A stretch of 64,000 nucleotides of DNA from Candidatus Aenigmatarchaeota archaeon (GTDB lineage: Archaea; Aenigmatarchaeota; Aenigmatarchaeia; CG10238-14; SCSR01). This document shows, piece by piece, positions 1 through 64,000 of this stretch (its first letter is position 1; each line of letters begins with the position of its first letter). The notes under the pieces were generated by a model, which had not been told where the DNA came from, did no database searches, and worked only from the letters and a program-made list of their open reading frames with translations. The translations under genes were made by a program, and so were the position numbers. Location: assembly GCA_018304615.1 (NCBI GenBank), contig JAGVVV010000008.1, positions 25,741-89,740 of the forward strand. Reading direction: 5' to 3'.

Positions 1-779
1 TTTGTTAATTTTAATTATACAGGAAAATTTAAAGGAACTGTTCAAGAACAGGCAGCACTCAGAGAGGAAGGATTAGCAAATGGTTTCATCGGTTTAACGG
101 AGAATGATATAAAATTTTGGAGAGCTTGGTATGATGAAAAAATAAATGATGCTGATGCAAGATTTGGAACCTTCATAAATGAACTAAAAAAATTGAGACT
201 TCTTGATAAAACGATAATAATAGTCTCTTCAGATCATGGGACAGAACTCTATGAACATAAGAGATTTGATCATGGGCATACATTGTATCAGGAATTAATT
301 CACGTTCCGCTAATAATTTGGGCTCCAAAATTCAATGGAATAAAACAGTCACAAAGATAGTTTCAACTTTGGATATAATGCCCACTGTACTACAGTTAGT
401 CAACATTCAACCAAATGAAACTGTAAAAGATCAGATGGGAGGAATTAGTTTAATTCCGGCGATGAAAGGAAAGGATATTGGAAGAGACGTCTATTCAGAA
501 ACTGATTATAGGCTTTATACACACAAACGAGCAATAATAACAACCGACGGCTGGAAATTTATTTTAACTTTAGCTGAGGCACCAGATAAAAAAAACGTCA
601 AAGAATTATATAATTTAAATTCAGATCCAAAAGAAACGAACAATTTGATAGATTCAGAATTAAGGATGGCATACGAATTGGAACAGAAACTTCTCAAACA
701 TCTTAAAGATATGGGAACTAACGTTGATGATCCGTGGATTATTGGATGTTCAACAGTTTACAATGAACAGTGCAAATAA
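1..779 (+). pseudogene. Sulfatase-like (alkaline phosphatase superfamily) gene, 5' end outside window, with apparent 1-bp frameshift near 337-345
   Basis: Frame 1 (1-357) reads ...WRAWYDEKINDAD...SDHGTELYEHKRFDHGHTLYQELIHVPL and stops at 358-360; frame 3 continues NKTVTKIVSTLDIMP...; both parts align to paralog 9129-10553. Confidence 0.75.
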
Positions 780-2264
780 TTAAGGATATGGAAAAATTTT
801 TACAACTTCTATATCCGTTCTATTAAAAATTGCTATTCCTTTTTCTTTAATCCATTCAAACAGATTTGTTTTCAACCTGTCTGCCACATCAATCCTATCG
901 AAATACAAGTTCTTTTGTTCTTTTGGATCTTGTTTTATGTTGTATAGTTCGAACTCTGGAACGAATATTTTTTGTCCACTTATATACCCCCACCAAGAAT
1001 TATTCATTTCAAAATCTCTACTTGTTCTATAGATAAGTTTCCATTCGCTTGTTCTAACTCCAAAATCAATATGTGGTAAGAAAGTTGTATTTGTCTTTGC
1101 AAATTCTTCCCACAGAGGACTCCTTTCTATAAAAATATATTTATTGAATTGAGGGTCTTCATTATAAATGAGGGGAACTAAACTATTGCCTTCTGCTTTT
1201 TCATATTGTGGTATTTTCAAAAAATCAAGGATTGTGGGTAAAATATCTATACTTTGTGTTTGAGTGTAAATTATTTTATGTTCCAATCCTGGATGCTTTA
1301 TTATTAGTGGAACATGAATCTCAGATTCATGAATGTCATAATGCATTATATATTTGTGTTCTCCAAGTTCTTCGCCATGAGAAGAAGTAAAAATTATAAT
1401 GGTGTTCTTCTCTAATCCAGCACTTTTCAAGATGTTGAAAAAATTACCAAGAAAATTATCCATATGTTCTATACCAGCATCGTATTTAGCTACAATAAAA
1501 TCTATGTCATCTTGGTTCAATTGAACAGGATTTTCAGAAACATTCCTCTCAAGCCATTCTCCTCTTTCATAAAGAGGATAGTATGTATAGTTATATATTG
1601 AATTGATTTCAACTAAATTGATAACCTTGTTTTTGAAAAGCCCTCTGTATTGTAGATTTTCATATTTATTTTGTATTTCTTCAGGAACATATTTTCCATA
1701 AGGTGCATGCACTGTTCCAATTGCTAACCATAAAAAGAATTTTTTATTTTTCATAACAGATATTAACTGTTCATCAATTACTGGCAAATCTCTAACATAC
1801 GAAAAATTGGAAATATGATAACCGTTTCCAAAATCTCTGAAAACTTTGAATTCTGGGGAAGTTGAAATGGCGATGGTAGTATAGTTATAAGATTTTAATA
1901 TCTCCGCGATTGTTACTGGAGGATTAGTCAATTTATACTCATTATCAGATGGCCATGGAATGATTAAACCATGTTGGTGAGGATATAAAGAGGTATGTAA
2001 AGAAAATTCGGAGACTGGTGTCAGATAGGATTGAGTAATATAGTTTTTGAACAAAATGCTTTCTGAAGCGAACCTATCTATGTTTGGTGTCGTGTTTTTT
2101 TCATATCCATATACTCCAACATGATCTGCTCGCAAACTATCTATCGAAATTAAAATAACATTACAATCTTTACAAACATAGTTGGGATTAATCTGCTGAA
2201 AATAAAAAATTAGAATTATGGAAAATATTACGAATAAAAGAAATACGATTATTTTCATTCCCAT
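780..2264 (-). CDS. Membrane-anchored sulfatase-like hydrolase/transferase
   Basis: N-terminal TM helix, CKDCNVILISIDSLRADH, SSHGEELGEH, EIHVPLII. Confidence 0.85.
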   Translation of the reverse strand: MGMKIIVFLLFVIFSIILIFYFQQINPNYVCKDCNVILISIDSLRADHVGVYGYEKNTTPNIDRFASESILFKNYITQSYLTPVSEFSLHTSLYPHQHGLIIPWPSDNEYKLTNPPVTIAEILKSYNYTTIAISTSPEFKVFRDFGNGYHISNFSYVRDLPVIDEQLISVMKNKKFFLWLAIGTVHAPYGKYVPEEIQNKYENLQYRGLFKNKVINLVEINSIYNYTYYPLYERGEWLERNVSENPVQLNQDDIDFIVAKYDAGIEHMDNFLGNFFNILKSAGLEKNTIIIFTSSHGEELGEHKYIMHYDIHESEIHVPLIIKHPGLEHKIIYTQTQSIDILPTILDFLKIPQYEKAEGNSLVPLIYNEDPQFNKYIFIERSPLWEEFAKTNTTFLPHIDFGVRTSEWKLIYRTSRDFEMNNSWWGYISGQKIFVPEFELYNIKQDPKEQKNLYFDRIDVADRLKTNLFEWIKEKGIAIFNRTDIEVVKIFPYP

Positions 2265-2289
2265 AATTTTTACCTTAATATATTTTATT

Positions 2290-3588
2290 TCAAATTACAA
2301 CTGCAGTTCCACCAGCATGCCAACTAACTCTTGGCCTAATATTAACTGTGAATATTTTTTCCAGATTGTCGTCAAGAATCATCGCGGCCCCAGGCCATCT
2401 AGGAAGAGAGTTGATGTATTTCCACATGTCCTCCATTAGATATGTCTGCATTACTGCGTTGAGAGCCATCAAATCAGCTTTAGAAGTGAGTCTATGAGTG
2501 ATAACTAAATCTGTCTGACTAAGAATATCCTGATGGATTTTGTTGGGCATCTGTGTTATCATAACCAAACTCACTCCAGGCTCTCTTCCTTCCTTTGCTA
2601 TGGTAAGAAACGGTCCTGATGAAACTGTTTCCCTATCTGATGGTGCCCAGTTGTGTGCTTCGTCTGCAATTAGCCAGACTATAGGATATTTTTTCTTCAT
2701 GACAGTGCCTTCCATTTTCGCCAGCTCCTCCTCTTTTCTAGCAACAACTCTGAACTGATAAATTTTTCTTGCGATAAGAGCAACAAGGAAGTTTCTTACT
2801 GACCACGCTCCAGAGCTTCTTAATCTGGATAAATCTACTACAGTTATCTGGCCTGGTTGGACTAAATCATCTATATTAACTCCTTCAGTTCCGAAAACAC
2901 CCCATTGATTAGCTACTGTGAGCATGTTTTCTAATGCATCCTTAACTTCAGGAGCAGTCTCTCTATCATCCCTGATTTTCGAAATTAAATCTGGAATCAT
3001 AAAATGTTGACCTGATTCAATTAATGAATTGACATTTTTCTCTAATGCAATTGAGACTGCATTCGTCCTCTCAAGATTGAAAGCCAGTCCCCATTCATCA
3101 CCTGTGAACTCCCAAGGCAAGACTGAAATTCCTGCATCAACTGGCAAACCAGATTCTTTGTACTCCTCCAATTGCTTGAAAGGAACAAGAACTTTTATAT
3201 TTTCAAACCCTTTCGGTTCCAAATCCCAATCCTTAAGAAGTTCGGCTTGTTGGTCATTAGGCCTCTTCATGCTCCAAAAAATTCCCATCGTGTCAATTAT
3301 GACCACAGAAATATTGTTCCTATATTCTTCAGGCAACATGGCAATTTCTTCTGCGATAACTCCGCCAACATAAGATTTACCAGTTCCTCTTTTCCCGGAA
3401 ACAAGGATGATGTGCGGCCTCAACAGATCAAGAAGAACTTTTGTCGTGATGTGAGCATCTTCGCCAGTTCCGACAATGTGTTTGCCGATGTATCCAACAC
3501 CCTTGTCCTGGAATTTTTGCGCATCTTCCTTAATCCTTCCGACAATTGTGTATGTCTTAACCGTCTGGTCTAGAGTTGGCATATACAT
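2290..3588 (-). CDS. HerA/DUF87-family P-loop ATPase
   Basis: Walker A GKRGTGKS, Walker B LIADEAH, AKEGREPGVSLVMITQ. Confidence 0.85.
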   Translation of the reverse strand: MYMPTLDQTVKTYTIVGRIKEDAQKFQDKGVGYIGKHIVGTGEDAHITTKVLLDLLRPHIILVSGKRGTGKSYVGGVIAEEIAMLPEEYRNNISVVIIDTMGIFWSMKRPNDQQAELLKDWDLEPKGFENIKVLVPFKQLEEYKESGLPVDAGISVLPWEFTGDEWGLAFNLERTNAVSIALEKNVNSLIESGQHFMIPDLISKIRDDRETAPEVKDALENMLTVANQWGVFGTEGVNIDDLVQPGQITVVDLSRLRSSGAWSVRNFLVALIARKIYQFRVVARKEEELAKMEGTVMKKKYPIVWLIADEAHNWAPSDRETVSSGPFLTIAKEGREPGVSLVMITQMPNKIHQDILSQTDLVITHRLTSKADLMALNAVMQTYLMEDMWKYINSLPRWPGAAMILDDNLEKIFTVNIRPRVSWHAGGTAVVI

Positions 3589-3621
3589 TAATTTCGTATT
3601 CTATTCATTTATTATTTGAAG

Positions 3622-3696
3622 GGGGAAGTCATCTAGCTTGGTCTAGGATTTATCCTTGGGGTGGATAACACCTGGGTTCAAATCCCAGCTTCCCCA
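3622..3696 (+). tRNA. tRNA-Pro(GGG)
   Basis: Cloverleaf: GGGGAAG/CTTCCCC acceptor, TATCC-TTGGGGT-GGATA anticodon arm, CTGGG-TTCAAAT-CCCAG T arm. Confidence 0.93.
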
Positions 3697-3705
3697 TCAT
3701 GCTAA

Positions 3706-5076
3706 CTAAATGTAGCCGAGCTCGCGCAGTCTAGGAAGTACGGAATTATTGAATTTGCTTTGATTGACGAACCCACCATAAATCAAACGCGACTTTGAGG
3801 AGTTGGAAAGAAAGGAATCTATAACAACTAACAGTTTTTCGAAATTTGACGAGTCTGAAATGTTTTTTAACTCGAATGGATCCAAGTTCAAATAATATAA
3901 TTCAGTGGATGAAGTCGTGGAATCCTTTATTATTTTTTTGGAATTCTGAATTACGGAAGTTTTAGAATTCAATTCGGATATTACGAAGTCTCGTTGTTGT
4001 GAGAAAAGAGGCTGACCTTGAAATTGGGAGGGAATTTGTATGTTTAAAAGTTGTAAAATTGTAGGAGCAATGTCCACTCCAGAAGCTATTTGATTAATCA
4101 CTTGACCTCTTGAATTCGGGATTAACACAATCAGAGGGACCCGAATTTCTTCATTGTAAAGATCTAATCCATGGCCAACCCTATAATGCTCACCGAATGC
4201 TTCCCCATGGTCACCAGTAATAATAATGACAGTTTTGTCAAGAAGATGTTTCCGCTGCAAAAATTCATAATCTTGCCTGAGCACAAAGTCGATAAAATTT
4301 ACAGACCCATCGTATATTGCAATTGCATCTTGAAGCTGGGTTTGAGAAAGATTCAGTTCATTCAAGTCGTCGCTGGAAAGATTCCAATTAGTTAAATCGT
4401 TAATAGAGATATTAAGTTTGTTTAATAAAACGGTAGAAATGCCAAGAGATTCAGCATTTGTATTGTTGGGTTTGTACAAGTAGTAATAATCGGCAGGCAA
4501 AAGCCATCTGCTATGGGGTTCGGAATAGTGAAGGAAAAGAAAGAATCTTTTGTCTTTATTTTGATCAATCCATTTAAATGCAAACTGATTGACACTCTCA
4601 GAGTTTCTCTTTGAGATGTTTGATAGGGCATCTTCATTGTAAACGTCAAATCCTCTATTGTATCCATAATAGGAACTCAAATAAGGCAATGTGACCACAG
4701 CAGCTGTTTGATAACCGTTTTGCTTTAAAATTTGAGGAAATGTTACGGCGTTGCTGCTCAATGTAAAGTCGAAATTGTCCTTTCCCACCAAATGCGTGGA
4801 GGGGTAAAGAGAGGTAAAAATGGAGATATGGGAAGGAAGGGTGTATGATGAAGTGGAATATGAATGTTTGAAAATGAAAGACTGATTGGAGATTTCATTT
4901 AAGAAAGGAGTCGTAGCTCTATTATAACCATACAAATTCATATGATTTGACCCTAGAGTGTCAACAGAAATTAAAATTACATTGCAGTCCTTGCAAAATG
5001 GCTTGCTTGAACTACTGAAAAATACGAATATCGAAATGGTCAGTAAAATCAAAAAGACAATGAGAAAAGATTTCAT
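3706..5076 (-). CDS. Membrane-anchored sulfatase-like hydrolase/transferase
   Basis: TM anchor, CKDCNVILISVDTL, SYTLPSHISIFTSLYP, GDHGEAFGEH, C-terminal LRELGYI. Confidence 0.88.
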   Translation of the reverse strand: MKSFLIVFLILLTISIFVFFSSSSKPFCKDCNVILISVDTLGSNHMNLYGYNRATTPFLNEISNQSFIFKHSYSTSSYTLPSHISIFTSLYPSTHLVGKDNFDFTLSSNAVTFPQILKQNGYQTAAVVTLPYLSSYYGYNRGFDVYNEDALSNISKRNSESVNQFAFKWIDQNKDKRFFLFLHYSEPHSRWLLPADYYYLYKPNNTNAESLGISTVLLNKLNISINDLTNWNLSSDDLNELNLSQTQLQDAIAIYDGSVNFIDFVLRQDYEFLQRKHLLDKTVIIITGDHGEAFGEHYRVGHGLDLYNEEIRVPLIVLIPNSRGQVINQIASGVDIAPTILQLLNIQIPSQFQGQPLFSQQRDFVISELNSKTSVIQNSKKIIKDSTTSSTELYYLNLDPFELKNISDSSNFEKLLVVIDSFLSNSSKSRLIYGGFVNQSKFNNSVLPRLRELGYI

Positions 5077-5107
5077 AATAATATTTAACTAAACATAAAG
5101 ATATCAT

Positions 5108-6421
5108 ATGAAAAAGCTTTTACTGCCGCTGATAATTCTTGTCATCCTTGTCATGTTGTTTTTCAAATTGAGGGAACCAGAAGGGAAAAATGTGATTGTA
5201 ACTGGGACAGGAAATCCGGGAAAAATTCTCGTCTATAAGTTTGAAGGAGTAAATATTGTCCGTAAACAGATTGATACAGGTTACAAACTAGTTCATACGG
5301 TAAAAATAGGCAATGTGAGAAATGACGGGAACCAAGTAATTGTTGCTGGTGTTTCGAATAGTTTTTATGGGCCTCCTTTCGGATGTTCTGTCCTAATTTA
5401 TCACCCAGAGAAAAATTTTGAAAAGGAAGTGGTTGATGACGTGGTGGATTTGAGATGCAAGGATGTTTCAATAGGAGATGTCGACAACGATGGGAAAAAT
5501 GAGATTGTTTTAGGCACTCATGGTGAAGGAATAATAAACGTCTACAGGTGGGAAGGAAACAAATGGGTAAAACAGGAGATAGAAAGAAACTTCATCAAAC
5601 AGATTGACGAAAAAGGAAAAACAAATCACAGAGTTCCAATCGAGAAACTCACTTATGATGCAATCGATCAAACTGCAATTCATATTGTGAAAATTGGGGA
5701 CGCCACGAACAAGGGGAAGAATGGGATTATTGCCTCGGAATCCTCTCCATTGGAGTATACAGACGGACCTCAGATAAGTTATGTGAATATTTACGAATTT
5801 GACGGGAAAAATTGGAACAGGACAACTATTCATACAGGCAAAGGTTTTCAACATAGAAGTATCTTGGTTGGTGATTTTGATTATTCGGGTGGGAATGAGG
5901 TTTTGATTGGAGCGGCACCAAGCAGATTGTTCATGTTGAGATATGATGGAAATTGGTCTTCTACTCTGATCTTCAATCAGACGATTGACAAAAATATGAA
6001 AGGGCTTGATTTCCAGGACATCTATTCGAATGGAAAGAAAGTAATAGTCCTGGCTACAGGAATTCCAAACACTCTTATTTACACTTTGGAATGGGATGGG
6101 AGAGAATTTCAGAAAAAGTTGATTGGAAATGTATCTCAAGTTTCCGAAAATTATAATGTGATTAAAAACCTGAATTACAATGCCTTGGACGTCCAGGCAA
6201 GAGATATCGACAATGACGGGAAGCTTGAAATAATAGTGGCAGGAAAAGCCGATACAAGTGTGACTTTGGACAAATTGACTCCCGAAAACAACATCTTTGG
6301 CTGGGAAGCAACTCCTTATGGTTTTCTAGTCGTCTACAAATTTGACGGGAAGAATTGGAATCCTCTTGTTCTAGACACTTATTCAGTTCTTGGAATGGAT
6401 GTCGGAAACGTCAGATACTAA
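5108..6421 (+). CDS. Secreted/anchored FG-GAP (VCBS) repeat beta-propeller protein
   Basis: Signal/TM helix and repeated GDVDNDGKNEIV, DIDNDGKLEII, GDFDYSGGNEV motifs. Confidence 0.8.
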   Translation: MKKLLLPLIILVILVMLFFKLREPEGKNVIVTGTGNPGKILVYKFEGVNIVRKQIDTGYKLVHTVKIGNVRNDGNQVIVAGVSNSFYGPPFGCSVLIYHPEKNFEKEVVDDVVDLRCKDVSIGDVDNDGKNEIVLGTHGEGIINVYRWEGNKWVKQEIERNFIKQIDEKGKTNHRVPIEKLTYDAIDQTAIHIVKIGDATNKGKNGIIASESSPLEYTDGPQISYVNIYEFDGKNWNRTTIHTGKGFQHRSILVGDFDYSGGNEVLIGAAPSRLFMLRYDGNWSSTLIFNQTIDKNMKGLDFQDIYSNGKKVIVLATGIPNTLIYTLEWDGREFQKKLIGNVSQVSENYNVIKNLNYNALDVQARDIDNDGKLEIIVAGKADTSVTLDKLTPENNIFGWEATPYGFLVVYKFDGKNWNPLVLDTYSVLGMDVGNVRY

Positions 6422-6456
6422 CGCTTAAATAATATTAATTAGGAAGTTCTTGTCGA

Positions 6457-6529
6457 GGGGGAGTGGTATAGCTCACTTTGGTCTAGAATGGTCTAGCATT
6501 CCAGCCTTGGGAGTTGGAGCCTAGTTCAA
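6457..6529 (+). pseudogene. Truncated tRNA-Pro(TGG) copy with 15-nt D-loop insertion (6474-6488)
   Basis: Identical to 8994-9041 apart from the insertion; diverges in variable/T arm; no 3' acceptor strand. Confidence 0.8.
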
Positions 6530-7467
6530 CTCAGAAGTTCATAATCCCATTTCCATTCGGTGTTGTTTTTAGCTGTCCAAACTTTTAATTTGACTAAATC
6601 CCCTTTCTTAACTTTGAGGGCTTCCTTAACTGGAAGGATAAACGATTTCCATTCAGGATTATTGTCAAGGGAATTAATTTGAATTGTGTCGGTAAGATAA
6701 ATTTTGAAATATGCGCAAAAGCAGTTCAAATAACCATTTTTGGTTATTTTGAAAGTTTTTTCCACGAAGATGATTTTAGGAAGCGAATAAAAATTCAATG
6801 AATAAACTAATTTATCGTTGCTTAAAAACTCTGTTCTATTAGTTATTTGGATGGGATATGTCTTCTCTGACAGTTTCCTATGAAACGGCGAAAAATCGAT
6901 ACCGTATCTTTTCTGCCAGAAAAAATCGAATTCGTTTGATTCAGCCGGTGAAAACATAATTTCTATTTTTTTAGGTATCATTTTTCCATCATTTTTAAGA
7001 AATTTTCTAGCAAAGCGCATTTTGTCAATAATGCCTTCGTCGACAACACTTCCTCCTATAAGTTCCGATATGATGCAATCCACTTTGGGAATTTTTATAC
7101 GATTCAAATTTGCGCGAATAAAAGTTATATTGTTAAAATTGTTTTTGGTTGCTATCTCTTGAGCCAAATGGATGATTTTTGAATAATCGACAGCATAAAT
7201 TTTTTTAGCGCCCATATTTGCTGCGAAAAATGCAAGAATACCAGTGCCGGTTCCTACATCCAAAACAGTATCATATTTTCTTACAGTTTTCATGATAGCT
7301 TTTTTGAATTTATGAACGCGAGTTTTGTCCGAAAGCATACGTCTGTGCCCTTTCAAATTCTGGAAAGAATATTGTAGAAGGGTTTCCCTGACAAAATGTA
7401 AAGAATATAATTTTAGGAGTATATCCTTCACAATTAATTCAAATTTACCGCTGAAGCCATATGACAC
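6526..7467 (-). CDS. Protein-arginine-methyltransferase (PRMT)-like SAM methyltransferase
   Basis: HRRMLSDKTR, VLDVGTGTGIL, double-E loop IISELIGGSVVDE, C-terminal beta domain. Confidence 0.75.
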   Translation of the reverse strand: MSYGFSGKFELIVKDILLKLYSLHFVRETLLQYSFQNLKGHRRMLSDKTRVHKFKKAIMKTVRKYDTVLDVGTGTGILAFFAANMGAKKIYAVDYSKIIHLAQEIATKNNFNNITFIRANLNRIKIPKVDCIISELIGGSVVDEGIIDKMRFARKFLKNDGKMIPKKIEIMFSPAESNEFDFFWQKRYGIDFSPFHRKLSEKTYPIQITNRTEFLSNDKLVYSLNFYSLPKIIFVEKTFKITKNGYLNCFCAYFKIYLTDTIQINSLDNNPEWKSFILPVKEALKVKKGDLVKLKVWTAKNNTEWKWDYELLS

Positions 7468-7590
7468 TAAATAAACATTAAAGTCATTTGTTTTAATCTT
7501 TAAATAATATCACAGTCTATATCGCTAATTTTTCTAGTTGGGAATATCCATTACTAATAAATGATAAGATAGGAAAAAGAAGTAATTTAT

Positions 7591-8940
7591 ATGAAATTGA
7601 AAATTATTATCAGAACAATTATTGTGATTTTCAGTTTATTGATATCTATACTTTTTCTAAAGTCAAGTAATGAAACCCATGATGCAGAATGTAAAAATTG
7701 CAGTGTCATTTTGTTCACTGTAGATGTTTTGAGAGTAGAAAATCTAGGTATTTATGAATATCCAAGAAACACAAGTCCGAATATTGATTCGTTTTTTAAA
7801 CAAGGTTTTATTTTTTATAATGCATTCTCTACTTCGTCCCATACTTTGCCAAGCCATGTTTCTATTTTTACCGGCAACTATCCTTCAACACACAAAATAA
7901 TGCCACGAGCTAATATGACACTTCCACATGATCAAAAAACAATCGCCGAAATTTTCAAGGTCTACGGATATCAAACACAAAGTTTCCATGGTGACGACTC
8001 TTTGGATACTAAAGGAGCTGGATTTGAAAGAGGATTTGACAATGTTTATAATCAGAGTGATAATAAACCAAAGATTTTCGATTTTCTTAAATCAGTTAAA
8101 GGTAAATTTTTCTTATCAATATACACAGAAAAATTGCACGATCCTTATTTGTCAAACATTACCTACGAAAATATGTTTGATAAAGATTATAATGGAAGTA
8201 TAATTGGTGATTATGATAAATTTGTACAATTAAAAAAAGAAAATAACATTACAGATGATTTTACACAAGAAAGGCTATTGTTTTGGAGTAAAGTGAACAA
8301 ATCAGATACCAAGGATGTAAAACACTTAATTGCACTTTATGATTCAAATATATATCAAATTGATTTGTTCTTTGGGGAACTCATTAAATATTTAGATGAT
8401 AGAGGGTTTTTGAATGATACAATTATTATACTTACATCTGATCATGGAGAACAGTTTAATGAACATGGAGATTTTCTGCATACGAAACTATATGATGAAA
8501 TTATTCATGTTCCTCTTCTAATTTATGTTCCTAAAACTAAACAGACTGTAATAAAAAATCAAGTCAGCCTTGTAGATTTGAGTCCAACAATTCTATCACT
8601 CGTTGGAATCGTACCTCCTCAAAATATTGATGGTAGGAGTTTAAAGTTCCTAATGGGTAATCCGAATGTAGAGGACAAAAATCAGGTTATATATTCTGAA
8701 TTTGCCTTCCAAAGAGCGATAAGGACTCCAGAATGGAAATTTATCAAAACGGTGAACGGGACAGTGTCATATGAGTTTTTTGATTTAAGAAACGATCCTA
8801 AGGAATTAATTAATTTATATGGGAAAAATGTCAATGAAGAAAGTTTATTTAAACAAGCTTTAGAAGGTTGGGAAGTTAAAATGAACAGTAGTTATGTTAA
8901 TGTTAAATTTCTAAATTCCACGTTTATCGGCTATCCTTGA
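7591..8940 (+). CDS. Membrane-anchored sulfatase-like hydrolase/transferase
   Basis: TM anchor, CKNCSVILFTVDVLR, SHTLPSHVSIFTGNYP, SDHGEQFNEHG. Confidence 0.88.
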   Translation: MKLKIIIRTIIVIFSLLISILFLKSSNETHDAECKNCSVILFTVDVLRVENLGIYEYPRNTSPNIDSFFKQGFIFYNAFSTSSHTLPSHVSIFTGNYPSTHKIMPRANMTLPHDQKTIAEIFKVYGYQTQSFHGDDSLDTKGAGFERGFDNVYNQSDNKPKIFDFLKSVKGKFFLSIYTEKLHDPYLSNITYENMFDKDYNGSIIGDYDKFVQLKKENNITDDFTQERLLFWSKVNKSDTKDVKHLIALYDSNIYQIDLFFGELIKYLDDRGFLNDTIIILTSDHGEQFNEHGDFLHTKLYDEIIHVPLLIYVPKTKQTVIKNQVSLVDLSPTILSLVGIVPPQNIDGRSLKFLMGNPNVEDKNQVIYSEFAFQRAIRTPEWKFIKTVNGTVSYEFFDLRNDPKELINLYGKNVNEESLFKQALEGWEVKMNSSYVNVKFLNSTFIGYP

Positions 8941-8993
8941 ATAATTCAAAGATAATAATCTTTAAATAATATCATTTAGCAAGTTCATCAGAT

Positions 8994-9068
8994 GGGGGAG
9001 TGGTATAGCTTGGTCTAGCATTCCAGCCTTGGGAGTTGGAGACCCGTGTTCAAATCACGGCTCCCCCA
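8994..9068 (+). tRNA. tRNA-Pro(TGG), intronless
   Basis: GGGGGAG/CTCCCCC acceptor, CCAGC-CTTGGGA-GTTGG anticodon arm, CCGTG-TTCAAAT-CACGG T arm; TTTAAATA box upstream. Confidence 0.95.
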
Positions 9069-9128
9069 CATTTAAAAAACTGATTCATGAAGATAGCAAA
9101 GATTAAAATTGAAGAAATTAAATAATAC

Positions 9129-10553
9129 TTGATGCGAAATACTAACTTGATTATCGGATTTATCGCACTTGCAATTTTACTTGTTCTTTTGTACATGAAC
9201 TTGCCGCAGGGATATTCATGCCCTGATTGCAATGTGATAATAATTGCTTTTGACGCAGTGCAGACATCACATGTGAGTGCCTATGGGTATCCTTTACAAA
9301 CAACTCCTAACCTGAATAATTTCGCAAAAGGCGGAACATTATTCACGAATGCAATCAGTCCTGCATCTTGGACTGTTCCGACGTATATGTCTTGGTTCAC
9401 TTCCATGTATCCGTCGGAACATAAAGTGGTGAATAGATACTCTGAATATGAACCTCCGAATGTCACAATTTTAGCGAACCTAAGAAATCTGACACCTTCA
9501 GCAGTCACTCTTGCAGAAATAATGAAACAAAATGGCTTTAGTACTGTAGCCTTCACAGGAGATGCGGGAGCTCGCGGTGCTTCAGGTGATAATATAGGGT
9601 TTGATGTCTATGTAGATACTCCCATTGGGTTTAACGGTTTTGACCTCAGTGTTCCTATGGCACTCAGTTGGATCAGGAACAACACGGACAAAAAATTCTT
9701 CATGTTCCTCCACGGGTATGATTCGCATGGGCAGTACATGCCTAAAAACTTCACGAAAAAATATGATCTCAATTACACTGGAAGATTCAACGGAACAGTT
9801 GTGGAGCAAGCAGCACTCAGGGAAGAAGGATTGGCAAAGGGTTATGTTAACGTCACGGATGATGAAATTAAATTCTGGAGAGCATGGTATGATGAAAAGA
9901 TAAACGATGCAGATGCACGATTTAGAATTTTCATAAACGGACTAAATGAAATGGGATTGATGGACAAGACTATCATCATAGTCGCGTCGGACCATGGAAC
10001 AGAATTTTTTGAACATGGGAGAGTAGACCATGGGCATACATTGTATCAGGAATTAATTCATGTGCCTCTGGTTGTTAGAATTCCGAATTATTCTAACGGC
10101 AAAACTGTCACTAGTCAGGTTTCGACTTTGGACATAATGCCAACTATTTTTCAGATAGCAGGCATTCAGGTAAATGATACTGTTAAAACCCAGATAAAAG
10201 GATTCAGTTTGCTTGATGCCATGAAGGGCAAGGATGTTAGCAGAGACGTATACTCAGAGACAGATTACAGGCTGTTTACCCACAAAAGAGCTATCGTCAC
10301 GAAAGACGGTTGGAAATTTATTCTTACTTTGGCAGAAGCTCCGGATAAGAAAAATGTAAAAGAGTTGTATAATTTGAAAACTGATCCTATGGAAACAACT
10401 AACCTGATTAACTCTGAGCCGCAGACGGCATATGAGCTTGAACAAAAACTATTGAGCCATCTCAAAGAGATGGGAACTAATATTGATGGACCTTGGGTAA
10501 TCGGCTGCTCAGCTGTTTATGTTGACCAATGCAAATATTACGCACATGGATAA
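9129..10553 (+). CDS. Membrane-anchored sulfatase-like hydrolase/transferase
   Basis: CPDCNVIIIAFDAVQ, SWTVPTYMSWFTSMYP, SDHGTEFFEHG; start may be ATG 9132. Confidence 0.88.
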   Translation: MMRNTNLIIGFIALAILLVLLYMNLPQGYSCPDCNVIIIAFDAVQTSHVSAYGYPLQTTPNLNNFAKGGTLFTNAISPASWTVPTYMSWFTSMYPSEHKVVNRYSEYEPPNVTILANLRNLTPSAVTLAEIMKQNGFSTVAFTGDAGARGASGDNIGFDVYVDTPIGFNGFDLSVPMALSWIRNNTDKKFFMFLHGYDSHGQYMPKNFTKKYDLNYTGRFNGTVVEQAALREEGLAKGYVNVTDDEIKFWRAWYDEKINDADARFRIFINGLNEMGLMDKTIIIVASDHGTEFFEHGRVDHGHTLYQELIHVPLVVRIPNYSNGKTVTSQVSTLDIMPTIFQIAGIQVNDTVKTQIKGFSLLDAMKGKDVSRDVYSETDYRLFTHKRAIVTKDGWKFILTLAEAPDKKNVKELYNLKTDPMETTNLINSEPQTAYELEQKLLSHLKEMGTNIDGPWVIGCSAVYVDQCKYYAHG

Positions 10554-10878
10554 CAAAGATGAAGCAGTGATGAGGAAAAGGCAGACGAAACCTGAATGGC
10601 AGTCTAGAATAGCCAGAGAGAGGATAGAGATTCTTTTCAATTTGGCAAAAAAAGAATTCAAAAAACATCCTGACAGGTCAAAAAGATATGTTGAACTTGC
10701 AAGAAGGATAGGTCAAAGGTACAATGTGAGATTTCCTAGGGAGACGAAGAGAAGCTTCTGCAAGAACTGCAATTCTATCCTGATTCCTGGGGTGTCTTCA
10801 AAAGTCAGGTTGAAAAAAGGAACAGTCTTTATTAATTGCCTGAAATGTAATAAAATTTATAGGTATCCATACTCATGA
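10546..10878 (+). CDS. rnp4: Ribonuclease P protein component 4 (Rpp21)
   Basis: IARERIEILF, RYVELARRI, CKNC/CLKC zinc ribbon; start 10546 or 10570. Confidence 0.9.
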   Translation: MDNKDEAVMRKRQTKPEWQSRIARERIEILFNLAKKEFKKHPDRSKRYVELARRIGQRYNVRFPRETKRSFCKNCNSILIPGVSSKVRLKKGTVFINCLKCNKIYRYPYS

Positions 10879-11114
10879 AAGGCATATCCAAAGTCGCAAT
10901 AGGTTTGGGAACTGTTTTTATTGCCGTGTTGACTCTTTTCTGGTTGTTCGACAACATTCAAAAGTTTGCTGACAAGTGCAAGGTTGATGCCACTTCTTCT
11001 CCTGCTTGCTCTCAGCTTAATTCTTTCACTCTTTCTATGATTATAATCCTGCTGATAATAGGCGGGTTCGTGATCATGATAACAGCCACAGCATATATAT
11101 TGTTATCTGGATAA
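10875..11114 (+). CDS. Small membrane protein with pilin-like MKGIS N-terminus
   Basis: Two hydrophobic helices, Cys pair, overlaps rnp4 stop (ATGA). Confidence 0.6.
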   Translation: MKGISKVAIGLGTVFIAVLTLFWLFDNIQKFADKCKVDATSSPACSQLNSFTLSMIIILLIIGGFVIMITATAYILLSG

Positions 11115-11124
11115 TGAAATTAGT

Positions 11125-11541
11125 ATGGTCACGGCTAGAGATGTACCAGCAGGAAAATTGATATCTAAAGTTAAAGAAGAGCTGAAAAAAGTCAGCGAGA
11201 TTCAGCCACCGGCATGGATGAAATTCGTGAAGACTGGTATACACAGGGAGAGACCACCTGAACAGCCTGACTTTTGGTACATTCGAAGCGCTGCGATCAT
11301 GAGGAAACTGTATGTCAGTGGTCCTGTTGGAGTTTCTAGGTTGAGGACAAATTACGGCGGCAGAAGACGAAGGGGGTACAAGCCTGCTATTTCTATGAGG
11401 TCTGCAGGAAATTCGATAAGAAAAATCTTGCAACAGCTTGAAAAGGCTGGGTTTGCTGAGAAGGCTAAGGGTGGCAGGAAGATAACTGCAAAGGGTCAGA
11501 AGTTCCTTGATAGAATAGCCTTCGAAGTGAGCAAAGAATGA
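11125..11541 (+). CDS. rps19e: 30S ribosomal protein S19e
   Basis: FVKTGIHRERPP, WYIRSAAIMRKLY, IRKILQQLEKAG. Confidence 0.96.
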   Translation: MVTARDVPAGKLISKVKEELKKVSEIQPPAWMKFVKTGIHRERPPEQPDFWYIRSAAIMRKLYVSGPVGVSRLRTNYGGRRRRGYKPAISMRSAGNSIRKILQQLEKAGFAEKAKGGRKITAKGQKFLDRIAFEVSKE

Positions 11542-11798
11542 GCGACGAGATTAATCCTGAAGAAATGAAGAAGGTCGAAGAATTAAAAAAAGTTGTCATG
11601 AAGAAAATTCTGACCAAGGAAGCGATAGAGAGACTGGGAAGGATAAGATTGGTGAAAGCTGATCTGGCAAACCAGCTCGAGTTATATTTGGTTCAGTTAT
11701 ATCAGACAGGAAAAATAAAAGGCCAAGTAACAGACGAACAGCTTAAGTTCATTCTGGAAGGATTGACTGAGAAGAAGAAGTTCAACATAATCAGATGA
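11538..11798 (+). CDS. PDCD5/TFAR19-like DNA-binding protein
   Basis: ILTKEAIERLGRIRLVK, LVQLYQTGKI; usual rps19e neighbour. Confidence 0.88.
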   Translation: MSDEINPEEMKKVEELKKVVMKKILTKEAIERLGRIRLVKADLANQLELYLVQLYQTGKIKGQVTDEQLKFILEGLTEKKKFNIIR

Positions 11799-11847
11799 TT
11801 TTACTGGATTTGTAAAGCTTTTTAAGTTATTTGTTCATTTAAGGTGT

Positions 11848-12453
11848 ATGAAAAATAAGCAGAAAATAATTTTCCCTGTTGCAGCACTTGTAGTATTGGT
11901 TGTTGTATTGGGAATGGGTTTCATGTCAGGTTGGTTTTCTAATCCAACGACCAAGACAGAATTTCATGAACATACTAATTTTGCAGTTTATCTCAACGGA
12001 GTTCAATATAATTTCAACCAGTCGAAGTACATGATAAACAGTAGCGATCGCGATAGCAGCATTGTTCACATGCATGATTTGAACGGCGGGACTATTCATA
12101 TAGAAGCTCCTGAAATCACTATGGGATTTTTCCTAAAAACTTTGGGAATGAGCGTTAACTCAACATGCTTCGTTCTTGATAATGGAACGGCTTATTGTAA
12201 TTCAGGAGACAAGACTTTGAAGATGTATGTGAATGGTGTGAAATCCAATCTGTTTGACAAGCAACCACTTCGCGACCTTGACAAGATTCTTATCAGCTTT
12301 GGAAATGATTCGAGTCAAGAAATACAGAAACGACTGAGCACAATTCCATCTGACGCTTGCATTCATTCAAAAAAATGTCCTGCTCCCCCTGGATATGTGG
12401 ACACTGAGAGCTTGACATGCAAAACCGGAGAAGCCGCAATCTGCTCTGGATAA
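11848..12453 (+). CDS. Membrane-anchored hypothetical protein (His/Cys rich)
   Basis: TM helix, FHEHTNFAVYLNG, IVHMHD, LKMYVNG. Confidence 0.7.
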   Translation: MKNKQKIIFPVAALVVLVVVLGMGFMSGWFSNPTTKTEFHEHTNFAVYLNGVQYNFNQSKYMINSSDRDSSIVHMHDLNGGTIHIEAPEITMGFFLKTLGMSVNSTCFVLDNGTAYCNSGDKTLKMYVNGVKSNLFDKQPLRDLDKILISFGNDSSQEIQKRLSTIPSDACIHSKKCPAPPGYVDTESLTCKTGEAAICSG

Positions 12454-12503
12454 GAACTTAAATTTAAATAGAGCTAAATCAACTATATTCAAATTGGTGT
12501 CGT

Positions 12504-12743
12504 ATGAGTAAGAAAAGTAAGATTGGTTCTGCCGGAAGATTCGGTGTCAGGTACGGTCAGAAGGACAGAAGTAAAGTAGCTGACATAGAGAGGATTCAGA
12601 AGCAGGCACATGTGTGTCCTAGATGCGGTCTACCACATGTGAGTAGAGTGTCTTCTGGTATATGGAACTGCAAGAAATGCGGGAACAAGTTCGCGGGACC
12701 TGCTTATTGGCCTTACTCGGAACAGAGGAAGGAGAAAAAATAG
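12504..12743 (+). CDS. rpl37ae: 50S ribosomal protein L37ae
   Basis: [15 protein letters not shown] and CKKC zinc finger. Confidence 0.95.
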
Positions 12744-12872
12744 ATGTACAAATGTGTCAAATGTAAGAAAATAGTCCAGAAACTGGACGAGAAAACAAGA
12801 TGCCCTTACTGCGGTTACAGGATTTTCGTCAAGCTCAGAGCTGAAACGTCGAACAAAGTTTTGGCAAGATAG
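12744..12872 (+). CDS. rpoP: RNA polymerase subunit Rpo12 (RpoP); not in ORF track
   Basis: Hand-translated MYKCVKCKKIVQKLDEKTRCPYCGYRIFVKLRAETSNKVLAR; directly after rpl37ae. Confidence 0.93.
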   Translation: MYKCVKCKKIVQKLDEKTRCPYCGYRIFVKLRAETSNKVLAR

Positions 12873-12964
12873 AATTTCTTTTAAAATGAAGAGAAATTAA
12901 GCTATTTAAAATCTGTAATCAATTGATATTTATCAATCGTGTCGATGCAGTCGGAGATGGAAGA

Positions 12965-13294
12965 ATGAACGAGGACGAGGCAAAAGAATTGTTAGGACAG
13001 TTGCAAAATCTGCAGCAGCAGATGCAGAGTGTTGTTTTTCAGAAAGAGAGCTTGAAACTTCATGATATGGAGATTCACAAGGCGCAAGAAGAACTGAACA
13101 AGACGAATGAGACAAGCGCTTTCAAAATAACTGGTCAGATCATGGTCAGCAAATCCGTTGAAGAGTTGAAAAAAGAATTGACAGAAACGAGTGAAGATGT
13201 CCACCTGAATCTCAAAAGTCTTGAGAAGACAGAGGAAAGGATTAACAATAAGTTGAAAGAACTGCAAACTAAGCTAAAAGATGTAATGGCATGA
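12965..13294 (+). CDS. pfdB: Prefoldin beta subunit
   Basis: Coiled coils flanking FKITGQIMV hairpin; conserved context. Confidence 0.9.
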   Translation: MNEDEAKELLGQLQNLQQQMQSVVFQKESLKLHDMEIHKAQEELNKTNETSAFKITGQIMVSKSVEELKKELTETSEDVHLNLKSLEKTEERINNKLKELQTKLKDVMA

Positions 13295-13563
13295 TGATGG
13301 AAATGACAGACATGAAACCGGTAATCAGTCTATTGGAACAAATTTTGAACGATAGGACGGTTCCAAAAAATATACGCAAAGCAGCGGAAGATTCGAAAGA
13401 TGTGTTGAGCACCAATGACAGTGATGAAGTCAGAATCAGCACAGCTATTCATATTCTTGACGAGATCATCAATGATCCGAACATGCCCATGTACACAAGA
13501 ACTAAGATTTGGAACGCAGTCAGCATTTTGGAAGAGATGAGAAGATTGTCTAAAGGAACCTAA
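13291..13563 (+). CDS. UPF0147 family protein
   Basis: DRTVPKNIRKAA, DPNMPMYTRTKIWNAVSILE. Confidence 0.9.
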   Translation: MMMEMTDMKPVISLLEQILNDRTVPKNIRKAAEDSKDVLSTNDSDEVRISTAIHILDEIINDPNMPMYTRTKIWNAVSILEEMRRLSKGT

Positions 13564-13630
13564 TTTTTTAGGCAAATGGAGTTAACTTATTTAAAGCTTC
13601 GTGACCAAAACGATAGTATAAGGTAGTTTA

Positions 13631-13996
13631 ATGGGAATAAGAGATTTCTTCGGAAAGATGGGGATGGGCAAGGAAGAAGCGAGAGAGGAATTTCTTGAAG
13701 TCGGAGACGTCCCAGCAGAAGGTCGAGAAGTGAACGTGAAGATTGAGTCTTTGAAGGATTATTCTGACACAGACAGAGTCTTGCAGCTGCTGAGAGAGGG
13801 TTATGTGATATTTTTGAAAATCAGGGAACTGAGAGAAAAGGACATGGCTACTTTAAAGAAAGCTGTCGAGAAACTGAAAAAGACGATTTCTGCAATGAAT
13901 GGTGATGTTGTCGGAGTGGATGAAGACTTTTTGATAATTGCTCCGAAGTTCGCCAGCATCTACAGAGGGAAATCTGCTACTCCTGGGATGAAATAA
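13631..13996 (+). CDS. sepF: Cell division protein SepF
   Basis: LREGYVIFLKI, LKKAVEKLKK, GDVVGVDEDFLIIAP. Confidence 0.88.
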   Translation: MGIRDFFGKMGMGKEEAREEFLEVGDVPAEGREVNVKIESLKDYSDTDRVLQLLREGYVIFLKIRELREKDMATLKKAVEKLKKTISAMNGDVVGVDEDFLIIAPKFASIYRGKSATPGMK

Positions 13997-14022
13997 GAAG
14001 TGTTTGTCAAACATCAGAACTT

Positions 14023-15507
14023 TTAAGAGATTTTCTTCTCTAAAAACTCAAACAGCTTGTCTATTTTGACTCTCGCTTGCTTTGTAGTGTCTCTGTCTCT
14101 TACTGTGACGGTCTTGTCCTTCAATGTATCGTAATCCACAGTTATCGCCAACGGAGTACCGATTTCGTCTGCTCTAGCGTACCTTTTTCCTATGCTTCCA
14201 GCCTCGTCATACTCACATACAAATTCTTTCTTTAACAGTTCGAAAACTTCTTTGGCATTTTCTGATAAACCATCTTTTTTCATCAATGGGAAGATGGCGA
14301 CTTTGACTGGGGAAATCGAAGAGTCGAGTTTGAGTTTTACCTTGACTTCGTCATCCTCTTTCTCTTCACTGTAAGAATCCAGCAGAATAGTCATTATAGT
14401 TCTTTCTAGACCGAAGGAAGGTTCTATGACGCATGGTATTACTTTTTCCTTTGTTTCCTCGTCAAAATAATTCAAATCTGTTTTGCTGAATTTCATGTGT
14501 TGTTTCAAATCGAAATCTGTCCTGTTTGCGATTCCTTCGAGTTCTTTCCATCCCCAGGGGAAGTTGTATTCCACGTCCCAAGTTTCAGAAGAATAGTGTG
14601 AGAGTTCGGTTTTCAAGTGCTCCCTGATTCTCAGGTTCTCTTTTTTAATTCCGATGTTTTCAAACCATTTCATCGATTCGACAACCCAGAAGGCATGCCA
14701 AGGGGTTTTGATTATCTTTTCGCTCAACAAGTCTTTAATTTTCATCTTCTGGTGGGATTTTTTCTTCTCTTGATTAGCAGAAGTCAAGACATTCAATTCA
14801 TATTTCAAATGTTCGTTTGTCAAGAATTCGCACTTGTCGATTTTTTTCGGATGGATGAAATATTCGATCTCCATTTGGCTGAATTCCCTTGTTCTGAATA
14901 CGAAATTCCTCGGTGAAATCTCATTTCTGAACGCTTTTCCCATCTGAGCGATACCGAATGGAAGTTTCTTTCTGGAAGAGTGCTGGATGATTTTGAAATT
15001 CGTGAAAATGACCTGGGCAGTCTCTGGCCGAAGATAGGCGACATTCCCGGATTCAGCTCCGACAGAAGTCTTGAACATCAGGTTGAACGGTTGCAAAAAT
15101 TTCAATTCTCCCTTGTCATCAGGACACTTTATCTTGTGTTTTTCTATCAGTTCTTTCAGATGGTCTACAGACAATCCATCAACAGAAATCTTGAGTTCCA
15201 TCTCGACAAGATGATCAGCCCTGTATTTTTTCTTGCATTTAGTGCATCCGACCAGCGGGTCGTTGAAAGATTCCAAATGACCGCTAGCTTTCCACACCTC
15301 AGGATGAGTGATTATTGCTCCGTCGATTCCAACCATGTCGTCCCTGTCATTTACAAAGTGCTTCCACCATGAATTCTCTACATTTCTCTTCAGCTCAGAA
15401 CCATAGTTTCCATAGTCGAAAAATCCGGCGAATGTACCATAGATTTCAGAATTCGGAAACAAGATACCTCTTCTTTTACAAAGCGAAATTATCTTTTCTA
15501 CATCCAT
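14023..15507 (-). CDS. glyS: Glycine-tRNA ligase (alpha2 type)
   Basis: YLRPETAQ, GKAFRNEISPR, FRTREFSQMEIE, VIEPSFGLER. Confidence 0.97.
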   Translation of the reverse strand: MDVEKIISLCKRRGILFPNSEIYGTFAGFFDYGNYGSELKRNVENSWWKHFVNDRDDMVGIDGAIITHPEVWKASGHLESFNDPLVGCTKCKKKYRADHLVEMELKISVDGLSVDHLKELIEKHKIKCPDDKGELKFLQPFNLMFKTSVGAESGNVAYLRPETAQVIFTNFKIIQHSSRKKLPFGIAQMGKAFRNEISPRNFVFRTREFSQMEIEYFIHPKKIDKCEFLTNEHLKYELNVLTSANQEKKKSHQKMKIKDLLSEKIIKTPWHAFWVVESMKWFENIGIKKENLRIREHLKTELSHYSSETWDVEYNFPWGWKELEGIANRTDFDLKQHMKFSKTDLNYFDEETKEKVIPCVIEPSFGLERTIMTILLDSYSEEKEDDEVKVKLKLDSSISPVKVAIFPLMKKDGLSENAKEVFELLKKEFVCEYDEAGSIGKRYARADEIGTPLAITVDYDTLKDKTVTVRDRDTTKQARVKIDKLFEFLEKKIS

Positions 15508-15538
15508 TCTCTCTTTCCTAAATTAGAGTTCTAAATAG

Positions 15539-16567
15539 TTATTTCTTGAACCAGCTTTTTAAATTGGCCTGTGTGCCTTTAGACAAGTTCTGCTGCAATC
15601 TTTCTATTCCCTTCTCTATCCTTTTCCTGGAAAAGTCGTGCTCGCCAGACATGAATTTCAGAATTTTTTCTGGATTGGGTTCCTTCCATTCGAAATCATA
15701 TTTATCTGTGGTCGGAGGTTCCATGAAAAAATTGAAAACTTCTTCTGCCTCGATATCAAAATCCCACTCGATTTTCTTTAGAACTGCATTCAACGTCTTG
15801 TTCTCCTTTACCAATTCAAGGGATCTTTTCGGACCAAATCCTTTCACACCCCCAGGGTTGTAGTCAGTTCCGATTAAAATTCCGATCAAAATCAATTGCT
15901 TTTGGTTGATTCCCAGAGCTTCCAAAACTTTTTTCAGTTCTATGATTTCTGGTTTTATTTCCACATAAACTTCTTTCTTCGGGATTTTCCTCCTCCCTGA
16001 GATTGAGAGGTTTTTTACAAGGCGTGGAGAACCGAAAAGAAGACTGTCAGCATCCTGAGAACCTGTGGCCCATACGTCACCTTTCTTGCACATAACCGAA
16101 CATTGCGCTTCGCCTTCGCTAGGAGCTTGTAACCATGGAATTCCCATGGCATCCAGAAGTTTCTTCGATTCTTCTATCATCTCATCTGTCAGCCTAGAAG
16201 CTGCCTGAGCGTATGTGATTGCCTTCTCGCCTTTTTTCAAGGCTTCGGCCCATTTTTCAGTCGCTTCTTTCTTTCTCTGCTCCCTTTCCTGGATTGTCTT
16301 TTTCTTGAACGCCGGAGGCTCGCCGTCGAAAACGAAAATTGGTTTGATTCCTGCTTCCAGAAAATTAGAGGTCCTGTAAAACAGTCCTGAAAGATGTGAT
16401 GTTATTCTTCCTTTGGAATCTCGCAAAGGCTCGCCAGTCATCCTGTCCCTGATTATTGTGATGAACTGGTAGAGGGTGTTGAAAGCGTCGATAGCGATTT
16501 TCTTCCCAGACAACTCTATCAGTTCGATTTCCTGCTTGGGAATAATCTCAGAAATTTGGACTCCCAT
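15539..16567 (-). CDS. fen: Flap endonuclease 1
   Basis: IAIDAFNTLYQF, APSEGEAQ, GTDYNPGG, C-terminal PIP box QANLKSWF. Confidence 0.97.
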   Translation of the reverse strand: MGVQISEIIPKQEIELIELSGKKIAIDAFNTLYQFITIIRDRMTGEPLRDSKGRITSHLSGLFYRTSNFLEAGIKPIFVFDGEPPAFKKKTIQEREQRKKEATEKWAEALKKGEKAITYAQAASRLTDEMIEESKKLLDAMGIPWLQAPSEGEAQCSVMCKKGDVWATGSQDADSLLFGSPRLVKNLSISGRRKIPKKEVYVEIKPEIIELKKVLEALGINQKQLILIGILIGTDYNPGGVKGFGPKRSLELVKENKTLNAVLKKIEWDFDIEAEEVFNFFMEPPTTDKYDFEWKEPNPEKILKFMSGEHDFSRKRIEKGIERLQQNLSKGTQANLKSWFKK

Positions 16568-16610
16568 AAAATCGGATTATGAATCTTTAGCTTTAAGGTT
16601 TGGGGTAGAG

Positions 16611-16865
16611 TTACTTCTTTTCTTCCTTTTTCTCTTCTTTCTTCTCAGCTTTTTTCTCTTCCATGGCGAGCTCTCTCTGGATTCTCAGCTCGTCCAACTC
16701 CAACCAAACGACAAACAGCCCCAGTATCGCAACTATCGGACCGACTACCCCCTTCAATACAGACAAGAAATCGTGGAGGTTGAAGTACGTCCATGCAACA
16801 CCGCCGATAAGAAGGATGACGCCGATGATTATCTTGACAGCAACATGCATATGGGTCCTAATCAA
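16611..16865 (-). CDS. Small membrane protein
   Basis: Two TM helices, WLELDELRIQREL, charged tail. Confidence 0.7.
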   Translation of the reverse strand: MIRTHMHVAVKIIIGVILLIGGVAWTYFNLHDFLSVLKGVVGPIVAILGLFVVWLELDELRIQRELAMEEKKAEKKEEKKEEKK

Positions 16866-16909
16866 TTATAAGGAGGAAAATATATAAATCTTGATACCAA
16901 AGTGGTTTT

Positions 16910-17437
16910 ATGGTTAAGGGAATGTACCAACATCTGAGGAAAACTTGGAAGAAACCAAGAGAGAATCTCGGTCCTCTGTTGAAATCTAAGATAAGCAGTT
17001 GGAGAGAGGGTGCGACTGTGACTAGAGTGGACAAGCCTATGAGAATAGACAAGGCGAGAAATCTAGGCTACAAGGCAAAGAAAGGGTTCGTAGTTGTCCG
17101 GGTGAAGATAAGAAAAGGTGGGAGGAGGAGACCTTTGTACGGAAGGAGAGGAAGGAAACCGTCCAAAGCAGGTCTTGTTCATTTCACTCATTCCAAATCT
17201 CTGCAGTGGATTGCCGAAGAGAGGGCTGCGAAGAGGTATCAGAATCTTGAAGTTTTGAATTCTTATTATGTCGGTGAAGACGGCCAGATGAAGTTCTTTG
17301 AAGTGATACTAGTCGATCCTAACAGTCCTGAGATAATGAAAGACAAGAGGATGAAGTGGATTACTAATCCGGCAAACAGGAGAAGAGTGCTTAGAGGATT
17401 GACCTCTGCTGCCAAACATTCACGCGGATTAAAGTAG
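16910..17437 (+). CDS. rpl15e: 50S ribosomal protein L15e
   Basis: DKARNLGYKAKKG, NLEVLNSYYVGEDG, RGLTSA. Confidence 0.97.
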   Translation: MVKGMYQHLRKTWKKPRENLGPLLKSKISSWREGATVTRVDKPMRIDKARNLGYKAKKGFVVVRVKIRKGGRRRPLYGRRGRKPSKAGLVHFTHSKSLQWIAEERAAKRYQNLEVLNSYYVGEDGQMKFFEVILVDPNSPEIMKDKRMKWITNPANRRRVLRGLTSAAKHSRGLK

Positions 17438-17455
17438 ACAAAGGTATATTCTTTT

Positions 17456-17486
17456 GCTTCGTGGGTTCAATGCACACCTCCCGCAT
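17456..17486 (+). repeat. Degenerate tRNA-Leu-like 3' end (left att-like repeat)
   Basis: GCTTCGTGGGTTCAATGCACACCTCCCGCA resembles T arm plus acceptor 3' strand; no 5' half upstream. Confidence 0.6.
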
Positions 17487-17520
17487 AATGTTAAATAGAT
17501 TAGATTCTTTTAGTTTAATT

Positions 17521-17802
17521 ATGAGATCGGAATCCGCCGACAAAATACCTAAATACGTTTTAGGACATGGATTAAAAGTACTCGAATTTATGCAAATAAG
17601 AGGATCGGCATGTCCCGGAGATTTAGAAGAGATTTGTAGTTATGAAGGTACTACAGCATTCTTATTGTTTTACATGTTGGAGCATGAAGGTTTGATAGAA
17701 AGCGTTGATCCAGAAAATGTTAGAGGTGTTGGACACTATTTCAAAGTAAAAAGTCCCGAATTAGTAGACTATTTATCAAAAAAATTAAAGGAAAAGGAGT
17801 GA
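17521..17802 (+). CDS. AT-rich orphan protein, possible winged helix
   Basis: 93 aa ORF between the two repeats; TTAAATA box upstream. Confidence 0.6.
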   Translation: MRSESADKIPKYVLGHGLKVLEFMQIRGSACPGDLEEICSYEGTTAFLLFYMLEHEGLIESVDPENVRGVGHYFKVKSPELVDYLSKKLKEKE

Positions 17803-17838
17803 AACAAGAATAAATTACTGCATATGACTATTCTCATA

Positions 17839-17854
17839 TGCCCACCTCCCGCAT
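17839..17854 (+). repeat. Right att-like direct repeat
   Basis: TGCCCACCTCCCGCAT vs TGCACACCTCCCGCAT (17471-17486), 15/16 identical. Confidence 0.75.
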
Positions 17855-17894
17855 CTAAACTTAAACTAAATAACATAACAACACAATTTTAATT

Positions 17895-18611
17895 ATGAAA
17901 TTTTTCGACCTGCACGTACATTCCGCTTTCTCAGAAGGAACCAGCTCATTAGAGCAGTTAGCAAGCATGGCAAAGGAGTTGGGTTTTTCAGGAATCTGCT
18001 TTGCAGAATACTACAATGTGGAAGAGCACATAAAAAAACTGATGACAGAGATAGAGAAAGCGAAGGGAAAGGTCGGGATTGAAATTTTTCTCGGATTTGA
18101 AGCAAGAAACCCTAGAGAATTGTCAGCTCTGATTGAAAAAAGAAAAAGATTTGATGTCCTGCTCGCGAGAGGCGGGGATTTGAAACTAAACAGATTGGCA
18201 GTGGAAACTCCTGAAGTTGACATACTCACTCATCCTGATTACGAAAGAACCGATTCAGGTCTCAATCACATTCTGGTCAGGCTTGCAGCGAAGAACGAAG
18301 TTGCGATAGAAGTCAATTTCAGGGAAGTACTAATCACGAATGGAAGGACAAGATCAAGAATCTTATCAAACATGAAGAACAATGTCATGCTCGCGAAGAA
18401 GCTTCACGCACCGATCATCATTTCATGCGGAGCAATATCAGAATGGGAACTGAAAAGCACTCAAGAATTAATCTCTTTCGGGACACAATTAGGATTGGAG
18501 TTAGATGAAGCAAAGGCAGCGATTTCAAGGATTCCGGAAGATATTTTGAGCAAGTCGAGCGAGAGGAGAGACAAGAGGTGGATAGCTCCCGGAGTTAAAG
18601 TAATAAAATGA
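17895..18611 (+). CDS. rnp3: Ribonuclease P protein component 3 (Rpp30)
   Basis: PHP-like DLHVH, NRLAVETPEVDIL, LAAKNEVAIEVNF; follows rpl15e. Confidence 0.9.
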   Translation: MKFFDLHVHSAFSEGTSSLEQLASMAKELGFSGICFAEYYNVEEHIKKLMTEIEKAKGKVGIEIFLGFEARNPRELSALIEKRKRFDVLLARGGDLKLNRLAVETPEVDILTHPDYERTDSGLNHILVRLAAKNEVAIEVNFREVLITNGRTRSRILSNMKNNVMLAKKLHAPIIISCGAISEWELKSTQELISFGTQLGLELDEAKAAISRIPEDILSKSSERRDKRWIAPGVKVIK

Positions 18612-19075
18612 AACTGCCATACCACATACCAAAAGATTTGCTAAGCATTTTCTCAAAGACGAAACTTAACGTCCAGCCTGGAGAGTATCTGATTGTCAGA
18701 TTGCCTTTGAAGTATGGGGTCATGCTGAGAGAACTTTCAAAATTCGTGAGAGAACCGTTTTTTAATTATACAGTAGAGCCACAAGAAATAACTCTGGTCG
18801 TTCATGAGAGGGATTGGAGTAATATTGGAAGAGATTTCATTGAGACGCAGATAGAGCACGGTTACAATATTATCACGATGGACGTGACTGTGGATTTAAA
18901 TGTGATAGGTTACCTTGCTGTGATTTCCAGATTGCTCGCTGACGTGGGTGTCCCCATAATGGTTGTTTCAGGCCATAGGACTGATCATATACTTATCAAA
19001 AAATATGATCTGCAGAAAGCTATTTTCGTTTTACAGGATTTGATAAATAGCTGCAAAAATATAGTAATTGTATGA
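18608..19075 (+). CDS. ACT-domain protein
   Basis: LNVIGYLAVISRLLADVGVPIMVVSGHRTDHILIK. Confidence 0.8.
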   Translation: MKLPYHIPKDLLSIFSKTKLNVQPGEYLIVRLPLKYGVMLRELSKFVREPFFNYTVEPQEITLVVHERDWSNIGRDFIETQIEHGYNIITMDVTVDLNVIGYLAVISRLLADVGVPIMVVSGHRTDHILIKKYDLQKAIFVLQDLINSCKNIVIV

Positions 19076-19416
19076 AAAATAATCTGAAAATTCTAATGCC
19101 GACTCTCAGAGAAAAAGAAAGATATGTAGCCTTTCAAGTGATTTCTGAAGATTCAATAACTTATTCGGATTTAGAAGCTGCGATCTGGAACTCGATGATG
19201 GATTTTTTTGGAGAATATGGGACTGCTAAGACTTCGATGTGGATTGTTAAGAATCTGTATGACGAACAAAATCAAATCGGAGTGATAAGATGCAACAACA
19301 AATCGGTCCAAGAAGTGATCACGGGATTGGGACTGATTTCAAGGCTCGGAGATGTAAGAGTAACTATAAAAATTTTATCCGTCTCAGGAACCATTCGCGG
19401 TTTGAAAATAAAGTAA
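19072..19416 (+). CDS. rnp2: Ribonuclease P protein component 2 (Pop5)
   Basis: PTLREKERYVAF, GVIRC, SVSGTIR. Confidence 0.92.
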   Translation: MKNNLKILMPTLREKERYVAFQVISEDSITYSDLEAAIWNSMMDFFGEYGTAKTSMWIVKNLYDEQNQIGVIRCNNKSVQEVITGLGLISRLGDVRVTIKILSVSGTIRGLKIK

Positions 19417-19490
19417 CTAACAAGTGAATACAACTTTCTTAAGTTCTATAAATGATTAAAGTAAAATTACCACATTAATTTCTGATACAA

Positions 19491-20432
19491 ATGAAAGAAA
19501 TATTAACCAATTTAGAAGATGTATCAGGTAAATTCAAAAGTGTACATATAGATAATGGCTTTGTGTTCATAAAAGTCGGAAAGTATACGGCAAAAATCAA
19601 AATTCCTTTTAGAGTTAGCAAAGAACTTGCATCTTTATATGGACATGTTTTAGGCGATGGCCATATTAAAAAAGATGAACAACACTTTCACTATGTAAAC
19701 AAAAATAAGGATTTAATTGAAGAAGTCAAATCAGAAGTCAAAAATATATTTGCCGTTGAGACCATGGAGTATTTTAGAGAAAACAAACAAATCTATGATT
19801 TGAATTTCCCGGTAGTAATTGCAAAACTGCTTGTTTTATTAGGGTTTCCAAAAGGTAGAAAATCAATTCAAATATTGTCAATTCCAGAATGGTTGAAAAA
19901 TGAATCTGTAGATATCAAAGCGGCTTTTATCAGAGCTTTATTTGATGATGAAGCGTGGGTAGAAATAAAACAGGGTGGATTTTGTATCGGCTTTGGCCAA
20001 AACAAAAATGTCAACTTATTGCAATATCACAAAAATTACATTGAAGAAATTAGGAATATTTTGAGTCAATTAGGTGTCAATTCAAGTAAAATTTTTCAAA
20101 AATCGCAAAAAGGAGATTCTATACAACTTGGTTTTAAAATTTTAGGATTACAAAATCTTACTAATTTTAATTCAAAAATAGGATTTCTCTCTGAAAATAA
20201 ACAAAAAAGATTAGAATTCGTCTTGAACAATTTTAAACAGATACAGTTCGGTAAAAAAGAAGCGAAGTTAAAAATATTGGAAAAATTAAACGTACCTATG
20301 AAAAGTAAAGAATTGGCATTTTTGCTTAATAGGGATCAAAAAACTATTTGGAAACATTTACATCAACTGCATAGAAAAAATTTAGTCACTAAAATCGGTA
20401 CTAAAAATAAAGTATTTTGGAAAAGTGTCTAA
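19491..20432 (+). mobile_element. Free-standing two-motif LAGLIDADG homing endonuclease with C-terminal winged HTH
   Basis: LASLYGHVLGDGHI and AFIRALFDDEAWV helices; KSKELAFLLNRDQKTIWKHL; AT-rich; inserted between rnp2 and psmA; no intein splice motifs. Confidence 0.88.
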
Positions 20433-20531
20433 CGCTAAAATTTAAAAGGGCACAAATTTAAACTATTATCAACAAGTTATTACAAGGTGATTCTCAAAGA
20501 ATGAGAAAATTATTTGCATTGGTGATAGGCA

Positions 20532-21336
20532 ATGCCTGAAATGATGCCTGAATATAATCTAGTGGCTAAAGACCACATGATGTTCAAATGGGCTACGACA
20601 GGACAAATTTGCCTAGTTAATAACTAGCAAAGTCCATTTGCTGTATCGTACCCAGTCATAAAGCTGGTATGAGGCAAAATTTAGTCCTGATGGCCGCCTG
20701 TTCCAAGTAGAGTATGCTAAGGAAGCAGTGAAGAAAGGATCGACTTGTTTGGGAATAGTTTTCAAAGATGGAGTATTGCTCGCGACAATCAGACCGTCGA
20801 CTGCACTGATGGTGCCTGAATCTCTGGAGAAGATTTTCCAGATTGACGACCATCTTGGAGCAGTGGCTTCTGGATATCTCGCTGATGCAAGAGTTCTTGC
20901 AAACCAGTCTAGGGTGAAGGCGCAAGTCCACAAAATCACTTATGAAGAGCCAATAGATGTCTGGGGTGCGGCAAAAGTTTTGGGAGACAGGATGCAGATT
21001 TCGACAATTTATGCAGGCTTAAGGCCGTTCGGAGTTTCGTTCTTGATTGGTGGAGTAGATAGAACAGGTCCTCATCTAGTTGAAACAGATCCTTCTGGAA
21101 TGCTTTACGAATGGAAGGCGAATGCTCTCGGAAGAGGAGCTCCAGTAGCAAACAAGATATTCAAGCAGAGATGGAAAGATGGCCTGAGCGAGAAAGAGGC
21201 CGTGGATATTGCTCTAGATGTAATCCAGAAGACTGAAAAAGAGAAAAAGGCAAACGCTATTGACGTTGCTATAATAACAAAAGACCTGAAATTCAGAAAA
21301 TTGAGGGAAGAGGAAATCAAGAAGGCTTTAAAGTGA
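20532..21336 (+). CDS. psmA: Proteasome alpha subunit, intron-split: join(20532..20555,20588..20606,20638..20644,20679..21336), 235 aa
   Basis: Spliced start [39 protein letters not shown] matches the alpha-subunit signature; GGTGAT RBS at 20521-20526; normal rnp2-psmA-SBDS context. Confidence 0.95.
20556..20587 (+). other. psmA intron 1 (32 nt, BHB-type)
   Basis: Central helix GAAT/GTTC, bulges AT^A and AA^A, inner stems ATC/GAT and GTGG/CCAC; outer helix relaxed. Confidence 0.85.
20607..20637 (+). other. psmA intron 2 (31 nt, canonical BHB)
   Basis: Central helix GGAC/GTCC, bulges AA^A and AT^T, inner hairpin TTTG..CTAGTT-AAT-AACTAG..CAAA, outer CA/TG. Confidence 0.92.
20645..20678 (+). 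other. psmA intron 3 (34 nt, BHB-type)
   Basis: Central helix TGCT/GGCA, bulges GT^A and AA^A, inner stem TCGTACC/GGTATGA. Confidence 0.9.
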
Positions 21337-21340
21337 TTCT

Positions 21341-22048
21341 TTGATCGGTGTCGATAAAGCTGTAATAAGTAGATTGCACGTTTCTGGACAGATATTTGAA
21401 ATTCTAGTCGATCCTGAGAAGGCCCTTCAGTTCAAGAAGGGAATGAAAATCGGTATGGGCGAGATCCTTGCTTTTCCTGGAATATATCATGACGTAAGGA
21501 ACACGAAGAGGGTTCCTGAAGGAGATTTACATAAATTTTTTGGAACTGTCGATATTGACAAGATTGCTGAGAAAATTATCCACGAAGGGCAGCTGCAATT
21601 GACTACAGAACAGAGAAGGGAAATGGTCGAACAGAGAAGAAATCAAGTAGCAAATATCATCTCCAGGAAGGGGATTAACCCGCAAACAAACGCTCCGAAT
21701 CCTCCGCAGAGGATATTGACTGCGATGGAAAAGGCTGGCATAAATATAGATCCTTTTGTTGATGCTGAGTTGCAGGTTGACAAAGTGCTGAAAGAAATAA
21801 AGGCTCTAGTTCCGATAAAGTTCGAAAAAATTACATATCAATTCAAGATTCCTTCTCAGTTTTCGGGGAAAGCATACTCAACCTTAAAAAGTTCAGGAAC
21901 CATAATTAGTGAACAGTGGCTTAATGATGGAAGCCTACAGCTGAGTCTGGAGGCGATAGCTGGAATGCAGGACGAGATATTCCAAAAGCTTTCTGGCTTG
22001 ACTCATGGCCAATTCGAATCAAAAGTACTGAAAAAGGTGGATATATGA
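21341..22048 (+). CDS. Ribosome maturation factor SBDS/Sdo1
   Basis: FEILVDP, GQLQLTTEQRREM, INPQTNAPNPPQRI. Confidence 0.95.
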   Translation: MIGVDKAVISRLHVSGQIFEILVDPEKALQFKKGMKIGMGEILAFPGIYHDVRNTKRVPEGDLHKFFGTVDIDKIAEKIIHEGQLQLTTEQRREMVEQRRNQVANIISRKGINPQTNAPNPPQRILTAMEKAGINIDPFVDAELQVDKVLKEIKALVPIKFEKITYQFKIPSQFSGKAYSTLKSSGTIISEQWLNDGSLQLSLEAIAGMQDEIFQKLSGLTHGQFESKVLKKVDI

Positions 22049-22704
22049 CAGAAAATTCAGTTGTTGTCCCAGGTGAATTGCTGGGAGATAGGAAAGGAAG
22101 GAAGTTAGGCCAAGGGCTCTATCTGGACGGAGAGAACGTATTTTCGAAATTCGTCGGAGTGCCTAGAATAAATGACGTTGAGATGTCTGTGGTCCCTCTT
22201 GCAGGAGTTTATCTTCCTTATTTCGGAGACAGGGTGATCGGAGTGATAGAATCTGTTGAAGTCTCAGGATGGGTTGTGGACATAAACTGTCCTTATTCTG
22301 CTTTTCTTCCATTGTCCGAAGGAGTTGAAGGGTTTGTGGACACGCAGAGAACTGACCTGACAAAATTTTTCGACATTGATGATGTTATCATGTGTGTGAT
22401 ATCACGTGTGACTAAAAATAAAACAGTCCAAGTTTCGATGGACGACCAAACTGCTAGAAAACTTGTCGGTGGGGTAGCCCTCAAAGTCACGCCGAGCAAG
22501 ATTCCAAGAATCATCGGAAAGGCGGGAAGCATGATAATGATGATTAAAGAGAAGACAAAATGCGATATCGTGACAGGACAGAACGGATTGGTTTGGATAA
22601 GAGGGGAGAACAAGGCGAAAGCAATCGAAGCCATTGTAATGATAGAAAAGGAATCGCATCTGAGCGGTCTGACAGAAAAAATTGAAAAGATGTTGGGTGA
22701 ATAA
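22045..22704 (+). CDS. rrp4: Exosome component Rrp4
   Basis: VVVPGELL, S1 domain, KH PSKIPRIIGKAGSMI, GQNGLVWI. Confidence 0.94.
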   Translation: MTENSVVVPGELLGDRKGRKLGQGLYLDGENVFSKFVGVPRINDVEMSVVPLAGVYLPYFGDRVIGVIESVEVSGWVVDINCPYSAFLPLSEGVEGFVDTQRTDLTKFFDIDDVIMCVISRVTKNKTVQVSMDDQTARKLVGGVALKVTPSKIPRIIGKAGSMIMMIKEKTKCDIVTGQNGLVWIRGENKAKAIEAIVMIEKESHLSGLTEKIEKMLGE

Positions 22705-22705
22705 A

Positions 22706-23431
22706 ATGGGGCACAAATCTGATAAAAAATTAATCGTGAACGGGAAAAGAGCTGACGGCAGAGAACTGGATCAGATGAGACCTATTGAGATGCAAATCGG
22801 ACTTGTGAACAGGGCGAATGGATCTGCTTTGGTGAAGTTCGGAGATACTCATGCGATTGCAGCTGCATACGGGCCAAGAGAGCTGATGCCAAGGCACAAG
22901 CAGGAAGCAGACAGAGGAATAATAAGAACCAGATACAACATGGCTCCTTTTTCAGTCGACGACAGAAAGGCTCCAGGCTCGGACAGGAGAAGCACTGAAT
23001 TGTCGAAAGTTATCAGACTGGCTTTGCACCCTGTGGTTTTTGTACAGGACTTTCCGAAGGCTACGGTTGATGTTTACATTGAAATTTTGCAAGCAGACGG
23101 CTCGACCAGAGTAACTGGGATTAACGCTGCTTCACTGGCAATGGCAGCTGCAGGAGTTCCCATGACAGATTTAGTTACTGCATGTTCGGCTGGAAAAATC
23201 GACGGAAAACTTGTGTCCGATCTTAATGGGATAGAAGACAATTTCGGTGAGGCAGATTTGGGTTATGCCATGATCCCATCCAAAAACATGGTTACGCTTC
23301 TGCAGATGGACGGAGCCTTGACAAAGGAAGAATTGGTGACACTTTTAAATATGGCGAAAGAATCCTGCAAGAAAATCTATGAAATGGAGATGAAAGTTTT
23401 GAAAGAAAAATACGAGAAGGCGCTTGAATGA
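22706..23431 (+). CDS. rrp41: Exosome component Rrp41
   Basis: RADGRELDQMRPI, YNMAPFS, ILQADGSTR, DLNGIED. Confidence 0.95.
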   Translation: MGHKSDKKLIVNGKRADGRELDQMRPIEMQIGLVNRANGSALVKFGDTHAIAAAYGPRELMPRHKQEADRGIIRTRYNMAPFSVDDRKAPGSDRRSTELSKVIRLALHPVVFVQDFPKATVDVYIEILQADGSTRVTGINAASLAMAAAGVPMTDLVTACSAGKIDGKLVSDLNGIEDNFGEADLGYAMIPSKNMVTLLQMDGALTKEELVTLLNMAKESCKKIYEMEMKVLKEKYEKALE

Positions 23432-24189
23432 GAGAAAGATACGCATACGAATTGATCCAGAAGGGAATGAGGATTGACGAGAGGAAATTCGACGAGTTCA
23501 GAAAAATCAAAATCAGAACTGACGTGTCGAATAAGGCCGAAGGCTCTGCTCATGTGACTTTAGGAGAAACGCAAGTGATTGCTGGTGTGAAATTAAAAAC
23601 AGGCGAACCTTATCCTGACACACCAAACGAGGGGACTCTCATCGTGAATGCTGAGTTCACTCCACTAGCATCCCCTGATTTCGAATCAGGACCTCCTGGG
23701 GAAGATGCTGTCGAACTTGCCAGAGTGGTTGACAGAGGATTGAGGGAATCACATTGCCTTGATTTGGAAAAATTATGCATCACTCCAAAAGAGAAAGTCT
23801 GGACAGTTTTCGTAGACTTGCACATGATAAACCACCAGGGAAATCTCCTTGATGCATCTGCCCTTGCTGCGATTACAGCCTTGCACAATTCTCAGGTACC
23901 GAAAATAGAAGAGGATACAATTATCAGAGGGGAATATGTGAGCAAACTTCCAGTTGTTTTCACGCCAGTGAATGTGACTGTCGGAAAGATAGAAGACAAG
24001 TTCATCTTGGATCCTTTGATAGAAGAAGAAAATATCCTTGATTCTAAACTTTCTGTATCAGTTAGAGATGACGATAAGATCTGCGCACTGCAGAAGATGG
24101 GAGAACAGGGAATTAATTTTGACGATTTAGAAAAAATGTTCGATATGGCCATCAAGAAATCAAAAGAACTAAGAAAGCTGGTGAAGTGA
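23428..24189 (+). CDS. rrp42: Exosome component Rrp42
   Basis: AEGSAHVTLGETQV, FESGPPGE, ELARVVDRGLRES. Confidence 0.95.
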   Translation: MRERYAYELIQKGMRIDERKFDEFRKIKIRTDVSNKAEGSAHVTLGETQVIAGVKLKTGEPYPDTPNEGTLIVNAEFTPLASPDFESGPPGEDAVELARVVDRGLRESHCLDLEKLCITPKEKVWTVFVDLHMINHQGNLLDASALAAITALHNSQVPKIEEDTIIRGEYVSKLPVVFTPVNVTVGKIEDKFILDPLIEEENILDSKLSVSVRDDDKICALQKMGEQGINFDDLEKMFDMAIKKSKELRKLVK

Positions 24190-24357
24190 ATGGCAATTCG
24201 ACACATCACTAAAAAAATCAAACTCGGAAGGATTAGGAAGGTCAGATCTTCTCCTAGATGGGCCGACATAAAAAAATTCGGGATGAAGAGAGCTAGGACT
24301 CGAAGAATCAGTATTGATAAAGTAAAGAGATGGAAGAGAATCAGAATTAAAGTCTAA
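24190..24357 (+). CDS. rpl39e: 50S ribosomal protein L39e (divergent); not in ORF track
   Basis: Hand-translated MAIRHITKKIKLGRIRKVRSSPRWADIKK...KRWKRIRIKV; basic, PxW and RW motifs; upstream of rpl31e. Confidence 0.75.
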   Translation: MAIRHITKKIKLGRIRKVRSSPRWADIKKFGMKRARTRRISIDKVKRWKRIRIKV

Positions 24358-24364
24358 TTTTATT

Positions 24365-24802
24365 TTATCCTGTCTGCCAGCAAGACATCGAATTCTCGCA
24401 AGTTGCTGATACAGGCAATCCTGAGCATGTTCCCAGCACTCTTACGAATGTTGGAAGGGATGATACGTTAACTCTGGCAGTACCAACATCTCCTGGAAGA
24501 AGCGAAGTAGCAGATAATGTGATTGTAGTCATATTGTTTGGAATCAAAGCGCTAATCGCGTTAATAGTTTGCTGACTTGGATTTGAAAATGTGATATTCA
24601 ATGCACCAGCTACCACGCTAGGAGCTTTTACAAGCTCTATTACAAGAGCAGGAGTGCATTTTGCTTGAGCAGCAGATTGATTTGAGACCTGCTGTGTTTG
24701 TGTGTTTGTCAGACCTGTCAGCCAAACAGACATTATTCCTCCTATAGCTACAGTAAAAGCGATCAAGAGTACAATCGCGATCATTGGAGAAATTCCTTTC
24801 AT
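24365..24802 (-). CDS. Archaeal type IV pilin-like protein
   Basis: Class III signal MKG/ISPMIAIVLLIAFTVAIGG. Confidence 0.88.
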   Translation of the reverse strand: MKGISPMIAIVLLIAFTVAIGGIMSVWLTGLTNTQTQQVSNQSAAQAKCTPALVIELVKAPSVVAGALNITFSNPSQQTINAISALIPNNMTTITLSATSLLPGDVGTARVNVSSLPTFVRVLGTCSGLPVSATCENSMSCWQTG

Positions 24803-25251
24803 TAAGTACCCCTCCAACAACTATAAGCTGGCCTGCAAGTGAAAGACACAGGCAAACCAGTACATACACCGCTCACTCTTACAAGTGTGGGTAATGTCGA
24901 ATAATTACCAACTGTTATGAAATATGAAGCACCTGAGCCTAGATTTGGAACGACAGATGCGTTTGTAGTGACTGTTGATCCTGAAACTACAGAAACGTTG
25001 ATGTTAATTATCTGGTTTTGACTGGGATTTGTAACTGTCACATTAATGAGATCTGTAGCAGCGGCTGTGTTGGAATCTACTCTGTCAATCATCAAGGAAG
25101 GTGTGCATTTTACTTGAGAGGAAGATTGATTTGAAACTTGCTGGGTCTGAGTTGTTGTCAGGCCAGTGATCCATATAGAGAGAACTCCTCCGATTGCTAC
25201 TGTAAAAGCAATCAAAAGAATGACTGCAATCATAGGAGAGATTCCTTTCAT
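24802..25251 (-). CDS. Archaeal type IV pilin-like protein (tandem paralog)
   Basis: MKG/ISPMIAVILLIAFTVAIGG; similar to neighbour throughout. Confidence 0.88.
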   Translation of the reverse strand: MKGISPMIAVILLIAFTVAIGGVLSIWITGLTTTQTQQVSNQSSSQVKCTPSLMIDRVDSNTAAATDLINVTVTNPSQNQIININVSVVSGSTVTTNASVVPNLGSGASYFITVGNYSTLPTLVRVSGVCTGLPVSFTCRPAYSCWRGT

Positions 25252-25386
25252 GATATCTTTATAAAATTTGTCGAAATCGGAATATAAAGCTTTCCTACCA
25301 GATAGAAAATTTTCAGTTTGGTAAATAAGAATATAACAGAGTTATACGGAATGCGTTTTTAAATATGCCAAGCTGATATTAACTGT

Positions 25387-25644
25387 ATGGTAGACGAAAG
25401 GATACTCACAATCAACTTGAAGAAGAGGATTGTAAACGGGCCGAAATGGAGGAGAAACTCGTACGGGATGAGAATCATAAGGGAACTTGTGAAAAAGCAT
25501 GCCAAGGTGGAAAATGTGAAGATAGACAAGTCTCTGAACGAAAAAATTTGGTCTAAGAGCGCTCAAAGCCCTCCGACAATTTTCAGGCTGAAGATAATGA
25601 AAGTAGACGATAAGACGGTGAAAGCTGAACTCCTAGAAAAGTGA
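25387..25644 (+). CDS. rpl31e: 50S ribosomal protein L31e
   Basis: ERILTINL, VKIDKSLNEKIW, PP; precedes aIF6. Confidence 0.92.
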   Translation: MVDERILTINLKKRIVNGPKWRRNSYGMRIIRELVKKHAKVENVKIDKSLNEKIWSKSAQSPPTIFRLKIMKVDDKTVKAELLEK

Positions 25645-25648
25645 ACAG

Positions 25649-26326
25649 ATGAGAATCCTTCAGACAAATTTCCATGGGGATCATAATCTTGGTTTGTACG
25701 GAAAGGCATGCGGAAGATTCTGCATCATTGGGAATTTCGTGACGGAAAAAGATTTCAAAAAACTTTCTGAAATACTGGGTGTGAAGGCGTTCAGGATGAC
25801 AGCTGCGAATACTGACCTGAGCGGGATGTTTTTTGCGTTCAACTCAAACGGGATTGTGGTTCCTAAGATAATTACCGAGAAGGAGATGAGCAGGCTAAAA
25901 GTTCTGAAGAAGGAACTTGATGTTAACATCCTCGAACTGAAAACGAAATTCACAGCCATTGGAAATCTGATTCTCGCAAACGACAAAGGAGCAGTCGTAT
26001 CAAAAGTTTTCTCCAAAATTGAAGTTAATAAAATAAAGGATCTTCTGGGTGTTGAAGTAAATCATTCCACAATCGCAGGAATGCAAATGGTTGGATCTAC
26101 AGGAATCGCTACAAACAAGGGCTGTTTGATACACAGAGATGCTTCAGAAGAAGAAACTAAGAAGATTGAGGAAATTCTCAAAGTGAACGTAGACATAGGC
26201 TCTGCGAACTTCGGGTCCCCGTTCGTGGGGGCATGCATCATCGCTAATGACAAAGGTGCGGTAATAGGTGATTCGACGACTGGTCCGGAAGTAAACACAT
26301 TGATGGAAACGTTAAATCTTTTGTAA
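25649..26326 (+). CDS. eif6: Translation initiation factor aIF6
   Basis: AIGNLILANDKGA, GSANFGSPFVG, TTGPEV. Confidence 0.95.
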   Translation: MRILQTNFHGDHNLGLYGKACGRFCIIGNFVTEKDFKKLSEILGVKAFRMTAANTDLSGMFFAFNSNGIVVPKIITEKEMSRLKVLKKELDVNILELKTKFTAIGNLILANDKGAVVSKVFSKIEVNKIKDLLGVEVNHSTIAGMQMVGSTGIATNKGCLIHRDASEEETKKIEEILKVNVDIGSANFGSPFVGACIIANDKGAVIGDSTTGPEVNTLMETLNLL

Positions 26327-26328
26327 AA

Positions 26329-26502
26329 TCACTTGGGAACTTTTTTTGTCTCCATGTATTTGCAATTCCCGCAATAGAATCTGTCCTTGTGTTCTGAGAG
26401 GATGAAGCCGTCCCCGCATCTCGGACAGTATTTTTTTATCCTCTGGATTGAATCTCCTGTTACTTTGTAGAAACTACTTTGCTTGACTGGTTTGTGCTTC
26501 AC
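26329..26502 (-). CDS. rps27ae: 30S ribosomal protein S27ae; not in ORF track
   Basis: Hand-translated (GTG start) KHKPVKQSSFYKV...CPRCGDGFILSEHKDRFYCGNCKY. Confidence 0.93.
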   Translation of the reverse strand: MKHKPVKQSSFYKVTGDSIQRIKKYCPRCGDGFILSEHKDRFYCGNCKYMETKKVPK

Positions 26503-26767
26503 CTTTCTTCCCCTCCTTAGATTTTTTGACTTTCACTTTCGGTTTTTCCTTGTAGATTTTTGCTTTGACAAAGGATTCATTCGTCCCTTTATGCGTGAGG
26601 ACATAATCGATTAAAACGTTTTCTTCAGGCGAGGAATATCTGGCTGCGAGTTCTTTTACAATCTCGACTTTGGAAGGAGTAGAAAGTTTAGGATGTTTAA
26701 GAGTGAGTTTGACTTCTTTTCTGTTGAAGAGTTTGTTTTCCTTTTCGTCTAGGACTTCCCATTCCAT
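26474..26767 (-). CDS. rps24e: 30S ribosomal protein S24e
   Basis: ENKLFNRKEV, TPSKVEI, AKIY. Confidence 0.9.
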   Translation of the reverse strand: MEWEVLDEKENKLFNRKEVKLTLKHPKLSTPSKVEIVKELAARYSSPEENVLIDYVLTHKGTNESFVKAKIYKEKPKVKVKKSKEGKKGEAQTSQAK

Positions 26768-26771
26768 TCAA

Positions 26772-26960
26772 TCATCCCACGTACAAGGCATACTTTCCAG
26801 CCTCGTTCACCTTCAAAACTTTTGCTATCTCACTGTTAGGATCGAGAATCAGGACCATCCCCTTCCAGCTTGTGGAAAGGTTTGTGGATTTACAAAAAGG
26901 ACAAACTTTCTCATTTGTAAACCTCTTACAGTTTCTGCAGACTTGCATCTTTCTTGCCAT
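26772..26960 (-). CDS. spt4: Transcription elongation factor Spt4 (RpoE'')
   Basis: CRNC/CPFC, WKGMVLILDPNSEIAK, GKYAL. Confidence 0.93.
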   Translation of the reverse strand: MARKMQVCRNCKRFTNEKVCPFCKSTNLSTSWKGMVLILDPNSEIAKVLKVNEAGKYALYVG

Positions 26961-27515
26961 CTATTTTCCCTTCTTTGCCTTCCTCTTCTCATCCTCAATC
27001 CATGACAAGACTCCAAGGCCGCTCTGCCTCATCGTCAACCCTATCTTGTTTTCTTCTTTTCCAAAACTGACTGCGATTATTCTTGCTCGGACCAGGTCTT
27101 TCTCTTTCAGGGTTCTTTTTGATTCTTTGCCGAGGAAAACTGAATTCTTATTGTCATAGCTCACATAATCGTCCATCAGCTGCGAGATATGAATCAATCC
27201 ATCCATAGGACCGATTCTGACAAAAGAACCAAACTCTGTGTTGTCAATCACTTCTCCGGAGGCAAGTTCCTGAAGCTCCGGCTTGTATGCTAGTATGTTG
27301 AAATTCGTGTTATAGAAAACTCCTGGATCCCCGGCTGTAATTTTCCCTTCACCAACTGAATTTATTTCAGTTACTGATAGAATCACTCCTATTCTTGGGT
27401 CTAGCAAGCCCTCCATCTGCTCGGCTATGCTCTCCTTTACTGCTTTTCCTACTTCCATGTTCAATTTTGTCGGAGGAACGCGGATCTTGTCCTCAAGAGT
27501 TACTATGCGATACAT
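26961..27515 (-). CDS. rpoE1: RNA polymerase subunit Rpo7 (RpoE')
   Basis: IRVPP, FGSFVRIGPMDGLIHISQLMDD, IGLTMRQSGLG. Confidence 0.95.
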   Translation of the reverse strand: MYRIVTLEDKIRVPPTKLNMEVGKAVKESIAEQMEGLLDPRIGVILSVTEINSVGEGKITAGDPGVFYNTNFNILAYKPELQELASGEVIDNTEFGSFVRIGPMDGLIHISQLMDDYVSYDNKNSVFLGKESKRTLKEKDLVRARIIAVSFGKEENKIGLTMRQSGLGVLSWIEDEKRKAKKGK

Positions 27516-27554
27516 CTAAAATCACAAATATAATTCTACCTGTATGCTTTTAAA

Positions 27555-29597
27555 TTAATGAACTAATGAATACATCACAAAAAGAGTTCCGAATGTGAGT
27601 GAGATGGTTCCTAAAAGTTTGATCAAAACATGTAAACTTGGTCCTGCAGTGTCTTTTTGAGGGTCTCCAAATGTGTCACCAACAACTGCTGCCTTGTGAG
27701 CTTCAGATCCTTTTCCTCCTAAGAATCCTGCTTCTATATACTTCTTGGCATTATCCCATGCGGCCCCTCCTGTGTTCATCAACATTGCGAGAATGAACCC
27801 TGTAAAAGTGGCACCCATTAAGAAAGCTCCAACAGTGTCAGCGCCTAGAGTAAATCCTATGACAATCGGAATTATCACAGGCATCAGACCTGGAATTATC
27901 ATCTCCTTCTGTGCTGCAATAGTGCTGATGTCGACTGCACGAGAATAGTCTGGCTTTGCTTTTCCCTGCATGAGCCCTTTGATAGTCCTGAACTGCCTTC
28001 TGACTTCCTCGACCATCTTGAACGCGGCCTTACCGACTGCTCGGATTGCGAATGAAGCGAAAAGGAATGGGACCATGGAGCCTAAGAATAAACCGACTAT
28101 GATTTTTGGTGTGGAAATGTCCAGGGATTTTACCCCAGTGATTTCAATATACGCCTGGAAAAGTAGGAGCGCAGCAAGCCCTGCAGAACCCATCGCATAT
28201 CCTTTTGTCAATGCTTTTGTTGTATTTCCAACTGAATCAAGAGGATCTAATCTTTTTCTCAAAGATTTGTCTGCACCGCTCATCTCTGCGATTCCAGAAG
28301 CATTGTCTGCAATCGGACCGAAACCATCTAAACCCAGTACCATTCCTGCCACTGCGAGCATTCCCATAGTTGCGACAGCAGTTCCGTAGACTCCCCCAAG
28401 ATGGGAGCTCACACCAGTATCAGCAGCGAACAGACCGCCGAAATAAAATGAAGCAAGAATAGCACCTGCGATAATCACAACTGGAAGAGCTGTAGTTTCT
28501 AAACTGACTGCATAACCTGTAATGATGTTTGTTGCCACACCGGTTTTTGAAGCGTTTGCAATATCTTGAACAGGTCTGTATTTAGTTCCTGTGTAGTATT
28601 CAGTTACAAGAAGAATCAACATGCTCGCAATCACTCCGACTAATGCCGAGTAATAAAGGTTGATGTTATGCAAGGTGAAGTTCACGAGGAAATAGAAAGC
28701 CACGATGAGAAAAACTGTTGTTGCTATCACTCCGTTTCTCAGAGGTTTGAATGCGTTCTGTCCTTCTTTTCCTCTGACGAAAAAGAAACCGAAGAGGGTG
28801 GCGAAAATTCCAAGAGCTCTCGCAAGTAATGGGAAAATCACGAATAGAGCGTTTCCAGTTACAAGCGCGACAAGGGAACCAAGTAACATAGCAGCAATAT
28901 TCTCTCCGGCAGTTGATTCGAATAAATCAGCACCACGACCTGCACAGTCACCCACATTATCTCCGACATTATCAGCAATCACTGCAGCATTTCTTGGATC
29001 GTCTTCTGGAATTCCGGCTTCTATTTTTCCAACAAGATCAGCTCCGACATCAGCCGCCTTTGTGAATATTCCTCCGCCAAGCTGAGCGAACAAGGCTGCG
29101 AGGGAAGCTCCGAAACCAAACCCGATTATCAACTCAGGTTTGCCGTAAAAATAATAGAGTGTCGTAATTCCGAGAAGGCTGAGCGCGACATTGAAGAGAC
29201 CCATTACCATTCCACCGTAAAATGCAATCTTCAATGGTTGCCTGGAATTCTTCCTTGCAGCAAAAGTAGCTCGGACATTTGCTCTTGTTGCCACATCCAT
29301 GGAAACGAAACCTGCGATGAGTGAAGAAGCAGCACCGAAGATAAATGCAAATGAAGTCAGAGGCATCTTGGAGGATGTGTTGAAATCGAAAGCGAAATAA
29401 AGAAGAACTGCGACTATGGCTGCAATTATTGAAATTGATTTGTACTGCCTCTTCAGATAAGCTTTCGAGCCTTGTCTGATTGCATCATGGATCTCAATCA
29501 TCTTCGGCGTCCCGCGGGGCTGTTTGTTTATGTAGAAAGCTAGTCCGAGAGCGAATGCTAAAGACACGACACCAGCTGCTAATGGAAATTCTAACAT
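27555..29597 (-). CDS. hppA: Membrane-integral pyrophosphatase, K+-independent signature
   Basis: GGGIFTKAADVGADLVGKIE, DNVGDNVGD, GNTTKA. Confidence 0.96.
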   Translation of the reverse strand: MLEFPLAAGVVSLAFALGLAFYINKQPRGTPKMIEIHDAIRQGSKAYLKRQYKSISIIAAIVAVLLYFAFDFNTSSKMPLTSFAFIFGAASSLIAGFVSMDVATRANVRATFAARKNSRQPLKIAFYGGMVMGLFNVALSLLGITTLYYFYGKPELIIGFGFGASLAALFAQLGGGIFTKAADVGADLVGKIEAGIPEDDPRNAAVIADNVGDNVGDCAGRGADLFESTAGENIAAMLLGSLVALVTGNALFVIFPLLARALGIFATLFGFFFVRGKEGQNAFKPLRNGVIATTVFLIVAFYFLVNFTLHNINLYYSALVGVIASMLILLVTEYYTGTKYRPVQDIANASKTGVATNIITGYAVSLETTALPVVIIAGAILASFYFGGLFAADTGVSSHLGGVYGTAVATMGMLAVAGMVLGLDGFGPIADNASGIAEMSGADKSLRKRLDPLDSVGNTTKALTKGYAMGSAGLAALLLFQAYIEITGVKSLDISTPKIIVGLFLGSMVPFLFASFAIRAVGKAAFKMVEEVRRQFRTIKGLMQGKAKPDYSRAVDISTIAAQKEMIIPGLMPVIIPIVIGFTLGADTVGAFLMGATFTGFILAMLMNTGGAAWDNAKKYIEAGFLGGKGSEAHKAAVVGDTFGDPQKDTAGPSLHVLIKLLGTISLTFGTLFVMYSLVH

Positions 29598-29607
29598 CGT
29601 TTTTCCC

Positions 29608-29982
29608 CTAACCGATAGCTAAATGTTTCTTCGCCCTCAAATAAATAGTTTTGATTCCCTTGCTTTTTAATCTTTTTCTCAATTCCATGTCGTTTGTCGC
29701 GACGAGAGTGCCTTTGTCTGCGATGGAATGGATGACATCGTCAACATTTCCCTTTGGAGATTTCATCACATGAAAGTTGTCTGAATTAATAAATTTCAGA
29801 GACAGTTTGGCTTCGTTGCTAGATTTCTTAGTTCCTTTTGCCAAATTCTTCAGCTCTTTTTCGACAGAATCGAGAATTATGTTTTCATAAGGTTCGTCGA
29901 GAATTAGTTCTAGTTCTGCGAACAAGTCTAACTTGAACTTGATGATACTCATGATGAAATTAGTATCGTATATGATTTCCAT
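29608..29982 (-). CDS. PIN-domain nuclease (Fcf1/Utp24-like)
   Basis: IIYDTNFIM, VEKEL, VATNDMELRKRL; usual aIF2-gamma neighbour. Confidence 0.88.
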   Translation of the reverse strand: MEIIYDTNFIMSIIKFKLDLFAELELILDEPYENIILDSVEKELKNLAKGTKKSSNEAKLSLKFINSDNFHVMKSPKGNVDDVIHSIADKGTLVATNDMELRKRLKSKGIKTIYLRAKKHLAIG

Positions 29983-30035
29983 GGGAACACCTACAAAACA
30001 TTTATATAGCCTTTACTAAATGTATATAGGAAATC

Positions 30036-30443
30036 ATGAAAGGAATTTCTGCTGTCATTGCGACTATAATGATGCTTGTTATTACGATTGCCTTGGCAGG
30101 TGTTGCTTATCTTTACATCAGTGGGATTTTCACCCAGCAGACTGGAAGGATTGTTGCTCTGGAAGAGTCCGCAACATTCTGCAACACGACTGGAATATTC
30201 TTGTACGTGAAGAATACAGGTACACAATCATTCTCAAAGTCTAATTTGAACATAGGATTGCAAGGGTCCACATTACGTGATTGTAATTCTACTGCAGCAG
30301 GTGACACGGCAGTTCCTCCTGGTGGTGCATCGGTATTGTGCGAGAATTCGATTACAGGGACCTCTCAAGGATTCAACACAATCATTGTTTCTGGTAAAGG
30401 GCTTGGTCCAACGAACACAATCAGGACTCCAATAAGTTGCTAG
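30036..30443 (+). CDS. Archaeal type IV pilin-like protein
   Basis: MKG/ISAVIATIMMLVITIALAG, LYVKNTG. Confidence 0.88.
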   Translation: MKGISAVIATIMMLVITIALAGVAYLYISGIFTQQTGRIVALEESATFCNTTGIFLYVKNTGTQSFSKSNLNIGLQGSTLRDCNSTAAGDTAVPPGGASVLCENSITGTSQGFNTIIVSGKGLGPTNTIRTPISC

Positions 30444-31627
30444 AGAATTGTCCCATATCCTATAAGACGCCATCTTCCTGCAATCAACTTAGAAATAGCG
30501 ACCCTATCGTTTTTCTCGATTATGACAGGTATTTTTAGATTCATCTCTGTCTTGTCCTTCTTCATCGAAGAGACTTTGCCTATTGACCTTGCCGTTCCGA
30601 CGTTTACCATCAGCTCGTCATTAACCTTGACAGAAACGGGTTCGTTCAATCCTACAGATCTTTGGATGATTTTTATTTGGAGATTCAGTGAAAAGGTTGG
30701 CGGCGGCAATTTTCCGACGAGCCCTGCTATGTTTCCTACAAGTGCATCAGATTTTGTCAGAGAAGGGTCGAGTGATGTCATCACTCCGAGCAGACCTCCA
30801 GGTCCGGCAATGTCCATGTTCCTGTTTGCCTTCTGAAGTCCGACTACCTCTGCTTTCAGGCTCACATATTTGTTGCCGTTGCGGATGCCTGGGCTCAACT
30901 CTATCTCGTCTCCTACTTTCAGATTCCCAGACACAAGAGCTCCTCCGACTATTCCTCCGACCAAATCCTTTGGTTTATTTCCTGGTTTGTTTATGTCGAA
31001 ACTTCTGACCACAAGCATCTTTGGATCTTTCTGAGAATCTCTTTCAGGGGTCGGGATGGTTTCTTCTATACTTTCGATAAGAGAGTCTATGTTAACCTTC
31101 TGCTGGGCTGAAACAGGAATTATCGGAGAATTTTCTAGGGAACCCCCTTTGATAAAATTTTTTATTTCATTGTAGTTTTCCATAGCCCTTTCAGGAGTGA
31201 CCAAATCTATTTTGTTCTGGACTATTATCACATTTTTTATTCCCACGACTTCCAGAGCTGTCAGGTGTTCGCGGGTTTGTGGTTGAGGGCATTTCTCGTT
31301 TGCTGCAACCAAAAGCAGGGCTCCGTCCATAAGGCTGGCGCCTGTCAAGACCGTGGCCATCAATGTCTCGTGACCTGGTGCGTCAATAAAACTGACAGTT
31401 CTCAGAATCTCTGCATCGCTAAAACAGATTGGACATTTCTCAGAGGTTATGTAGTGCCCGTTCTTGCACTTGTAGAATGTAGCGTCTGCATATCCCAACC
31501 TTATCGTAATTCCTCTCTTCAGTTCTTCAGAATGAGTGAGTGTGAGTTTTCCAGTTAAGGCTTCTGTCAGAGTTGTTTTTCCGTGCGCGACATGTCCTAC
31601 CATCCCAATGTTGATTTCTGGAATCAT
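30440..31627 (-). CDS. eif2g: Translation initiation factor aIF2 gamma
   Basis: GHVAHGKTT, EELKRGITIRLGYA, DAPGHETLM, QNKID. Confidence 0.97.
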   Translation of the reverse strand: MIPEINIGMVGHVAHGKTTLTEALTGKLTLTHSEELKRGITIRLGYADATFYKCKNGHYITSEKCPICFSDAEILRTVSFIDAPGHETLMATVLTGASLMDGALLLVAANEKCPQPQTREHLTALEVVGIKNVIIVQNKIDLVTPERAMENYNEIKNFIKGGSLENSPIIPVSAQQKVNIDSLIESIEETIPTPERDSQKDPKMLVVRSFDINKPGNKPKDLVGGIVGGALVSGNLKVGDEIELSPGIRNGNKYVSLKAEVVGLQKANRNMDIAGPGGLLGVMTSLDPSLTKSDALVGNIAGLVGKLPPPTFSLNLQIKIIQRSVGLNEPVSVKVNDELMVNVGTARSIGKVSSMKKDKTEMNLKIPVIIEKNDRVAISKLIAGRWRLIGYGTIL

Positions 31628-31643
31628 TTTTGGAGAGAGTTCT

Positions 31644-32135
31644 TTATCCTTCTTTACCTTCCTCCCCTCCGCCTGCTTTTTCTTGCTTCACTTCTTGTTT
31701 CGGTTCTTCCTTTTTGACTTCAGGCTGTGGTTCGGCCTTCGCTTCTGCTTTGGATTTGGTTGGCGCTACTTCATCTAAGGATTTAGTTCCCATTTTCACG
31801 ACTTTCACATTCACCTGTGCGATAGAATCAGAAAGTGTGTCTCCCCTGACCATTTTCCTTTTTCTTTGGCCTTTCATGGCTGGATGGAATCCGGGTGGTG
31901 ATGACAATAAGACTTTCTTCCTGACAGGTCCTCTTACCTGAGGATGCATTGGGAAGCCGTCCCTGTCAGTTCCGCCTGTAATCTTGAAGGTATAACCAGA
32001 CAAACCGGCAAAGTCACCGTCGATCTCGTCGCCGATTTTTTTTCCTATCAATGAGTATGTCTTTGATTGATCTAATTCTACCTGATGGGTTTTCCTTGTT
32101 GATGGGTTGGAAATAACCAATTTCATTGAAGCCAT
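31644..32135 (-). CDS. rps6e: 30S ribosomal protein S6e
   Basis: ITGGTDRDGFPM, RKRKMVRG; charged C-terminal tail. Confidence 0.95.
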   Translation of the reverse strand: MASMKLVISNPSTRKTHQVELDQSKTYSLIGKKIGDEIDGDFAGLSGYTFKITGGTDRDGFPMHPQVRGPVRKKVLLSSPPGFHPAMKGQRKRKMVRGDTLSDSIAQVNVKVVKMGTKSLDEVAPTKSKAEAKAEPQPEVKKEEPKQEVKQEKAGGGEEGKEG

Positions 32136-32224
32136 TGATTCACCTGAATTCTTAATATGCATAGTTATTCTTAAATTTGTTGTTTGACTGCTGTCGGAGA
32201 AAATTCAGACTCAAATCTATGAAA

Positions 32225-32244
32225 TACCACTGGGTTGAGTGGTA
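32225..32244. promoter_or_regulatory. Palindromic operator candidate TACCACT-N6-AGTGGTA
   Basis: Perfect 7-bp inverted repeat upstream of TrmB gene; recurs at 33234. Confidence 0.6.
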
Positions 32245-32282
32245 AAATAAGGTTTTATCTGCACGTAGAGAAGGATTAATTA

Positions 32283-33083
32283 ATGGAAAAGAAGGAAGTG
32301 CTGGAAATATTGAAGAATTTTGGATTGAGCGAGTATGAGGCTAAGACGTATTCTAGTCTTCTTGTAGCAGGACCATCGAAAGCGGGCGACTTGAGTTTTG
32401 AATCTGGAGTGCCGCAGTCGAAAATTTACGAGACTTTGGAGATGTTGATGGAAAGGCGGATGATAGAAGTTTTCGAAGGCAGACCGAAAGAGTATAAAGC
32501 ACTGCCACCTGATCAAACATTGAGAAATCTGATAGAAGAAAAGGAGGTCGGGATTCAGAAATTGAAGGAAGATAGCATCAATTTGACGAAAGTTCTGAAA
32601 CAAAATAAAGAGGAGAAGGAAATTTTGGAAGGAGTATGGATGGTCAAAGGCAGGAAGTTCAATGAATTCTTTGATATCCTTTCAGACATGTTCGGCAGAA
32701 CTGAGAAATATGCAATCGCGATAACAAAAAATTTTTCATATTCATCTAGATTGAGGGAAGCGATAAAAAGTTGCAAGAGGAGAAAAATTGATTTGAAAAT
32801 TATAGGGATGGGAGAGATAACTTCAGAAAATTACCTGAGAGCGAAATGGTATCATGTGAATGGAATCCCTGTTAGGGTGTTCGACACGATTGTTCACCCA
32901 AGAATTCTTGTGATAGACGGAAAAGAAGTGAACATAAGATTGGATCATGATCATACGAAGAAAAAATTTGCATTTCATTCTATTTCTTCGCAAGATCCTT
33001 CACTTGTCAAAGTCATAGACACGTACATGAAGAATCTTTGGCAGAATTCTGTTCCTGTTGATTTCAAGAAAGTTCCTTCGTAA
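32283..33083 (+). CDS. TrmB-family transcriptional regulator
   Basis: FGLSEYEAKTYSSL, SGVPQSKIYETL, RPKEYKALPP, C-terminal effector domain. Confidence 0.92.
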   Translation: MEKKEVLEILKNFGLSEYEAKTYSSLLVAGPSKAGDLSFESGVPQSKIYETLEMLMERRMIEVFEGRPKEYKALPPDQTLRNLIEEKEVGIQKLKEDSINLTKVLKQNKEEKEILEGVWMVKGRKFNEFFDILSDMFGRTEKYAIAITKNFSYSSRLREAIKSCKRRKIDLKIIGMGEITSENYLRAKWYHVNGIPVRVFDTIVHPRILVIDGKEVNIRLDHDHTKKKFAFHSISSQDPSLVKVIDTYMKNLWQNSVPVDFKKVPS

Positions 33084-33088
33084 GAGAA

Positions 33089-33180
33089 TAGCGGGGCTCG
33101 GATTTGAACCGAGGACCTTCGGGTTTCTTAGATATATTTCATATGAGCCCGACGAGCACTCCAGGCTGCTCCACCCCGCT
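33089..33180 (-). tRNA. Initiator tRNA-Met(CAT) with 17-nt intron at 37/38 (33125-33141)
   Basis: A1-U72, GGG/CCC anticodon stem, CAT anticodon, relaxed BHB CTCA/TAAG. Confidence 0.93.
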
Positions 33181-33233
33181 TTGAAACTATTATAATTTCT
33201 TCCTTAGAAACTTAAACTTAAGAATTTGAAAAA

Positions 33234-33253
33234 TACCACTAATGGTGGTGGTT
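33234..33253. promoter_or_regulatory. Second operator candidate TACCACT-N6-GGTGGTT
   Basis: Near match to 32225 palindrome; extra half-site TACCACG at 33265. Confidence 0.5.
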
Positions 33254-33399
33254 TTTTCATTCAATACCACGATATCCAGTTCTAAATTTTAATCAAATGC
33301 CTTTTCACATCTAGTTCCTATGAGCAAAAAAAGGACAGAGAAGATCTGGACCAAAATAATTTTTCTTTTCAGGAAGCTCATAGAGGAGGTTGAAAATTG

Positions 33400-33705
33400 A
33401 TGGAATATGTAAGAAGACAGGGTTTGATTGAGAGAACCGTAAGAGGAGTGGTAAAATACGTTCCGGTAGGAACGGGGGTTTCTGTAGGGATAATCGGATA
33501 TGCACTTGCATCAAGTGGAACTTTGGTTTCACAAGGATTGTATACTCTTGTGACTGGTCACACTCAAGGAAACTCAGTAATGGATATTCTTTACAACGCC
33601 CGCAACATGGGCATGCTTGTTGGAGGAGGATCAGGCGGAGTAGCGTGGGTATTGTCTTGGAAGATGAAAAACGATTTACTAGACTGGTTTTTTGGAAAAC
33701 CTTAG
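33400..33705 (+). CDS. Hypothetical Gly-rich membrane protein
   Basis: GGAGG RBS; hydrophobic Gly-rich segments. Confidence 0.65.
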   Translation: MEYVRRQGLIERTVRGVVKYVPVGTGVSVGIIGYALASSGTLVSQGLYTLVTGHTQGNSVMDILYNARNMGMLVGGGSGGVAWVLSWKMKNDLLDWFFGKP

Positions 33706-33716
33706 GGGGTGAAAAG

Positions 33717-34034
33717 ATGAGTCAAGATTTGAGATATGTTAGAGATGGCGGAGTATTGGGTGTGATTGATGAAAATAGGGGAAAACTGGGACTCCTTGTT
33801 GGTCTTCTTGGAGGAGCATATGTGGCGACTAAAGGCCCACAAGTTGTGAGAGAGTGGAAAAGGCAAGATGCGAAAAATCTGGTCGACGAACTGAGAAATC
33901 AGGGCTACACATTAGCTCCGATAACTGGGAGTCAGCCTTCAGAACCGTATGCTGCATTGACAAATGCAATGACTGCAGCAGTCAAGCAAGGGTTCAAAGA
34001 TGGGGTAGCTGAATTGAAAGGTGGGCAAAAATGA
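33717..34034 (+). CDS. Hypothetical protein with one TM helix
   Basis: GGGGTGA RBS; LGLLVGLLGGAYVA. Confidence 0.65.
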   Translation: MSQDLRYVRDGGVLGVIDENRGKLGLLVGLLGGAYVATKGPQVVREWKRQDAKNLVDELRNQGYTLAPITGSQPSEPYAALTNAMTAAVKQGFKDGVAELKGGQK

Positions 34035-34303
34035 GTCAAGAAAAGCCAGAGGACATACTCAAGCCTATCATCTATTCTCTTTTCAAGGCTTGTATGTCTT
34101 TTCCAGATTATATGAATGAATACAGAACTGAAGTTACAAAAAAAGAACCGTTTAAAATTGATGATGTTCTGAAAACTGTTGGGGAGATGGCTAAACCATA
34201 CGAGCAGATGATACCAGCTTCGGCTAGACTCTTTCTGAAATTGGCAAGATCCGGAGGATTGAGTTATGTGATGAAGATAGCTGAAAAGTTGGCTGGTGAT
34301 TAA
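34031..34303 (+). CDS. Hypothetical protein
   Basis: Overlapping start/stop with neighbours, GGTGG RBS. Confidence 0.6.
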   Translation: MSQEKPEDILKPIIYSLFKACMSFPDYMNEYRTEVTKKEPFKIDDVLKTVGEMAKPYEQMIPASARLFLKLARSGGLSYVMKIAEKLAGD

Positions 34304-34652
34304 AATTGACAGGGTTCTCGAATACTGGACGAGATGGAAAGGTCTGGAAGTCACTCCAACTACAGCTCCATACTTTAGGGCGAATAAGTCTGCATACGAA
34401 GAGAGATTGAAGGAATTGCAGAGGCTTTCTGATGAAGTTATTTTAGATCCAAACCTACTTTCTTGCTATAAGGATTCTTTGTCAAATCAGATTTTTGATT
34501 CGATAATAATTCTTGGGAGACCTAACAAGAACGAAGTTCAGGAAATAATCAATTACTTGACGGCCTATGGTGCTGGAGTTGCAACTGGGGTCATAGGAAA
34601 GGAAGTGGTAGACGAGGTTTTAAACGTGAACAAAAATGAGAAGCCAGAATGA
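34296..34652 (+). CDS. Hypothetical protein
   Basis: Coupled ORF in same operon. Confidence 0.55.
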   Translation: MIKIDRVLEYWTRWKGLEVTPTTAPYFRANKSAYEERLKELQRLSDEVILDPNLLSCYKDSLSNQIFDSIIILGRPNKNEVQEIINYLTAYGAGVATGVIGKEVVDEVLNVNKNEKPE

Positions 34653-35034
34653 AATTGGAGATGATTTTGAAAAGGAAGTTGCTTTGTATTACCAAGTTCA
34701 CGCTGATTATGTTGATATAAACAGAAGGATCAAGGGACGAAGTGGCGTAATTCATGAACTCGACATATATGCCGTGAAAAAAGGACTTTTTGGAATCACA
34801 GAGACAGCTGTAGAGTGCAAGTACAAGAATAATGGGGACAAAGTGACTCAAGAAGAAGTCGCGAACTTCGTAGTGAAACTTTTGGATACATGTGTAAGAA
34901 GGGGTGATTTTGTGACGAATTCTGATTTCACTAACTATGCCAGATTGCTTGGAAATTTTCACAGATTGAGGTTGGTTGAAGGAAGAAGTTGGAACATGTT
35001 ATGCCAAAGATATGGGTTGCCGCAGAAACATTAA
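34636..35034 (+). CDS. Mrr-like PD-(D/E)xK restriction endonuclease domain protein
   Basis: FEKEVA, GRSGVIHELDI, AVECKY, FVTNSDFT. Confidence 0.85.
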   Translation: MRSQNEIGDDFEKEVALYYQVHADYVDINRRIKGRSGVIHELDIYAVKKGLFGITETAVECKYKNNGDKVTQEEVANFVVKLLDTCVRRGDFVTNSDFTNYARLLGNFHRLRLVEGRSWNMLCQRYGLPQKH

Positions 35035-35092
35035 TCAAACAGTTTCATTAGGATTGAAGAATTTAAAGAGTAAACACGAAAAAATAATAGAT

Positions 35093-36220
35093 ATGGTAGA
35101 GAAATTCATCGTCACCCCTTGGGAAGTGAGAGGACAGATAGATTATGAAAAACTTGTAAAAGAGTTCGGGACTAAACATATAAATCAGAAACTTCTAGAA
35201 AGAATAAAGAAACATACAGGAGAACTTCATCCATTTCTTAGAAGGGGAATTTTCTTTTCTCACAGAGATTTGGACTGGATTCTTAATGAATATGAAAAGG
35301 GAAATAAGTTCTTTTTGTATACTGGGAGAGCACCGTCAGGACCAGTACACATAGGGCATTTGATTCCGTGGATTTTTACTAAATGGCTTCAGGAGAAGTT
35401 TGATGTTGAGCTGTGGTTCCAGTTTCCAGACGAGGAGAAAACATTTTTCAAAGAGAATCTGACACTTGAAGATACGAAAAAGTTTACATATGAAAATGCG
35501 CTTGATGTGATTGCTCTTGGATTTGATCCGAAGAACACACACTTTTTGATTGACACAGTTAATGCTAAAACTATGTATAAGGAGGCTGTGAAGGTTGCAA
35601 AGAAGATTACATTTTCTACGACAAAGGCTGTGTTCGGATTTTCGAATGATACGAACATAGGAGCCATATTTTACACTGCCATGCAGACTGTTCCGGCGTT
35701 TCTGCCTTCAGTTATGAAAGGGAAGAACATTCCTTGTCTGATTCCATACGCCATTGATCAGGACGCCCATTTCAGGATTTCCAGGGATGTGTTGCCGAAG
35801 TTGGGATACTACAAGCCTGCTGCTATTCACTGCATATTCTTGCCTGGCCTGGGAGGAATTGTCGAACAGGGAAAGATGTCTTCTTCAGAAGAGGAGACGA
35901 CCATTTACACTACTGATGATCCTGAGACTGTCAAAAGAAAGATAGTCAAATATGCTTTCTCCGGTGGAGCTGCTACGATTGAAGAACATAGGAAGAAAGG
36001 TGGGAATCCAGACGTAGATGTCTCTTACCAGTGGCTGACTTTCTTTGAGGATGATGATAAGAAATTGAAAAAGATTCATGATGATTACATTTCGGGAAAA
36101 CTTCTAACAGGTGAATTGAAACAAATACTAATCTACAAGTTGAACTCCTTCCTAAAAGAGCATCAGAAGAAAAGAGAGAAAGCAAAAGATCATTACGATA
36201 AATTTATTTTCAAGGATTGA
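35093..36220 (+). CDS. trpS: Tryptophan-tRNA ligase
   Basis: VTPWEV, YTGRAPSGPVHIGH, AIDQDAHFR, KMSSS. Confidence 0.97.
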   Translation: MVEKFIVTPWEVRGQIDYEKLVKEFGTKHINQKLLERIKKHTGELHPFLRRGIFFSHRDLDWILNEYEKGNKFFLYTGRAPSGPVHIGHLIPWIFTKWLQEKFDVELWFQFPDEEKTFFKENLTLEDTKKFTYENALDVIALGFDPKNTHFLIDTVNAKTMYKEAVKVAKKITFSTTKAVFGFSNDTNIGAIFYTAMQTVPAFLPSVMKGKNIPCLIPYAIDQDAHFRISRDVLPKLGYYKPAAIHCIFLPGLGGIVEQGKMSSSEEETTIYTTDDPETVKRKIVKYAFSGGAATIEEHRKKGGNPDVDVSYQWLTFFEDDDKKLKKIHDDYISGKLLTGELKQILIYKLNSFLKEHQKKREKAKDHYDKFIFKD

Positions 36221-36226
36221 TGGTAG

Positions 36227-36814
36227 TTGCTGGACAAGTTTAATTTCTATTTTTCACCTCGATTTTATGAATTTGTCTTAAGTATTGTACATGGTAAAAA
36301 TTTCGAAAGAAGATACAAAGTCATATCGAGAAAAATAGGTAAAAGAAAGAAGGTTCTGGAGGTAGGATGTGGCACCTGCGAACTCTCTAAATTCATCGAC
36401 GAGAGTAACACTTATTACGGTCTGGATTTGAACAGAAAGTTCATGGATTATGGTAAGGGAAAAAGAGAAGGAATAAATCTTATACATGGAAACATTTTCG
36501 AGCTCAAAAAGTATCCAAAGGCTGATGTCATAGTGGCCGTGGATTTATTGCATCACATATTCCCAAAACATGAATTTTTATTGAGAAATTTGCTAAGAAA
36601 ATCCAAAGAAATCATAGTCTGCGAGCCATTCGGTGAAACCATGGCACCTTATTTTGACTTCGATGGTGTTAATCCGAACAGCTCAAAAAGAGGGCCTTTG
36701 GGATGGAAAGGGAAGTTCAAAACCAAAAAGAATCTTGTGGACTTTTTCAAATCTAACGGAGCGAAGGAAACGATTAAAATAGGTAAGGACATAATAGCGG
36801 TGTTTAAGAGATAA
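36227..36814 (+). CDS. Class I SAM-dependent methyltransferase
   Basis: VLEVGCGT, YGLDLN, DLLHHI. Confidence 0.85.
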   Translation: MLDKFNFYFSPRFYEFVLSIVHGKNFERRYKVISRKIGKRKKVLEVGCGTCELSKFIDESNTYYGLDLNRKFMDYGKGKREGINLIHGNIFELKKYPKADVIVAVDLLHHIFPKHEFLLRNLLRKSKEIIVCEPFGETMAPYFDFDGVNPNSSKRGPLGWKGKFKTKKNLVDFFKSNGAKETIKIGKDIIAVFKR

Positions 36815-36839
36815 ATTTAATAGGAGTCATTGTTTTATT

Positions 36840-37547
36840 ATGAAACCGTTTATTTCGGTGATAATCCCGACTTTGAATGAGGAAAAATATATTGAGAGGA
36901 CTCTCAAATCTCTGAAAAACCAAGACTTCAACAAGAAATTCGAGATAATTGTTTCTGATTCTAGAAGCAAGGACAAGACAGTAAAAATTGCAAGGAAGTA
37001 CGCTGACAGAGTTGTAGTGATTGATAAAAGGACGGTAGGTGCAGGCAGGAATGCCGGAGCAAAGGCAGCTAACGGAGAAGTTTTGATTTTTTTAGATGCG
37101 GATACCATTCCCATGTATAATTTCATTAACAAATTTGATGAGACATTCAAAGATAAAAAAGTTGTCGCTACGACATGCCCAATACTTCCTGATTCTTACA
37201 CCAATATAGAGCTTATCGGAACGTGGCTGCTTAATATGTTCCTCTTGAAGACCTCGATTAAATTGGGGAAGCCAGTGTTTCCGGGTATTTGTTTTGCCTG
37301 CAGGAAAGATGCGTTCAATAAAGCCGGAGGATATGATGAAACTATGAAACTCGTCGAAGACATAGAATTCTCGTCGAGGCTTAGAAAGATTAAAGGAAAA
37401 TACAAATTCATCCAAGAAACTTTTGTGATATCCTCTACAAGAAGGCACAAGAAATGGGGGCCTTTGAAAATAATAAATGCGTGGCCATTTGGATATATTC
37501 AATACAAAGTTTTGAAAAAAACACCTGATTATCCGCCAGTAAGATAA
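36840..37547 (+). CDS. GT2 glycosyltransferase
   Basis: ISVIIPTLNEE, GRNAGA, FLDAD, EDIEF. Confidence 0.92.
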   Translation: MKPFISVIIPTLNEEKYIERTLKSLKNQDFNKKFEIIVSDSRSKDKTVKIARKYADRVVVIDKRTVGAGRNAGAKAANGEVLIFLDADTIPMYNFINKFDETFKDKKVVATTCPILPDSYTNIELIGTWLLNMFLLKTSIKLGKPVFPGICFACRKDAFNKAGGYDETMKLVEDIEFSSRLRKIKGKYKFIQETFVISSTRRHKKWGPLKIINAWPFGYIQYKVLKKTPDYPPVR

Positions 37548-37552
37548 ACGAA

Positions 37553-38239
37553 TCAGTTGAATCTTCTAGCTAAGGCCAACTTTCTAGCTTTTATTCCAGA
37601 AACAAAGTCAAGAATAGATTTGCTTCTACCAGACAGTCTCTTCACGTTAGACAAAGCCAGTCTCTTAATTTTAAAGCCTTTTTCTAGTGCATTCAAGTTC
37701 ATTTCAGTTTCTATTTCAAAAAAATCTGCTTCGAGGCTCAGTCTCCAAAAATCCTTTTTCCTTATAACACGAAAGCCATTCAAGGAGTCTTTTGAAAGAA
37801 TAGGAGGATAATTGCAATAAATTTGGAATTCTAGGTCAGTTGTCTTGGACAGAAACCAATCGGTGAAACCAATTTCGCCACTGACGAATCTACTAAAAGA
37901 ATTGTAGGAACTTTCGTCTCCTATTACAAGATCACAGGGATTTAATAATTTTACACCTTCTGCTATTTTTTCAGAAGGGTGCTCGCCGTCTCCATCAATA
38001 AATACCAAAATACTGCCCTTGGCGACTCTTGCACCAATTTTCATTTGCAAGCCTTTCCCAGGGGGTGAACTAATAACTTTTGCACCAAGTTTTTTAGCAA
38101 TCTTGTCTGTGCCATCAGTAGAAGCATCAACTACGATAATTTCAGAACATGACTTCAATGATTTGGGTATTGTATGAATTACTTGATGAATGTTTTCTTT
38201 CTCGTTTTTAGTGGATATTATTATGCTGCACTTTATCAT
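37553..38239 (-). CDS. GT2 glycosyltransferase (DPM1-like)
   Basis: IIVVDASTDGT, GKG, FIDGDGEH, FEIETEM. Confidence 0.9.
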   Translation of the reverse strand: MIKCSIIISTKNEKENIHQVIHTIPKSLKSCSEIIVVDASTDGTDKIAKKLGAKVISSPPGKGLQMKIGARVAKGSILVFIDGDGEHPSEKIAEGVKLLNPCDLVIGDESSYNSFSRFVSGEIGFTDWFLSKTTDLEFQIYCNYPPILSKDSLNGFRVIRKKDFWRLSLEADFFEIETEMNLNALEKGFKIKRLALSNVKRLSGRSKSILDFVSGIKARKLALARRFN

Positions 38240-38281
38240 TTTGAATATAATTCAAATAGCTAGATTTATAAATTTAGATAA

Positions 38282-38566
38282 ATGGGGATAGAGAGAAAAA
38301 ATCTGATTTTCCTTTTTTTGGGAGCCCTGATCGCAATTTCTCTAGAGCAGTTTCTGTGGTGGGATTTGATAATCTCGCAAAAGACCGTCCACAATGATTT
38401 CTGGATCCTGATTTCTGAGGATGTGAAGAGCTATCAGGAAGGATCGAAGCTGGATGTGTTATACTCAACGGACATCAATCAGGCGAATCTCGTTTTAAAT
38501 ATTTGGAAAATTCTAGTTGTAATACCTGTGATTGGTTTAGGCGTATTGATTTTAAGGACGAGATGA
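38282..38566 (+). CDS. Small membrane protein
   Basis: Two TM helices; upstream of pheS. Confidence 0.6.
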   Translation: MGIERKNLIFLFLGALIAISLEQFLWWDLIISQKTVHNDFWILISEDVKSYQEGSKLDVLYSTDINQANLVLNIWKILVVIPVIGLGVLILRTR

Positions 38567-38567
38567 G

Positions 38568-39863
38568 ATGTCTAATTACAAACTGACTGAAGAAGGCGAA
38601 AAGTATCTGAAGGAAGGACTTCCTGAGAAGAATCTGGTCGTTTTCCTTAATTCTCTTCCTCAGAAGACTGCGACCATAGGAAGGACTTTCTCCAAGGTTA
38701 AGAATTATCCGATTGCTTTGAAGTGGGCGATGGAGAAAGGCTGGGTGATGAAGCAGGCAGACCAGCTGACGCTCTTGAAACCGCCTCATGAGACTGCGGA
38801 AGAGGCAGCTCTGAAGAAAATTCACGAGGGGAAGAAAATTGATGAGAAGATTTTGAATGTTTTGATGCAGAGGAATCTGGTAGTCAAAGTCAGCGAAACT
38901 TTTGTCAAAACTGAAAAGGAGCTTGCTAAGACCGGGAATGTTATTGGGGAATTGACATATGAGATGATGGTTACTGGATTGTGGAAGGGCAAGAAATTCA
39001 AGCAAGTGGATGTAGAAACTACCAGGAAAAAATTGCCGAAAAGAATTTCTCCTGGGAAAAGGCAGCCCTACAACCAGTTTCTGATGTATGTGAGAGAGAA
39101 ATTAGTAAAACTCGGTTTCAAAGAAATGACAGGGCCGACAATCGAGACCGAATTCTGGAATTTCGACGCACTCTTCCAGCCGCAAAATCATCCTGCAAGA
39201 GACTGGACGCAGATATATTCTTTGAAATATCCGAAGGAGGCAGGGAGATTGCCTGCGAAAAATATTGTCGAAAGGGTGAAGCTTACTCATGAGAACGGAT
39301 GGAGGACTGGATCTACTGGATGGGGATACAAATGGAGTTCCGAGAAAGCGTCCCAGTTGATGCCCAGAGCTCATGACACTGCCATCACCCCAAGATATCT
39401 TGTCAAAGGTGTGGACATCCCTGGAAGATATTTCGACATGGTAAGATGCTACAGGCCGGATGTGATTGACGCCACGCACGGAGTAGAATTCATTCAGACC
39501 GGAGGAATTGTCGTTGCCAAAGATCTTAATTTCAGGCATTTGCTCGGACTGTTGAAGCAGTTCGCGGTTGAGATTACCGGAATCAAGAAAGTGAAGTTCT
39601 TCACAGATTATTACCCGTTCACTGAACCCTCGGTCCAGATTTCCGGAGAGCATCCTAAGCTGGGATGGATTGAACTGGCAGGAGCGGGAATCTTCAGGCC
39701 GGAACTGACAGAACCTTTGGGTGTGAAAGAGCCTGTCATCGCGTGGGGATTTGGAATAGACAGATTGGCCATGAACGCCCTCAAGGTCAATGACATCAGG
39801 GAACTCTTCTCAAGAAATCTGGAATGGCTGAAAAATCAGGAGTTTAGATATGCCAAAGCTTGA
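38568..39863 (+). CDS. pheS: Phenylalanine-tRNA ligase alpha
   Basis: FWNFDALFQPQNHPARD, DATHGVEF, YYPFTEPS, GFGIDRL. Confidence 0.97.
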   Translation: MSNYKLTEEGEKYLKEGLPEKNLVVFLNSLPQKTATIGRTFSKVKNYPIALKWAMEKGWVMKQADQLTLLKPPHETAEEAALKKIHEGKKIDEKILNVLMQRNLVVKVSETFVKTEKELAKTGNVIGELTYEMMVTGLWKGKKFKQVDVETTRKKLPKRISPGKRQPYNQFLMYVREKLVKLGFKEMTGPTIETEFWNFDALFQPQNHPARDWTQIYSLKYPKEAGRLPAKNIVERVKLTHENGWRTGSTGWGYKWSSEKASQLMPRAHDTAITPRYLVKGVDIPGRYFDMVRCYRPDVIDATHGVEFIQTGGIVVAKDLNFRHLLGLLKQFAVEITGIKKVKFFTDYYPFTEPSVQISGEHPKLGWIELAGAGIFRPELTEPLGVKEPVIAWGFGIDRLAMNALKVNDIRELFSRNLEWLKNQEFRYAKA

Positions 39864-41496
39864 AATCTCACAATCAGATTTGTGCTCGTTAATCGGGAAA
39901 AAAATTCCAATTGAAAGTTTGAAGCAGAATATTCTTTATGCAAAGGGGGAGATAGACGGAGTTGAAGAAGATACACTAAAGGTTGATTTGAAGGATTCTA
40001 ACAGGCCAGATTTGTGGTCAGCGGAAGGAATCGCAAGGGAAATCAAAGGAAGGGTCACGAGCAAAGTAGGATTGCCTGAATATAAAATCAAAAGAGGAAA
40101 TTTGGTTGTGCATGTTGACAAGAAAGTTTCTCGTGTCAGACCTCTGACAGTCTGCGCAGTAGTGAGAGACTTGAAAATAAACAAGCAGGTCCTTTCCCAG
40201 ATGATTCAATTGCAGGAGAAAGTCGCGACGACGTTCGGAAGAAACAGGAAGGAAGTTGCCATAGGAGTTTATGATTTTCACAAGATAAAACCGCCGATCA
40301 CTTACACGACTGTCCAACCAGAAGGAATCAGATTTGTCCCCCTCGAATTCAAGGAAGAGATGACCCCGAAAGAGATTCTTGAAAGGCATCCGAAGGGGAA
40401 GGAGTTCGGCCATCTGCTGTCAGGATATAACGAGTATCCTATTTTCATAGACTCCGCGAATCAGGTCTTGTCGATGCCACCGATAATCAATTCAGACCAC
40501 ACAGGAAAAGTAGATGAAGAGACCAGAGACGTCTTCATAGAGTGCAGTGGTTACAATTTCAAGTTCCTTGTGCCTGCACTGAATGTGATTGTGTCCGCGT
40601 TGGCTGACAGGGGGGCGAAAATAGAATCGGTGAAGGTAGAGTATCACAACAAAAGCGTGATGACTCCCGACCTGCTGCCGAAGAAAGCAGTTGTTGATAT
40701 TGATTATGTAAACAAAGTCTCTGGCCTGAAATTGAAACCTAAAGACATTGTGAAATTGCTTCTGCAAGCTAGGTACAACCCCGTGATCAAGGGAAAAAGA
40801 ATAGAAGTTCATTATCCTGCGTACAGGCAGGACATCATGCATCCGAGGGACGTGGTTGAGGATGTAATCATTTCTTATGGCTACAACAAGGTGGAACCTC
40901 TTCCGATAAAGTATAAGACGCTCGGGAAAATGAACGAGATGGAAGAGGCGTCGGAAAAAATCGGAAGGATAATGTCCAAGCTGGGAATGCAGGAGATAAT
41001 GTCGTACACTTTGACTAACAAGGACCATTTGTTCAGAAAGATGAATGTCAAGGAAGAAAAAATAGTCGAGATAGAGAATCCTGTGTCTGCCAATTGGAAT
41101 ATTTTCAGGAACTGGATGATACCCAGTCTGATGGAATTCTTTTCAAACAATCAGCATGTGAAATATCCTCAGAAGATTTTCGAAATCGGAAATGTGGTAG
41201 CGGTTGATGAGAAGCAAGAGACACGAACAAGAGACATCAGAAAGCTGGCTGCAGCGATAGCTGATTCCAAGTTAGGATATCATGACATAGTTGCTGTATT
41301 GGATGGGTTCATGAGAAGTTGGAAGAAGAAATACAGATTGAGGAAGACCAGCCATTCAAGTTTCATCGAAGGAAGGATGGCTGAAATTCTTGTGGATAAA
41401 AAAACTGTTGGTGTAATAGGTGAGATTAGACCTGAGGTTCTCTTGAATTGGAAGTTGGAAATGCCTGTTTGCGTTTTTGAGCTAGAAATAGCGTAA
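39850..41496 (+). CDS. pheT: Phenylalanine-tRNA ligase beta
   Basis: NRPDLWSAEGIAR, LSMPPIINS, YRQDIMHPRDVVED. Confidence 0.97.
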   Translation: MPKLEISQSDLCSLIGKKIPIESLKQNILYAKGEIDGVEEDTLKVDLKDSNRPDLWSAEGIAREIKGRVTSKVGLPEYKIKRGNLVVHVDKKVSRVRPLTVCAVVRDLKINKQVLSQMIQLQEKVATTFGRNRKEVAIGVYDFHKIKPPITYTTVQPEGIRFVPLEFKEEMTPKEILERHPKGKEFGHLLSGYNEYPIFIDSANQVLSMPPIINSDHTGKVDEETRDVFIECSGYNFKFLVPALNVIVSALADRGAKIESVKVEYHNKSVMTPDLLPKKAVVDIDYVNKVSGLKLKPKDIVKLLLQARYNPVIKGKRIEVHYPAYRQDIMHPRDVVEDVIISYGYNKVEPLPIKYKTLGKMNEMEEASEKIGRIMSKLGMQEIMSYTLTNKDHLFRKMNVKEEKIVEIENPVSANWNIFRNWMIPSLMEFFSNNQHVKYPQKIFEIGNVVAVDEKQETRTRDIRKLAAAIADSKLGYHDIVAVLDGFMRSWKKKYRLRKTSHSSFIEGRMAEILVDKKTVGVIGEIRPEVLLNWKLEMPVCVFELEIA

Positions 41497-41751
41497 GAGA
41501 AATTTCTTGAATTTGGGACGCCTATCTAAAAATCTGAGTATTTCATGCGTCAGGTATTCTACGGCAGAATTGCCGAATCTGAGGATTACTAGCACGATTA
41601 TGTAGACGAAGCCTCCTATGATGATCAGTTGGATGAAATCTATCTTACCTACGAAAAATACTATGATTAGCGTCAGTAAGGAACCTATCTGGCCCATCAC
41701 GAAAGATTTTACGATGAAATGCAATCGTGAGTACTCTTCCGACTTGTTCAT
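41482..41751 (-). CDS. Small membrane protein
   Basis: Two TM helices. Confidence 0.6.
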   Translation of the reverse strand: MNKSEEYSRLHFIVKSFVMGQIGSLLTLIIVFFVGKIDFIQLIIIGGFVYIIVLVILRFGNSAVEYLTHEILRFLDRRPKFKKFLLRYF

Positions 41752-41756
41752 GAAAA

Positions 41757-42119
41757 TTATTTTGATTTCAGGTATTCAAATATCAACGACACGATTAGGA
41801 AAATTGAAGCAGCGGTCGAGACTGCAAAAATAGGGAGGATGAAATTCATATAGAACGGCGTCGTCCCGAGGTAGTCGAGGGTCGGCCAAGCTGAACCTGG
41901 ATAGATGGGAGAAATCTTGTTGGTCAAAGACCAGTATACGTATAGAGACGACATGTATGCTCCGGTCGCCCAGTTAATTTCCCAAAATGTTCTGATCGAA
42001 AGAGGGAAAAGCAAAGTGAACAGGCCGAGTTTGATTCTTCCTAATTTGTACTTTTTCCAAAATAAGTATGTCACGATTCCTGTCAATATGACCATGATCC
42101 CGAAAGATGTTTTGTTCAT
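41757..42119 (-). CDS. Membrane protein
   Basis: Three hydrophobic segments. Confidence 0.6.
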   Translation of the reverse strand: MNKTSFGIMVILTGIVTYLFWKKYKLGRIKLGLFTLLFPLSIRTFWEINWATGAYMSSLYVYWSLTNKISPIYPGSAWPTLDYLGTTPFYMNFILPIFAVSTAASIFLIVSLIFEYLKSK

Positions 42120-42274
42120 CGGCTCTCGAAAAGTTTGAGGTTGGGATTGACGATAGAAGTATAACCGTAAAATGTAGTTTGGATAAGTGTGGCGACGATA
42201 AGGAGAATGCCTAGAAGGATTATTCTTTCAGGATAGAACAGAGAAAGGAATTTTTTGTAGTAATTATCGCTCAT
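42116..42274 (-). CDS. 52-aa membrane ORF; not in ORF track (may be the frameshifted N-terminus of 41757-42119)
   Basis: MSDNYYKKFLSLFYPERIILLGILLIVATLIQ...; ATGA overlap with next ORF. Confidence 0.45.
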   Translation of the reverse strand: MSDNYYKKFLSLFYPERIILLGILLIVATLIQTTFYGYTSIVNPNLKLFESR

Positions 42275-42278
42275 GATT

Positions 42279-43058
42279 TTATCCGTTTAACCATTTAGCA
42301 AGCCTGTGGACGAGAGTCGGATATTCTTCTTCTGGATATTCGTACTCGAATGGTTTGTCTATCAGCCAATGAGCCAATCTCCTCACTTCAACTGCAGCAG
42401 GAGAATCAGGCATCATGCTCACAAGAGGTTTTTTCAGATGGATGCTCTGCTGGATGTAAGGATCTTCTGGAATCTCTGCGATGATAGGTGCGCCAATCAG
42501 GTCTTCTATCTTGTGGTTGGGCATCTCATGCCATCTGTTCTTCTTCCTGTTGACTACGACTCCTAGGATTTTCTTGTTCCTTCTTTTCGCTAAATCCACT
42601 GCTTTCAGTGAATCTACGACAGAAGTCATCTCAGGATTAGTCACGACAAGCATCTCGTCTGCTGCTTCTATTGCTGAGACTGCTTCTCTCCCCAAACCGG
42701 CAGCACAGTCCAAAAGAACGAAATCTGTTTTACCAATTAAATTTACTGTAACTTCAGGAAGTCTTCCCACATCAACATTCTTCAAATCATCAACTGACAT
42801 GCTTGCGGGCATCACCTTGAAACCGAGAGGATGAGGGTATGTAGCTTCCCTGATTCTTGCTTCGCCTCTGAGGACATGATGAAGGGTTTTCGCAGGCATT
42901 TGAAGGCCGACATGCATTCCTAGATTTGGGGTAGTGAGATTGGCGTCGATTGCGATTACGTCCTTTCCGAGTTGAGCAAGAGAAGCTGCTAGATTGGAAG
43001 TAAGGGTAGTCTTCCCGGAACCTCCCTTCCCAGAACTTATAAGTATCACTCTAGTCAT
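42279..43058 (-). CDS. minD: MinD-family ATPase
   Basis: SGKGGSGKTT, IDANLTTPNL, LLDCAAGLGRE. Confidence 0.9.
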   Translation of the reverse strand: MTRVILISSGKGGSGKTTLTSNLAASLAQLGKDVIAIDANLTTPNLGMHVGLQMPAKTLHHVLRGEARIREATYPHPLGFKVMPASMSVDDLKNVDVGRLPEVTVNLIGKTDFVLLDCAAGLGREAVSAIEAADEMLVVTNPEMTSVVDSLKAVDLAKRRNKKILGVVVNRKKNRWHEMPNHKIEDLIGAPIIAEIPEDPYIQQSIHLKKPLVSMMPDSPAAVEVRRLAHWLIDKPFEYEYPEEEYPTLVHRLAKWLNG

Positions 43059-43101
43059 CCGCTCACATTTTAAATATAGAATTTATGGTATTTTAAATCA
43101 A

Positions 43102-43284
43102 TTAACTTCCGAAGAAAGTGAATACAGAGGCGACAAGATCCTTGGTTCTGTTGACGTAGTTGGCGTAAGAGTCTGTCAGGATTTTTGAGTTTGTATAGCC
43201 AGCCCAACTGCCGAGAACTATTGCAAGAACAAAAACAATCAAGATGAGTAAGACTGCGGAGATAATAACAGAAATGCCTTTCAT
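43102..43284 (-). CDS. Short (60 aa) pilin-like protein
   Basis: MKG/ISVIISAVLLILIVFVLA. Confidence 0.7.
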   Translation of the reverse strand: MKGISVIISAVLLILIVFVLAIVLGSWAGYTNSKILTDSYANYVNRTKDLVASVFTFFGS

Positions 43285-43330
43285 ATTGAAATAATCTGAT
43301 TTCTGAAGATAAAAGTTTTGAATGTTCTTG

Positions 43331-44185
43331 TTAAACATACGGCAAAAGCAGTAAAATCCCGACTGCAAGGAAGATGGGAATTGGTAATCCGGGTAGTGGT
43401 TTGTTGTACTTCTCAAGGATGTAAAGTGTGAGTAGGACTCCGAGATTAATTGCAATTCCAACTATGGCTGCTCCGAGGAAACTTTTTTGGATGAATCCTG
43501 AAGCGACAAGGAGAGAGTAAAAGACGAAATCACCTGTTCCAATGGTGAATCCTCCTATTCTTGTAATAATTAAACCGAGATCAGAATAGATGAATTTCTC
43601 TTGCAAAGTTTTCTTGGGTTGTATTTTAATCAGTTTTTTCAGAGGACCGCGGAAGACGGCATAGATGTCATAAAGAGCAAAAGCTAGAGGAAGGATGTAT
43701 AAAGTAGGTGGTGATAAACTCAGAGCCAAATAAGATGCTATCTCTGTTGTCAGCAAAAGAACTGACGAAGTTACTATCAGATAATTTTTGTTGTAAAGGC
43801 CGTAGACTATCGCGAGAATGAACAAGAGTGTTATTGAAGTTGAAAGCGTGAAAAGGTCTGTTCCTGAATATCGGTTAAGAAGAACCATCAATTGCCAATC
43901 TGTAAATCCGAACAGGAAAATTAACGGTAAAATAATGACGATGAATTTGAAAACTACTCTCAGTCTGTATTTCAAGATGAAAATCAGGAATATGGTGAAT
44001 AATGCTACATAGATGACTAAAATTCCTGAGTTGGCTGAAGCCTGTGCCACATTTTCATTTCCAAATGGAGCATACTGCTCTACTGGAATTTGTGAAATGA
44101 TGAAATTTTGTGTGAATAGGACAGCGACAATCTGAGTCAGGACAAAAGTTGTTATCAGAAGTAGTTGGTTTCTTTTTTCTTTCAT
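43331..44185 (-). CDS. Presenilin/SPP-family intramembrane aspartyl protease
   Basis: LYDIYAVF, IGTGDF, PLPGLP; multiple TM helices. Confidence 0.88.
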   Translation of the reverse strand: MKEKRNQLLLITTFVLTQIVAVLFTQNFIISQIPVEQYAPFGNENVAQASANSGILVIYVALFTIFLIFILKYRLRVVFKFIVIILPLIFLFGFTDWQLMVLLNRYSGTDLFTLSTSITLLFILAIVYGLYNKNYLIVTSSVLLLTTEIASYLALSLSPPTLYILPLAFALYDIYAVFRGPLKKLIKIQPKKTLQEKFIYSDLGLIITRIGGFTIGTGDFVFYSLLVASGFIQKSFLGAAIVGIAINLGVLLTLYILEKYNKPLPGLPIPIFLAVGILLLLPYV

Positions 44186-44697
44186 CTTATCCTCTTGTTT
44201 TTTGTTAAATTAACTGTTTTGTAAATTTCCTTCTTGTTGATTTTCAACTCCCAAAATAAATAAACTGCAAAGAGACCCAGCGTAAAAAAGTAGAGGAATG
44301 GCATTGCGAAAAGGAAGGGCTGTCCAATCGCAGTTCCTACGAAGGAGAAATAGTCCGCCCACCAGTTGTTCACAGGAAACGGGTATTCAAATTTCCACGG
44401 CAATACAACCCGCTCTGCAATCCAGTAGGAAAAATCCTCCACTGTGACCCAGACCAGGGAAAAAATCAGTATGCGGGCTATTGCAGATTTTGCCGACAAC
44501 AGGTTGTATCTTTTCAGGGAGTACAGAACAACCAGAGAGGATACGAAATAAACAACTGCTGCATATAGATAGCCCCACGGCCAGTTTCTTGGAACACTTG
44601 GAGGAGATTTCACCAACGCCTCAAATATTCCGTAAAGAAAGCTTGTCAGAAGGATTATTGCAGTTACTCGAAGAATCATCTTTGTCTTCTTCATCAA
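44182..44697 (-). CDS. Hypothetical membrane protein
   Basis: TM helices, VEDFSYW. Confidence 0.7.
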   Translation of the reverse strand: MMKKTKMILRVTAIILLTSFLYGIFEALVKSPPSVPRNWPWGYLYAAVVYFVSSLVVLYSLKRYNLLSAKSAIARILIFSLVWVTVEDFSYWIAERVVLPWKFEYPFPVNNWWADYFSFVGTAIGQPFLFAMPFLYFFTLGLFAVYLFWELKINKKEIYKTVNLTKNKRIR

Positions 44698-44727
44698 ATT
44701 ACTTTTTATTTTTTGACAAAATATACC

Positions 44728-44931
44728 TTAGGACTTTGCAAACCAGTGCGGTTGACCGGCGAGAAGCTTTGATTTAACTTTTTTCTGTTTTTCCAGCTCT
44801 GCAAGTTTCTGCTTAGCTTTGCTTTCCTCCAAATCAAAAACGCGGGAAATTTCCTTGATGACATCTTTTATTTTCAGCCCAAGTTTTTCGAATAATTTTC
44901 TCCATTCCCCATCATTTTTGTTAGATAGCAT
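44728..44931 (-). CDS. Small hypothetical protein or gene remnant (wHTH-like)
   Basis: ORF begins at the tRNA-Arg discriminator base; helical Lys/Glu-rich. Confidence 0.4.
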   Translation of the reverse strand: MLSNKNDGEWRKLFEKLGLKIKDVIKEISRVFDLEESKAKQKLAELEKQKKVKSKLLAGQPHWFAKS

Positions 44932-45019
44932 GCCCCTGCAGGGATTTGAACCCTGGACCTCCTGCTTAGAAGGCAGTTGCTCTATCCAAACTGAGCTTTC
45001 CTCGTATTACTACAAGGGC
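44931..45019 (-). tRNA. tRNA-Arg(TCT) with 14-nt BHB intron at 8/9 (44998-45011)
   Basis: Spliced: GCCCTTG TA GCTC AGTTTGGATA GAGC A ACTGC CTTCTAA GCAGG AGGTC CAGGG TTCAAAT CCCTG CAGGGGC A. Confidence 0.85.
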
Positions 45020-45134
45020 ATTAGCCATCAGGGGCATTATTCTAAATTATCATAACAACTTCATTAATAAAACATTAGGTGTAGACCAAACAAAATCTGA
45101 CCTTTTTATCTACTTTATCAAACACATTCTTTTT

Positions 45135-45668
45135 ATGGAAGAGAAGATTACGTTAATAGACAGGGATGTTCTGAAAGTTCTGGCCGCAGATACTAGAATG
45201 GATATACTGAAGATTCTGGGAGAAGGAGCAAGGACTCCGTCGGACATAAGCAAGAAACTGAAGAAAAGTGATGCGACTATAGTCGAACATTTGGAAGTTT
45301 TGACTAAAGCTGGTTTAGTAACAAAGGTGGAACAGCCTGGAAAGAAGTGGGTCTTCTATACTTTGACAGACAGAGGTCAGGGAATCATTTCTTCGAAATC
45401 AAGACGTCTGATAATAATTTTGTCAACATCGATTTTGGCTATTGCAGCAAGTGTAGGAACTTATTTCTATCAAGGACAGACTTCTTTCCAAGCGATTGCC
45501 CAAAAAGAAGCAGCACCTTTGGCCAGTAATGCTGCGGGAACTACGACTTCAATAGTCTCCCAATCTCCCTACTTGTTATACGCCTCAGAATTTTTGTTGG
45601 TGGCAGGATTCATAGGCATAGTTTATTATCTGATTGAAAGACGAAGTCTAAAAGGAGGATTCAAATGA
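45135..45668 (+). CDS. ArsR-type wHTH regulator fused to two TM helices
   Basis: LKVLAADTRMDIL, TIVEHLEVLTKAGLV, KWVFYTLT. Confidence 0.85.
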   Translation: MEEKITLIDRDVLKVLAADTRMDILKILGEGARTPSDISKKLKKSDATIVEHLEVLTKAGLVTKVEQPGKKWVFYTLTDRGQGIISSKSRRLIIILSTSILAIAASVGTYFYQGQTSFQAIAQKEAAPLASNAAGTTTSIVSQSPYLLYASEFLLVAGFIGIVYYLIERRSLKGGFK

Positions 45669-46978
45669 AAAAGTTAATTGCAATTTTCACAATTCTGATG
45701 TTGGTTGCTTCTCCAGTTTTATCCTCGGCGCAAACAAATACCAAGCCTTATGGTACTGCATTTTATTGGCATGCTAATGATTATTACAATGTCGAGTTGG
45801 GCGGGAATGGCAATGCATTCGTCGTCGCTACTATGAACATAGAGAGCCTTTCTGACAAGAACGTCACATCATTGGTCTTGGAAATTCCTAACTACAATGT
45901 CCAGATATACAAACTCGTCCAGCAAGGTGGTTACTACTATCCGTGCCAGATAAAGCCTTGCCCTCTTGGAGAACCCAATTATCCAATCTACTACGAGCCG
46001 CAGTTTCTGAATTACACGATTGAGAATCTTGCAGAGTCGACTGTGCTGAAAAGCGATCTTGCATATCCACTGATGCCAACCCAGCAGAACACGATCTATC
46101 TTGTTTACTCCACACCGAGGATTGCAAAACAGACTTTCCAAGGTTATGAATTCACTTTCAAGACAGTCCAAGATCCGAAGGCATTGATCAGATATGTTTC
46201 TGCGAGCGTTTCTGTTCCTCAGGACATGGAACTGAAGGGAAAACCGAAGTTCGACATAAACTACAAGTCTTCTGACATCCTCGCGGCCATATCAAAGGGG
46301 AGCGCGCAAGAACTGGTGAATTCGGTAGCTTCGATAAGAGCACCTTATCCGCCTTATTATGGTGGAGACCAGTATTCGGCGCAGAATCTTCTCCCAGGAG
46401 AATCATTCACTGTCAAAGGACTCTACGGTAGTAACTTCTGGTTGCTGTACATCCAAGAAATCGTGTGGGGACTTGTGGGAATTGCAGTATTCCTTTTCGT
46501 CTTCTACTTCTTCCTGATAAGAAGGATAAGAAAAGTTTTCCAGAGGAGATATGAGGGTGGAGAAGTCAGAAGAAAGATCAACTTCTCATTAGGAAGAGCG
46601 TTGGTTGTTGGAGTGGTATCTGGATTTCTTTTTGTCGTAGCTTACTTCGGGATGACATACCTCTCAGGATTGTTCAACACAGGATATTATTATAACCAGC
46701 CGCCGACAACAATTTTGTTCTTCCTCCTGAATGCTGCAGTTCTCGTACTCTCCCTATTCGGACTTCCATACTGGCTGGGAAGAAGGAACAGGTCTGAAGG
46801 AATCGTCTCCGGAATAATTTCGATATTCGCTGCGTTGTTTTTGCTAGTGATAATTTCTATCATGTTCCCAACTCAACCGCCGATAATCTACTATGCCAAG
46901 GGTCTTCTGGAAAGTTTCGGATCTTCCGCAGGCAGTGCAGGAACAGTAACTCCTCAAACTACAGGAAATCCTTACTGA
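45665..46978 (+). CDS. Secreted-domain membrane protein
   Basis: Signal peptide, extracellular beta domain, four C-terminal TM helices. Confidence 0.75.
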   Translation: MKKLIAIFTILMLVASPVLSSAQTNTKPYGTAFYWHANDYYNVELGGNGNAFVVATMNIESLSDKNVTSLVLEIPNYNVQIYKLVQQGGYYYPCQIKPCPLGEPNYPIYYEPQFLNYTIENLAESTVLKSDLAYPLMPTQQNTIYLVYSTPRIAKQTFQGYEFTFKTVQDPKALIRYVSASVSVPQDMELKGKPKFDINYKSSDILAAISKGSAQELVNSVASIRAPYPPYYGGDQYSAQNLLPGESFTVKGLYGSNFWLLYIQEIVWGLVGIAVFLFVFYFFLIRRIRKVFQRRYEGGEVRRKINFSLGRALVVGVVSGFLFVVAYFGMTYLSGLFNTGYYYNQPPTTILFFLLNAAVLVLSLFGLPYWLGRRNRSEGIVSGIISIFAALFLLVIISIMFPTQPPIIYYAKGLLESFGSSAGSAGTVTPQTTGNPY

Positions 46979-47041
46979 ACTCTTTTGAGAAGAGCTTTAA
47001 TTTGCTTCTAATTATAAAATTAACTAGAGGGACATGCTTAA

Positions 47042-49741
47042 ATGAAAAAATCCAAATTTGCGAAGATTGAAAAAAAATGGCAGCAGAAGTGGGAAAAAGG
47101 GAAAATATTTGAGTCGAATATTTCTAAGAAGCCAAAATTCTTTCTTACTATTCCTTATCCTTATGTCAACGGAGGTCCGCATGTCGGACACAGTTTTACC
47201 AATTTCAGAGGAGATGTTTATGCTAGATTCAAGAGGATGAACGGATTCAATGTCCTCTATCCTCAGGGATTTCATGCAACAGGACAACCGATTGTCGGAG
47301 CTATTGAAAGGTTGGACAAAAAAGATCCTGTCCAGATTTCAACTTTCAAACTGTTCGGGGCTTCTGATTCTGACATAAAAAATTTCATAAAGCACGGACC
47401 TGAGTTCACTGCAAAGTATTGGATGAAAAAATGGATCCAGACATTGAAGAAAGGTGGATTCTCGATTGATTGGAGAAGATCTTTCATCACTACAACTATG
47501 ACTCCAACTTATTCCAGATTCGTCGAATGGCAGTACAACACACTGAAGAAGAAAGGTTTTGTCGTCCAAGGAACTCATCCGGTCATCTGGTGTCCTCACG
47601 ACCAGTCGCCTACAGGAGATCATGACAGGTTGGAAGGTGAAGGAGAGAGCACGATTGAATATACAATTTTGAAATTCAGGCTGGATTCTGGCGAGGTTCT
47701 TCCATGCGGAACTCTCAGGCCTGAGACTGTATACGGAGCGACAAACCTGTGGGTGAATCCAGAAGTTGAGTATGTGAAAGCGAACGTGGGCAAGGAAACA
47801 TGGATTATCAGCAAACAGGCTGCTGGGAAGTTGGCAGACCAGTTGAAAAAGGTAAAGATAATCGGAAAAGTCAGGGGATATGAGTTGATGGGAAAGCAGG
47901 TGACAAATCCTGTGACTAGGAATAAGATAATGGTTTTGCCTGCAAGTTATGTGGATCCGGAAGCTGCGACAGGAATAGTAGTGTCGGTTCCTGCTCATGC
48001 TCCATACGACTGGGTTGGGTTGAGAGATCTCCAGCAGAATCCTGACCAGATAAAGAAATATGGATTGAACCTGGATTTGGTCTTGAAGATAAAACCTATT
48101 TCCCTGATAAAAGTTCCGGGTTTCGGAGAATTCCCAGCTGTCGAGTTAGTGGAGAAGATGAGGATAACAGACCAGAAGGATAAGATGAGGCTGGAAAAGG
48201 CGACTTCTGAACTTTACAAGGCAGAATTCCACAAGGGTGTTCTGAATAATCTGTATGAAAATTATGCAGGCAAGAGAATTTCTGAAATCAAAGAAGTTCT
48301 GATTGAAGAATTCAAAAAAATGAATGCGATAGATTCCATTTGGGAGTCTACAGGAAGGGTAGTCTGCAGATGCATGACAGTCTGTCATGTGAAGATTCTA
48401 GAAAATCAGTGGTTCCTGAAATATTCTGATCCTGAGTGGAAGAGATTGACGAAAGAATGCATTTCTCAGATGAAGTTCTATCCAGAAGAAGTCAGATCAC
48501 AGTTCTTGAACACAGTTGACTGGTTGAAGGACAAGGCATGCACAAGAAAAGGTGGTCTCGGGACACCGCTTCCTTGGGACAGGCAGTGGATTGTAGAGAC
48601 TCTCAGTGATTCGACTATTTACATGGCTTATTACACTCTTGCAAAATTGATAGATCAAAAGAACATTCCATCAAAGAAATTGACTGACGAAGTTTTCGAT
48701 TACATTTTCTCTGGAAGAGGAAACCCGATAATGATTAGCAAAAATTCCAAGTTGAGTAAGGAAGTTTTAAAAAAATTGAGAAGGGAGTTTGATTATTTCT
48801 ATCCTGTGGATTTGAGGAATTCTGGAAAAGACCTTGTCCAGCACCACCTCACTTTTTTCATCTTCCACCATGTCGCACTGTTCGACAAAAAGTACTGGCC
48901 CAAGTCGATTGGGGTGAATGGGTTTGTGAATGTTTCAGGGACTAAGATGAGCAAGTCAAAGGGGAACATCACTCCTATGGATGAGTTGATTGAAAAAGTC
49001 GGCGCTGATTTGGTAAGAATAAATGTAGTAGCTGATGCCGAAGGAATGAACGATGCCAATTGGAGAGACGAGAGCCTTTCAGGGTATGAATCCAGAATCT
49101 TATTTTTGATGAAACTTGCGAAAGATTTGAAAAAAACAAGAAGGACTTCTATTCAAATGGTTGACAAATTCTTGTTAAGCAGGATAAATGAGATGATAAA
49201 ATCCTCGGCAGGAAATTACGAGTTGATGAAGTTCAGGTCTGCTTCTCAGTTTTCTTTCTTCGACTCTGTGAACGAACTGAAATGGTATCTGGAGAGGGTT
49301 GGTGGAATCAAGAATGCGAACAGGAAAATTTTGACTGAAGCGATATCGATTGTAATTAGATTGGTAGCTCCTTTGCTTCCTCACTTGGCAGAAGAGATGA
49401 ATCAAATTATCGGCGGAAAAAAACTTGTCTCAATCTCAGATTGGCCGAAAATGGATGAGAAGAAGAGTGACAGGAAGATAATGGAGATGGAGAATGTTCT
49501 GAAGAAAACCATAGACGACATAACGAACGTTCTGAAGCTTGCAGGGAAAAAAGAAAAACTGTATCTTTACTTTGCAACAGACAAGGAGCTGGAATACTTC
49601 AACCAATCGGTGGATTTCATAAAGAAAAGATTCAAGTTTAAGAAAGTCTCGACATTCAGAAATGACGACGAGAAAAAATACGACCCGCAGAACAAATCTT
49701 CAAAGGCGAAGTTCGGAAAGCCTGGGATATTCTTAGAGTGA
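47042..49741 (+). CDS. leuS: Leucine-tRNA ligase
   Basis: YPYVNGGPHVGH, TLRPETVYG, SDSTIYMAYY, KMSKSKGN. Confidence 0.97.
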   Translation: MKKSKFAKIEKKWQQKWEKGKIFESNISKKPKFFLTIPYPYVNGGPHVGHSFTNFRGDVYARFKRMNGFNVLYPQGFHATGQPIVGAIERLDKKDPVQISTFKLFGASDSDIKNFIKHGPEFTAKYWMKKWIQTLKKGGFSIDWRRSFITTTMTPTYSRFVEWQYNTLKKKGFVVQGTHPVIWCPHDQSPTGDHDRLEGEGESTIEYTILKFRLDSGEVLPCGTLRPETVYGATNLWVNPEVEYVKANVGKETWIISKQAAGKLADQLKKVKIIGKVRGYELMGKQVTNPVTRNKIMVLPASYVDPEAATGIVVSVPAHAPYDWVGLRDLQQNPDQIKKYGLNLDLVLKIKPISLIKVPGFGEFPAVELVEKMRITDQKDKMRLEKATSELYKAEFHKGVLNNLYENYAGKRISEIKEVLIEEFKKMNAIDSIWESTGRVVCRCMTVCHVKILENQWFLKYSDPEWKRLTKECISQMKFYPEEVRSQFLNTVDWLKDKACTRKGGLGTPLPWDRQWIVETLSDSTIYMAYYTLAKLIDQKNIPSKKLTDEVFDYIFSGRGNPIMISKNSKLSKEVLKKLRREFDYFYPVDLRNSGKDLVQHHLTFFIFHHVALFDKKYWPKSIGVNGFVNVSGTKMSKSKGNITPMDELIEKVGADLVRINVVADAEGMNDANWRDESLSGYESRILFLMKLAKDLKKTRRTSIQMVDKFLLSRINEMIKSSAGNYELMKFRSASQFSFFDSVNELKWYLERVGGIKNANRKILTEAISIVIRLVAPLLPHLAEEMNQIIGGKKLVSISDWPKMDEKKSDRKIMEMENVLKKTIDDITNVLKLAGKKEKLYLYFATDKELEYFNQSVDFIKKRFKFKKVSTFRNDDEKKYDPQNKSSKAKFGKPGIFLE

Positions 49742-49752
49742 TTAGTGATTGG

Positions 49753-49793
49753 TGCTCCCACCGAGCATTTTACTCCAGTGTAAAAAGGAGCAT
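49753..49793 (+). repeat. att-like repeat R1
   Basis: TGCTCCCACCGAGCATTTTACTCCAGTGTAAAAAGGAGCAT. Confidence 0.85.
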
Positions 49794-49841
49794 AGAAGCT
49801 TATTAATATCTAATTATTTATGATAAATTGGAGTTCAATAT

Positions 49842-50915
49842 ATGTTAAATCAAATTTCAGAACCTCTAACTAGACTAGAAAGCATAATTAATGAATTAGA
49901 GTACATGTGGTATCCAAGGAGTCGTCAAGTCCTAGAATATCGTCCTAGAATAGAACCAAGAGTTACTGAATTGGAAATTGAGGCTACAGATTTATACAGA
50001 AAAATTCTACCTGTTGCTCATGAAATATATACCAGTTTTCCCAAACCTAAGCAAGTAAGGACAAGTAGGCAAATGGAATTGGAAAGTGTGAAAAACATGA
50101 GTGGAGCAAGTTCACATGAAGCTGGTCTGCTTGCAGATTTTGTGCGCACTGGTATACCCAAATATTTTGCCACAGAACCTAAAATGTCATTCGAAGACCT
50201 GGAAGCTGCCACAAGGGGTTTTAGGTCTATCGTTGATGAAAGTGCGAATCCAGATATGACAGACCCATACTGGGAAAGGATAAAGGGTGCTATTCTCATC
50301 GAACCTCACTGGGTTTATGATGTCCCGATGGTACTGGAAAAGGAGAACGGTCTTGGTGAATTTAAAGATTATAGAGTTCCAGAATATCAGTCTCTCGCAT
50401 ATAGCAGATTTTTCCAAAGATACTATAAAAAGCTTGTTCATAGCAATCGAGCTAGAGATAAATTCGTTAGAAACGTCCTCGAAAATCTACCTGAACCAAT
50501 TAGTATAGCTTTATCTGGTGGATTTGTCAAGGAGAGAACTAAGAAATTAGGATATATTCTAAAAAGTTTAGTTGGTGAAAAAGTGATTTTCTTTCCATTA
50601 AAAACTGTTGATCAGTTGGCTTCACTTGAGGAGGAAGAATATAAAGTTCACTGGACGTCGGTACCATTAGAGTTTCCAGTTCACAAATGGACACGAAGTA
50701 TAGGTATAAGTAGCCATCGTGGTGAAGTTGAAACGAAAAAAGTTATTGGAAAAATAAATGCAGAAGAGTTTAATCCATTTTCCCAGGATGACGCAAATCA
50801 TGTAACTCTGTTTTTCAAGGAAAATATCTTCCCTACAACAACGGCGTTTTGGGATAGTCTTATCAATTGGGGACCTGGAATTTTTTATTATTTGATATAT
50901 AAAGAGGCAGAGTAA
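49842..50915 (+). CDS. Orphan hypothetical protein (cargo)
   Basis: 357 aa ORF, no motif recognised. Confidence 0.75.
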   Translation: MLNQISEPLTRLESIINELEYMWYPRSRQVLEYRPRIEPRVTELEIEATDLYRKILPVAHEIYTSFPKPKQVRTSRQMELESVKNMSGASSHEAGLLADFVRTGIPKYFATEPKMSFEDLEAATRGFRSIVDESANPDMTDPYWERIKGAILIEPHWVYDVPMVLEKENGLGEFKDYRVPEYQSLAYSRFFQRYYKKLVHSNRARDKFVRNVLENLPEPISIALSGGFVKERTKKLGYILKSLVGEKVIFFPLKTVDQLASLEEEEYKVHWTSVPLEFPVHKWTRSIGISSHRGEVETKKVIGKINAEEFNPFSQDDANHVTLFFKENIFPTTTAFWDSLINWGPGIFYYLIYKEAE

Positions 50916-51074
50916 TTATATTTCTCGAATATATCATTATTTCAATCTATCAGTGAGCTTAACAAGAATCGAATCTGCCTCTTGAAACTTTATACCATTT
51001 TATAATCTGAAAGGTAAGATTGATAACTTCAAGTTCATAGCAAAAATTTAAATCTATTATGTTATTACTTTTGT

Positions 51075-52055
51075 ATGGAATTTCATTTAGACCTAACTTA
51101 CCATCCAGAATCAGAAGGATTGTCATATCTTTATACTGATCCATTTTTTATTCCAATTTGGAAAAATGTCCCTTTATCTGATGTTGTGCTATTTGAAGGT
51201 GCTCCCAGAACTGACATAACCTATGAAAATTCGAGAGGTATTCTTGAACAAAATAGAATGTTGATGAGTAAATACAGATCAACATACCTTAAAGATCCAA
51301 TGTTATTTGCTAAATTAGAAAAAAGTCCACCTAAAAATGCGGATTTCTTACAATTAAAAATTTTCACAAAAAGTAGAGCTAAATTATTTTTGACTGAATC
51401 AGAATTATACGATAAAGAAACATATGAAATTATAAGAAGTATACATTCAGAAGTTGAAAGATTAAACTATATTCCATATCTTAAAAGAGGTGAATTAATC
51501 ACTGCTAGAGAAATATTACAAAAATCGCATACTCTTGATATCCAGCTTGCCAAAAAAAGAGATCCAATAATAGCATCATCACTTATTGAATTAATGAAAA
51601 AATTTGAATTGAAAAATGGTTATCTTTTATTTGGTTACTCACATGTAGGGTTATCTAAGCATCTTGAAATACCAGAAGAAAGAGTTAGGAAACTTGAACT
51701 AGGTATTCTTCCCCCTGATTATTTGAGAAGATTCCAGGAAGATGGGTATACTCTTAGCGATGATGATGCTAGACGTTTCTTATTGATAGATTTGCTTGAA
51801 CAGACTGTAGATGGCAATTATTTTGCCCGTTCGAAAAAAATAGCAGATTTAATTTATTTTCTTAATCCAGAAAATTTGGAAGAATTAGAAGATTTATCAC
51901 AACAAGAAATAGAATCAATTCACAAACCATTAATTGAAGAAGGCGAATTAAGTATTTTCTCAAATGCGGAAATTAGAGAAATATTAATTAGAATCCTTTC
52001 TCAACAACTTTCAGAAAAAAATCAATCCGCTCTGATTCCTAAAGAATGGAAATAA
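51075..52055 (+). CDS. Orphan hypothetical protein (cargo)
   Basis: 326 aa AT-rich ORF with TTTAAAT box upstream. Confidence 0.75.
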   Translation: MEFHLDLTYHPESEGLSYLYTDPFFIPIWKNVPLSDVVLFEGAPRTDITYENSRGILEQNRMLMSKYRSTYLKDPMLFAKLEKSPPKNADFLQLKIFTKSRAKLFLTESELYDKETYEIIRSIHSEVERLNYIPYLKRGELITAREILQKSHTLDIQLAKKRDPIIASSLIELMKKFELKNGYLLFGYSHVGLSKHLEIPEERVRKLELGILPPDYLRRFQEDGYTLSDDDARRFLLIDLLEQTVDGNYFARSKKIADLIYFLNPENLEELEDLSQQEIESIHKPLIEEGELSIFSNAEIREILIRILSQQLSEKNQSALIPKEWK

Positions 52056-52061
52056 AAGGCT

Positions 52062-52093
52062 TGCTCCCACCGAGCATTATACTAAAGTTCAAG
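52062..52093 (+). repeat. att-like repeat R2
   Basis: TGCTCCCACCGAGCATTATACTAAAGTTCAAG. Confidence 0.85.
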
Positions 52094-52220
52094 TTTGTGA
52101 CATAGATTACATGCAATTCTTCAAGGAGAGCCTGAGGTCAGGAGAGATCTCCTAGATAAGGAAGAGTAGTTGAGGTGAAGTGAATATCGTTATTTAAATC
52201 TATAGGTTCAATCATTTTTC

Positions 52221-52769
52221 ATGATTATACCTGAAAATAAAGTCATACAAAATCCGAATGACCAATATCCAACAACAATTGAATTACATCATAGGACTTA
52301 TGGTTTAGTAGAAAAGGAAGATGGTCATTATAGTGCAAAAAGAATGATAGAATTTTGGAGAAGTGAGTGGGATGGTCGATCAAGAGGTTATGAAGATAGT
52401 GGTTTGGCTTTGCACATAACGGCAATTCCGCTTGGATGGCAGAAATACGGACAAATTCCAGAAGGTTGGCGTAATTCTCGTGTAAGAGGCAGATTGGAAA
52501 ATAGAATAGGAGGGGATCTTGAAGTGCCACTCAAGGTTGTTCCAATAGAAGTAAATCCTACCTATACACCCAATGAATTTAGAAGACAGATAGATACGCT
52601 TGTAGAAAAATCTAGTTCAATTCTTTCTGATACACAAATGTTTTCGTTAGAATTAAATCAGTTGCTAATTAGTGGCTGGGCTATTGTAAATGAAGAACTT
52701 TATCATCAACTTTTCGAATATGGTATTCAAAAGTCAAATGAAAAGTTAGCAACTTTGCCCCAAGTTTGA
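52221..52769 (+). CDS. Orphan hypothetical protein (cargo)
   Basis: 182 aa ORF with TTTAAAT box upstream. Confidence 0.7.
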   Translation: MIIPENKVIQNPNDQYPTTIELHHRTYGLVEKEDGHYSAKRMIEFWRSEWDGRSRGYEDSGLALHITAIPLGWQKYGQIPEGWRNSRVRGRLENRIGGDLEVPLKVVPIEVNPTYTPNEFRRQIDTLVEKSSSILSDTQMFSLELNQLLISGWAIVNEELYHQLFEYGIQKSNEKLATLPQV

Positions 52770-52818
52770 ACAAATTGAATATGTGTGTTAAAGACCCAAA
52801 AGGTTGACAAAAAACTTT

Positions 52819-52859
52819 TGCTCCCAACGAGCATCATACTTCAGTTCAAAAAGGAGCAT
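52819..52859 (+). repeat. att-like repeat R3
   Basis: 35/41 identical to R1. Confidence 0.85.
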
Positions 52860-52933
52860 TAACTTTTGGGGGATTTTATTTACAGGCATAAAAAAGTTTT
52901 ACAACCATAAATAGCTAAACAATTGTTATTTAA

Positions 52934-53194
52934 ATGGCAAAAAATATGGGTAGTACATATATAAAAAAGGTAAAAGGGCATCACTACTTTTATTTGCAAC
53001 ATTATAATGAGGGTAAGAAGGAACAAAGATGCCTCGGACCTGTAAATGATCCATTACTATGGCCAGAAGTCCGAAGAAAATACATTGAAAATCAAGATAG
53101 ACGAAGAAAAGCATTCGATAAGAAGATTGCAACAAGTCTGGGTCTCACATTAAAAGATTTTTACAAACTTGTGGAAAGTTATCAAAGAACTTGA
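52934..53194 (+). pseudogene. SSV1-type integrase N-terminal fragment (intN)-like
   Basis: YIKKVKGHHYFYL..GKKEQRCLGP and LVESY; the -1 frame continues into the att-encoded LPPGFE. Confidence 0.65.
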
Positions 53195-53227
53195 TCTTAA
53201 TTCAATTTATAACTGAAAGAAAATTTC

Positions 53228-53256
53228 TGCTCCCACCGGGATTTGAATCCGACTGC
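53228..53256 (-). repeat. tRNA 3'-end remnant (tRNA-Glu-like), repeat R4
   Basis: Minus strand TCGGATTCAAATCCCGGTGGGAGCA = T arm plus acceptor 3' strand; no 5' part. Confidence 0.75.
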
Positions 53257-54054
53257 TTAACCGCCGAGTACAATCTCGAAAGATTCTACAATCGCTGCCA
53301 ACGACAGGATAAGGGCTGAAATCACCATGAGCTGGAAAGTGTCCTTGAGGATGAAAGAAAATCTGGGGGATTTCTTTCTGGTGAGTGCTGCGGAGATCAG
53401 ACCTCCTGCTACTCCGGCAATGAAATAAGCGAGTATCTCAAGGCTGCCATGTGGGAAGAAGGCCAAGACCGCTAATGGAAGTCCTTTGACTCCCCCGAGA
53501 CTCTTTGCAGCCAGTCCTATTGCCGATGCAAGAATGGAAGCGTTCCACGCAAGAATAAAAATCGCTCCTGCTCCGAACAGGAAGGAGAATAAGAATGCGA
53601 GTATGAGGACTCCAAGGTTGTTTACAAGAATCTTTGTCAAAGTGTCTGGAAAAGCTATGTTTCCTCTTACCAGGCTGATCTCCTTGATCTGGTCGCTGAA
53701 TATCTTGTCTGTGAGATCACCAGGCAGGAGTATGAAAACCACAGAAAGGGTTATTATCATGCCTCCGAAGAAGGCCGAATAGATTCTCAGAATGTCCTTG
53801 TGCCTTGCAAGAATATTGGTTCCGGCAGCAAGCGCTGCTTCCTCCTCCTCCTTTTTCTCTTCGTATCTCACTGCCCTCAACATCAAGGGAGTGACTGCTA
53901 TTGTAACAAGCAGGCTCATCATCAAGCCAGAGGAAGTCTGGAAGACAACGAACGAGATGAAGAGGCAGATGACAGAAATTATCCCTCCTAGGATGAACAT
54001 CCACTGAGGTTTCTTTAAGGCTGTTTTCAATGAAATTAGCCTTTCGAGGACCAA
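53257..54054 (-). CDS. SpoIIM/DUF95-family membrane protein
   Basis: ILVNNLGV, LAWNAS, PHGSLEILAY. Confidence 0.85.
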   Translation of the reverse strand: MVLERLISLKTALKKPQWMFILGGIISVICLFISFVVFQTSSGLMMSLLVTIAVTPLMLRAVRYEEKKEEEEAALAAGTNILARHKDILRIYSAFFGGMIITLSVVFILLPGDLTDKIFSDQIKEISLVRGNIAFPDTLTKILVNNLGVLILAFLFSFLFGAGAIFILAWNASILASAIGLAAKSLGGVKGLPLAVLAFFPHGSLEILAYFIAGVAGGLISAALTRKKSPRFSFILKDTFQLMVISALILSLAAIVESFEIVLGG

Positions 54055-54110
54055 AAGCTCACCTTTATTAAATTTAGTATACTAGAGATAAATTACTATA
54101 AGGCGAGAAT

Positions 54111-54575
54111 ATGAAAATCAAATTTTCAAGCAAGAAATTCATGTCCATATTCTTCTTGCTCATCATGGTTGGATCTACGGTATCATTCGCAGTTATCCAG
54201 TCAGTTAACTTTTTCGGGACTCCGACGACAAATCCTAACGACATACCGAAGAGCAACATTGTCAATTATGAGGTTGATCCAACTGTCCTGGATGCGATTG
54301 TCAAAGCCGGATATACGGTGATCAAATTCTACTACAGGCCCGGATGCTTGGAATGTTCGGCTCCAAAGAGTTTGGTGGAGAATCTTGCTTTGAACAACAA
54401 GAACCAGGTGTTTTTGGAAGAGTTTGAAAATGCAAACGGGACAGTGCCTCATGCTGTAATCACCAGTTACAAGGACTCCAGAGTTTTGAACAATGCGACG
54501 ACTGATCAAATCAATACTGTCCTGTGCGACTTGATGGCTTCTCCACCGGCAGAGTTGAAGTGTGCACTGAGATAA
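54111..54575 (+). CDS. Membrane-anchored thioredoxin-like protein
   Basis: TM helix, FYYRPGCLEC. Confidence 0.6.
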   Translation: MKIKFSSKKFMSIFFLLIMVGSTVSFAVIQSVNFFGTPTTNPNDIPKSNIVNYEVDPTVLDAIVKAGYTVIKFYYRPGCLECSAPKSLVENLALNNKNQVFLEEFENANGTVPHAVITSYKDSRVLNNATTDQINTVLCDLMASPPAELKCALR

Positions 54576-54584
54576 TCTTCGAAT

Positions 54585-55763
54585 TTACACTTGTGGAACT
54601 CTCGTCCGGTAATAGTTCAAAAGATCTCGAGTTACGTTCGGTCCGAATTTTTCTTTAGATTTTTCGACAACTAAAATCGGTAGAGGGCTTAATGTATGTA
54701 AAGCACGAACATAAAATTGGCGTGGATCATTCGGTTTTACATCCTCCTCTATTAAGAAAAATACGTCTGAGTTTTCGGCAAGTACTGAATCTTTTTGACC
54801 TATCACTGAAAATTGTTTCCCTTTATATCCTTTAAATTCAAGACAAGTTGGAAGAGTATGAAACCCGCCAGAGAATGAAACTGTTAATTGCATATCTCCT
54901 GCTCTTGGGGCTGGTGCGTTAGATGAATAAACTTGGTCGGATCCGCCAGAAATTGCTTTTTTAACATTTTCAAGCATTTTGAGAGCAGCATCTGCAACAT
55001 AATCACCAGGACCTTTTCCAGGAGCTTTCATAACCCAGTGTCGTTCTACAAGATCGTTCACAGCCTTTGTATAGAATTCAGAGTTACTCGCTTCATCAAC
55101 AATCTTCCCAGTAATCTCAAATTCGTGCCTTACGAAATCTCGAAAACTCTCAGGCTTTTGGTCCAAATGCAAGAGTTGGACTACGTTTTGGAATAGGCTT
55201 GCACTTGCAAGCTCAAACATGTCACCCATTCCAGTTTCTCTGAGATTTGTAGTCTCCATTGAAGGAGGATTAATGTCTGTTGATTTGTCTTCGCCTTTTA
55301 ATTCAATTAGAGTCCCAAACTCTCGAGCAAATTTTCCAACTGTAGAATCTGGAGTTGATGTTACGGCACAAATGGTGAATCTATCTCTTCCATTTTTTTC
55401 AAAATAGTTACGAAGTTCATTAGCACATTTCTGTGGAGTATATGACTCACCACTTTGTGTGTTGAACAAAACAAGTATTTTTTCACCTTTATAGCGCGTT
55501 TGGAGAACAGGTGCGACTTCTTCCATACTATACCAAGGAATATCAGGACTGTCAAGTGGAATTGTTAGTTTCTCAGGATTGCTAATGACAAGTTGTGAGA
55601 GGGCTGTATACAAAGAAAGTTTTGATCGCTTTTCAGCAGCCGGTAAAATTACTCGGTGTCCCATAAAATAACTATAAAGATTCTCAACCCCAGAAGAATT
55701 TACAGAGAGGACATTATCAGCTACTTTATTAATATAAGGGAAAGAACAAATAGACTTTGGCAT
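54585..55763 (-). CDS. Divergent tandem SIS-domain (sugar isomerase-like) protein
   Basis: NTQSGES, AVTSTPDSTVG, MGDMFE, VSFSGG, DSVLAENSD. Confidence 0.65.
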   Translation of the reverse strand: MPKSICSFPYINKVADNVLSVNSSGVENLYSYFMGHRVILPAAEKRSKLSLYTALSQLVISNPEKLTIPLDSPDIPWYSMEEVAPVLQTRYKGEKILVLFNTQSGESYTPQKCANELRNYFEKNGRDRFTICAVTSTPDSTVGKFAREFGTLIELKGEDKSTDINPPSMETTNLRETGMGDMFELASASLFQNVVQLLHLDQKPESFRDFVRHEFEITGKIVDEASNSEFYTKAVNDLVERHWVMKAPGKGPGDYVADAALKMLENVKKAISGGSDQVYSSNAPAPRAGDMQLTVSFSGGFHTLPTCLEFKGYKGKQFSVIGQKDSVLAENSDVFFLIEEDVKPNDPRQFYVRALHTLSPLPILVVEKSKEKFGPNVTRDLLNYYRTRVPQV

Positions 55764-55850
55764 CTTATCTAAAACTGAATGAATTTATTTATATTTAACT
55801 TTTACATCTACCGAATAGAAAAAATAACTAGATGAAATATCTTTAAATGA

Positions 55851-55985
55851 TTACTGTTTTAAGTCTTTCTGGAATCTCTCGATGGTTTTGATCAAGTCTT
55901 TTTCTTCTACTCTAAGGACTTCTGCGGCTTTCTTCAGTATTTTCTCTTTTTCTTTCAGACTCAACCATTCTTCTTTCGAAATCAT
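55851..55985 (-). CDS. 44-aa paralog of the AlaRS C-terminal helix; not in ORF track
   Basis: MISKEEWLSLKEKEKILKKAAEVLRVEEKDLIKTIERFQKDLKQ; ATGA overlap with alaS. Confidence 0.7.
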   Translation of the reverse strand: MISKEEWLSLKEKEKILKKAAEVLRVEEKDLIKTIERFQKDLKQ

Positions 55986-58285
55986 TTCTTCCTCGCCTTC
56001 TTCCAATCATTGAATAATTTTTGAACTGCTTCTGGAACCTCGTCCTCTTTGACGTTTAGTTTCCATGCCGCCTCCTTCAATATTTTTTCCTTTCCCTTAA
56101 GAATTGAAATGGCGACATCTCCAGCTGAATATTCTAATCTAACAACTCCATCTTGAATTCTCTTCGTCCTAAGAATTGTGATTCCTTCAACTTCTGACGT
56201 TGATTTCACATGAGTTCCACCATCAGCCTCATGATCCATATCGCCGATGGAAACTATTCTCAGATGTTTTAATGGAATCGCTCCTCCCTGATAAATTGTG
56301 AAACCATATTTCTTTTCTGCATCCATCCTTGGCAGAATCTTCTCGGTCACTGGCAGATTTTGCTCAACTATTGAATTGGCTTCTGCCTCTATCTTCTCAA
56401 CATCAGAATCAGTAAGACTTTCGAAATGGGTTATATCCAATCTGGCCTTGTCTTCCTCCTTTTCAGACCCTGCCTGCCAGACATGTTTTCCGAGAACTTT
56501 TCTTGCAGCGGCGTTGATGATATGAGTTGCAGTGTGGTGTTTCGTGAGTTTTTCTCTCCTAGTCTTGTCGATTTGACATTCTATCTTTCCTTCTTTAATC
56601 GGGCTGGCGAGCTGGTGGATGATGACATTCTTGATTTTCTGGACATCAATCACATTAATACCATTGATAGTGCCAATGTCGTGCAACTGCCCGCCTGAAG
56701 TTGGATAAAATGCAGTCTGGTCCAGTATTAGGAATTTGCCTTCGTCAAAAGTCCTAATCACTCTGGCATCAAAATTGTAAATCACAGGATGCTCGTAGAA
56801 AAGAATATTCGTATCAGGGATATTTGAGACGTCGAAATGCCATTTGTCTTCGAGTTCTTTTTCGCCTCGATGTTTCTCTGTAAGATTTTTGTAGAAACCA
56901 GTCGGGACTTCGACTTCCAGTTCTTCAGGAGTAATTCCTTGGGAAGTGTAAAGTTTCTGGAGTTCCTCCTCGGTTATTTTTCTTCCCTTGTGGGAATCTA
57001 TGATCTTCTTGCTTCTCTCTTTGTCTTGTCTGTATCTTTTCTCTTCTATGTCCAAAATCTTATTTATCTCGTCGTCGTGTTCAGTCACCTCGGGAAATAT
57101 CTTGGATAAGGCTTTGGAATGCCAGTTGACGACATCATTCAATTTAATCTGCCATCCGAACCTGTCTATGAAACTCAGTGCTCTTCTTAGAATGACTCTG
57201 AGATTGTAGCCTCCGCCCACATTGCTCGGCAGTCCGCCATCACAAATAGCAAAAAGCAAAGCACGTGTATGATCTGAGATGGAATAAATGGCCTCCATCG
57301 GAGCAATCTTCTTTTCAAGTTCAGAAACAGAGATTTTCAATTTGTCTGCAACTTGCTTCCTTGCAGCCTTCATGTCAGGCGTCTCGTCTATGTTTAGGAT
57401 TCCAGAAATCGGAGCATACCTCTCAAAAAATTTAACGTCATAATCAACATCAGTTTCCTTTTTCAATTTCTCGACTACAACTTTCATAGAAGAATCGTAA
57501 CTTGTGGGAGTACCGTTTGAAAACCAGGTTAAATTCTCCAGACCCCAGCCGATGTCTATTACTTTCAGGGGGAGTTCTTTCATCTTCCCATTTACCATCT
57601 CGAACTGCATGAAAACTGAGGTTTCTAATTCGACTCCGCTTGCAAACTCCTCGAAACATGGGCCAAACGCAGACAGGTCTGGCATCGCCCATATGTCTTC
57701 GACGAAGATTATGTCATTCTTAGGAACATTCAGAACATTCGTGAAAAAATCGAAATGCATCTGCTCATTTTCATCTTTCCAATATACTTTCTTCTCAGCA
57801 GAGTTGAAGGCGTGCTGTCCCAGCATGACAAATGCAGTAAAGTGTCTGCCGCTCACTCCGACATTCTGTATGTCTCCGAACCTCATACACACTTGCGGAA
57901 CCAGAAGAGGGTTCTCAGGATATTCGAACGTTAAATTAGGAGAGAATCTCATGAAGTCTTGGATCGATGCCACAGTGAAGTAAAGATTTGGATGCCATCT
58001 TGAAACCACAGGGTATCTGCTTATTTTTGTGTGATTCTTTTTTGTGAAAAACTTTTCCAGTTCGTTCAGCATCTCTGTGTATTCTAAACCTTTCTTCTTC
58101 TTTATCGAATATGGTTCTCCGCACGAAGGACTCGGACAGTGTGTTCTATCAGATTGCAAAGTCCAGAATCCTCTCCCGCAATTAGGGCAGATTTTCCTCT
58201 TGAATCCCTCTTTTTCGAAAAGCTGGACTTTCCAGTGCTTGTCTGGATTTCTCTGCAATTCCTTCAGCAAATCCGCCTTTGACAT
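55982..58285 (-). CDS. alaS: Alanine-tRNA ligase lacking C-Ala domain
   Basis: YFTVASIQDF, VGVSGRH, AFYPTSGGQ, HHTATH, ADGGTH. Confidence 0.96.
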   Translation of the reverse strand: MSKADLLKELQRNPDKHWKVQLFEKEGFKRKICPNCGRGFWTLQSDRTHCPSPSCGEPYSIKKKKGLEYTEMLNELEKFFTKKNHTKISRYPVVSRWHPNLYFTVASIQDFMRFSPNLTFEYPENPLLVPQVCMRFGDIQNVGVSGRHFTAFVMLGQHAFNSAEKKVYWKDENEQMHFDFFTNVLNVPKNDIIFVEDIWAMPDLSAFGPCFEEFASGVELETSVFMQFEMVNGKMKELPLKVIDIGWGLENLTWFSNGTPTSYDSSMKVVVEKLKKETDVDYDVKFFERYAPISGILNIDETPDMKAARKQVADKLKISVSELEKKIAPMEAIYSISDHTRALLFAICDGGLPSNVGGGYNLRVILRRALSFIDRFGWQIKLNDVVNWHSKALSKIFPEVTEHDDEINKILDIEEKRYRQDKERSKKIIDSHKGRKITEEELQKLYTSQGITPEELEVEVPTGFYKNLTEKHRGEKELEDKWHFDVSNIPDTNILFYEHPVIYNFDARVIRTFDEGKFLILDQTAFYPTSGGQLHDIGTINGINVIDVQKIKNVIIHQLASPIKEGKIECQIDKTRREKLTKHHTATHIINAAARKVLGKHVWQAGSEKEEDKARLDITHFESLTDSDVEKIEAEANSIVEQNLPVTEKILPRMDAEKKYGFTIYQGGAIPLKHLRIVSIGDMDHEADGGTHVKSTSEVEGITILRTKRIQDGVVRLEYSAGDVAISILKGKEKILKEAAWKLNVKEDEVPEAVQKLFNDWKKARKK

Positions 58286-58288
58286 AAA

Positions 58289-59509
58289 TTAAGATAGCCC
58301 GGCAAAGAATAAAATGCTTGGTAGGAGGAGCACTCCCATGCAATGGCTTTTCCTGATTCCGAGGAAGTTGCAAAGGAGACCTATGGAAACAGAAGTGAAA
58401 AGAATCAGCAAACCGCCAAATCCGGTCATAAGCATGACCATGGATATCAGGAAAACTATTATTACGAAAGTCAACTGCTGGTAATTTATTTTTTCCAAGT
58501 ACTTGGGGATTCTTTTTGCCATGAAAATTGTTATTAATGCAGCTATACCTGCGCTGAAACAAATGAAACCGACAAAAAAAACTACGTCGTTTGCCGACAA
58601 TCCACCCAGTATTTTTTCAATAGCCACGCTCGCACCGCTTCTCGGATTGTTCACAAGGAAAAGAGAGACGAGGGAGAATATCTCGTTTGAAATGTTAATT
58701 CCACTTAGTGTGACGAGGAAGTTTCTGGCCTCGCCAGTCGAGCCTAGATATTGGACCAATGTAGCTGCCTGAGAGACTCCAATTGCAGGTAACATGCCGA
58801 CGAGAACCCCGGCAAAAGAGCCGAGAATCACAGATTTGAACAAATTCATTTTGGAGATGTTCATTTGGTTGTCAAACTGTTGGACAGGAATTTTTGACTT
58901 TTGCGAAAAACTAATCAAAAGAAGACTCAATCCAAACAGACCACTCAAGACTGGAAACAGCACGTTCTGCTGAGAGACTATCGGGGAATTCAAAGATAAA
59001 ACTCCGAAAATTCCTGACATGAAAAATATTAGTGTGGCAGATAAAATCCTCTTGATTTTCTTTTCCGAAAGTATCATTATGATGGCGACAAGGGAGATCA
59101 CATAGTGGATGTATGGCCTGGAGAATCCGTACAGCTTGCTAAAGTAGTTTGCAAAAAAGAAAATGAAGACGAGGGTAATAAAGACAGAAAGAATTGCTCC
59201 GATTACAGTGAGTTTGATTGCCTCGTAACCCCTGCCCTCGAACAATAACTTGTGGCCTGGTAAAACTGAAAGTGCAGTTTCTTCCTCAGGAGCGCCGAGG
59301 AAAATTGACGGAATGTAGCTGATGAAAGTCTGGGTAATAGCAACTGAGATTATGAAGACTGTGAGATGCATGGGTGAAGAAAAAAACAGTGAAAGAGATA
59401 TGAACACAGGAAGTACGTTGTTGATGTGCATGCCAGGAAGTAATCCCAACCCAAATCCAACTGCAGTTCCAAATAAGCTGACCAGAATGAAGTCAATCAA
59501 GTATCTCAC
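58289..59509 (-). CDS. TctA-like (DUF112) membrane protein
   Basis: GLLPGMHINN, IPSIFLGAP, SVLPGH, NPRSG. Confidence 0.88.
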   Translation of the reverse strand: MRYLIDFILVSLFGTAVGFGLGLLPGMHINNVLPVFISLSLFFSSPMHLTVFIISVAITQTFISYIPSIFLGAPEEETALSVLPGHKLLFEGRGYEAIKLTVIGAILSVFITLVFIFFFANYFSKLYGFSRPYIHYVISLVAIIMILSEKKIKRILSATLIFFMSGIFGVLSLNSPIVSQQNVLFPVLSGLFGLSLLLISFSQKSKIPVQQFDNQMNISKMNLFKSVILGSFAGVLVGMLPAIGVSQAATLVQYLGSTGEARNFLVTLSGINISNEIFSLVSLFLVNNPRSGASVAIEKILGGLSANDVVFFVGFICFSAGIAALITIFMAKRIPKYLEKINYQQLTFVIIVFLISMVMLMTGFGGLLILFTSVSIGLLCNFLGIRKSHCMGVLLLPSILFFAGLS

Positions 59510-59898
59510 CTGAGAACTTTCACGTCAGAAGATTTTTTAGGAACAATCTGTAATTCACCCTTGTACTCTTCCAGGATTCCTTTGATAGCCAACCTCACTC
59601 CTTTAATCATTTTACTTGAATCTACTTTCTCCTTGTTTAGAAATGTTGAAAACATGACAACGTCTAATTTTCCTTCGCCGTCTTGAAGAGTGAGAAAGAG
59701 GTGGCCTGCTTTCGTTTTAGTTCTCGAAACTATTGTTCCTTCGGTGGAAATGAAATGACCAACGATGTCGGGTTTGATGGATTCGATTTCTAACTCATCG
59801 GGAGTGGTGAGAATAGATATGTAGTAAATCAAAAACAAGCCTAGCAAAGAGCATAATCCGCAGATGACAATTGTAAACTTCTTGTTTAGTGAAAACAT
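59506..59898 (-). CDS. Membrane-anchored OB-fold protein
   Basis: TM helix, GHLFLTLQD, GILEEYKGELQI. Confidence 0.8.
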   Translation of the reverse strand: MFSLNKKFTIVICGLCSLLGLFLIYYISILTTPDELEIESIKPDIVGHFISTEGTIVSRTKTKAGHLFLTLQDGEGKLDVVMFSTFLNKEKVDSSKMIKGVRLAIKGILEEYKGELQIVPKKSSDVKVLR

Positions 59899-59956
59899 TC
59901 TCTTTTTTGATTCAGTAGAAAAGTCGCTGATATTGTTTTAGAACTACCGACAGTGG

Positions 59957-60538
59957 TTATTTGTCGAAATGAAGGTGGAAGTAACCGACTACCTTTTTGT
60001 TTCCCCCGAGAAGTTTGTTGAAATTTTCTACTGCCTCTCTTGTAGAATGGGTTTGGATTTTTACTCCCTTGATTTCAGCCAAATTTAAAACTTCGGAAGA
60101 AACTTGAGTACAATTGTCATTTCCAAGACCGAGAACTATGATTTCTGGATCTTCAGCAAGAAGGTAATTGAAATCCTTCAAAGAAAACAGATGCGGTGTT
60201 TTCAACCTGATGTTCTGGATTAATCCCTTGTAAGAAATTAATGTGTCGTTCTGATATGACTTGTTGTTTATCATCAGCGATCCGGTTTTCGAATGCCTGA
60301 CATTAAGGGGAGATTTGTAGTATCCGGGTCTGACAAGATGCTTCATCTTAAGGAATCTTCTCACCAGTTTGTCTCTTTTTCTGTCTCTGACGTCTGGAAT
60401 TTTCATAGAAGCTTCTATATATCTAATTAGGACGTCTTCGATAATTTTTGATTTCGGAATTTCAATGGCCAGTTTGTTTTCTCTGCGCCACTTGTCTATA
60501 ACACGTCTGATCAGTTCCTCGGATATGTCTGGCCTCAT
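59957..60538 (-). CDS. Mth938-like domain protein
   Basis: PEIIVLGLG, TREAVENFN, GYFH; likely start ATG 60538. Confidence 0.75.
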   Translation of the reverse strand: MRPDISEELIRRVIDKWRRENKLAIEIPKSKIIEDVLIRYIEASMKIPDVRDRKRDKLVRRFLKMKHLVRPGYYKSPLNVRHSKTGSLMINNKSYQNDTLISYKGLIQNIRLKTPHLFSLKDFNYLLAEDPEIIVLGLGNDNCTQVSSEVLNLAEIKGVKIQTHSTREAVENFNKLLGGNKKVVGYFHLHFDK

Positions 60539-60609
60539 ATGTACAGTTATGTACAAAACCTGACTTAAAGCTTTATAAGAGACTTTTGCAAGAAGTTTCA
60601 GGTGATAAA

Positions 60610-60972
60610 ATGAATTTGAGAAGAATGGAAGGCGTATTGTTTGATTTAGGGAATTACATTGGAGGATTCGTACCCGTGGTAAAGACAGCAGCAAGTCCTT
60701 TGTCAGGATTGTTTGGAATCGCTTCAAAAGGAATGCATTACAAAGTTGAAGAAGCAATAGATCAAGATACAGAACCTTCTTACTCAACAAAAGTAGGAAC
60801 CGTTCTAACCGATTTAGGTATGACAACAACGGGAGGAGTAGCTGCTTGGCAAGGAATTAGTAGCTTGCCGAGTGATAGTTCACCAGTCGGTCTTACAACA
60901 CAGTTAGCGAAGGTATTGATAGGAGGGTACTATCTTGTAAAAGGAGTCGCTGGATTATATGTATGGAGGTGA
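60610..60972 (+). CDS. Hypothetical Gly-rich protein
   Basis: GGTGAT RBS; hydrophobic segments. Confidence 0.6.
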   Translation: MNLRRMEGVLFDLGNYIGGFVPVVKTAASPLSGLFGIASKGMHYKVEEAIDQDTEPSYSTKVGTVLTDLGMTTTGGVAAWQGISSLPSDSSPVGLTTQLAKVLIGGYYLVKGVAGLYVWR

Positions 60973-61013
60973 TACCTCCATTTTTTTAATATTTAAGAAA
61001 ACAATCTAATTGA

Positions 61014-61709
61014 ATGAATAAATTTAATTTCACGTTCGTAGTTTCATTAATTCCAAAAGTAATTTCTTACCTGACCTTAGGATTCGTCATCGGAGCTATC
61101 TGCGGATATTTATTATTTTATGCAAACAGACCTTTTTACGAATTCATTCTGAAATCTTGGTTCCAGAGAATTCTTTTCGGAGCAAAGTATCTTGACAATC
61201 AGTATACTCTCTGGTTTGTCATAAATAATTTCCTGGCTCTGACCCTAGCAATTGTGGGGGGAATGTTTCTTCTTATGAGTATAGGTAGGAGAAGGTTTGC
61301 ATTCTCCAACAAATTCAAATCATTTGAAAGATATCATCCTAAGGTCACTATGTTCAGCCTGTACATGCTTCCCATAGGGGCAACGTTCATCAACTCTTTT
61401 TTAATCTCCCTGTTCCTTGTTTTCACATATCTGAGCAGAGGTTACGATATATTTTTACTAAGTGTGAATGCGTTGGTTCCTCACGGGATAAATGAAATTT
61501 TCGCTCTCATACTCGCATCATCACTGGGATTGTCATATGTAAAAATTCTAGAGCCCATAATAATGAAAAAGAGGTGGGAAGAGGCCATAAAATTGGGAAA
61601 GCAGATGGTCCTTTCTAAAACTTCTTTCTATGTTTTCCTTTTCATTGCGATATTGATTCTGTTCAGCGCTTTCTTAGAAGGAAGCAAATTCCTGCTGCTA
61701 TCTAGATGA
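61014..61709 (+). CDS. SpoIIM/DUF95-like membrane protein
   Basis: INNFLA, VPHGINEIFA, SAFLEG. Confidence 0.75.
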   Translation: MNKFNFTFVVSLIPKVISYLTLGFVIGAICGYLLFYANRPFYEFILKSWFQRILFGAKYLDNQYTLWFVINNFLALTLAIVGGMFLLMSIGRRRFAFSNKFKSFERYHPKVTMFSLYMLPIGATFINSFLISLFLVFTYLSRGYDIFLLSVNALVPHGINEIFALILASSLGLSYVKILEPIIMKKRWEEAIKLGKQMVLSKTSFYVFLFIAILILFSAFLEGSKFLLLSR

Positions 61710-64000
61710 TTATGAAAATTGAATCTCGATTTTTGAATCGCCGAAATCCAAACTGCCTTTATGCTTGCCTTTCAATTTTCCTATCAGAACTTCCTTGGCG
61801 CCTACTTCCTTCTTAAGGTTGATGATAAAAGTCTTGAGCAGTTTGTTTGTCATGTCGTCAGATTTCAGTGTGAGTTTTATGGATTGTTTGATGATGAAAC
61901 CATGCTTCTTCCTCAGAGATTGTATCTCTCTTGAAAGTTCCCTGTAAAGTGCTTCCTGCATCAATTTGGAGTCTAGTTGTTTTTGAATGAAAACTTTTCC
62001 GAAATCCATAGGAGCTTCGATGTATTCGTCACCTCTGGCAACAGAAGTCCTCACATCCTTTGAATTGCACATTGTCATCAGGACGCTCTTTAGATTCTTC
62101 ACCGCCTCTTTCATTTTCTTGTTTGAAGTTTGGACGAGAACCTCCTTGATAGGCCATCGCAGTTTTATCCCTGCGGTTTGCCTTACAGTCTGACAAGCTT
62201 CGACGATCTTCTTAACAACCTCCATGTCCTCTTCGAGTTTTTGATTTATCATTTTCTTATCTGGAACTGGCCAGTCGAGTAAATGAACTGATTCGACTTT
62301 GAGAGTTTTCTTTAGGACGCTCTGGTAGATTTCCTCGGACATGAAAGGGGTGAATGGTGCCAATAATCTGATTAGAGTTTCAGTTACTTTGACCAGCGTG
62401 AAGAAAGCTGCCTTCTTGTCCTTTCCGGAGTAGGTGGGCCAGACTCTGTCTCTTATCAGTTTCACATACCATCTCGAAAAGTCGTTAAGGATGAACTCCT
62501 TCAATTCTTTCGCAGACTTGTGGCCCTGGAAAGTTTTGTTGTATTCGGTTGTGTTTCTGACAAGAGTGTTCAGTTTGGAGAGGATCCATTTGTCCTCTAT
62601 TCTGAGATTCTTCGGAGACCCACTCCCAGAGACGTAAGTGCTGACAAAGTTGAAAACGTTTCTTATGACAACAAATGATTTTGAAATGTCGGCGATGTCT
62701 TCCCACTTGAAGAAGTAATCGTCCCAAGGTGCTCCGAGGAGGAAATAGAATCTCAGGACATCTCTTCCGTATTTCTTGATGACCTCTTCAGGCTCGACTG
62801 TGTTGCCCTTGCTCTTGGACATCTTTATCCCGTGAGCGTCAAGCACAAACCCGTGGAAGAGTACATTCAAAAATGGCTTTATTCCGAATGTCATTATGCT
62901 TGTGATCATGAGAGAGTTCCACCACCCTCTTATCTGGTCAGGACCTTCTAAAATGAAATCAGCAGGCCACATCTTGTCAAAAAGTTTTTTGTCAGAAGGG
63001 TAACCGAGAGATGCCCATGAGGCTACACCTGCGTCGAACCATACGTCCAAAACATCCGGAACTCTTCTCATCTCATCTCTGCAGACTTTGCATTTGAAAA
63101 CTATCTCATCAATGTAAGGTTTGTGCAAATCCTTGGGGATTTTCGGAAGTTCTTTCGTCGAACCTATTACTTTTACTTCGTTGCATTTCTTGCAGATCCA
63201 GATCGGAAGCGGAATTCCCCAGTATCTCTGTCTTGAAATGGGCCAGTCACCCAAGCTCTCGAGCCAGTTCTGGAATCTCTGCCCGGCCCATGCAGGAACC
63301 CAGTTTATTTTCTTGTTCTCGCTTAGCAATCTCTCTCTTATCTCGGTGACCTTGAAGAACCACTGTGGGACAGCCATCATCAAAAGTGGCGAGGAACATC
63401 TCCAGCAAAGAGGATAGTCATGTTCTACCTTTTCTTCAGATAAAAGTGCTCCCAAGTTTCTCAAATCTTCTATGATGAGTTTGTCAGCGGTCTTCACGAA
63501 CATTCCAGAATATTTTCCAGATTCCTTGTTGTATTTTCCATCGAAACCTAGGGGATTGACAATTGGCAGGTCGTTCTCTACTCCGACCTTGTAGTCTTCC
63601 TGTCCGTGCCCTGGAGCTGTATGAACTAAACCTGAACCGTCTTCAAGGGTGACATATTTGTCTGAAAGTACGATTCGGTGGGCGTTCTTCAGTTTTTTGA
63701 TAAATGGAAAAATGTCTCTGAGTGGGCTTTCGTATTCCAGGTCTTTCAGTTCTTTTCCTTTCATCGTTTCTAGGATTGTGAAATCTTTTATCTTGACCTT
63801 GGTCATCACGGAATCGAGAAGCTGCTTTGCGATTATGAAAATCTCATCTCCTACCTGAACTCTGGCATACTCGGCATCAGGCTTCACCATTATCCCTGTG
63901 TTTGAGGCGAGTGTCCATGGAGTGGTCGTCCAAATCACAAAATATTCGTTCTGTTTTTTCTTCAGTTTGAACTTGACAAAAATCGAAGGATCAGTCACCT
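61710..64000 (-). CDS. ileS: Isoleucine-tRNA ligase, 5' part outside window
   Basis: WTTTPWTL, VHTAPGHG, ISRQRYWG, EGPDQIRGW, KMSKSKGN. Confidence 0.97.
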   Translation of the reverse strand, partial: VTDPSIFVKFKLKKKQNEYFVIWTTTPWTLASNTGIMVKPDAEYARVQVGDEIFIIAKQLLDSVMTKVKIKDFTILETMKGKELKDLEYESPLRDIFPFIKKLKNAHRIVLSDKYVTLEDGSGLVHTAPGHGQEDYKVGVENDLPIVNPLGFDGKYNKESGKYSGMFVKTADKLIIEDLRNLGALLSEEKVEHDYPLCWRCSSPLLMMAVPQWFFKVTEIRERLLSENKKINWVPAWAGQRFQNWLESLGDWPISRQRYWGIPLPIWICKKCNEVKVIGSTKELPKIPKDLHKPYIDEIVFKCKVCRDEMRRVPDVLDVWFDAGVASWASLGYPSDKKLFDKMWPADFILEGPDQIRGWWNSLMITSIMTFGIKPFLNVLFHGFVLDAHGIKMSKSKGNTVEPEEVIKKYGRDVLRFYFLLGAPWDDYFFKWEDIADISKSFVVIRNVFNFVSTYVSGSGSPKNLRIEDKWILSKLNTLVRNTTEYNKTFQGHKSAKELKEFILNDFSRWYVKLIRDRVWPTYSGKDKKAAFFTLVKVTETLIRLLAPFTPFMSEEIYQSVLKKTLKVESVHLLDWPVPDKKMINQKLEEDMEVVKKIVEACQTVRQTAGIKLRWPIKEVLVQTSNKKMKEAVKNLKSVLMTMCNSKDVRTSVARGDEYIEAPMDFGKVFIQKQLDSKLMQEALYRELSREIQSLRKKHGFIIKQSIKLTLKSDDMTNKLLKTFIINLKKEVGAKEVLIGKLKGKHKGSLDFGDSKIEIQFS

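Follow-up and report, generated by a model that had tools for sequence, protein, structure and literature searches.

Introduction

A free-standing endonuclease acting together with an intron that lacks a reading frame has been described in phages: in the cyanophage psbA gene, the nuclease and a group I intron without an ORF take part in collaborative (trans) homing (Zeng, Bonocora and Shub 2009, as described in PMC3984707). As far as that account outlines the system, the archaeal psmA locus reported here is similar in having a free-standing nuclease beside a conserved gene, an ORF-less intron at the proposed target, a patchy distribution and co-conversion. It differs from the phage case in that its introns are BHB introns of 18–37 nt, which are predicted to be spliced by proteins and are not ribozymes. 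The gene concerned is a housekeeping gene on an archaeal chromosome, the enzyme is of the LAGLIDADG type with cleavage predicted, and four nuclease clades are found in one slot with stacked introns left, all unlike the phage system.

Among archaeal mRNAs, crenarchaeal cbf5 contains a BHB intron of 16–44 bp that is removed by the tRNA-splicing endonuclease (Yokobori 2009, PMC2738675). According to the same study, this intron was gained once, descended vertically with losses and is too short to encode a nuclease, and its passages on the intron name no neighbouring nuclease. Another spliced archaeal mRNA is Haloferax HVO_1309, and these two are the only ones named in a passage of a 2023 review (PMC10485636). 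The mechanism of archaeal intron transposition, including the gain of non-canonical tRNA introns, was called unknown in a 2014 review (PMC4090602), and gain of tRNA introns through an integrating element has been proposed (PMC3293823). Like cbf5 and HVO_1309, as these have been described, psmA has short ORF-less BHB introns in a protein-coding gene; unlike cbf5, it has up to three of them in four site clusters, scattered over the host tree and beside a nuclease.

Archaeal rRNA BHB introns encode LAGLIDADG enzymes such as I-DmoI and I-Tsp061I, and intein endonucleases include PI-PfuI and the TliVMA intein. The psmA nuclease has the same two-domain fold and acidic motifs as these enzymes, and the psmA introns have the same splicing motif as the rRNA introns. 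The differences are that the psmA nuclease lies outside the intron, has no Hint domain, ends in a C-terminal winged helix and has a protein gene as its proposed target. WhiA is a transcription factor derived from a LAGLIDADG protein; it no longer has the catalytic residues, and its inheritance is stable. The psmA nuclease is like WhiA (3hyi) in combining a LAGLIDADG core with an HTH, but it keeps the catalytic residues and behaves as a mobile element.

No description of psmA introns, or of free-standing nucleases paired with BHB introns, was found in the literature covered (mainly main texts of open-access papers). We consider it probable that psmA is a case of collaborative homing with introns predicted to be protein-spliced, in an archaeal chromosomal gene. 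What the psmA locus contributes is the mapping of four clades to four sites, the replacement between sister hosts and a visible tract.

The nuclease gene between rnp2 and psmA

The window is a stretch of 64,000 nucleotides from the genome of a Candidatus Aenigmatarchaeota archaeon (G000). A genome of the same genus, G001, has neither introns nor nuclease. The features of the nuclease region in the window are as follows.

19072..19416, + strand: rnp2 (Pop5), Pfam PF01900 (E 1e-20), the conserved gene upstream of the nuclease
19491..20432, + strand: predicted free-standing monomeric two-motif LAGLIDADG endonuclease, 313 aa, intein-type, clade C
19653..19661, + strand: end of LAGLIDADG helix 1 (G55 D56 G57), D56 being the predicted catalytic Asp
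19944..19952, + strand: end of LAGLIDADG helix 2 (D152 D153 E154), with a predicted catalytic acidic residue
20253..20426, + strand: C-terminal winged helix-turn-helix, residues about 255–312 (Pfam HTH_5, E 0.001)

The nuclease slot lies between rnp2 and psmA, inside an RNase P/proteasome/exosome operon. The ORF matched Pfam LAGLIDADG_3 (E 2e-10), with a weak HTH_5/TrmB match over residues 259–308. Its GC content was 28%, against 37–44% in rpp30, rnp2, psmA and SBDS, and its GC3 was 0.24, against 0.37–0.44. G55, D56, D152 and D153 were invariant in 21 nuclease homologs, and E154 was nearly so. The AlphaFold model (pLDDT 91.5) showed two alpha/beta LAGLIDADG domains followed by helices (255–295) and strands (299–312) with ArsR-type PDB matches. 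Foldseek matched the model to 7qsu, 2dch (I-Tsp061I), 1dq3 (PI-PfuI), 1vde and I-DmoI with E values of 7e-10 to 1e-5, while WhiA (3hyi) was a poorer match at rank 6. No Hint domain was found in the 313-aa protein.

Judging from dN/dS values of 0.09–0.27 (11 pairs, several of them near saturation), the nucleases are under purifying selection. Broken or remnant copies were also present, in G125 (a remnant), G140 (frameshifted), G144 and G124 (N-terminal remnants), L145 and L150. Such decayed copies alongside purifying selection are as in the homing life cycle.

Two loci had an unusual arrangement. In G132 (L095, G132:C7:8500-14400), a second, distant LAGLIDADG gene was found about 3 kb upstream of the first, and in G117 (L097) the nuclease was upstream of rnp2, not downstream.

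BHB introns in psmA

The psmA gene of the window is interrupted as follows.

20532..21336, + strand: psmA, proteasome alpha subunit, four exons, 235 aa once joined
20532-20555, 20588-20606, 20638-20644 and 20679-21336, + strand: psmA exons, the third of only 7 nt
20556..20587, + strand: intron 1 (32 nt), at site A, 9 positions from the PEY motif, central helix GAAT/GTTC
20607..20637, + strand: intron 2 (31 nt), at site B, position 28, central helix GGAC/GTCC
20645..20678, + strand: intron 3 (34 nt), at site C, position 35, central helix TGCT/GGCA

The first insert begins 123 bp past the nuclease stop, and all three are ORF-less. Each of them has a complete 4-bp central helix in a BHB layout, with 3-nt bulges at the exon junctions. 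When the three inserts were removed, a 235-aa PsmA was obtained whose N-terminus is the same as that read directly in the intron-less G001; when any one of them was retained, translation stopped within 18–37 codons. The initial annotation had described an AT-rich LAGLIDADG-wHTH gene between rnp2 and psmA and three ORF-less introns in psmA about 120 bp from it, and our analysis confirmed both. Folded singly, introns 1, 2 and 3 gave modest z scores (−1.1, −1.6 and −2.6), so that the comparative evidence carries the case for introns.

This comparison covered 68 inserts of 18–37 nt in 37 psmA loci. They fell into four position clusters, counted from the PEY motif as A (6–9), B (28–29), C (35–37) and D (65). 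The central helix was complete in 58 of the 68, had three of its four pairs in 9 and two in 1, while 3.8% of the shuffled controls were complete. At position 9, the exon Glu codon and the intron covaried in 20/20 cases: GAAT occurred with (G/A)TTC in 10/10, and GAGT with (G/A)CTC or ACTT in 10/10. G000 encodes EndA (PF01974, E 7e-27) and RtcB (PF01139, E 5e-156), and the inserts are predicted to be removed from the mRNA by these host tRNA-splicing enzymes. A search against Rfam gave no match near threshold and one weak match far below it. The window inserts, at 31–34 nt, are not group I self-splicing introns.

The nine residues at site D were identical in 79 of 83 intron-less psmA alleles, and the B/C residues in 63 of 83. 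Several psmA genes (L006, L011, L014, L015, L026, L100 and others) seem to start at ATT, ATC or ATA after a good RBS.

Co-occurrence of nuclease and introns

Across archaeal genomes, the initial annotation had expected BHB-split genes to co-occur with adjacent LAGLIDADG genes. For psmA this held in the order studied. The region upstream of psmA could be read in 110 of 114 order-level genomes with a psmA match, and 106 of these were informative. Nuclease and intron were both present in 14 genomes, the nuclease only in 0, the intron only in 11, and neither in 81. The 14 include the remnant of G125, the frameshifted copy of G140 and the upstream nuclease of G117, while G144, with its N-terminal remnant, was scored as nuclease-less. 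We dropped G146 (psmA 5′ end off the contig), G136, G119 and the remnant-bearing G124 (too little upstream DNA), six out-of-order genomes and G153–G156. Among the metagenome loci, L143 (a near-duplicate of L142), L149 and L164 (psmA off the contig) and L203–L207 (intron sequences already counted) were also dropped. The 'insertions' that the alignment script gave for G022, G044, G056 and G105 were rejected as ordinary N-terminal variation.

Fisher's test gave p 4e-11 (3e-10 with G117 moved), values that overstate the association because kin are not independent. On the psmA-body tree, 8 independent pairs with a difference in the nuclease were found, of which 6.5 showed the same direction of difference in introns and 0 the opposite (median p 0.016, range 0.008–0.125). 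With the metagenome rows added, the result was 8.5 of 10 independent pairs the same way and 0 opposite (p 0.008). All 11 metagenome loci with a nuclease upstream of psmA carried introns. Where a nuclease or its remnant adjoined psmA and the psmA 5′ end could be read (14 GTDB and 11 metagenome loci), at least one intron was present in 25/25, compared with 11 of the 92 nuclease-less genomes.

Four nuclease clades and four intron sites

The site clusters were defined before the IQ-TREE tree of the adjacent nucleases was made. Four clades were obtained, and each had an intron site common to all its members: site A in 4/4 of clade A (support 97/94), site B in 4/4 of clade B (100/100), site C, at 35–37, in 7/7 of clade C (93/91), which includes the window, and site D in 7/7 of clade D (100/100). 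Site D was found in 1 of 15 carriers of other clades and in 0 of 92 nuclease-less genomes. In 0 of 200,000 label shuffles did the four clades have four distinct shared sites; without L148, G135 and L142 the number was 3 of 200,000. Independent clade-by-site pairs numbered just 3–4, too few for significance.

The clades do not follow the hosts. On the host tree, 14 clade-label changes were counted among 21 carriers. Sister hosts carry different clades, namely G132 (clade C) and G030 (D), and L142 (C) and L148 (D); G138 (B) and L145 (C) are close relatives, and a host of another family, G051, carries clade D. At least four nuclease clades appear to target four points within 60 bp.

The site A intron was also present in 15 of 18 carriers of clades other than A, which would also allow clades C and D to be taken for cutters of site A. 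L142/L143 is the only clade C locus without intron A, and it carries intron C alone, which argues against site-A cutting by clade C, as far as this can be read from the alleles; the tie of clade C to site C leans on this locus. Within the collaborative-homing model, it is fairly likely that the window nuclease targets the insertion point of intron 3. Earlier nucleases probably left the other two introns behind, intron 1 through clade A homing and intron 2 through clade B homing. The initial annotation had paired one enzyme with all three introns; of this, intron 3 as a likely partner stands, but introns 1 and 2 seem to be tied to other clades.

Copied tracts between hosts

L148 was 93–96% identical to its sister L142 in rpp30, the psmA body and SBDS (96% downstream of the tract). 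Between the 3′ end of rnp2 and a point some 10 codons beyond intron D, however, L148 was 93–100% identical in 60-nt bins to L146, whose flanks were only about 75–80% identical to those of L148. This tract of 1.4 kb in L148 contains a clade D nuclease, the leader described below and both intron A and intron D; in the same place, L142 carries a nuclease of clade C together with intron C. The L148 mosaic is read from the sequence of metagenome contigs, and the overall identity of the tract to L146, 97–98% and not 100%, argues against a simple mis-join. A tract shared between hosts that are 75–80% identical implies homologous DNA exchange across species.

The clade C loci G132 and G135 gave a similar picture, with 200 of 259 nuclease codons in common, 17 of 26 at the psmA 5′ end and 63 of 139 in the psmA body. 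In close host pairs (silent identity of the body at least 0.7), the 5′ silent identity was 0.79 in 13 intron-less pairs and 0.29–0.54 in 4 pairs with an intron. The window and G001 showed a weak conversion dip (11/28 vs 89/166, p 0.22).

Read in this way, the contigs indicate that nuclease and introns have moved together in a conversion-like tract. The suggestion that the introns hitchhike with the nuclease is supported by the L146/L148/L142 tract and by the sharing between G132 and G135. The further suggestion that stacked introns record successive rounds of conflict fits with sister hosts that have different clades and keep introns of other clades.

The leader ORF and the direct repeat

Upstream of psmA we found a short leader ORF, absent from the initial annotation, and we re-examined the direct repeat given there.

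20486-20491, + strand: upstream RBS
20501-20539, + strand: 12-codon leader ORF
20516..20535, + strand: 6-bp hairpin whose loop contains the psmA RBS (20521-20526) and whose 3′ arm contains the psmA AUG
19419..19433, + strand: 13/15 repeat, copy 1, judged a chance match
20471..20485, + strand: 13/15 repeat, copy 2, judged a chance match

The stop of the leader ORF overlaps the first psmA codons. Of the 26 loci carrying a site-A intron, 23 had the leader (L031–L044 and L141–L162 are among the carriers), as did 4 of 83 others; a further 11 loci, in which no RBS could be recognised, were kept out of the count. Around the second RBS, a shared block occurred in 15 of the 26 and in 1 of the 83. The fold of the 66-nt leader alone was not significant (z −1.5), and a sigma-70 promoter scan, with a model not suited to archaeal promoters, stayed at the level of shuffles. 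The leader may have arisen as a scar when site A was first converted, and may have been retained because it would couple the translation of psmA to its own. The leader without a site-A intron was seen in G016, G057, G113 and G114; G113, G114 and G057 read PETM, not PEYM, at site A, possibly an escape allele.

The 13/15 repeat had been taken as flanking the element. It is present at 19419 and 20471, but it is at chance level and does not belong to the element: dinucleotide shuffling of both flanks matched its score in 102 of 3000 runs, and p was below 0.05 at 1 of 19 nuclease loci tested, that of the window. The empty allele had no single copy of the repeat (best 9/15). A target-site duplication, as would be left by a transposon- or IS-like insertion, was rejected on these three results.

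Proposed mechanism

The nuclease gene and the ORF-less BHB inserts of psmA together probably form a two-part (collaborative) homing element. Intron-less psmA would be cleaved by the enzyme at a single intron insertion point or close to it. Repair from the donor chromosome would copy the DNA from rnp2 to just past the cut, bringing in both the nuclease and the intron. The intron would break the recognition site and so shield the donor, leaving the peptide unchanged; since the psmA N-terminus is almost invariant, an intron could break a long recognition site there without altering the protein. EndA and RtcB would then remove the intron from the psmA mRNA. A new clade with a new site could invade hosts immune to the old one and take over the intergenic slot, and the older introns would stay behind after such replacement and give rise to stacks. 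That the enzyme cuts, where it does so, that the intron confers immunity and is spliced, and by what route DNA passes from cell to cell are all inferred.

Alternative explanations

Intronless homing, which is described in PMC3984707, could account for part of these observations. The nuclease would then cut within the tract, in the rnp2 3′ end or psmA, with donors made immune by silent substitutions and the introns as passengers. A shared tract is expected under this explanation too, and intron carriers show a bias in the silent codons around each site, although most of this bias is accounted for by the helix required by the intron. More distant nuclease relatives adjoin tgt, nre, minD, topA, alaS, radical-SAM and other genes, and among the matches listed there was mostly no BHB match near these intact genes; this indicates that the nuclease family does not need introns. 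However, homing without introns does not predict that 0 of 25 loci would have the nuclease only, nor that each member of four separately derived clades would keep its own site after long divergence. We regard it as unlikely, though it is the strongest of the alternatives.

It is far less probable that nuclease and introns have no functional link, with genomes collecting selfish nucleases and mini-introns for which psmA is a common hotspot. G000 does have 8 LAGLIDADG_3 ORFs and many split tRNAs. An extra tRNA-Leu intron was found in 4 of 5 psmA-intron genomes vs 2 of 21 others (p 0.005), a sign of genome-level intron propensity. This explanation is opposed by the clade-to-site pairing and the shared tract, and by the 9 genomes whose related nuclease lies only elsewhere, 0 of which have psmA introns. 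The rnhB and gatE matches of G000 had no internal stops, and a noisy scan gave no convincing other mRNA intron. That genome-wide BHB scan, the stricter of two, yielded 58 candidates, none convincing by eye (a looser one gave 1122), and it is weak evidence because it misses multi-intron 5′ ends.

Equally improbable is a domesticated WhiA-like regulator of the proteasome/exosome operon with introns as splicing-level control, for which the LAGLIDADG and HTH layout, the rank of WhiA in the fold search, the purifying selection and the regulatory look of the leader ORF and hairpin could speak, but against which stand the retained catalytic acidic residues, the absence of the gene from 92 of 106 genomes (same genus included), its swapping between sister hosts, its decay in the six broken or remnant copies and its deviating GC3.

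Nucleases beside tRNA genes and other candidates

Two further nuclease families represented in G000 are located immediately upstream of tRNA genes that look split, in 7/8 and 9/9 of the loci where a tRNA was seen (15 and 11 loci, by eye). In G000 itself, the free-standing LAGLIDADG genes at G000:C11:15044-15868 (L215) and G000:C12:2709-3431 (L214) run into split tRNA genes, one of them a tRNA-Leu with several introns that ARAGORN missed, the other a tRNA-Cys. The control, tRNA-Leu(TAA) after rpoD (L261–L290), had an intron at the canonical position in 25 of the 26 loci that could be read, irrespective of a nuclease, so that generalising to tRNA introns is not established. The motifs CTGA and ATGA of this intron resemble box D and box C, and it may therefore be an intron-encoded guide RNA. 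At L221 and L224, the tRNA genes beside nucleases have a duplicated 5′ end just upstream, like the psmA double-start scar.

Other candidate intron cases were rejected. The nre gene beside the C10 nuclease of G000 is intact; the broken TFS gene (G000:C19:57761-58170) is frameshifted by a 35-nt stretch repeated exactly in tandem, which may be an assembly artefact; and topA beside L051 is intact, its BHB match being by chance. A tandem pair of archaeal pilin-like genes, whose N-termini are nearly identical, lies on the minus strand at 24365-25251 of the window, inside the exosome/ribosomal protein operon.

Significance

One essential gene carries up to three introns in 25 of 106 genomes, about a quarter of an archaeal order, with a testable mobiliser next to it. 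Gene callers would truncate the PsmA proteins of the intron-bearing genes. The four clades and four sites offer a 4 x 4 cleavage matrix by which collaborative homing outside phages could be tested, and predict target sites for new LAGLIDADG specificities. The tract implies cross-species homologous exchange in uncultured small-genome archaea.

We lean towards a broader proposal, held with less confidence than the reading of psmA itself: that free-standing homing endonucleases spread ORF-less BHB introns through archaeal chromosomes, and that the 60-bp patch of psmA would be the arms race of at least four lineages in one slot, with the leader ORF co-inherited. The same process may explain non-canonical tRNA introns. 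If this is true, each lineage would leave behind a protective mini-intron, turning an essential archaeal gene into a multi-exon one.

Follow-up and report, generated by a model that had tools for sequence, protein, structure and literature searches.

Predicted BHB introns in the proteasome alpha subunit gene of an Aenigmatarchaeota order, and a LAGLIDADG endonuclease-like gene as a candidate agent of their spread

A bulge-helix-bulge (BHB) intron in the pre-mRNA of cbf5 has been described in Crenarchaeota (Yokobori 2009, PMC2738675), and the accessible text of that article calls its origin unclear. In the portion of a 2020 article available to us, cbf5 is the only reported case, to which BHB processing in the 5' UTR of HVO_1309 is added (PMC7714728). 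Outside mRNA, excerpts from the literature describe Thermoproteales 16S rRNA hairpin introns that are co-converted by the LAGLIDADG enzyme of an adjoining intron (Pog.S1205/Pog.S1213; PMC4496867), collaborative homing in phages, namely T3/T7-like phages and a cyanophage (PMC10448857), and multiple-intron tRNA genes in Thermoproteales, DPANN and Asgard archaea (PMC11291895, PMC5829648). The inserts reported here resemble the cbf5 intron, so far as the latter is set out in the text at hand, in their small size (16-44 nt for cbf5, 13-37 nt here), in being delimited by a BHB and in interrupting a conserved motif close to the gene's 5' end; the cleavage position, after the second of the three bulge bases, is likewise the one we infer. 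Further works on the cbf5 pre-mRNA intron are reportedly Watanabe 2002 and Yoshinari 2006.

The window, which is the whole 64,000-nucleotide stretch of DNA that was analysed, belongs to an Aenigmatarchaeota genome (G000) of 785 kb that is 89% complete. An ORF beginning at position 20728 represents the proteasome alpha subunit, psmA, without its start. In a profile search, the frame from 20680 matches positions 10-229 of 230 of TIGR03633, and also PRK03996. Pfam model PF10584 has a single match in G000, at positions 8-23 of 23, so that this psmA is the only one found in the genome; a second intact copy, which a preliminary description of this DNA had named, together with exclusively unspliced transcripts, as an observation that would speak against splicing, was thus not encountered in the assembled 89%. 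Joining the four exons listed in Table 1 yields one frame of 708 nt, encoding 235 residues.

Table 1. Features of the psmA locus (window positions) and three inserts of a second genome, G024 (contig positions).
Feature	Position	Strand	Evidence and remarks
pop5/rnp2 (RNase P protein component 2), usual upstream neighbour of psmA	19072..19416	+	Profile match, locus comparison
Free-standing LAGLIDADG endonuclease-like gene, 313 aa, two motifs, C-terminal HTH	19491..20432	+	Between pop5/rnp2 and psmA
Upstream ORF, 12 codons	20501..20539	+	Sequence; stop overlaps first psmA codons
GGTGA, likely ribosome-binding site for start 20532	20521..20525	+	Sequence; function inferred
psmA exon 1	20532..20555	+	8 codons; residues as in G001, synonymous changes only
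Predicted intron 1, 32 nt, BHB	20556..20587	+	Falls between codons; site common to 13/26 interrupted genes
psmA exon 2	20588..20606	+	19 nt; encodes YDR gate motif
Predicted intron 2, 31 nt, BHB	20607..20637	+	After codon base 1; site common to 9/26
psmA exon 3	20638..20644	+	7 nt; takes part in the exon-side pairing of intron 2 and in the intron 3 central helix
Predicted intron 3, 34 nt, BHB	20645..20678	+	After codon base 2; site common to 2/26
psmA exon 4 (proteasome alpha subunit body)	20679..21336	+	TIGR03633, PRK03996, PF10584
G024 alba insert	C1:675450-675480	-	BHB; behind LAGLIDADG gene that also has NUMOD3 motif
G024 uS10 insert	C2:127937-127965	+	BHB; behind LAGLIDADG gene
G024 fbp insert	C1 near 46650	+	BHB; found by checking genes behind LAGLIDADG genes

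A genome of the same genus, G001, has an uninterrupted psmA, also of 235 residues. The spliced G000 product equals the G001 protein over its first 35 residues and is identical to it at 208 of 235 positions overall. Codons 1-17 of the two genes, which include the small exons, differ by eight synonymous and no non-synonymous changes. The role of the YDR gate motif among them is treated in PMC10349882, of which a part was available. The preliminary description had placed inserts of 32, 31 and 34 nt (97 nt together) before the ORF, and on re-reading its insert coordinates, lengths and three junctions are exact, as is its stop codon at 20625 in the unspliced frame. Its further claim that cuts by the EndA rule regain the missing N-terminus agrees with the start shared with G001. 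It did not include the upstream LAGLIDADG gene, the spread of interrupted genes over the order, or an insert in rtcB of the same genome, all described below.

The three inserts have central helices GAAT/GTTC, GGAC/GTCC and TGCT/GGCA, each pairing at four of four positions between 3-nt bulges, and each insert has an internal hairpin, in keeping with the geometry first proposed for them. The intron-side (inner) helices are 3, 5 and 7 bp long for introns 1, 2 and 3, respectively, while the exon-side helices form 2, 4 and 2 of 5 pairs, making the motif of introns 1 and 3 a relaxed one. A search of psmA that was blind to BHB structure required at least three inserts and allowed 18 placements. Exactly one of these has a BHB at all three junctions; it is the placement proposed earlier, and the protein that it yields starts like that of G001. 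The BHB shape by itself is frequent, with 406 matches in G000 as compared with 374-444 for six wrong geometries (no excess), and the weight of the evidence therefore lies in BHB borders that coincide with breaks defined by homology. As a working test, we required at least three pairs in the central helix and at least three in the inner helix, which 0.8% of 200,000 draws of random position and length pass.

A fold that contains all three BHBs has an energy of -40.3, as against -47.9 for the minimum-energy fold, and so lies 7.6 kcal/mol higher. Given this difference, the weak exon-side helices of introns 1 and 3 and the double use of exon 3, splicing would be stepwise or co-transcriptional. EndA would cut the psmA pre-mRNA after the second base of each bulge and RtcB would rejoin the ends; since introns 2 and 3 share the 7-nt exon 3, they would form and leave in succession. 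From sequence comparison, it is very probable that the three inserts are removed from the pre-mRNA as BHB introns by EndA and RtcB.

Interrupted psmA genes recur across this order of Aenigmatarchaeota. Among 118 genomes, 114 have a psmA match, and after a partial match in G096 was set aside, 113 were counted: 26 are interrupted and 87 uninterrupted (63 of the latter called from the match table alone, without sequence reading). The first 30 loci read comprised 8 interrupted and 22 uninterrupted genes. A further 20 loci, apparently truncated or with stops, were then read, of which 18 have inserts and two that had been suspected (G022 and G065) have none. Together the 26 genes carry 43 inserts, each 18-37 nt long, and the eight sites that these occupy fall in a stretch of about 60 nt; 14 genes have one insert, 7 have two and 5 have three. 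The site of intron 3 has a neighbour 2 nt downstream that is used by 9 of the 26. Every interrupted genome has one psmA match. In the rest of the class, 105 genomes have a match, and in 104 of them the domain is seen from position 1 (one match is unlisted); this comparison is blind to sites 6-9.

The BHB test is passed by 42 of the 43 inserts, compared with the random rate of 0.8%. All 43 have at least three of four pairs in the central helix and 36 have all four, while in each of nine shifted registers not one of the 43 pairs completely. For 15 inserts the register is fixed by homology alone; 14 of these pass the test and 11 pair at all four positions. The helix also covaries with synonymous changes in the exon. 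At site 9, GAAT/RTTC alternates with GAGT/RCTY, and at site 28 the exon strand reads GGAC, GAAC or GCAC, each with a matching partner in the intron. Frameshifts would result from 31 of the 43 inserts, and all 12 in-frame inserts contain a stop codon (shuffle p ~0.002). The multi-intron splicing of psmA mRNA put forward in the preliminary description is supported by these comparisons: it appears to be the only reading that fits the restoration of the G001 protein, small exons with synonymous changes only, and helices that covary over 26 genomes.

Two readings without introns must be weighed here. Ribosomes might skip the inserts by bypassing or frameshifting at the hairpins, one of which is found in every insert, or might start at GTG 20728, from which an ORF of 202 codons runs. 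Translational bypassing, however, requires matching take-off and landing codons, which occur in none of the 43 inserts; most sites split a codon, and no register other than that of EndA preserves a 4-bp helix with 3-nt bulges. A protein begun at 20728 would lack the YDR gate motif, yet the codons upstream of that start change only synonymously. We regard translation without splicing as very improbable. The other reading makes psmA a pseudogene or an assembly artefact, with an intact copy in the unassembled part of the genome; this could draw on the 89% completeness of G000 and on the fact that DNA support comes from contigs. That support, on which the preliminary description had made its case depend, consists of contigs from four of eight DNA runs (X1, X4, X5 and X6), which span all inserts with no difference, although the four may not all be independent, X1 and X4 being possible sources of G000 and X5 and X6 coming from the same study as X1; runs X7, X8, X9 and X10 have no coverage of the inserts. 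Identical inserts in four runs, the return of inserts at the same fixed sites in 26 genomes, each with a single psmA match, and small exons free of non-synonymous decay leave a pseudogene or artefact close to refuted, with scarcely any probability.

Rfam families searched over the psmA insert region gave no match. A motif like GGTGA stands at the same position before psmA in most relatives. A scan for similar small upstream ORFs overlapping psmA found them at 11 of the 26 interrupted loci and at 4 of 24 uninterrupted ones, and the overlap is possibly a sign of translational coupling with psmA. Elsewhere in the window, two adjoining ORFs on the minus strand (24365-25251) have near-identical N-termini, which we take to be pilin-like.

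Directly upstream of psmA, and missing at the corresponding place in G001, is the LAGLIDADG gene listed in Table 1. Its product matches PF14528 above the cut-off (E 2e-10) and HTH_5 weakly, and a search for solved structures related to it by sequence found none. The acidic residues of both LAGLIDADG motifs (GDG and FDDE) are kept in seven of seven aligned homologues. With a query cut-off of 1e-20, 12 of the 26 interrupted psmA genes have a homologue as their immediate upstream neighbour, and none of the 87 uninterrupted ones does. The twelve span nine genera and two families, and the Fisher probability of 2e-9 overstates the association because kin are not independent. The remaining 14 have no detected endonuclease neighbour (13 were read, and one is cut by a contig end); G056 was not counted as endonuclease-adjacent, pop5 lying in between. 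A further LAGLIDADG-HTH gene is found farther upstream in the same cluster at L284:1-1173 (in G056, before pop5) and at G078:C7:9855-10697. Of the 12 psmA genes with an endonuclease neighbour, ten carry an intron at one of the sites 6, 7 and 9, and the other two only at 28 or 29. The endonuclease as a marker of site-9 introns only, a pattern that held in four of four cases within the first 30 loci, failed in the larger set.

Within genus g6, two endonuclease types occupy the same place, one matching at 41-51% over its full length and the other at 38% over part. A tree of the psmA body groups G000 with intron-free G001 (100/100), whereas the 30 nt before the psmA start in G000 agree at 24-25 of 30 positions with three endonuclease-bearing g6 genomes and at 13 of 30 with G001. 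This upstream similarity could instead come from constraint on the small upstream ORF. Third codon positions in the first 21 codons of psmA have no shift toward g6. The distribution of psmA introns and endonucleases is patchy over a tree in which 11 of 31 inner forks are open.

These patterns make homing with the LAGLIDADG gene a likely route of intron spread. The endonuclease would cut the uninterrupted 5' end of psmA in the DNA of another cell, and repair would then carry over the endonuclease gene along with an intron whose presence abolishes the target. Such endonuclease genes would in time disappear or be exchanged for others, and the introns, which persist, would stack. Against this stands the view that the spliced BHB introns arose and spread without an endonuclease, for instance by moving out of tRNA introns or through an early gain followed by scattered losses. 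The LAGLIDADG gene would then be a bystander, or else a regulator that has been domesticated and prefers the same conserved operon. Consistent with such a history are the lack of a detected neighbour at 14 of 26 interrupted psmA genes and four of six interrupted rtcB genes, a tRNA-Cys with a 20-nt BHB insert in G000, and the C-terminal HTH of the LAGLIDADG protein, a domain also found in regulators of the WhiA kind. Spread without an endonuclease would leave unexplained a neighbour at 0 of 87 uninterrupted psmA genes and a pairing that recurs at four unrelated genes of G024, and a bystander or regulator sits poorly with the retention of both acidic motif residues and with two endonuclease types at one place within g6. 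We judge an endonuclease-free origin unlikely, though it keeps a real share of the probability.

Genes other than psmA also have BHB inserts. In G000, spliced alignment against relatives shows that the conserved N-terminal motif of rtcB is interrupted by a BHB insert of 32 nt (G000:C8:21672-21703, plus strand), with no endonuclease gene directly upstream. Five further rtcB loci, chosen from split matches among 37 of 41 genomes with a match, have inserts of 16-29 nt at one nearby site, and in each the sole register allowed by homology is the BHB register. An endonuclease neighbour is present at two of these six interrupted loci. G016 has an uninterrupted rtcB copy alongside the interrupted one. 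Its rtcB (L176) has a second insert, of 13 nt, near the GFDINC motif, and G030 (L175) may have a second insert there as well; long in-frame interruptions near the same motif in rtcB of G021, G030 and G034 are intein-like. In G024, BHB inserts occur in alba (31 nt), uS10 (29 nt), rtcB (18 nt) and fbp (23 nt), and all four genes have a LAGLIDADG gene upstream. Conversely, behind six of the eight LAGLIDADG-like ORFs of G000 there is no gene with a convincing interruption.

The genome-wide search for BHB-interrupted genes that the preliminary description had called for succeeded in part, in that it found the rtcB insert of G000. Filtered spliced alignment of G000 against 579 and 462 reference proteins returned only psmA and rtcB and merged introns 2 and 3, so that more introns in G000 are possible. 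The de novo BHB scan of G000 with a coding filter returned rtcB and one unsupported match, missed psmA, and is therefore insensitive to stacked inserts and to inserts shorter than 25 nt. A low-penalty spliced alignment produced noise and was not used. Over 402 spliced alignments, G001 has no BHB inserts.

Several tRNA-like sequences also lie directly behind LAGLIDADG-like genes. A tRNA-Cys with a 20-nt BHB insert is seen at G000:C12 ~2656-2752 (minus strand) and one with a 31-nt insert, as reported by ARAGORN, at G024:C1:371540-371646 (plus strand). Two tRNA-like 3' halves, at G000:C11 ~15900-15960 (plus strand) and G024:C1 ~650820-650910 (minus strand), may belong to split or permuted tRNAs; no matching 5' parts were found for them. 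A location of two endonuclease genes inside tRNA introns was considered and rejected, since no convincing tRNA was recovered.

The machinery that would splice these introns is encoded in G000. It has one EndA gene (190 aa; L031:1474-2046, minus strand), closest to the single-subunit enzyme of M. jannaschii, with no second EndA-like subunit found in the genome, and one RtcB gene, which is the interrupted one. The Tyr and His of EndA are kept, while the Lys, present in five of five aligned solved enzymes, is Ala in both G000 and G024; this catalytic residue is named in the available part of PMC5829648 (K334 of 5x89). An insertion between the catalytic Tyr and His aligns without gaps to that of N. 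equitans and is taken to be the L3 loop, which the same source links to disrupted tRNA genes in DPANN archaea.

For the explanation as a whole, psmA introns spliced by EndA and RtcB and spread by collaborative homing, we estimate a probability of roughly 0.7. To a fuller version we give about even odds: free-standing LAGLIDADG endonucleases would attack the conserved 5' ends of core genes, each bringing a protective 30-nt BHB intron, and repeated waves would stack introns into multi-exon genes, with exons as short as 7 nt, that the tRNA machinery splices in order, the mRNA of rtcB included. Among the observations that weigh against the explanation as a whole are the Ala for Lys in EndA, the all-BHB fold above the minimum, the 14 of 26 psmA genes and four of six rtcB loci without a detected endonuclease neighbour, the six LAGLIDADG-like ORFs of G000 that precede no convincing case, and the uninterrupted rtcB of G016.

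The interruption of psmA is real and its probable splicing well supported by comparison, and the route of intron gain is testable. What appears new is the presence of three predicted mRNA introns in one essential-type gene, eight sites over an order, and a candidate engine of spread adjoining the gene. With a candidate endonuclease beside psmA, the origin of ORF-less archaeal introns becomes testable with one enzyme and one target. If rtcB mRNA is spliced by RtcB, synthesis of RtcB could depend on RtcB itself. In practice, DPANN core genes (psmA, rtcB, alba, uS10 and fbp) are wrongly called truncated or split, with consequences for marker-gene phylogeny and for conclusions about gene loss, and archaeal genes in multiple pieces may escape gene callers. 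The literature searched, which took in few subscription journals and no supplements, contained in its accessible text no report of psmA or rtcB introns, of multi-intron archaeal mRNAs, or of free-standing endonucleases beside BHB mRNA introns; an earlier report is possible given that scope. The available portions of PMC12397907, PMC11291895, PMC13149111, PMC7994747 and bioRxiv 10.64898/2026.10.13.758758 describe none of these.

Measured against the systems introduced at the outset, as far as the accessible text of each describes them, this one combines features otherwise found apart. The cbf5 case involves one intron in one gene, a hetero-oligomeric EndA and no endonuclease link, and its spliced cDNA has been shown; here, by contrast, a DPANN order has up to three predicted introns per gene, at eight sites in psmA and in five genes overall, together with a single-subunit EndA and an endonuclease-like gene upstream, all known from sequence. 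The Pog.S1205/Pog.S1213 pair offers the same short, ORF-less BHB hairpin intron, clustered sites and a LAGLIDADG endonuclease encoded nearby, but its host is an rRNA gene, its enzyme is intron-encoded and cleavage at the empty site of the hairpin intron has been shown, whereas the hosts here are protein-coding genes and the putative endonuclease gene is free-standing, before the start codon. Multiple-intron tRNA genes likewise pack several short BHB introns with relaxed motifs into a short stretch of RNA, together with an L3-loop alpha4 EndA in DPANN archaea, but the host here is an mRNA reading frame. Collaborative homing in phages also has a free-standing endonuclease gene adjoining a conserved gene with an intron, located in the phages at the cut site. 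Its introns are self-splicing group I introns, unlike the 30-nt introns of a cellular chromosome described here, which we infer to be spliced by proteins. The distribution that marks collaborative homing, with the endonuclease gene beside the intron-bearing allele and absent beside the intron-free one, is the one seen at psmA, in 12 of 26 and 0 of 87 genes, respectively.

Follow-up and report, generated by a model that had tools for sequence, protein, structure and literature searches.

A tRNA-Arg(UCU) gene of an Aenigmatarchaeota archaeon with a predicted intron at position 8/9 and an upstream copy of its 5′ acceptor strand as putative placeholder

Results

The tRNA-Arg(UCU) locus

The window analysed here (a stretch of 64,000 nt, to which all coordinates without a contig prefix refer) contains a tRNA-Arg(UCU) gene on the minus strand, running 45019→44931, whose two exons are colinear and separated by 14 nt. 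Exon 1 (45012..45019) reaches from G1 (45019) to U8 (45012); exon 2 (44931..44997) extends from A9 (44997) to A73 (44931) and includes a D-arm with A20, the anticodon UCU (44970-44968), a T-arm and the 3′ acceptor strand (44938-44932), and CCA is not encoded. The 14 nt in between (44998..45011) represent a putative intron at 8/9. In the BHB register described below, the 5′ strand of the central helix consists of exon bases 3-6, which pair with 45003-45000 as the 3′ strand, G1C2 belongs to the outer helix, G7-U8 start the 5′ bulge, 45010-45009 pair with 45005-45004 as inner helix, and 44999-44998 plus A9 make up the 3′ bulge. Upstream of G1 and on the same strand, a 9-nt spacer (45020..45028) is preceded by a copy of the 5′ acceptor strand (45029..45035), a predicted placeholder that begins 16 nt before G1; a candidate TATA-like element (45064..45072) is located 52 nt upstream of G1, ~36 nt ahead of the copy. 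Directly downstream of the gene, 43331-44185 (minus strand) encodes a 284-aa membrane protein with YD, GxGD and PGLP words, which we take to be reminiscent of presenilin-type intramembrane proteases.

ARAGORN misses the tRNA gene and the Rfam match covers model positions 9-63 only, both of which are expected because the insert follows base 8. Running ARAGORN with introns and a lowered threshold yielded 666 calls, mostly spurious among the matches listed, and these were left unused.

Intron register and identity of the gene

Three registers (8/9, 9/10 and 10/11) lead to an identical spliced product. Taking as the BHB central helix 4 bp between exon bases n-5..n-2 and the intron, we found it only at n=8: this register alone provides a 4/4 central helix (CCUU/GAGG, one G-U) flanked by outer (G1C2/G10C11) and inner helices of 2 bp each, whereas 9/10 offers 2/4 central pairs and 10/11 offers 3/4 with the flanking helices absent. 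An earlier note on this DNA had claimed that the 14-nt insert after U8 can form a BHB and that 8/9 is the sole register to do so; its description is exact. Removal of the insert leaves a 75-nt cloverleaf with U8-A9 and all arms paired, in which 27-43 is mismatched. The hBHBh′ geometry (two 3-nt bulges, 2-bp flanking helices) is possible and predicted to lie 7-13 kcal/mol above the ground state, the strict motif being 13 kcal/mol above it with the leader included. The latter is unfavoured because G7-U8-A can pair into the intron, which closes the 5′ bulge in the folding model, and because the outer helix competes with the D-stem. The intron start (45011-45006) repeats G7-U8-A, giving a slipped hairpin with a GUAA tetraloop and the 5′ bulge closed, and similar intron starts occur in the loci L086, L087 and L089; such a hairpin could slow or gate splicing.

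An intronless orthologue (L002) shares the first eight bases and the G-U at 5-68, and there U8 is joined straight to A9. Among the best 30 loci from 61 related genomes, 28 are tRNAs of relatives without a 5′ insert, mostly Arg, and the D-arm is identical to that of tRNA-Arg(CCU) of the same genome. Along with the covariation of the central helix, the splicing and maturation enzyme genes and the lack of a second Arg(UCU) gene among 41 T-arm sites, all described below, the intronless orthologues support the earlier view of a BHB intron at 8/9. At the sequence level, the insert resembles a non-canonical archaeal BHB intron, and we predict that it is spliced.

AGA is the most used Arg codon of the genome (3568 of 6340 Arg codons, i.e. 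56%, in ORFs ≥250 codons). A check for further AGA decoders found no second Arg(UCU) gene in this 89.5%-complete genome, as a UCU loop is present at one of 41 T-arm sites, that of the gene described here; a second gene could be unassembled. If AGA were read by such an unassembled gene, the locus might be a pseudogene or integration scar, which we regard as extremely improbable: the arms of the tRNA are all paired, A20 is in place, both insert and leader show conservation, 8/9 inserts are also found in Arg genes of other genera, and the 27-43 mismatch, which could be taken as a sign of decay, is found at the same place in L002. The incompleteness of the genome and its duplicate genes for Pro and Asn anticodons speak for a pseudogene. 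In total, five genes of the genome carry Pro anticodons (GGG and UGG twice each, CGG once) and three carry GUU; one of the latter (C8:52427-52500) starts with an initiator-like A1 and has its first pair mismatched.

Processing enzymes

The genome encodes RtcB, RNase P RNA plus Rpp29, and one EndA gene of 190 aa (contig C10). The one PF01974 match and the one PF02778 match over the cut-off fall in the same ORF, and the protein most resembles the α4 enzyme of M. jannaschii; from the single gene in an assembly of 89.5% completeness we infer an α4 subunit type. Its loop before the catalytic His is 6 residues longer than in M. jannaschii and aligns without gaps with the N. equitans α insert. Judged by this alignment, the insert probably corresponds to the L3 loop, which PMC5829648 links in DPANN α4 EndA to disrupted tRNA genes. 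The likeness to these enzymes extends to one short gene, a C-terminal insert and a genome rich in non-canonical introns; cutting at 8/9 by the present EndA is predicted. The EndA gene, a multi-intron tRNA-Phe and a tRNA-Asn with an 8/9 intron lie within ~1.7 kb (C10:75566-77190, L031).

The leader copy and its predicted effect on folding

It had been stated earlier that splicing at 8/9 requires the acceptor stem to be open. We judge this requirement to be right, but the acceptor-strand copy upstream had been overlooked. The copy (45035-45029) forms 7/7 Watson-Crick pairs with bases 66-72, where the real strand has one G-U, and with the flanking bases 45037-45036 the helix reaches 9 bp. In the predicted fold with the leader, the copy pairs with the 3′ strand and exon 1 pairs with the intron. 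The probability of the central helix is 0.89 with the leader, 0.00 without it and 0.28 with a shuffled leader, and removing the leader lets the true acceptor stem form in the model (P=1.00). The cost of a central helix with open bulges falls from 10.0 kcal/mol without to 6.7 kcal/mol with the leader, which is at the high end of the set described below. The tRNA-Asn of the same genome (C10:77111) has the same design of 8/9 intron and leader copy. These folding predictions suggest that the copy likely holds the 3′ strand and thereby opens the acceptor stem for splicing.

When splicing is modelled as completed, the copy is predicted to remain paired (P=1.00 here, favoured by 2.9-4.5 kcal/mol; median P 0.94 across 30 genes). 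Such folding models omit tertiary contacts and charge little for a longer multiloop linker. Given that the copy is predicted to stay paired, swapping back to the true strand needs tertiary or enzyme help outside the scoring of the model. The persistent and perfect pairing is also what would be expected if the copy itself were the mature 5′ acceptor strand and an outer intron, made up of spacer and inner copy, were excised following the 8/9 intron. This is very improbable, however, since such an outer intron would have at most 2/4 central pairs in all 7 registers of tRNA-Arg(UCU) and thus no BHB; across 32 genes, 4/4 pairs occur in only 10 of 224 registers, 6 of them resulting from self-complementary acceptor strands, and the intronless L002 carries the inner sequence with its G-U.

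Alternatively, the copy might chiefly control the order of events, as a decoy that diverts RNase P from G1 until the intron is gone. The true acceptor stem formed in the absence of the leader would indeed be an RNase P substrate, and end trimming precedes splicing in M. kandleri, as described in PMC3695527. Nevertheless, exon bases 3-6 must be freed for the central helix anyway, and a decoy is compatible with the placeholder, both following from the same pairing; we therefore think it quite unlikely that order control is the chief role.

Conservation and transcription signals

Compared with the window, two metagenome contigs carry 14 and 18 differences over 81 positions (45054-45134), but have no listed differences in intron, exon 1, spacer and copy (44998-45035); they share changes, so that they count as about one test, and one of them is changed at 45036. 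The segment 45057-45071, which overlaps the TATA-like element, likewise has no listed differences in the two contigs. The sequencing run X20 covered the generic tRNA core only. With respect to G1, TATA-like words peak at -35 to -31 in control tRNA genes (30%), whereas in genes with a leader copy they peak at -50 to -41, and at -35 to -26 when counted from the copy; the shift is weak (peaks of 19-30%). This weakly suggests that the transcript of tRNA-Arg(UCU) starts just before the copy.

Inserts near base 8 and leader copies in other archaeal tRNA genes

To find similar genes we used a search pattern for tRNAs lacking a U immediately before A9, many of whose matches are due to chance; in the phylum it had matches in 62 of 371 genomes, in the family in 28 of 69. 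A scan of the wider collection gave at least 119 stretches, mostly bacterial, from which no frequency can be derived. Parsing of the matches resulted in 47 distinct genes with inserts at 8/9 or 9/10 (42 from Aenigmatarchaeota and 5 from Thaumarchaeota, Bathyarchaeia, Thermoprotei or Thermofilales records), which were picked by tRNA pattern and acceptor complement, blind to the BHB motif. Two genes of an initial 49 were left out, one with the motif in no register (L079) and one with its leader cut by the contig end (L072), as were identical duplicates, non-tRNA pattern matches and matches with an unplaceable acceptor; the folding set also lacks L045 and L050, in which a 4/4 helix is lacking. 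The isotypes represented are Arg, Asn, Phe, Lys, CAU, Thr and His-type.

A 4/4 central helix is present in 42 of the 47 insert genes (29 at 8/9, 13 at 9/10), the strict hBHBh′ form in 20. The helix covaries beyond chance, with 15 different sequence pairs among the 42 genes: 15 of 20 distinct pairs are 4/4, as compared to a mean of 2.2 and a maximum of 8 in 10,000 swaps. The earlier impression that 8/9 is an uncommon intron position holds in part. It is missing from the positions given in section 4 of PMC4090602, but recurs in many tRNAs of Aenigmatarchaeota and in some of Thermoproteota. Some inserts depart from the standard geometry: in the 8/9 introns of tRNA-Lys (L038, L039, L052-L054) the outer helix is absent, as G2 faces G10 (HBh′-type), and L045 and L050 have longer 3′ bulges. 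By their sequences, these introns imply an EndA of relaxed specificity.

A leader copy located 7-20 nt before G1 was found in 32 of the 47 insert genes, but in none of 64 controls (32 tRNAs of relatives without a 5′ insert and 32 other tRNAs of the genome, many of the latter with introns elsewhere; the controls come mostly from one order). The corresponding Fisher p of 1e-16 is overstated, as related genes are non-independent samples. Copies occur across 18 of 21 lineages and involve 16 different acceptor sequences. The base following the copy is mixed (A in 11, G in 8, C in 7 and U in 6 cases), and thus the copy is usually without a trailing U8. In 7 genes, including tRNA-Arg(UCU), the copy makes a Watson-Crick pair in place of a G-U of the real strand, which indicates that it tracks the 3′ strand rather than exon 1. 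We excluded the overall Watson-Crick fraction of the copies as support because it is circular, pairing being a selection criterion.

For 30 copy genes the median probability of the central helix is predicted to be 0.99 with the leader, 0.00 without and 0.39 with a shuffled leader, and a helix with open bulges is cheaper with the leader in 42 of 42 genes (median 2.8 versus 8.3 kcal/mol). A calibration of the bulge cost on canonical introns gave values for 3 of 12 genes (0-5.3 kcal/mol) and was uninformative. For the five Thermoproteota genes of the 47-gene set, the model fails to form the central helix even when the leader is included (P ≤0.14). As a held-out group we searched Thermoproteota, where 20 of 401 genomes matched the pattern. 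Of the 19 new matches, 8 are tRNAs interrupted after base 8 or 9, 3 are tRNAs whose insert lies in the D-arm, 7 are non-tRNA sequences and 1 is unresolved. All 8 tRNAs of the first group have a copy (7 detected by script, one of these being a 6-nt copy abutting G1, and L222 by eye); 5 of 7 held-out genes have just 3/4 central pairs; no leader copy was found in the 3 tRNAs with D-arm inserts.

The remaining 15 of the 47 genes are copy-less, and in 10 of them the leader pairs with the D-arm beyond what is seen in shuffles (shuffle p<0.05). A D-arm-pairing leader would, on these folding results, represent a second way to favour the BHB motif. This claim rests on the shuffle test, as a helix count over bases 9-22 separated the groups poorly and a duplex-energy test was confounded by leader GC. 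Leaders of this second type, without an acceptor copy, are found in L041, L057, L061, L064, L065, L068, L075, L076, L077 and L081, where 6-19 bp are complementary to the D-loop/D-stem or lengthen the outer BHB helix; the Arg genes of genera g20 and g36 have either this type or, in L069, a copy.

Could the copies be mere scars of the duplication or insertion that brought the introns, with EndA opening the acceptor stem unaided during splicing? The first bases of a tRNA-Phe gene (L051) occur in three tandem 10-nt copies that include U8-A9, which looks like plain duplication and suggests, from the sequence of this gene, that copies arise via tandem duplication. Moreover, 17 of the 32 copies are identical to exon 1, and the 15 insert genes without a copy would also fit a scar. 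Copies mostly end at base 7, however, and in 7 genes the copy is a better match than exon 1 to the 3′ strand; in the two diverged contigs (about one test) copy and spacer are free of listed changes, and most copy-less genes (10 of 15) possess the D-arm-pairing leader as an alternative helper. A scar is therefore unlikely, though it deserves more weight than the other alternatives.

Discussion

Taken together, we favour, at a probability of roughly 0.7, a reading in which this sole detected tRNA-Arg(UCU) gene carries a BHB-type intron at 8/9 that is likely cut by EndA, with the leader copy as a predicted placeholder for the 5′ acceptor strand. Transcription would start a few bases before the copy, which, by the folding prediction, would then pair with bases 66-72 and free bases 1-8 for the intron. 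EndA would open the bulges and cut, and RtcB would join U8 to A9, as the gene content suggests. Branch migration, with the aid of tertiary contacts such as U8-A14, would subsequently let the true strand displace the copy; this is the weakest step. A cut by RNase P at G1 would finalise the swap, and CCA would be added. Since the RNase P cut would finalise the swap after splicing, splicing would have to precede the last 5′ cut.

The predicted intron shares with the non-canonical archaeal BHB introns of Thermoproteales, ARMAN-2 and Asgard a short length, predicted removal by proteins (EndA plus RtcB), a 4-bp exon-intron central helix, two potential 3-nt bulges and a position that disrupts the cloverleaf. 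In contrast to the introns described in section 4 of PMC4090602, where non-canonical positions range from 20/21 to 59/60 in a list ending 'etc.' and 3/4 is given as an extreme case, inserts at 8/9 and 9/10 fall outside the listed positions. The Asgard preprint (bioRxiv 10.64898/2026.10.13.758758) groups acceptor and junction inserts as 'other'. A leader standing in for an acceptor strand is not mentioned in the available portions of this preprint or of PMC4090602, PMC3239211, PMC8450103 and PMC11291895, and our literature search found no paper on 8/9 introns or on the leader copy, although catalogues or supplements may list 8/9.

The design is also reminiscent of the split and permuted tRNAs of N. 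equitans, Caldivirga, Thermofilum pendens and C. merolae, in which pairing of a non-exon leader or trailer sets up the BHB and the order of processing is constrained (portions of PMC3218864, PMC3978253 and PMC4033280). There, however, the leader contributes to the BHB itself and EndA removes it (same sources), whereas in tRNA-Arg(UCU), a single gene, it pairs with the 3′ acceptor strand away from the BHB and its removal is predicted to be by RNase P. A split, trans-spliced tRNA was rejected because the exons are colinear and 14 nt apart, a permuted tRNA because the order is 5′ then 3′ and the upstream element repeats the 5′ strand, and a multi-intron tRNA with a second acceptor-stem intron of the 3/4 type because at most 2/4 pairs were found in 7 registers.

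The reading proposed here offers a concrete answer to the question of how an intron can be removed whose splice signal uses bases of the acceptor stem, and it gives tRNA leaders, usually regarded as disposable, a sequence-specific role. The order known from M. kandleri, with trimming ahead of splicing (PMC3695527), is predicted to be reversed. The proposal further accounts for tRNA calls that are missing in DPANN genomes, because ARAGORN missed tRNA-Arg(UCU) and Rfam matched positions 9-63 only, and a scanner could mistake the copy for the true 5′ end. More generally, we lean slightly towards the view that such leaders are built-in strand-swap chaperones for introns near base 8-10, acting as placeholder for an acceptor or D-arm strand. 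If this is true, they would have arisen repeatedly, with six isotypes at least and two phyla involved; splicing would be forced to come ahead of the final cut by RNase P; and a new intron near base 8-10 would need a matching leader for its fixation.
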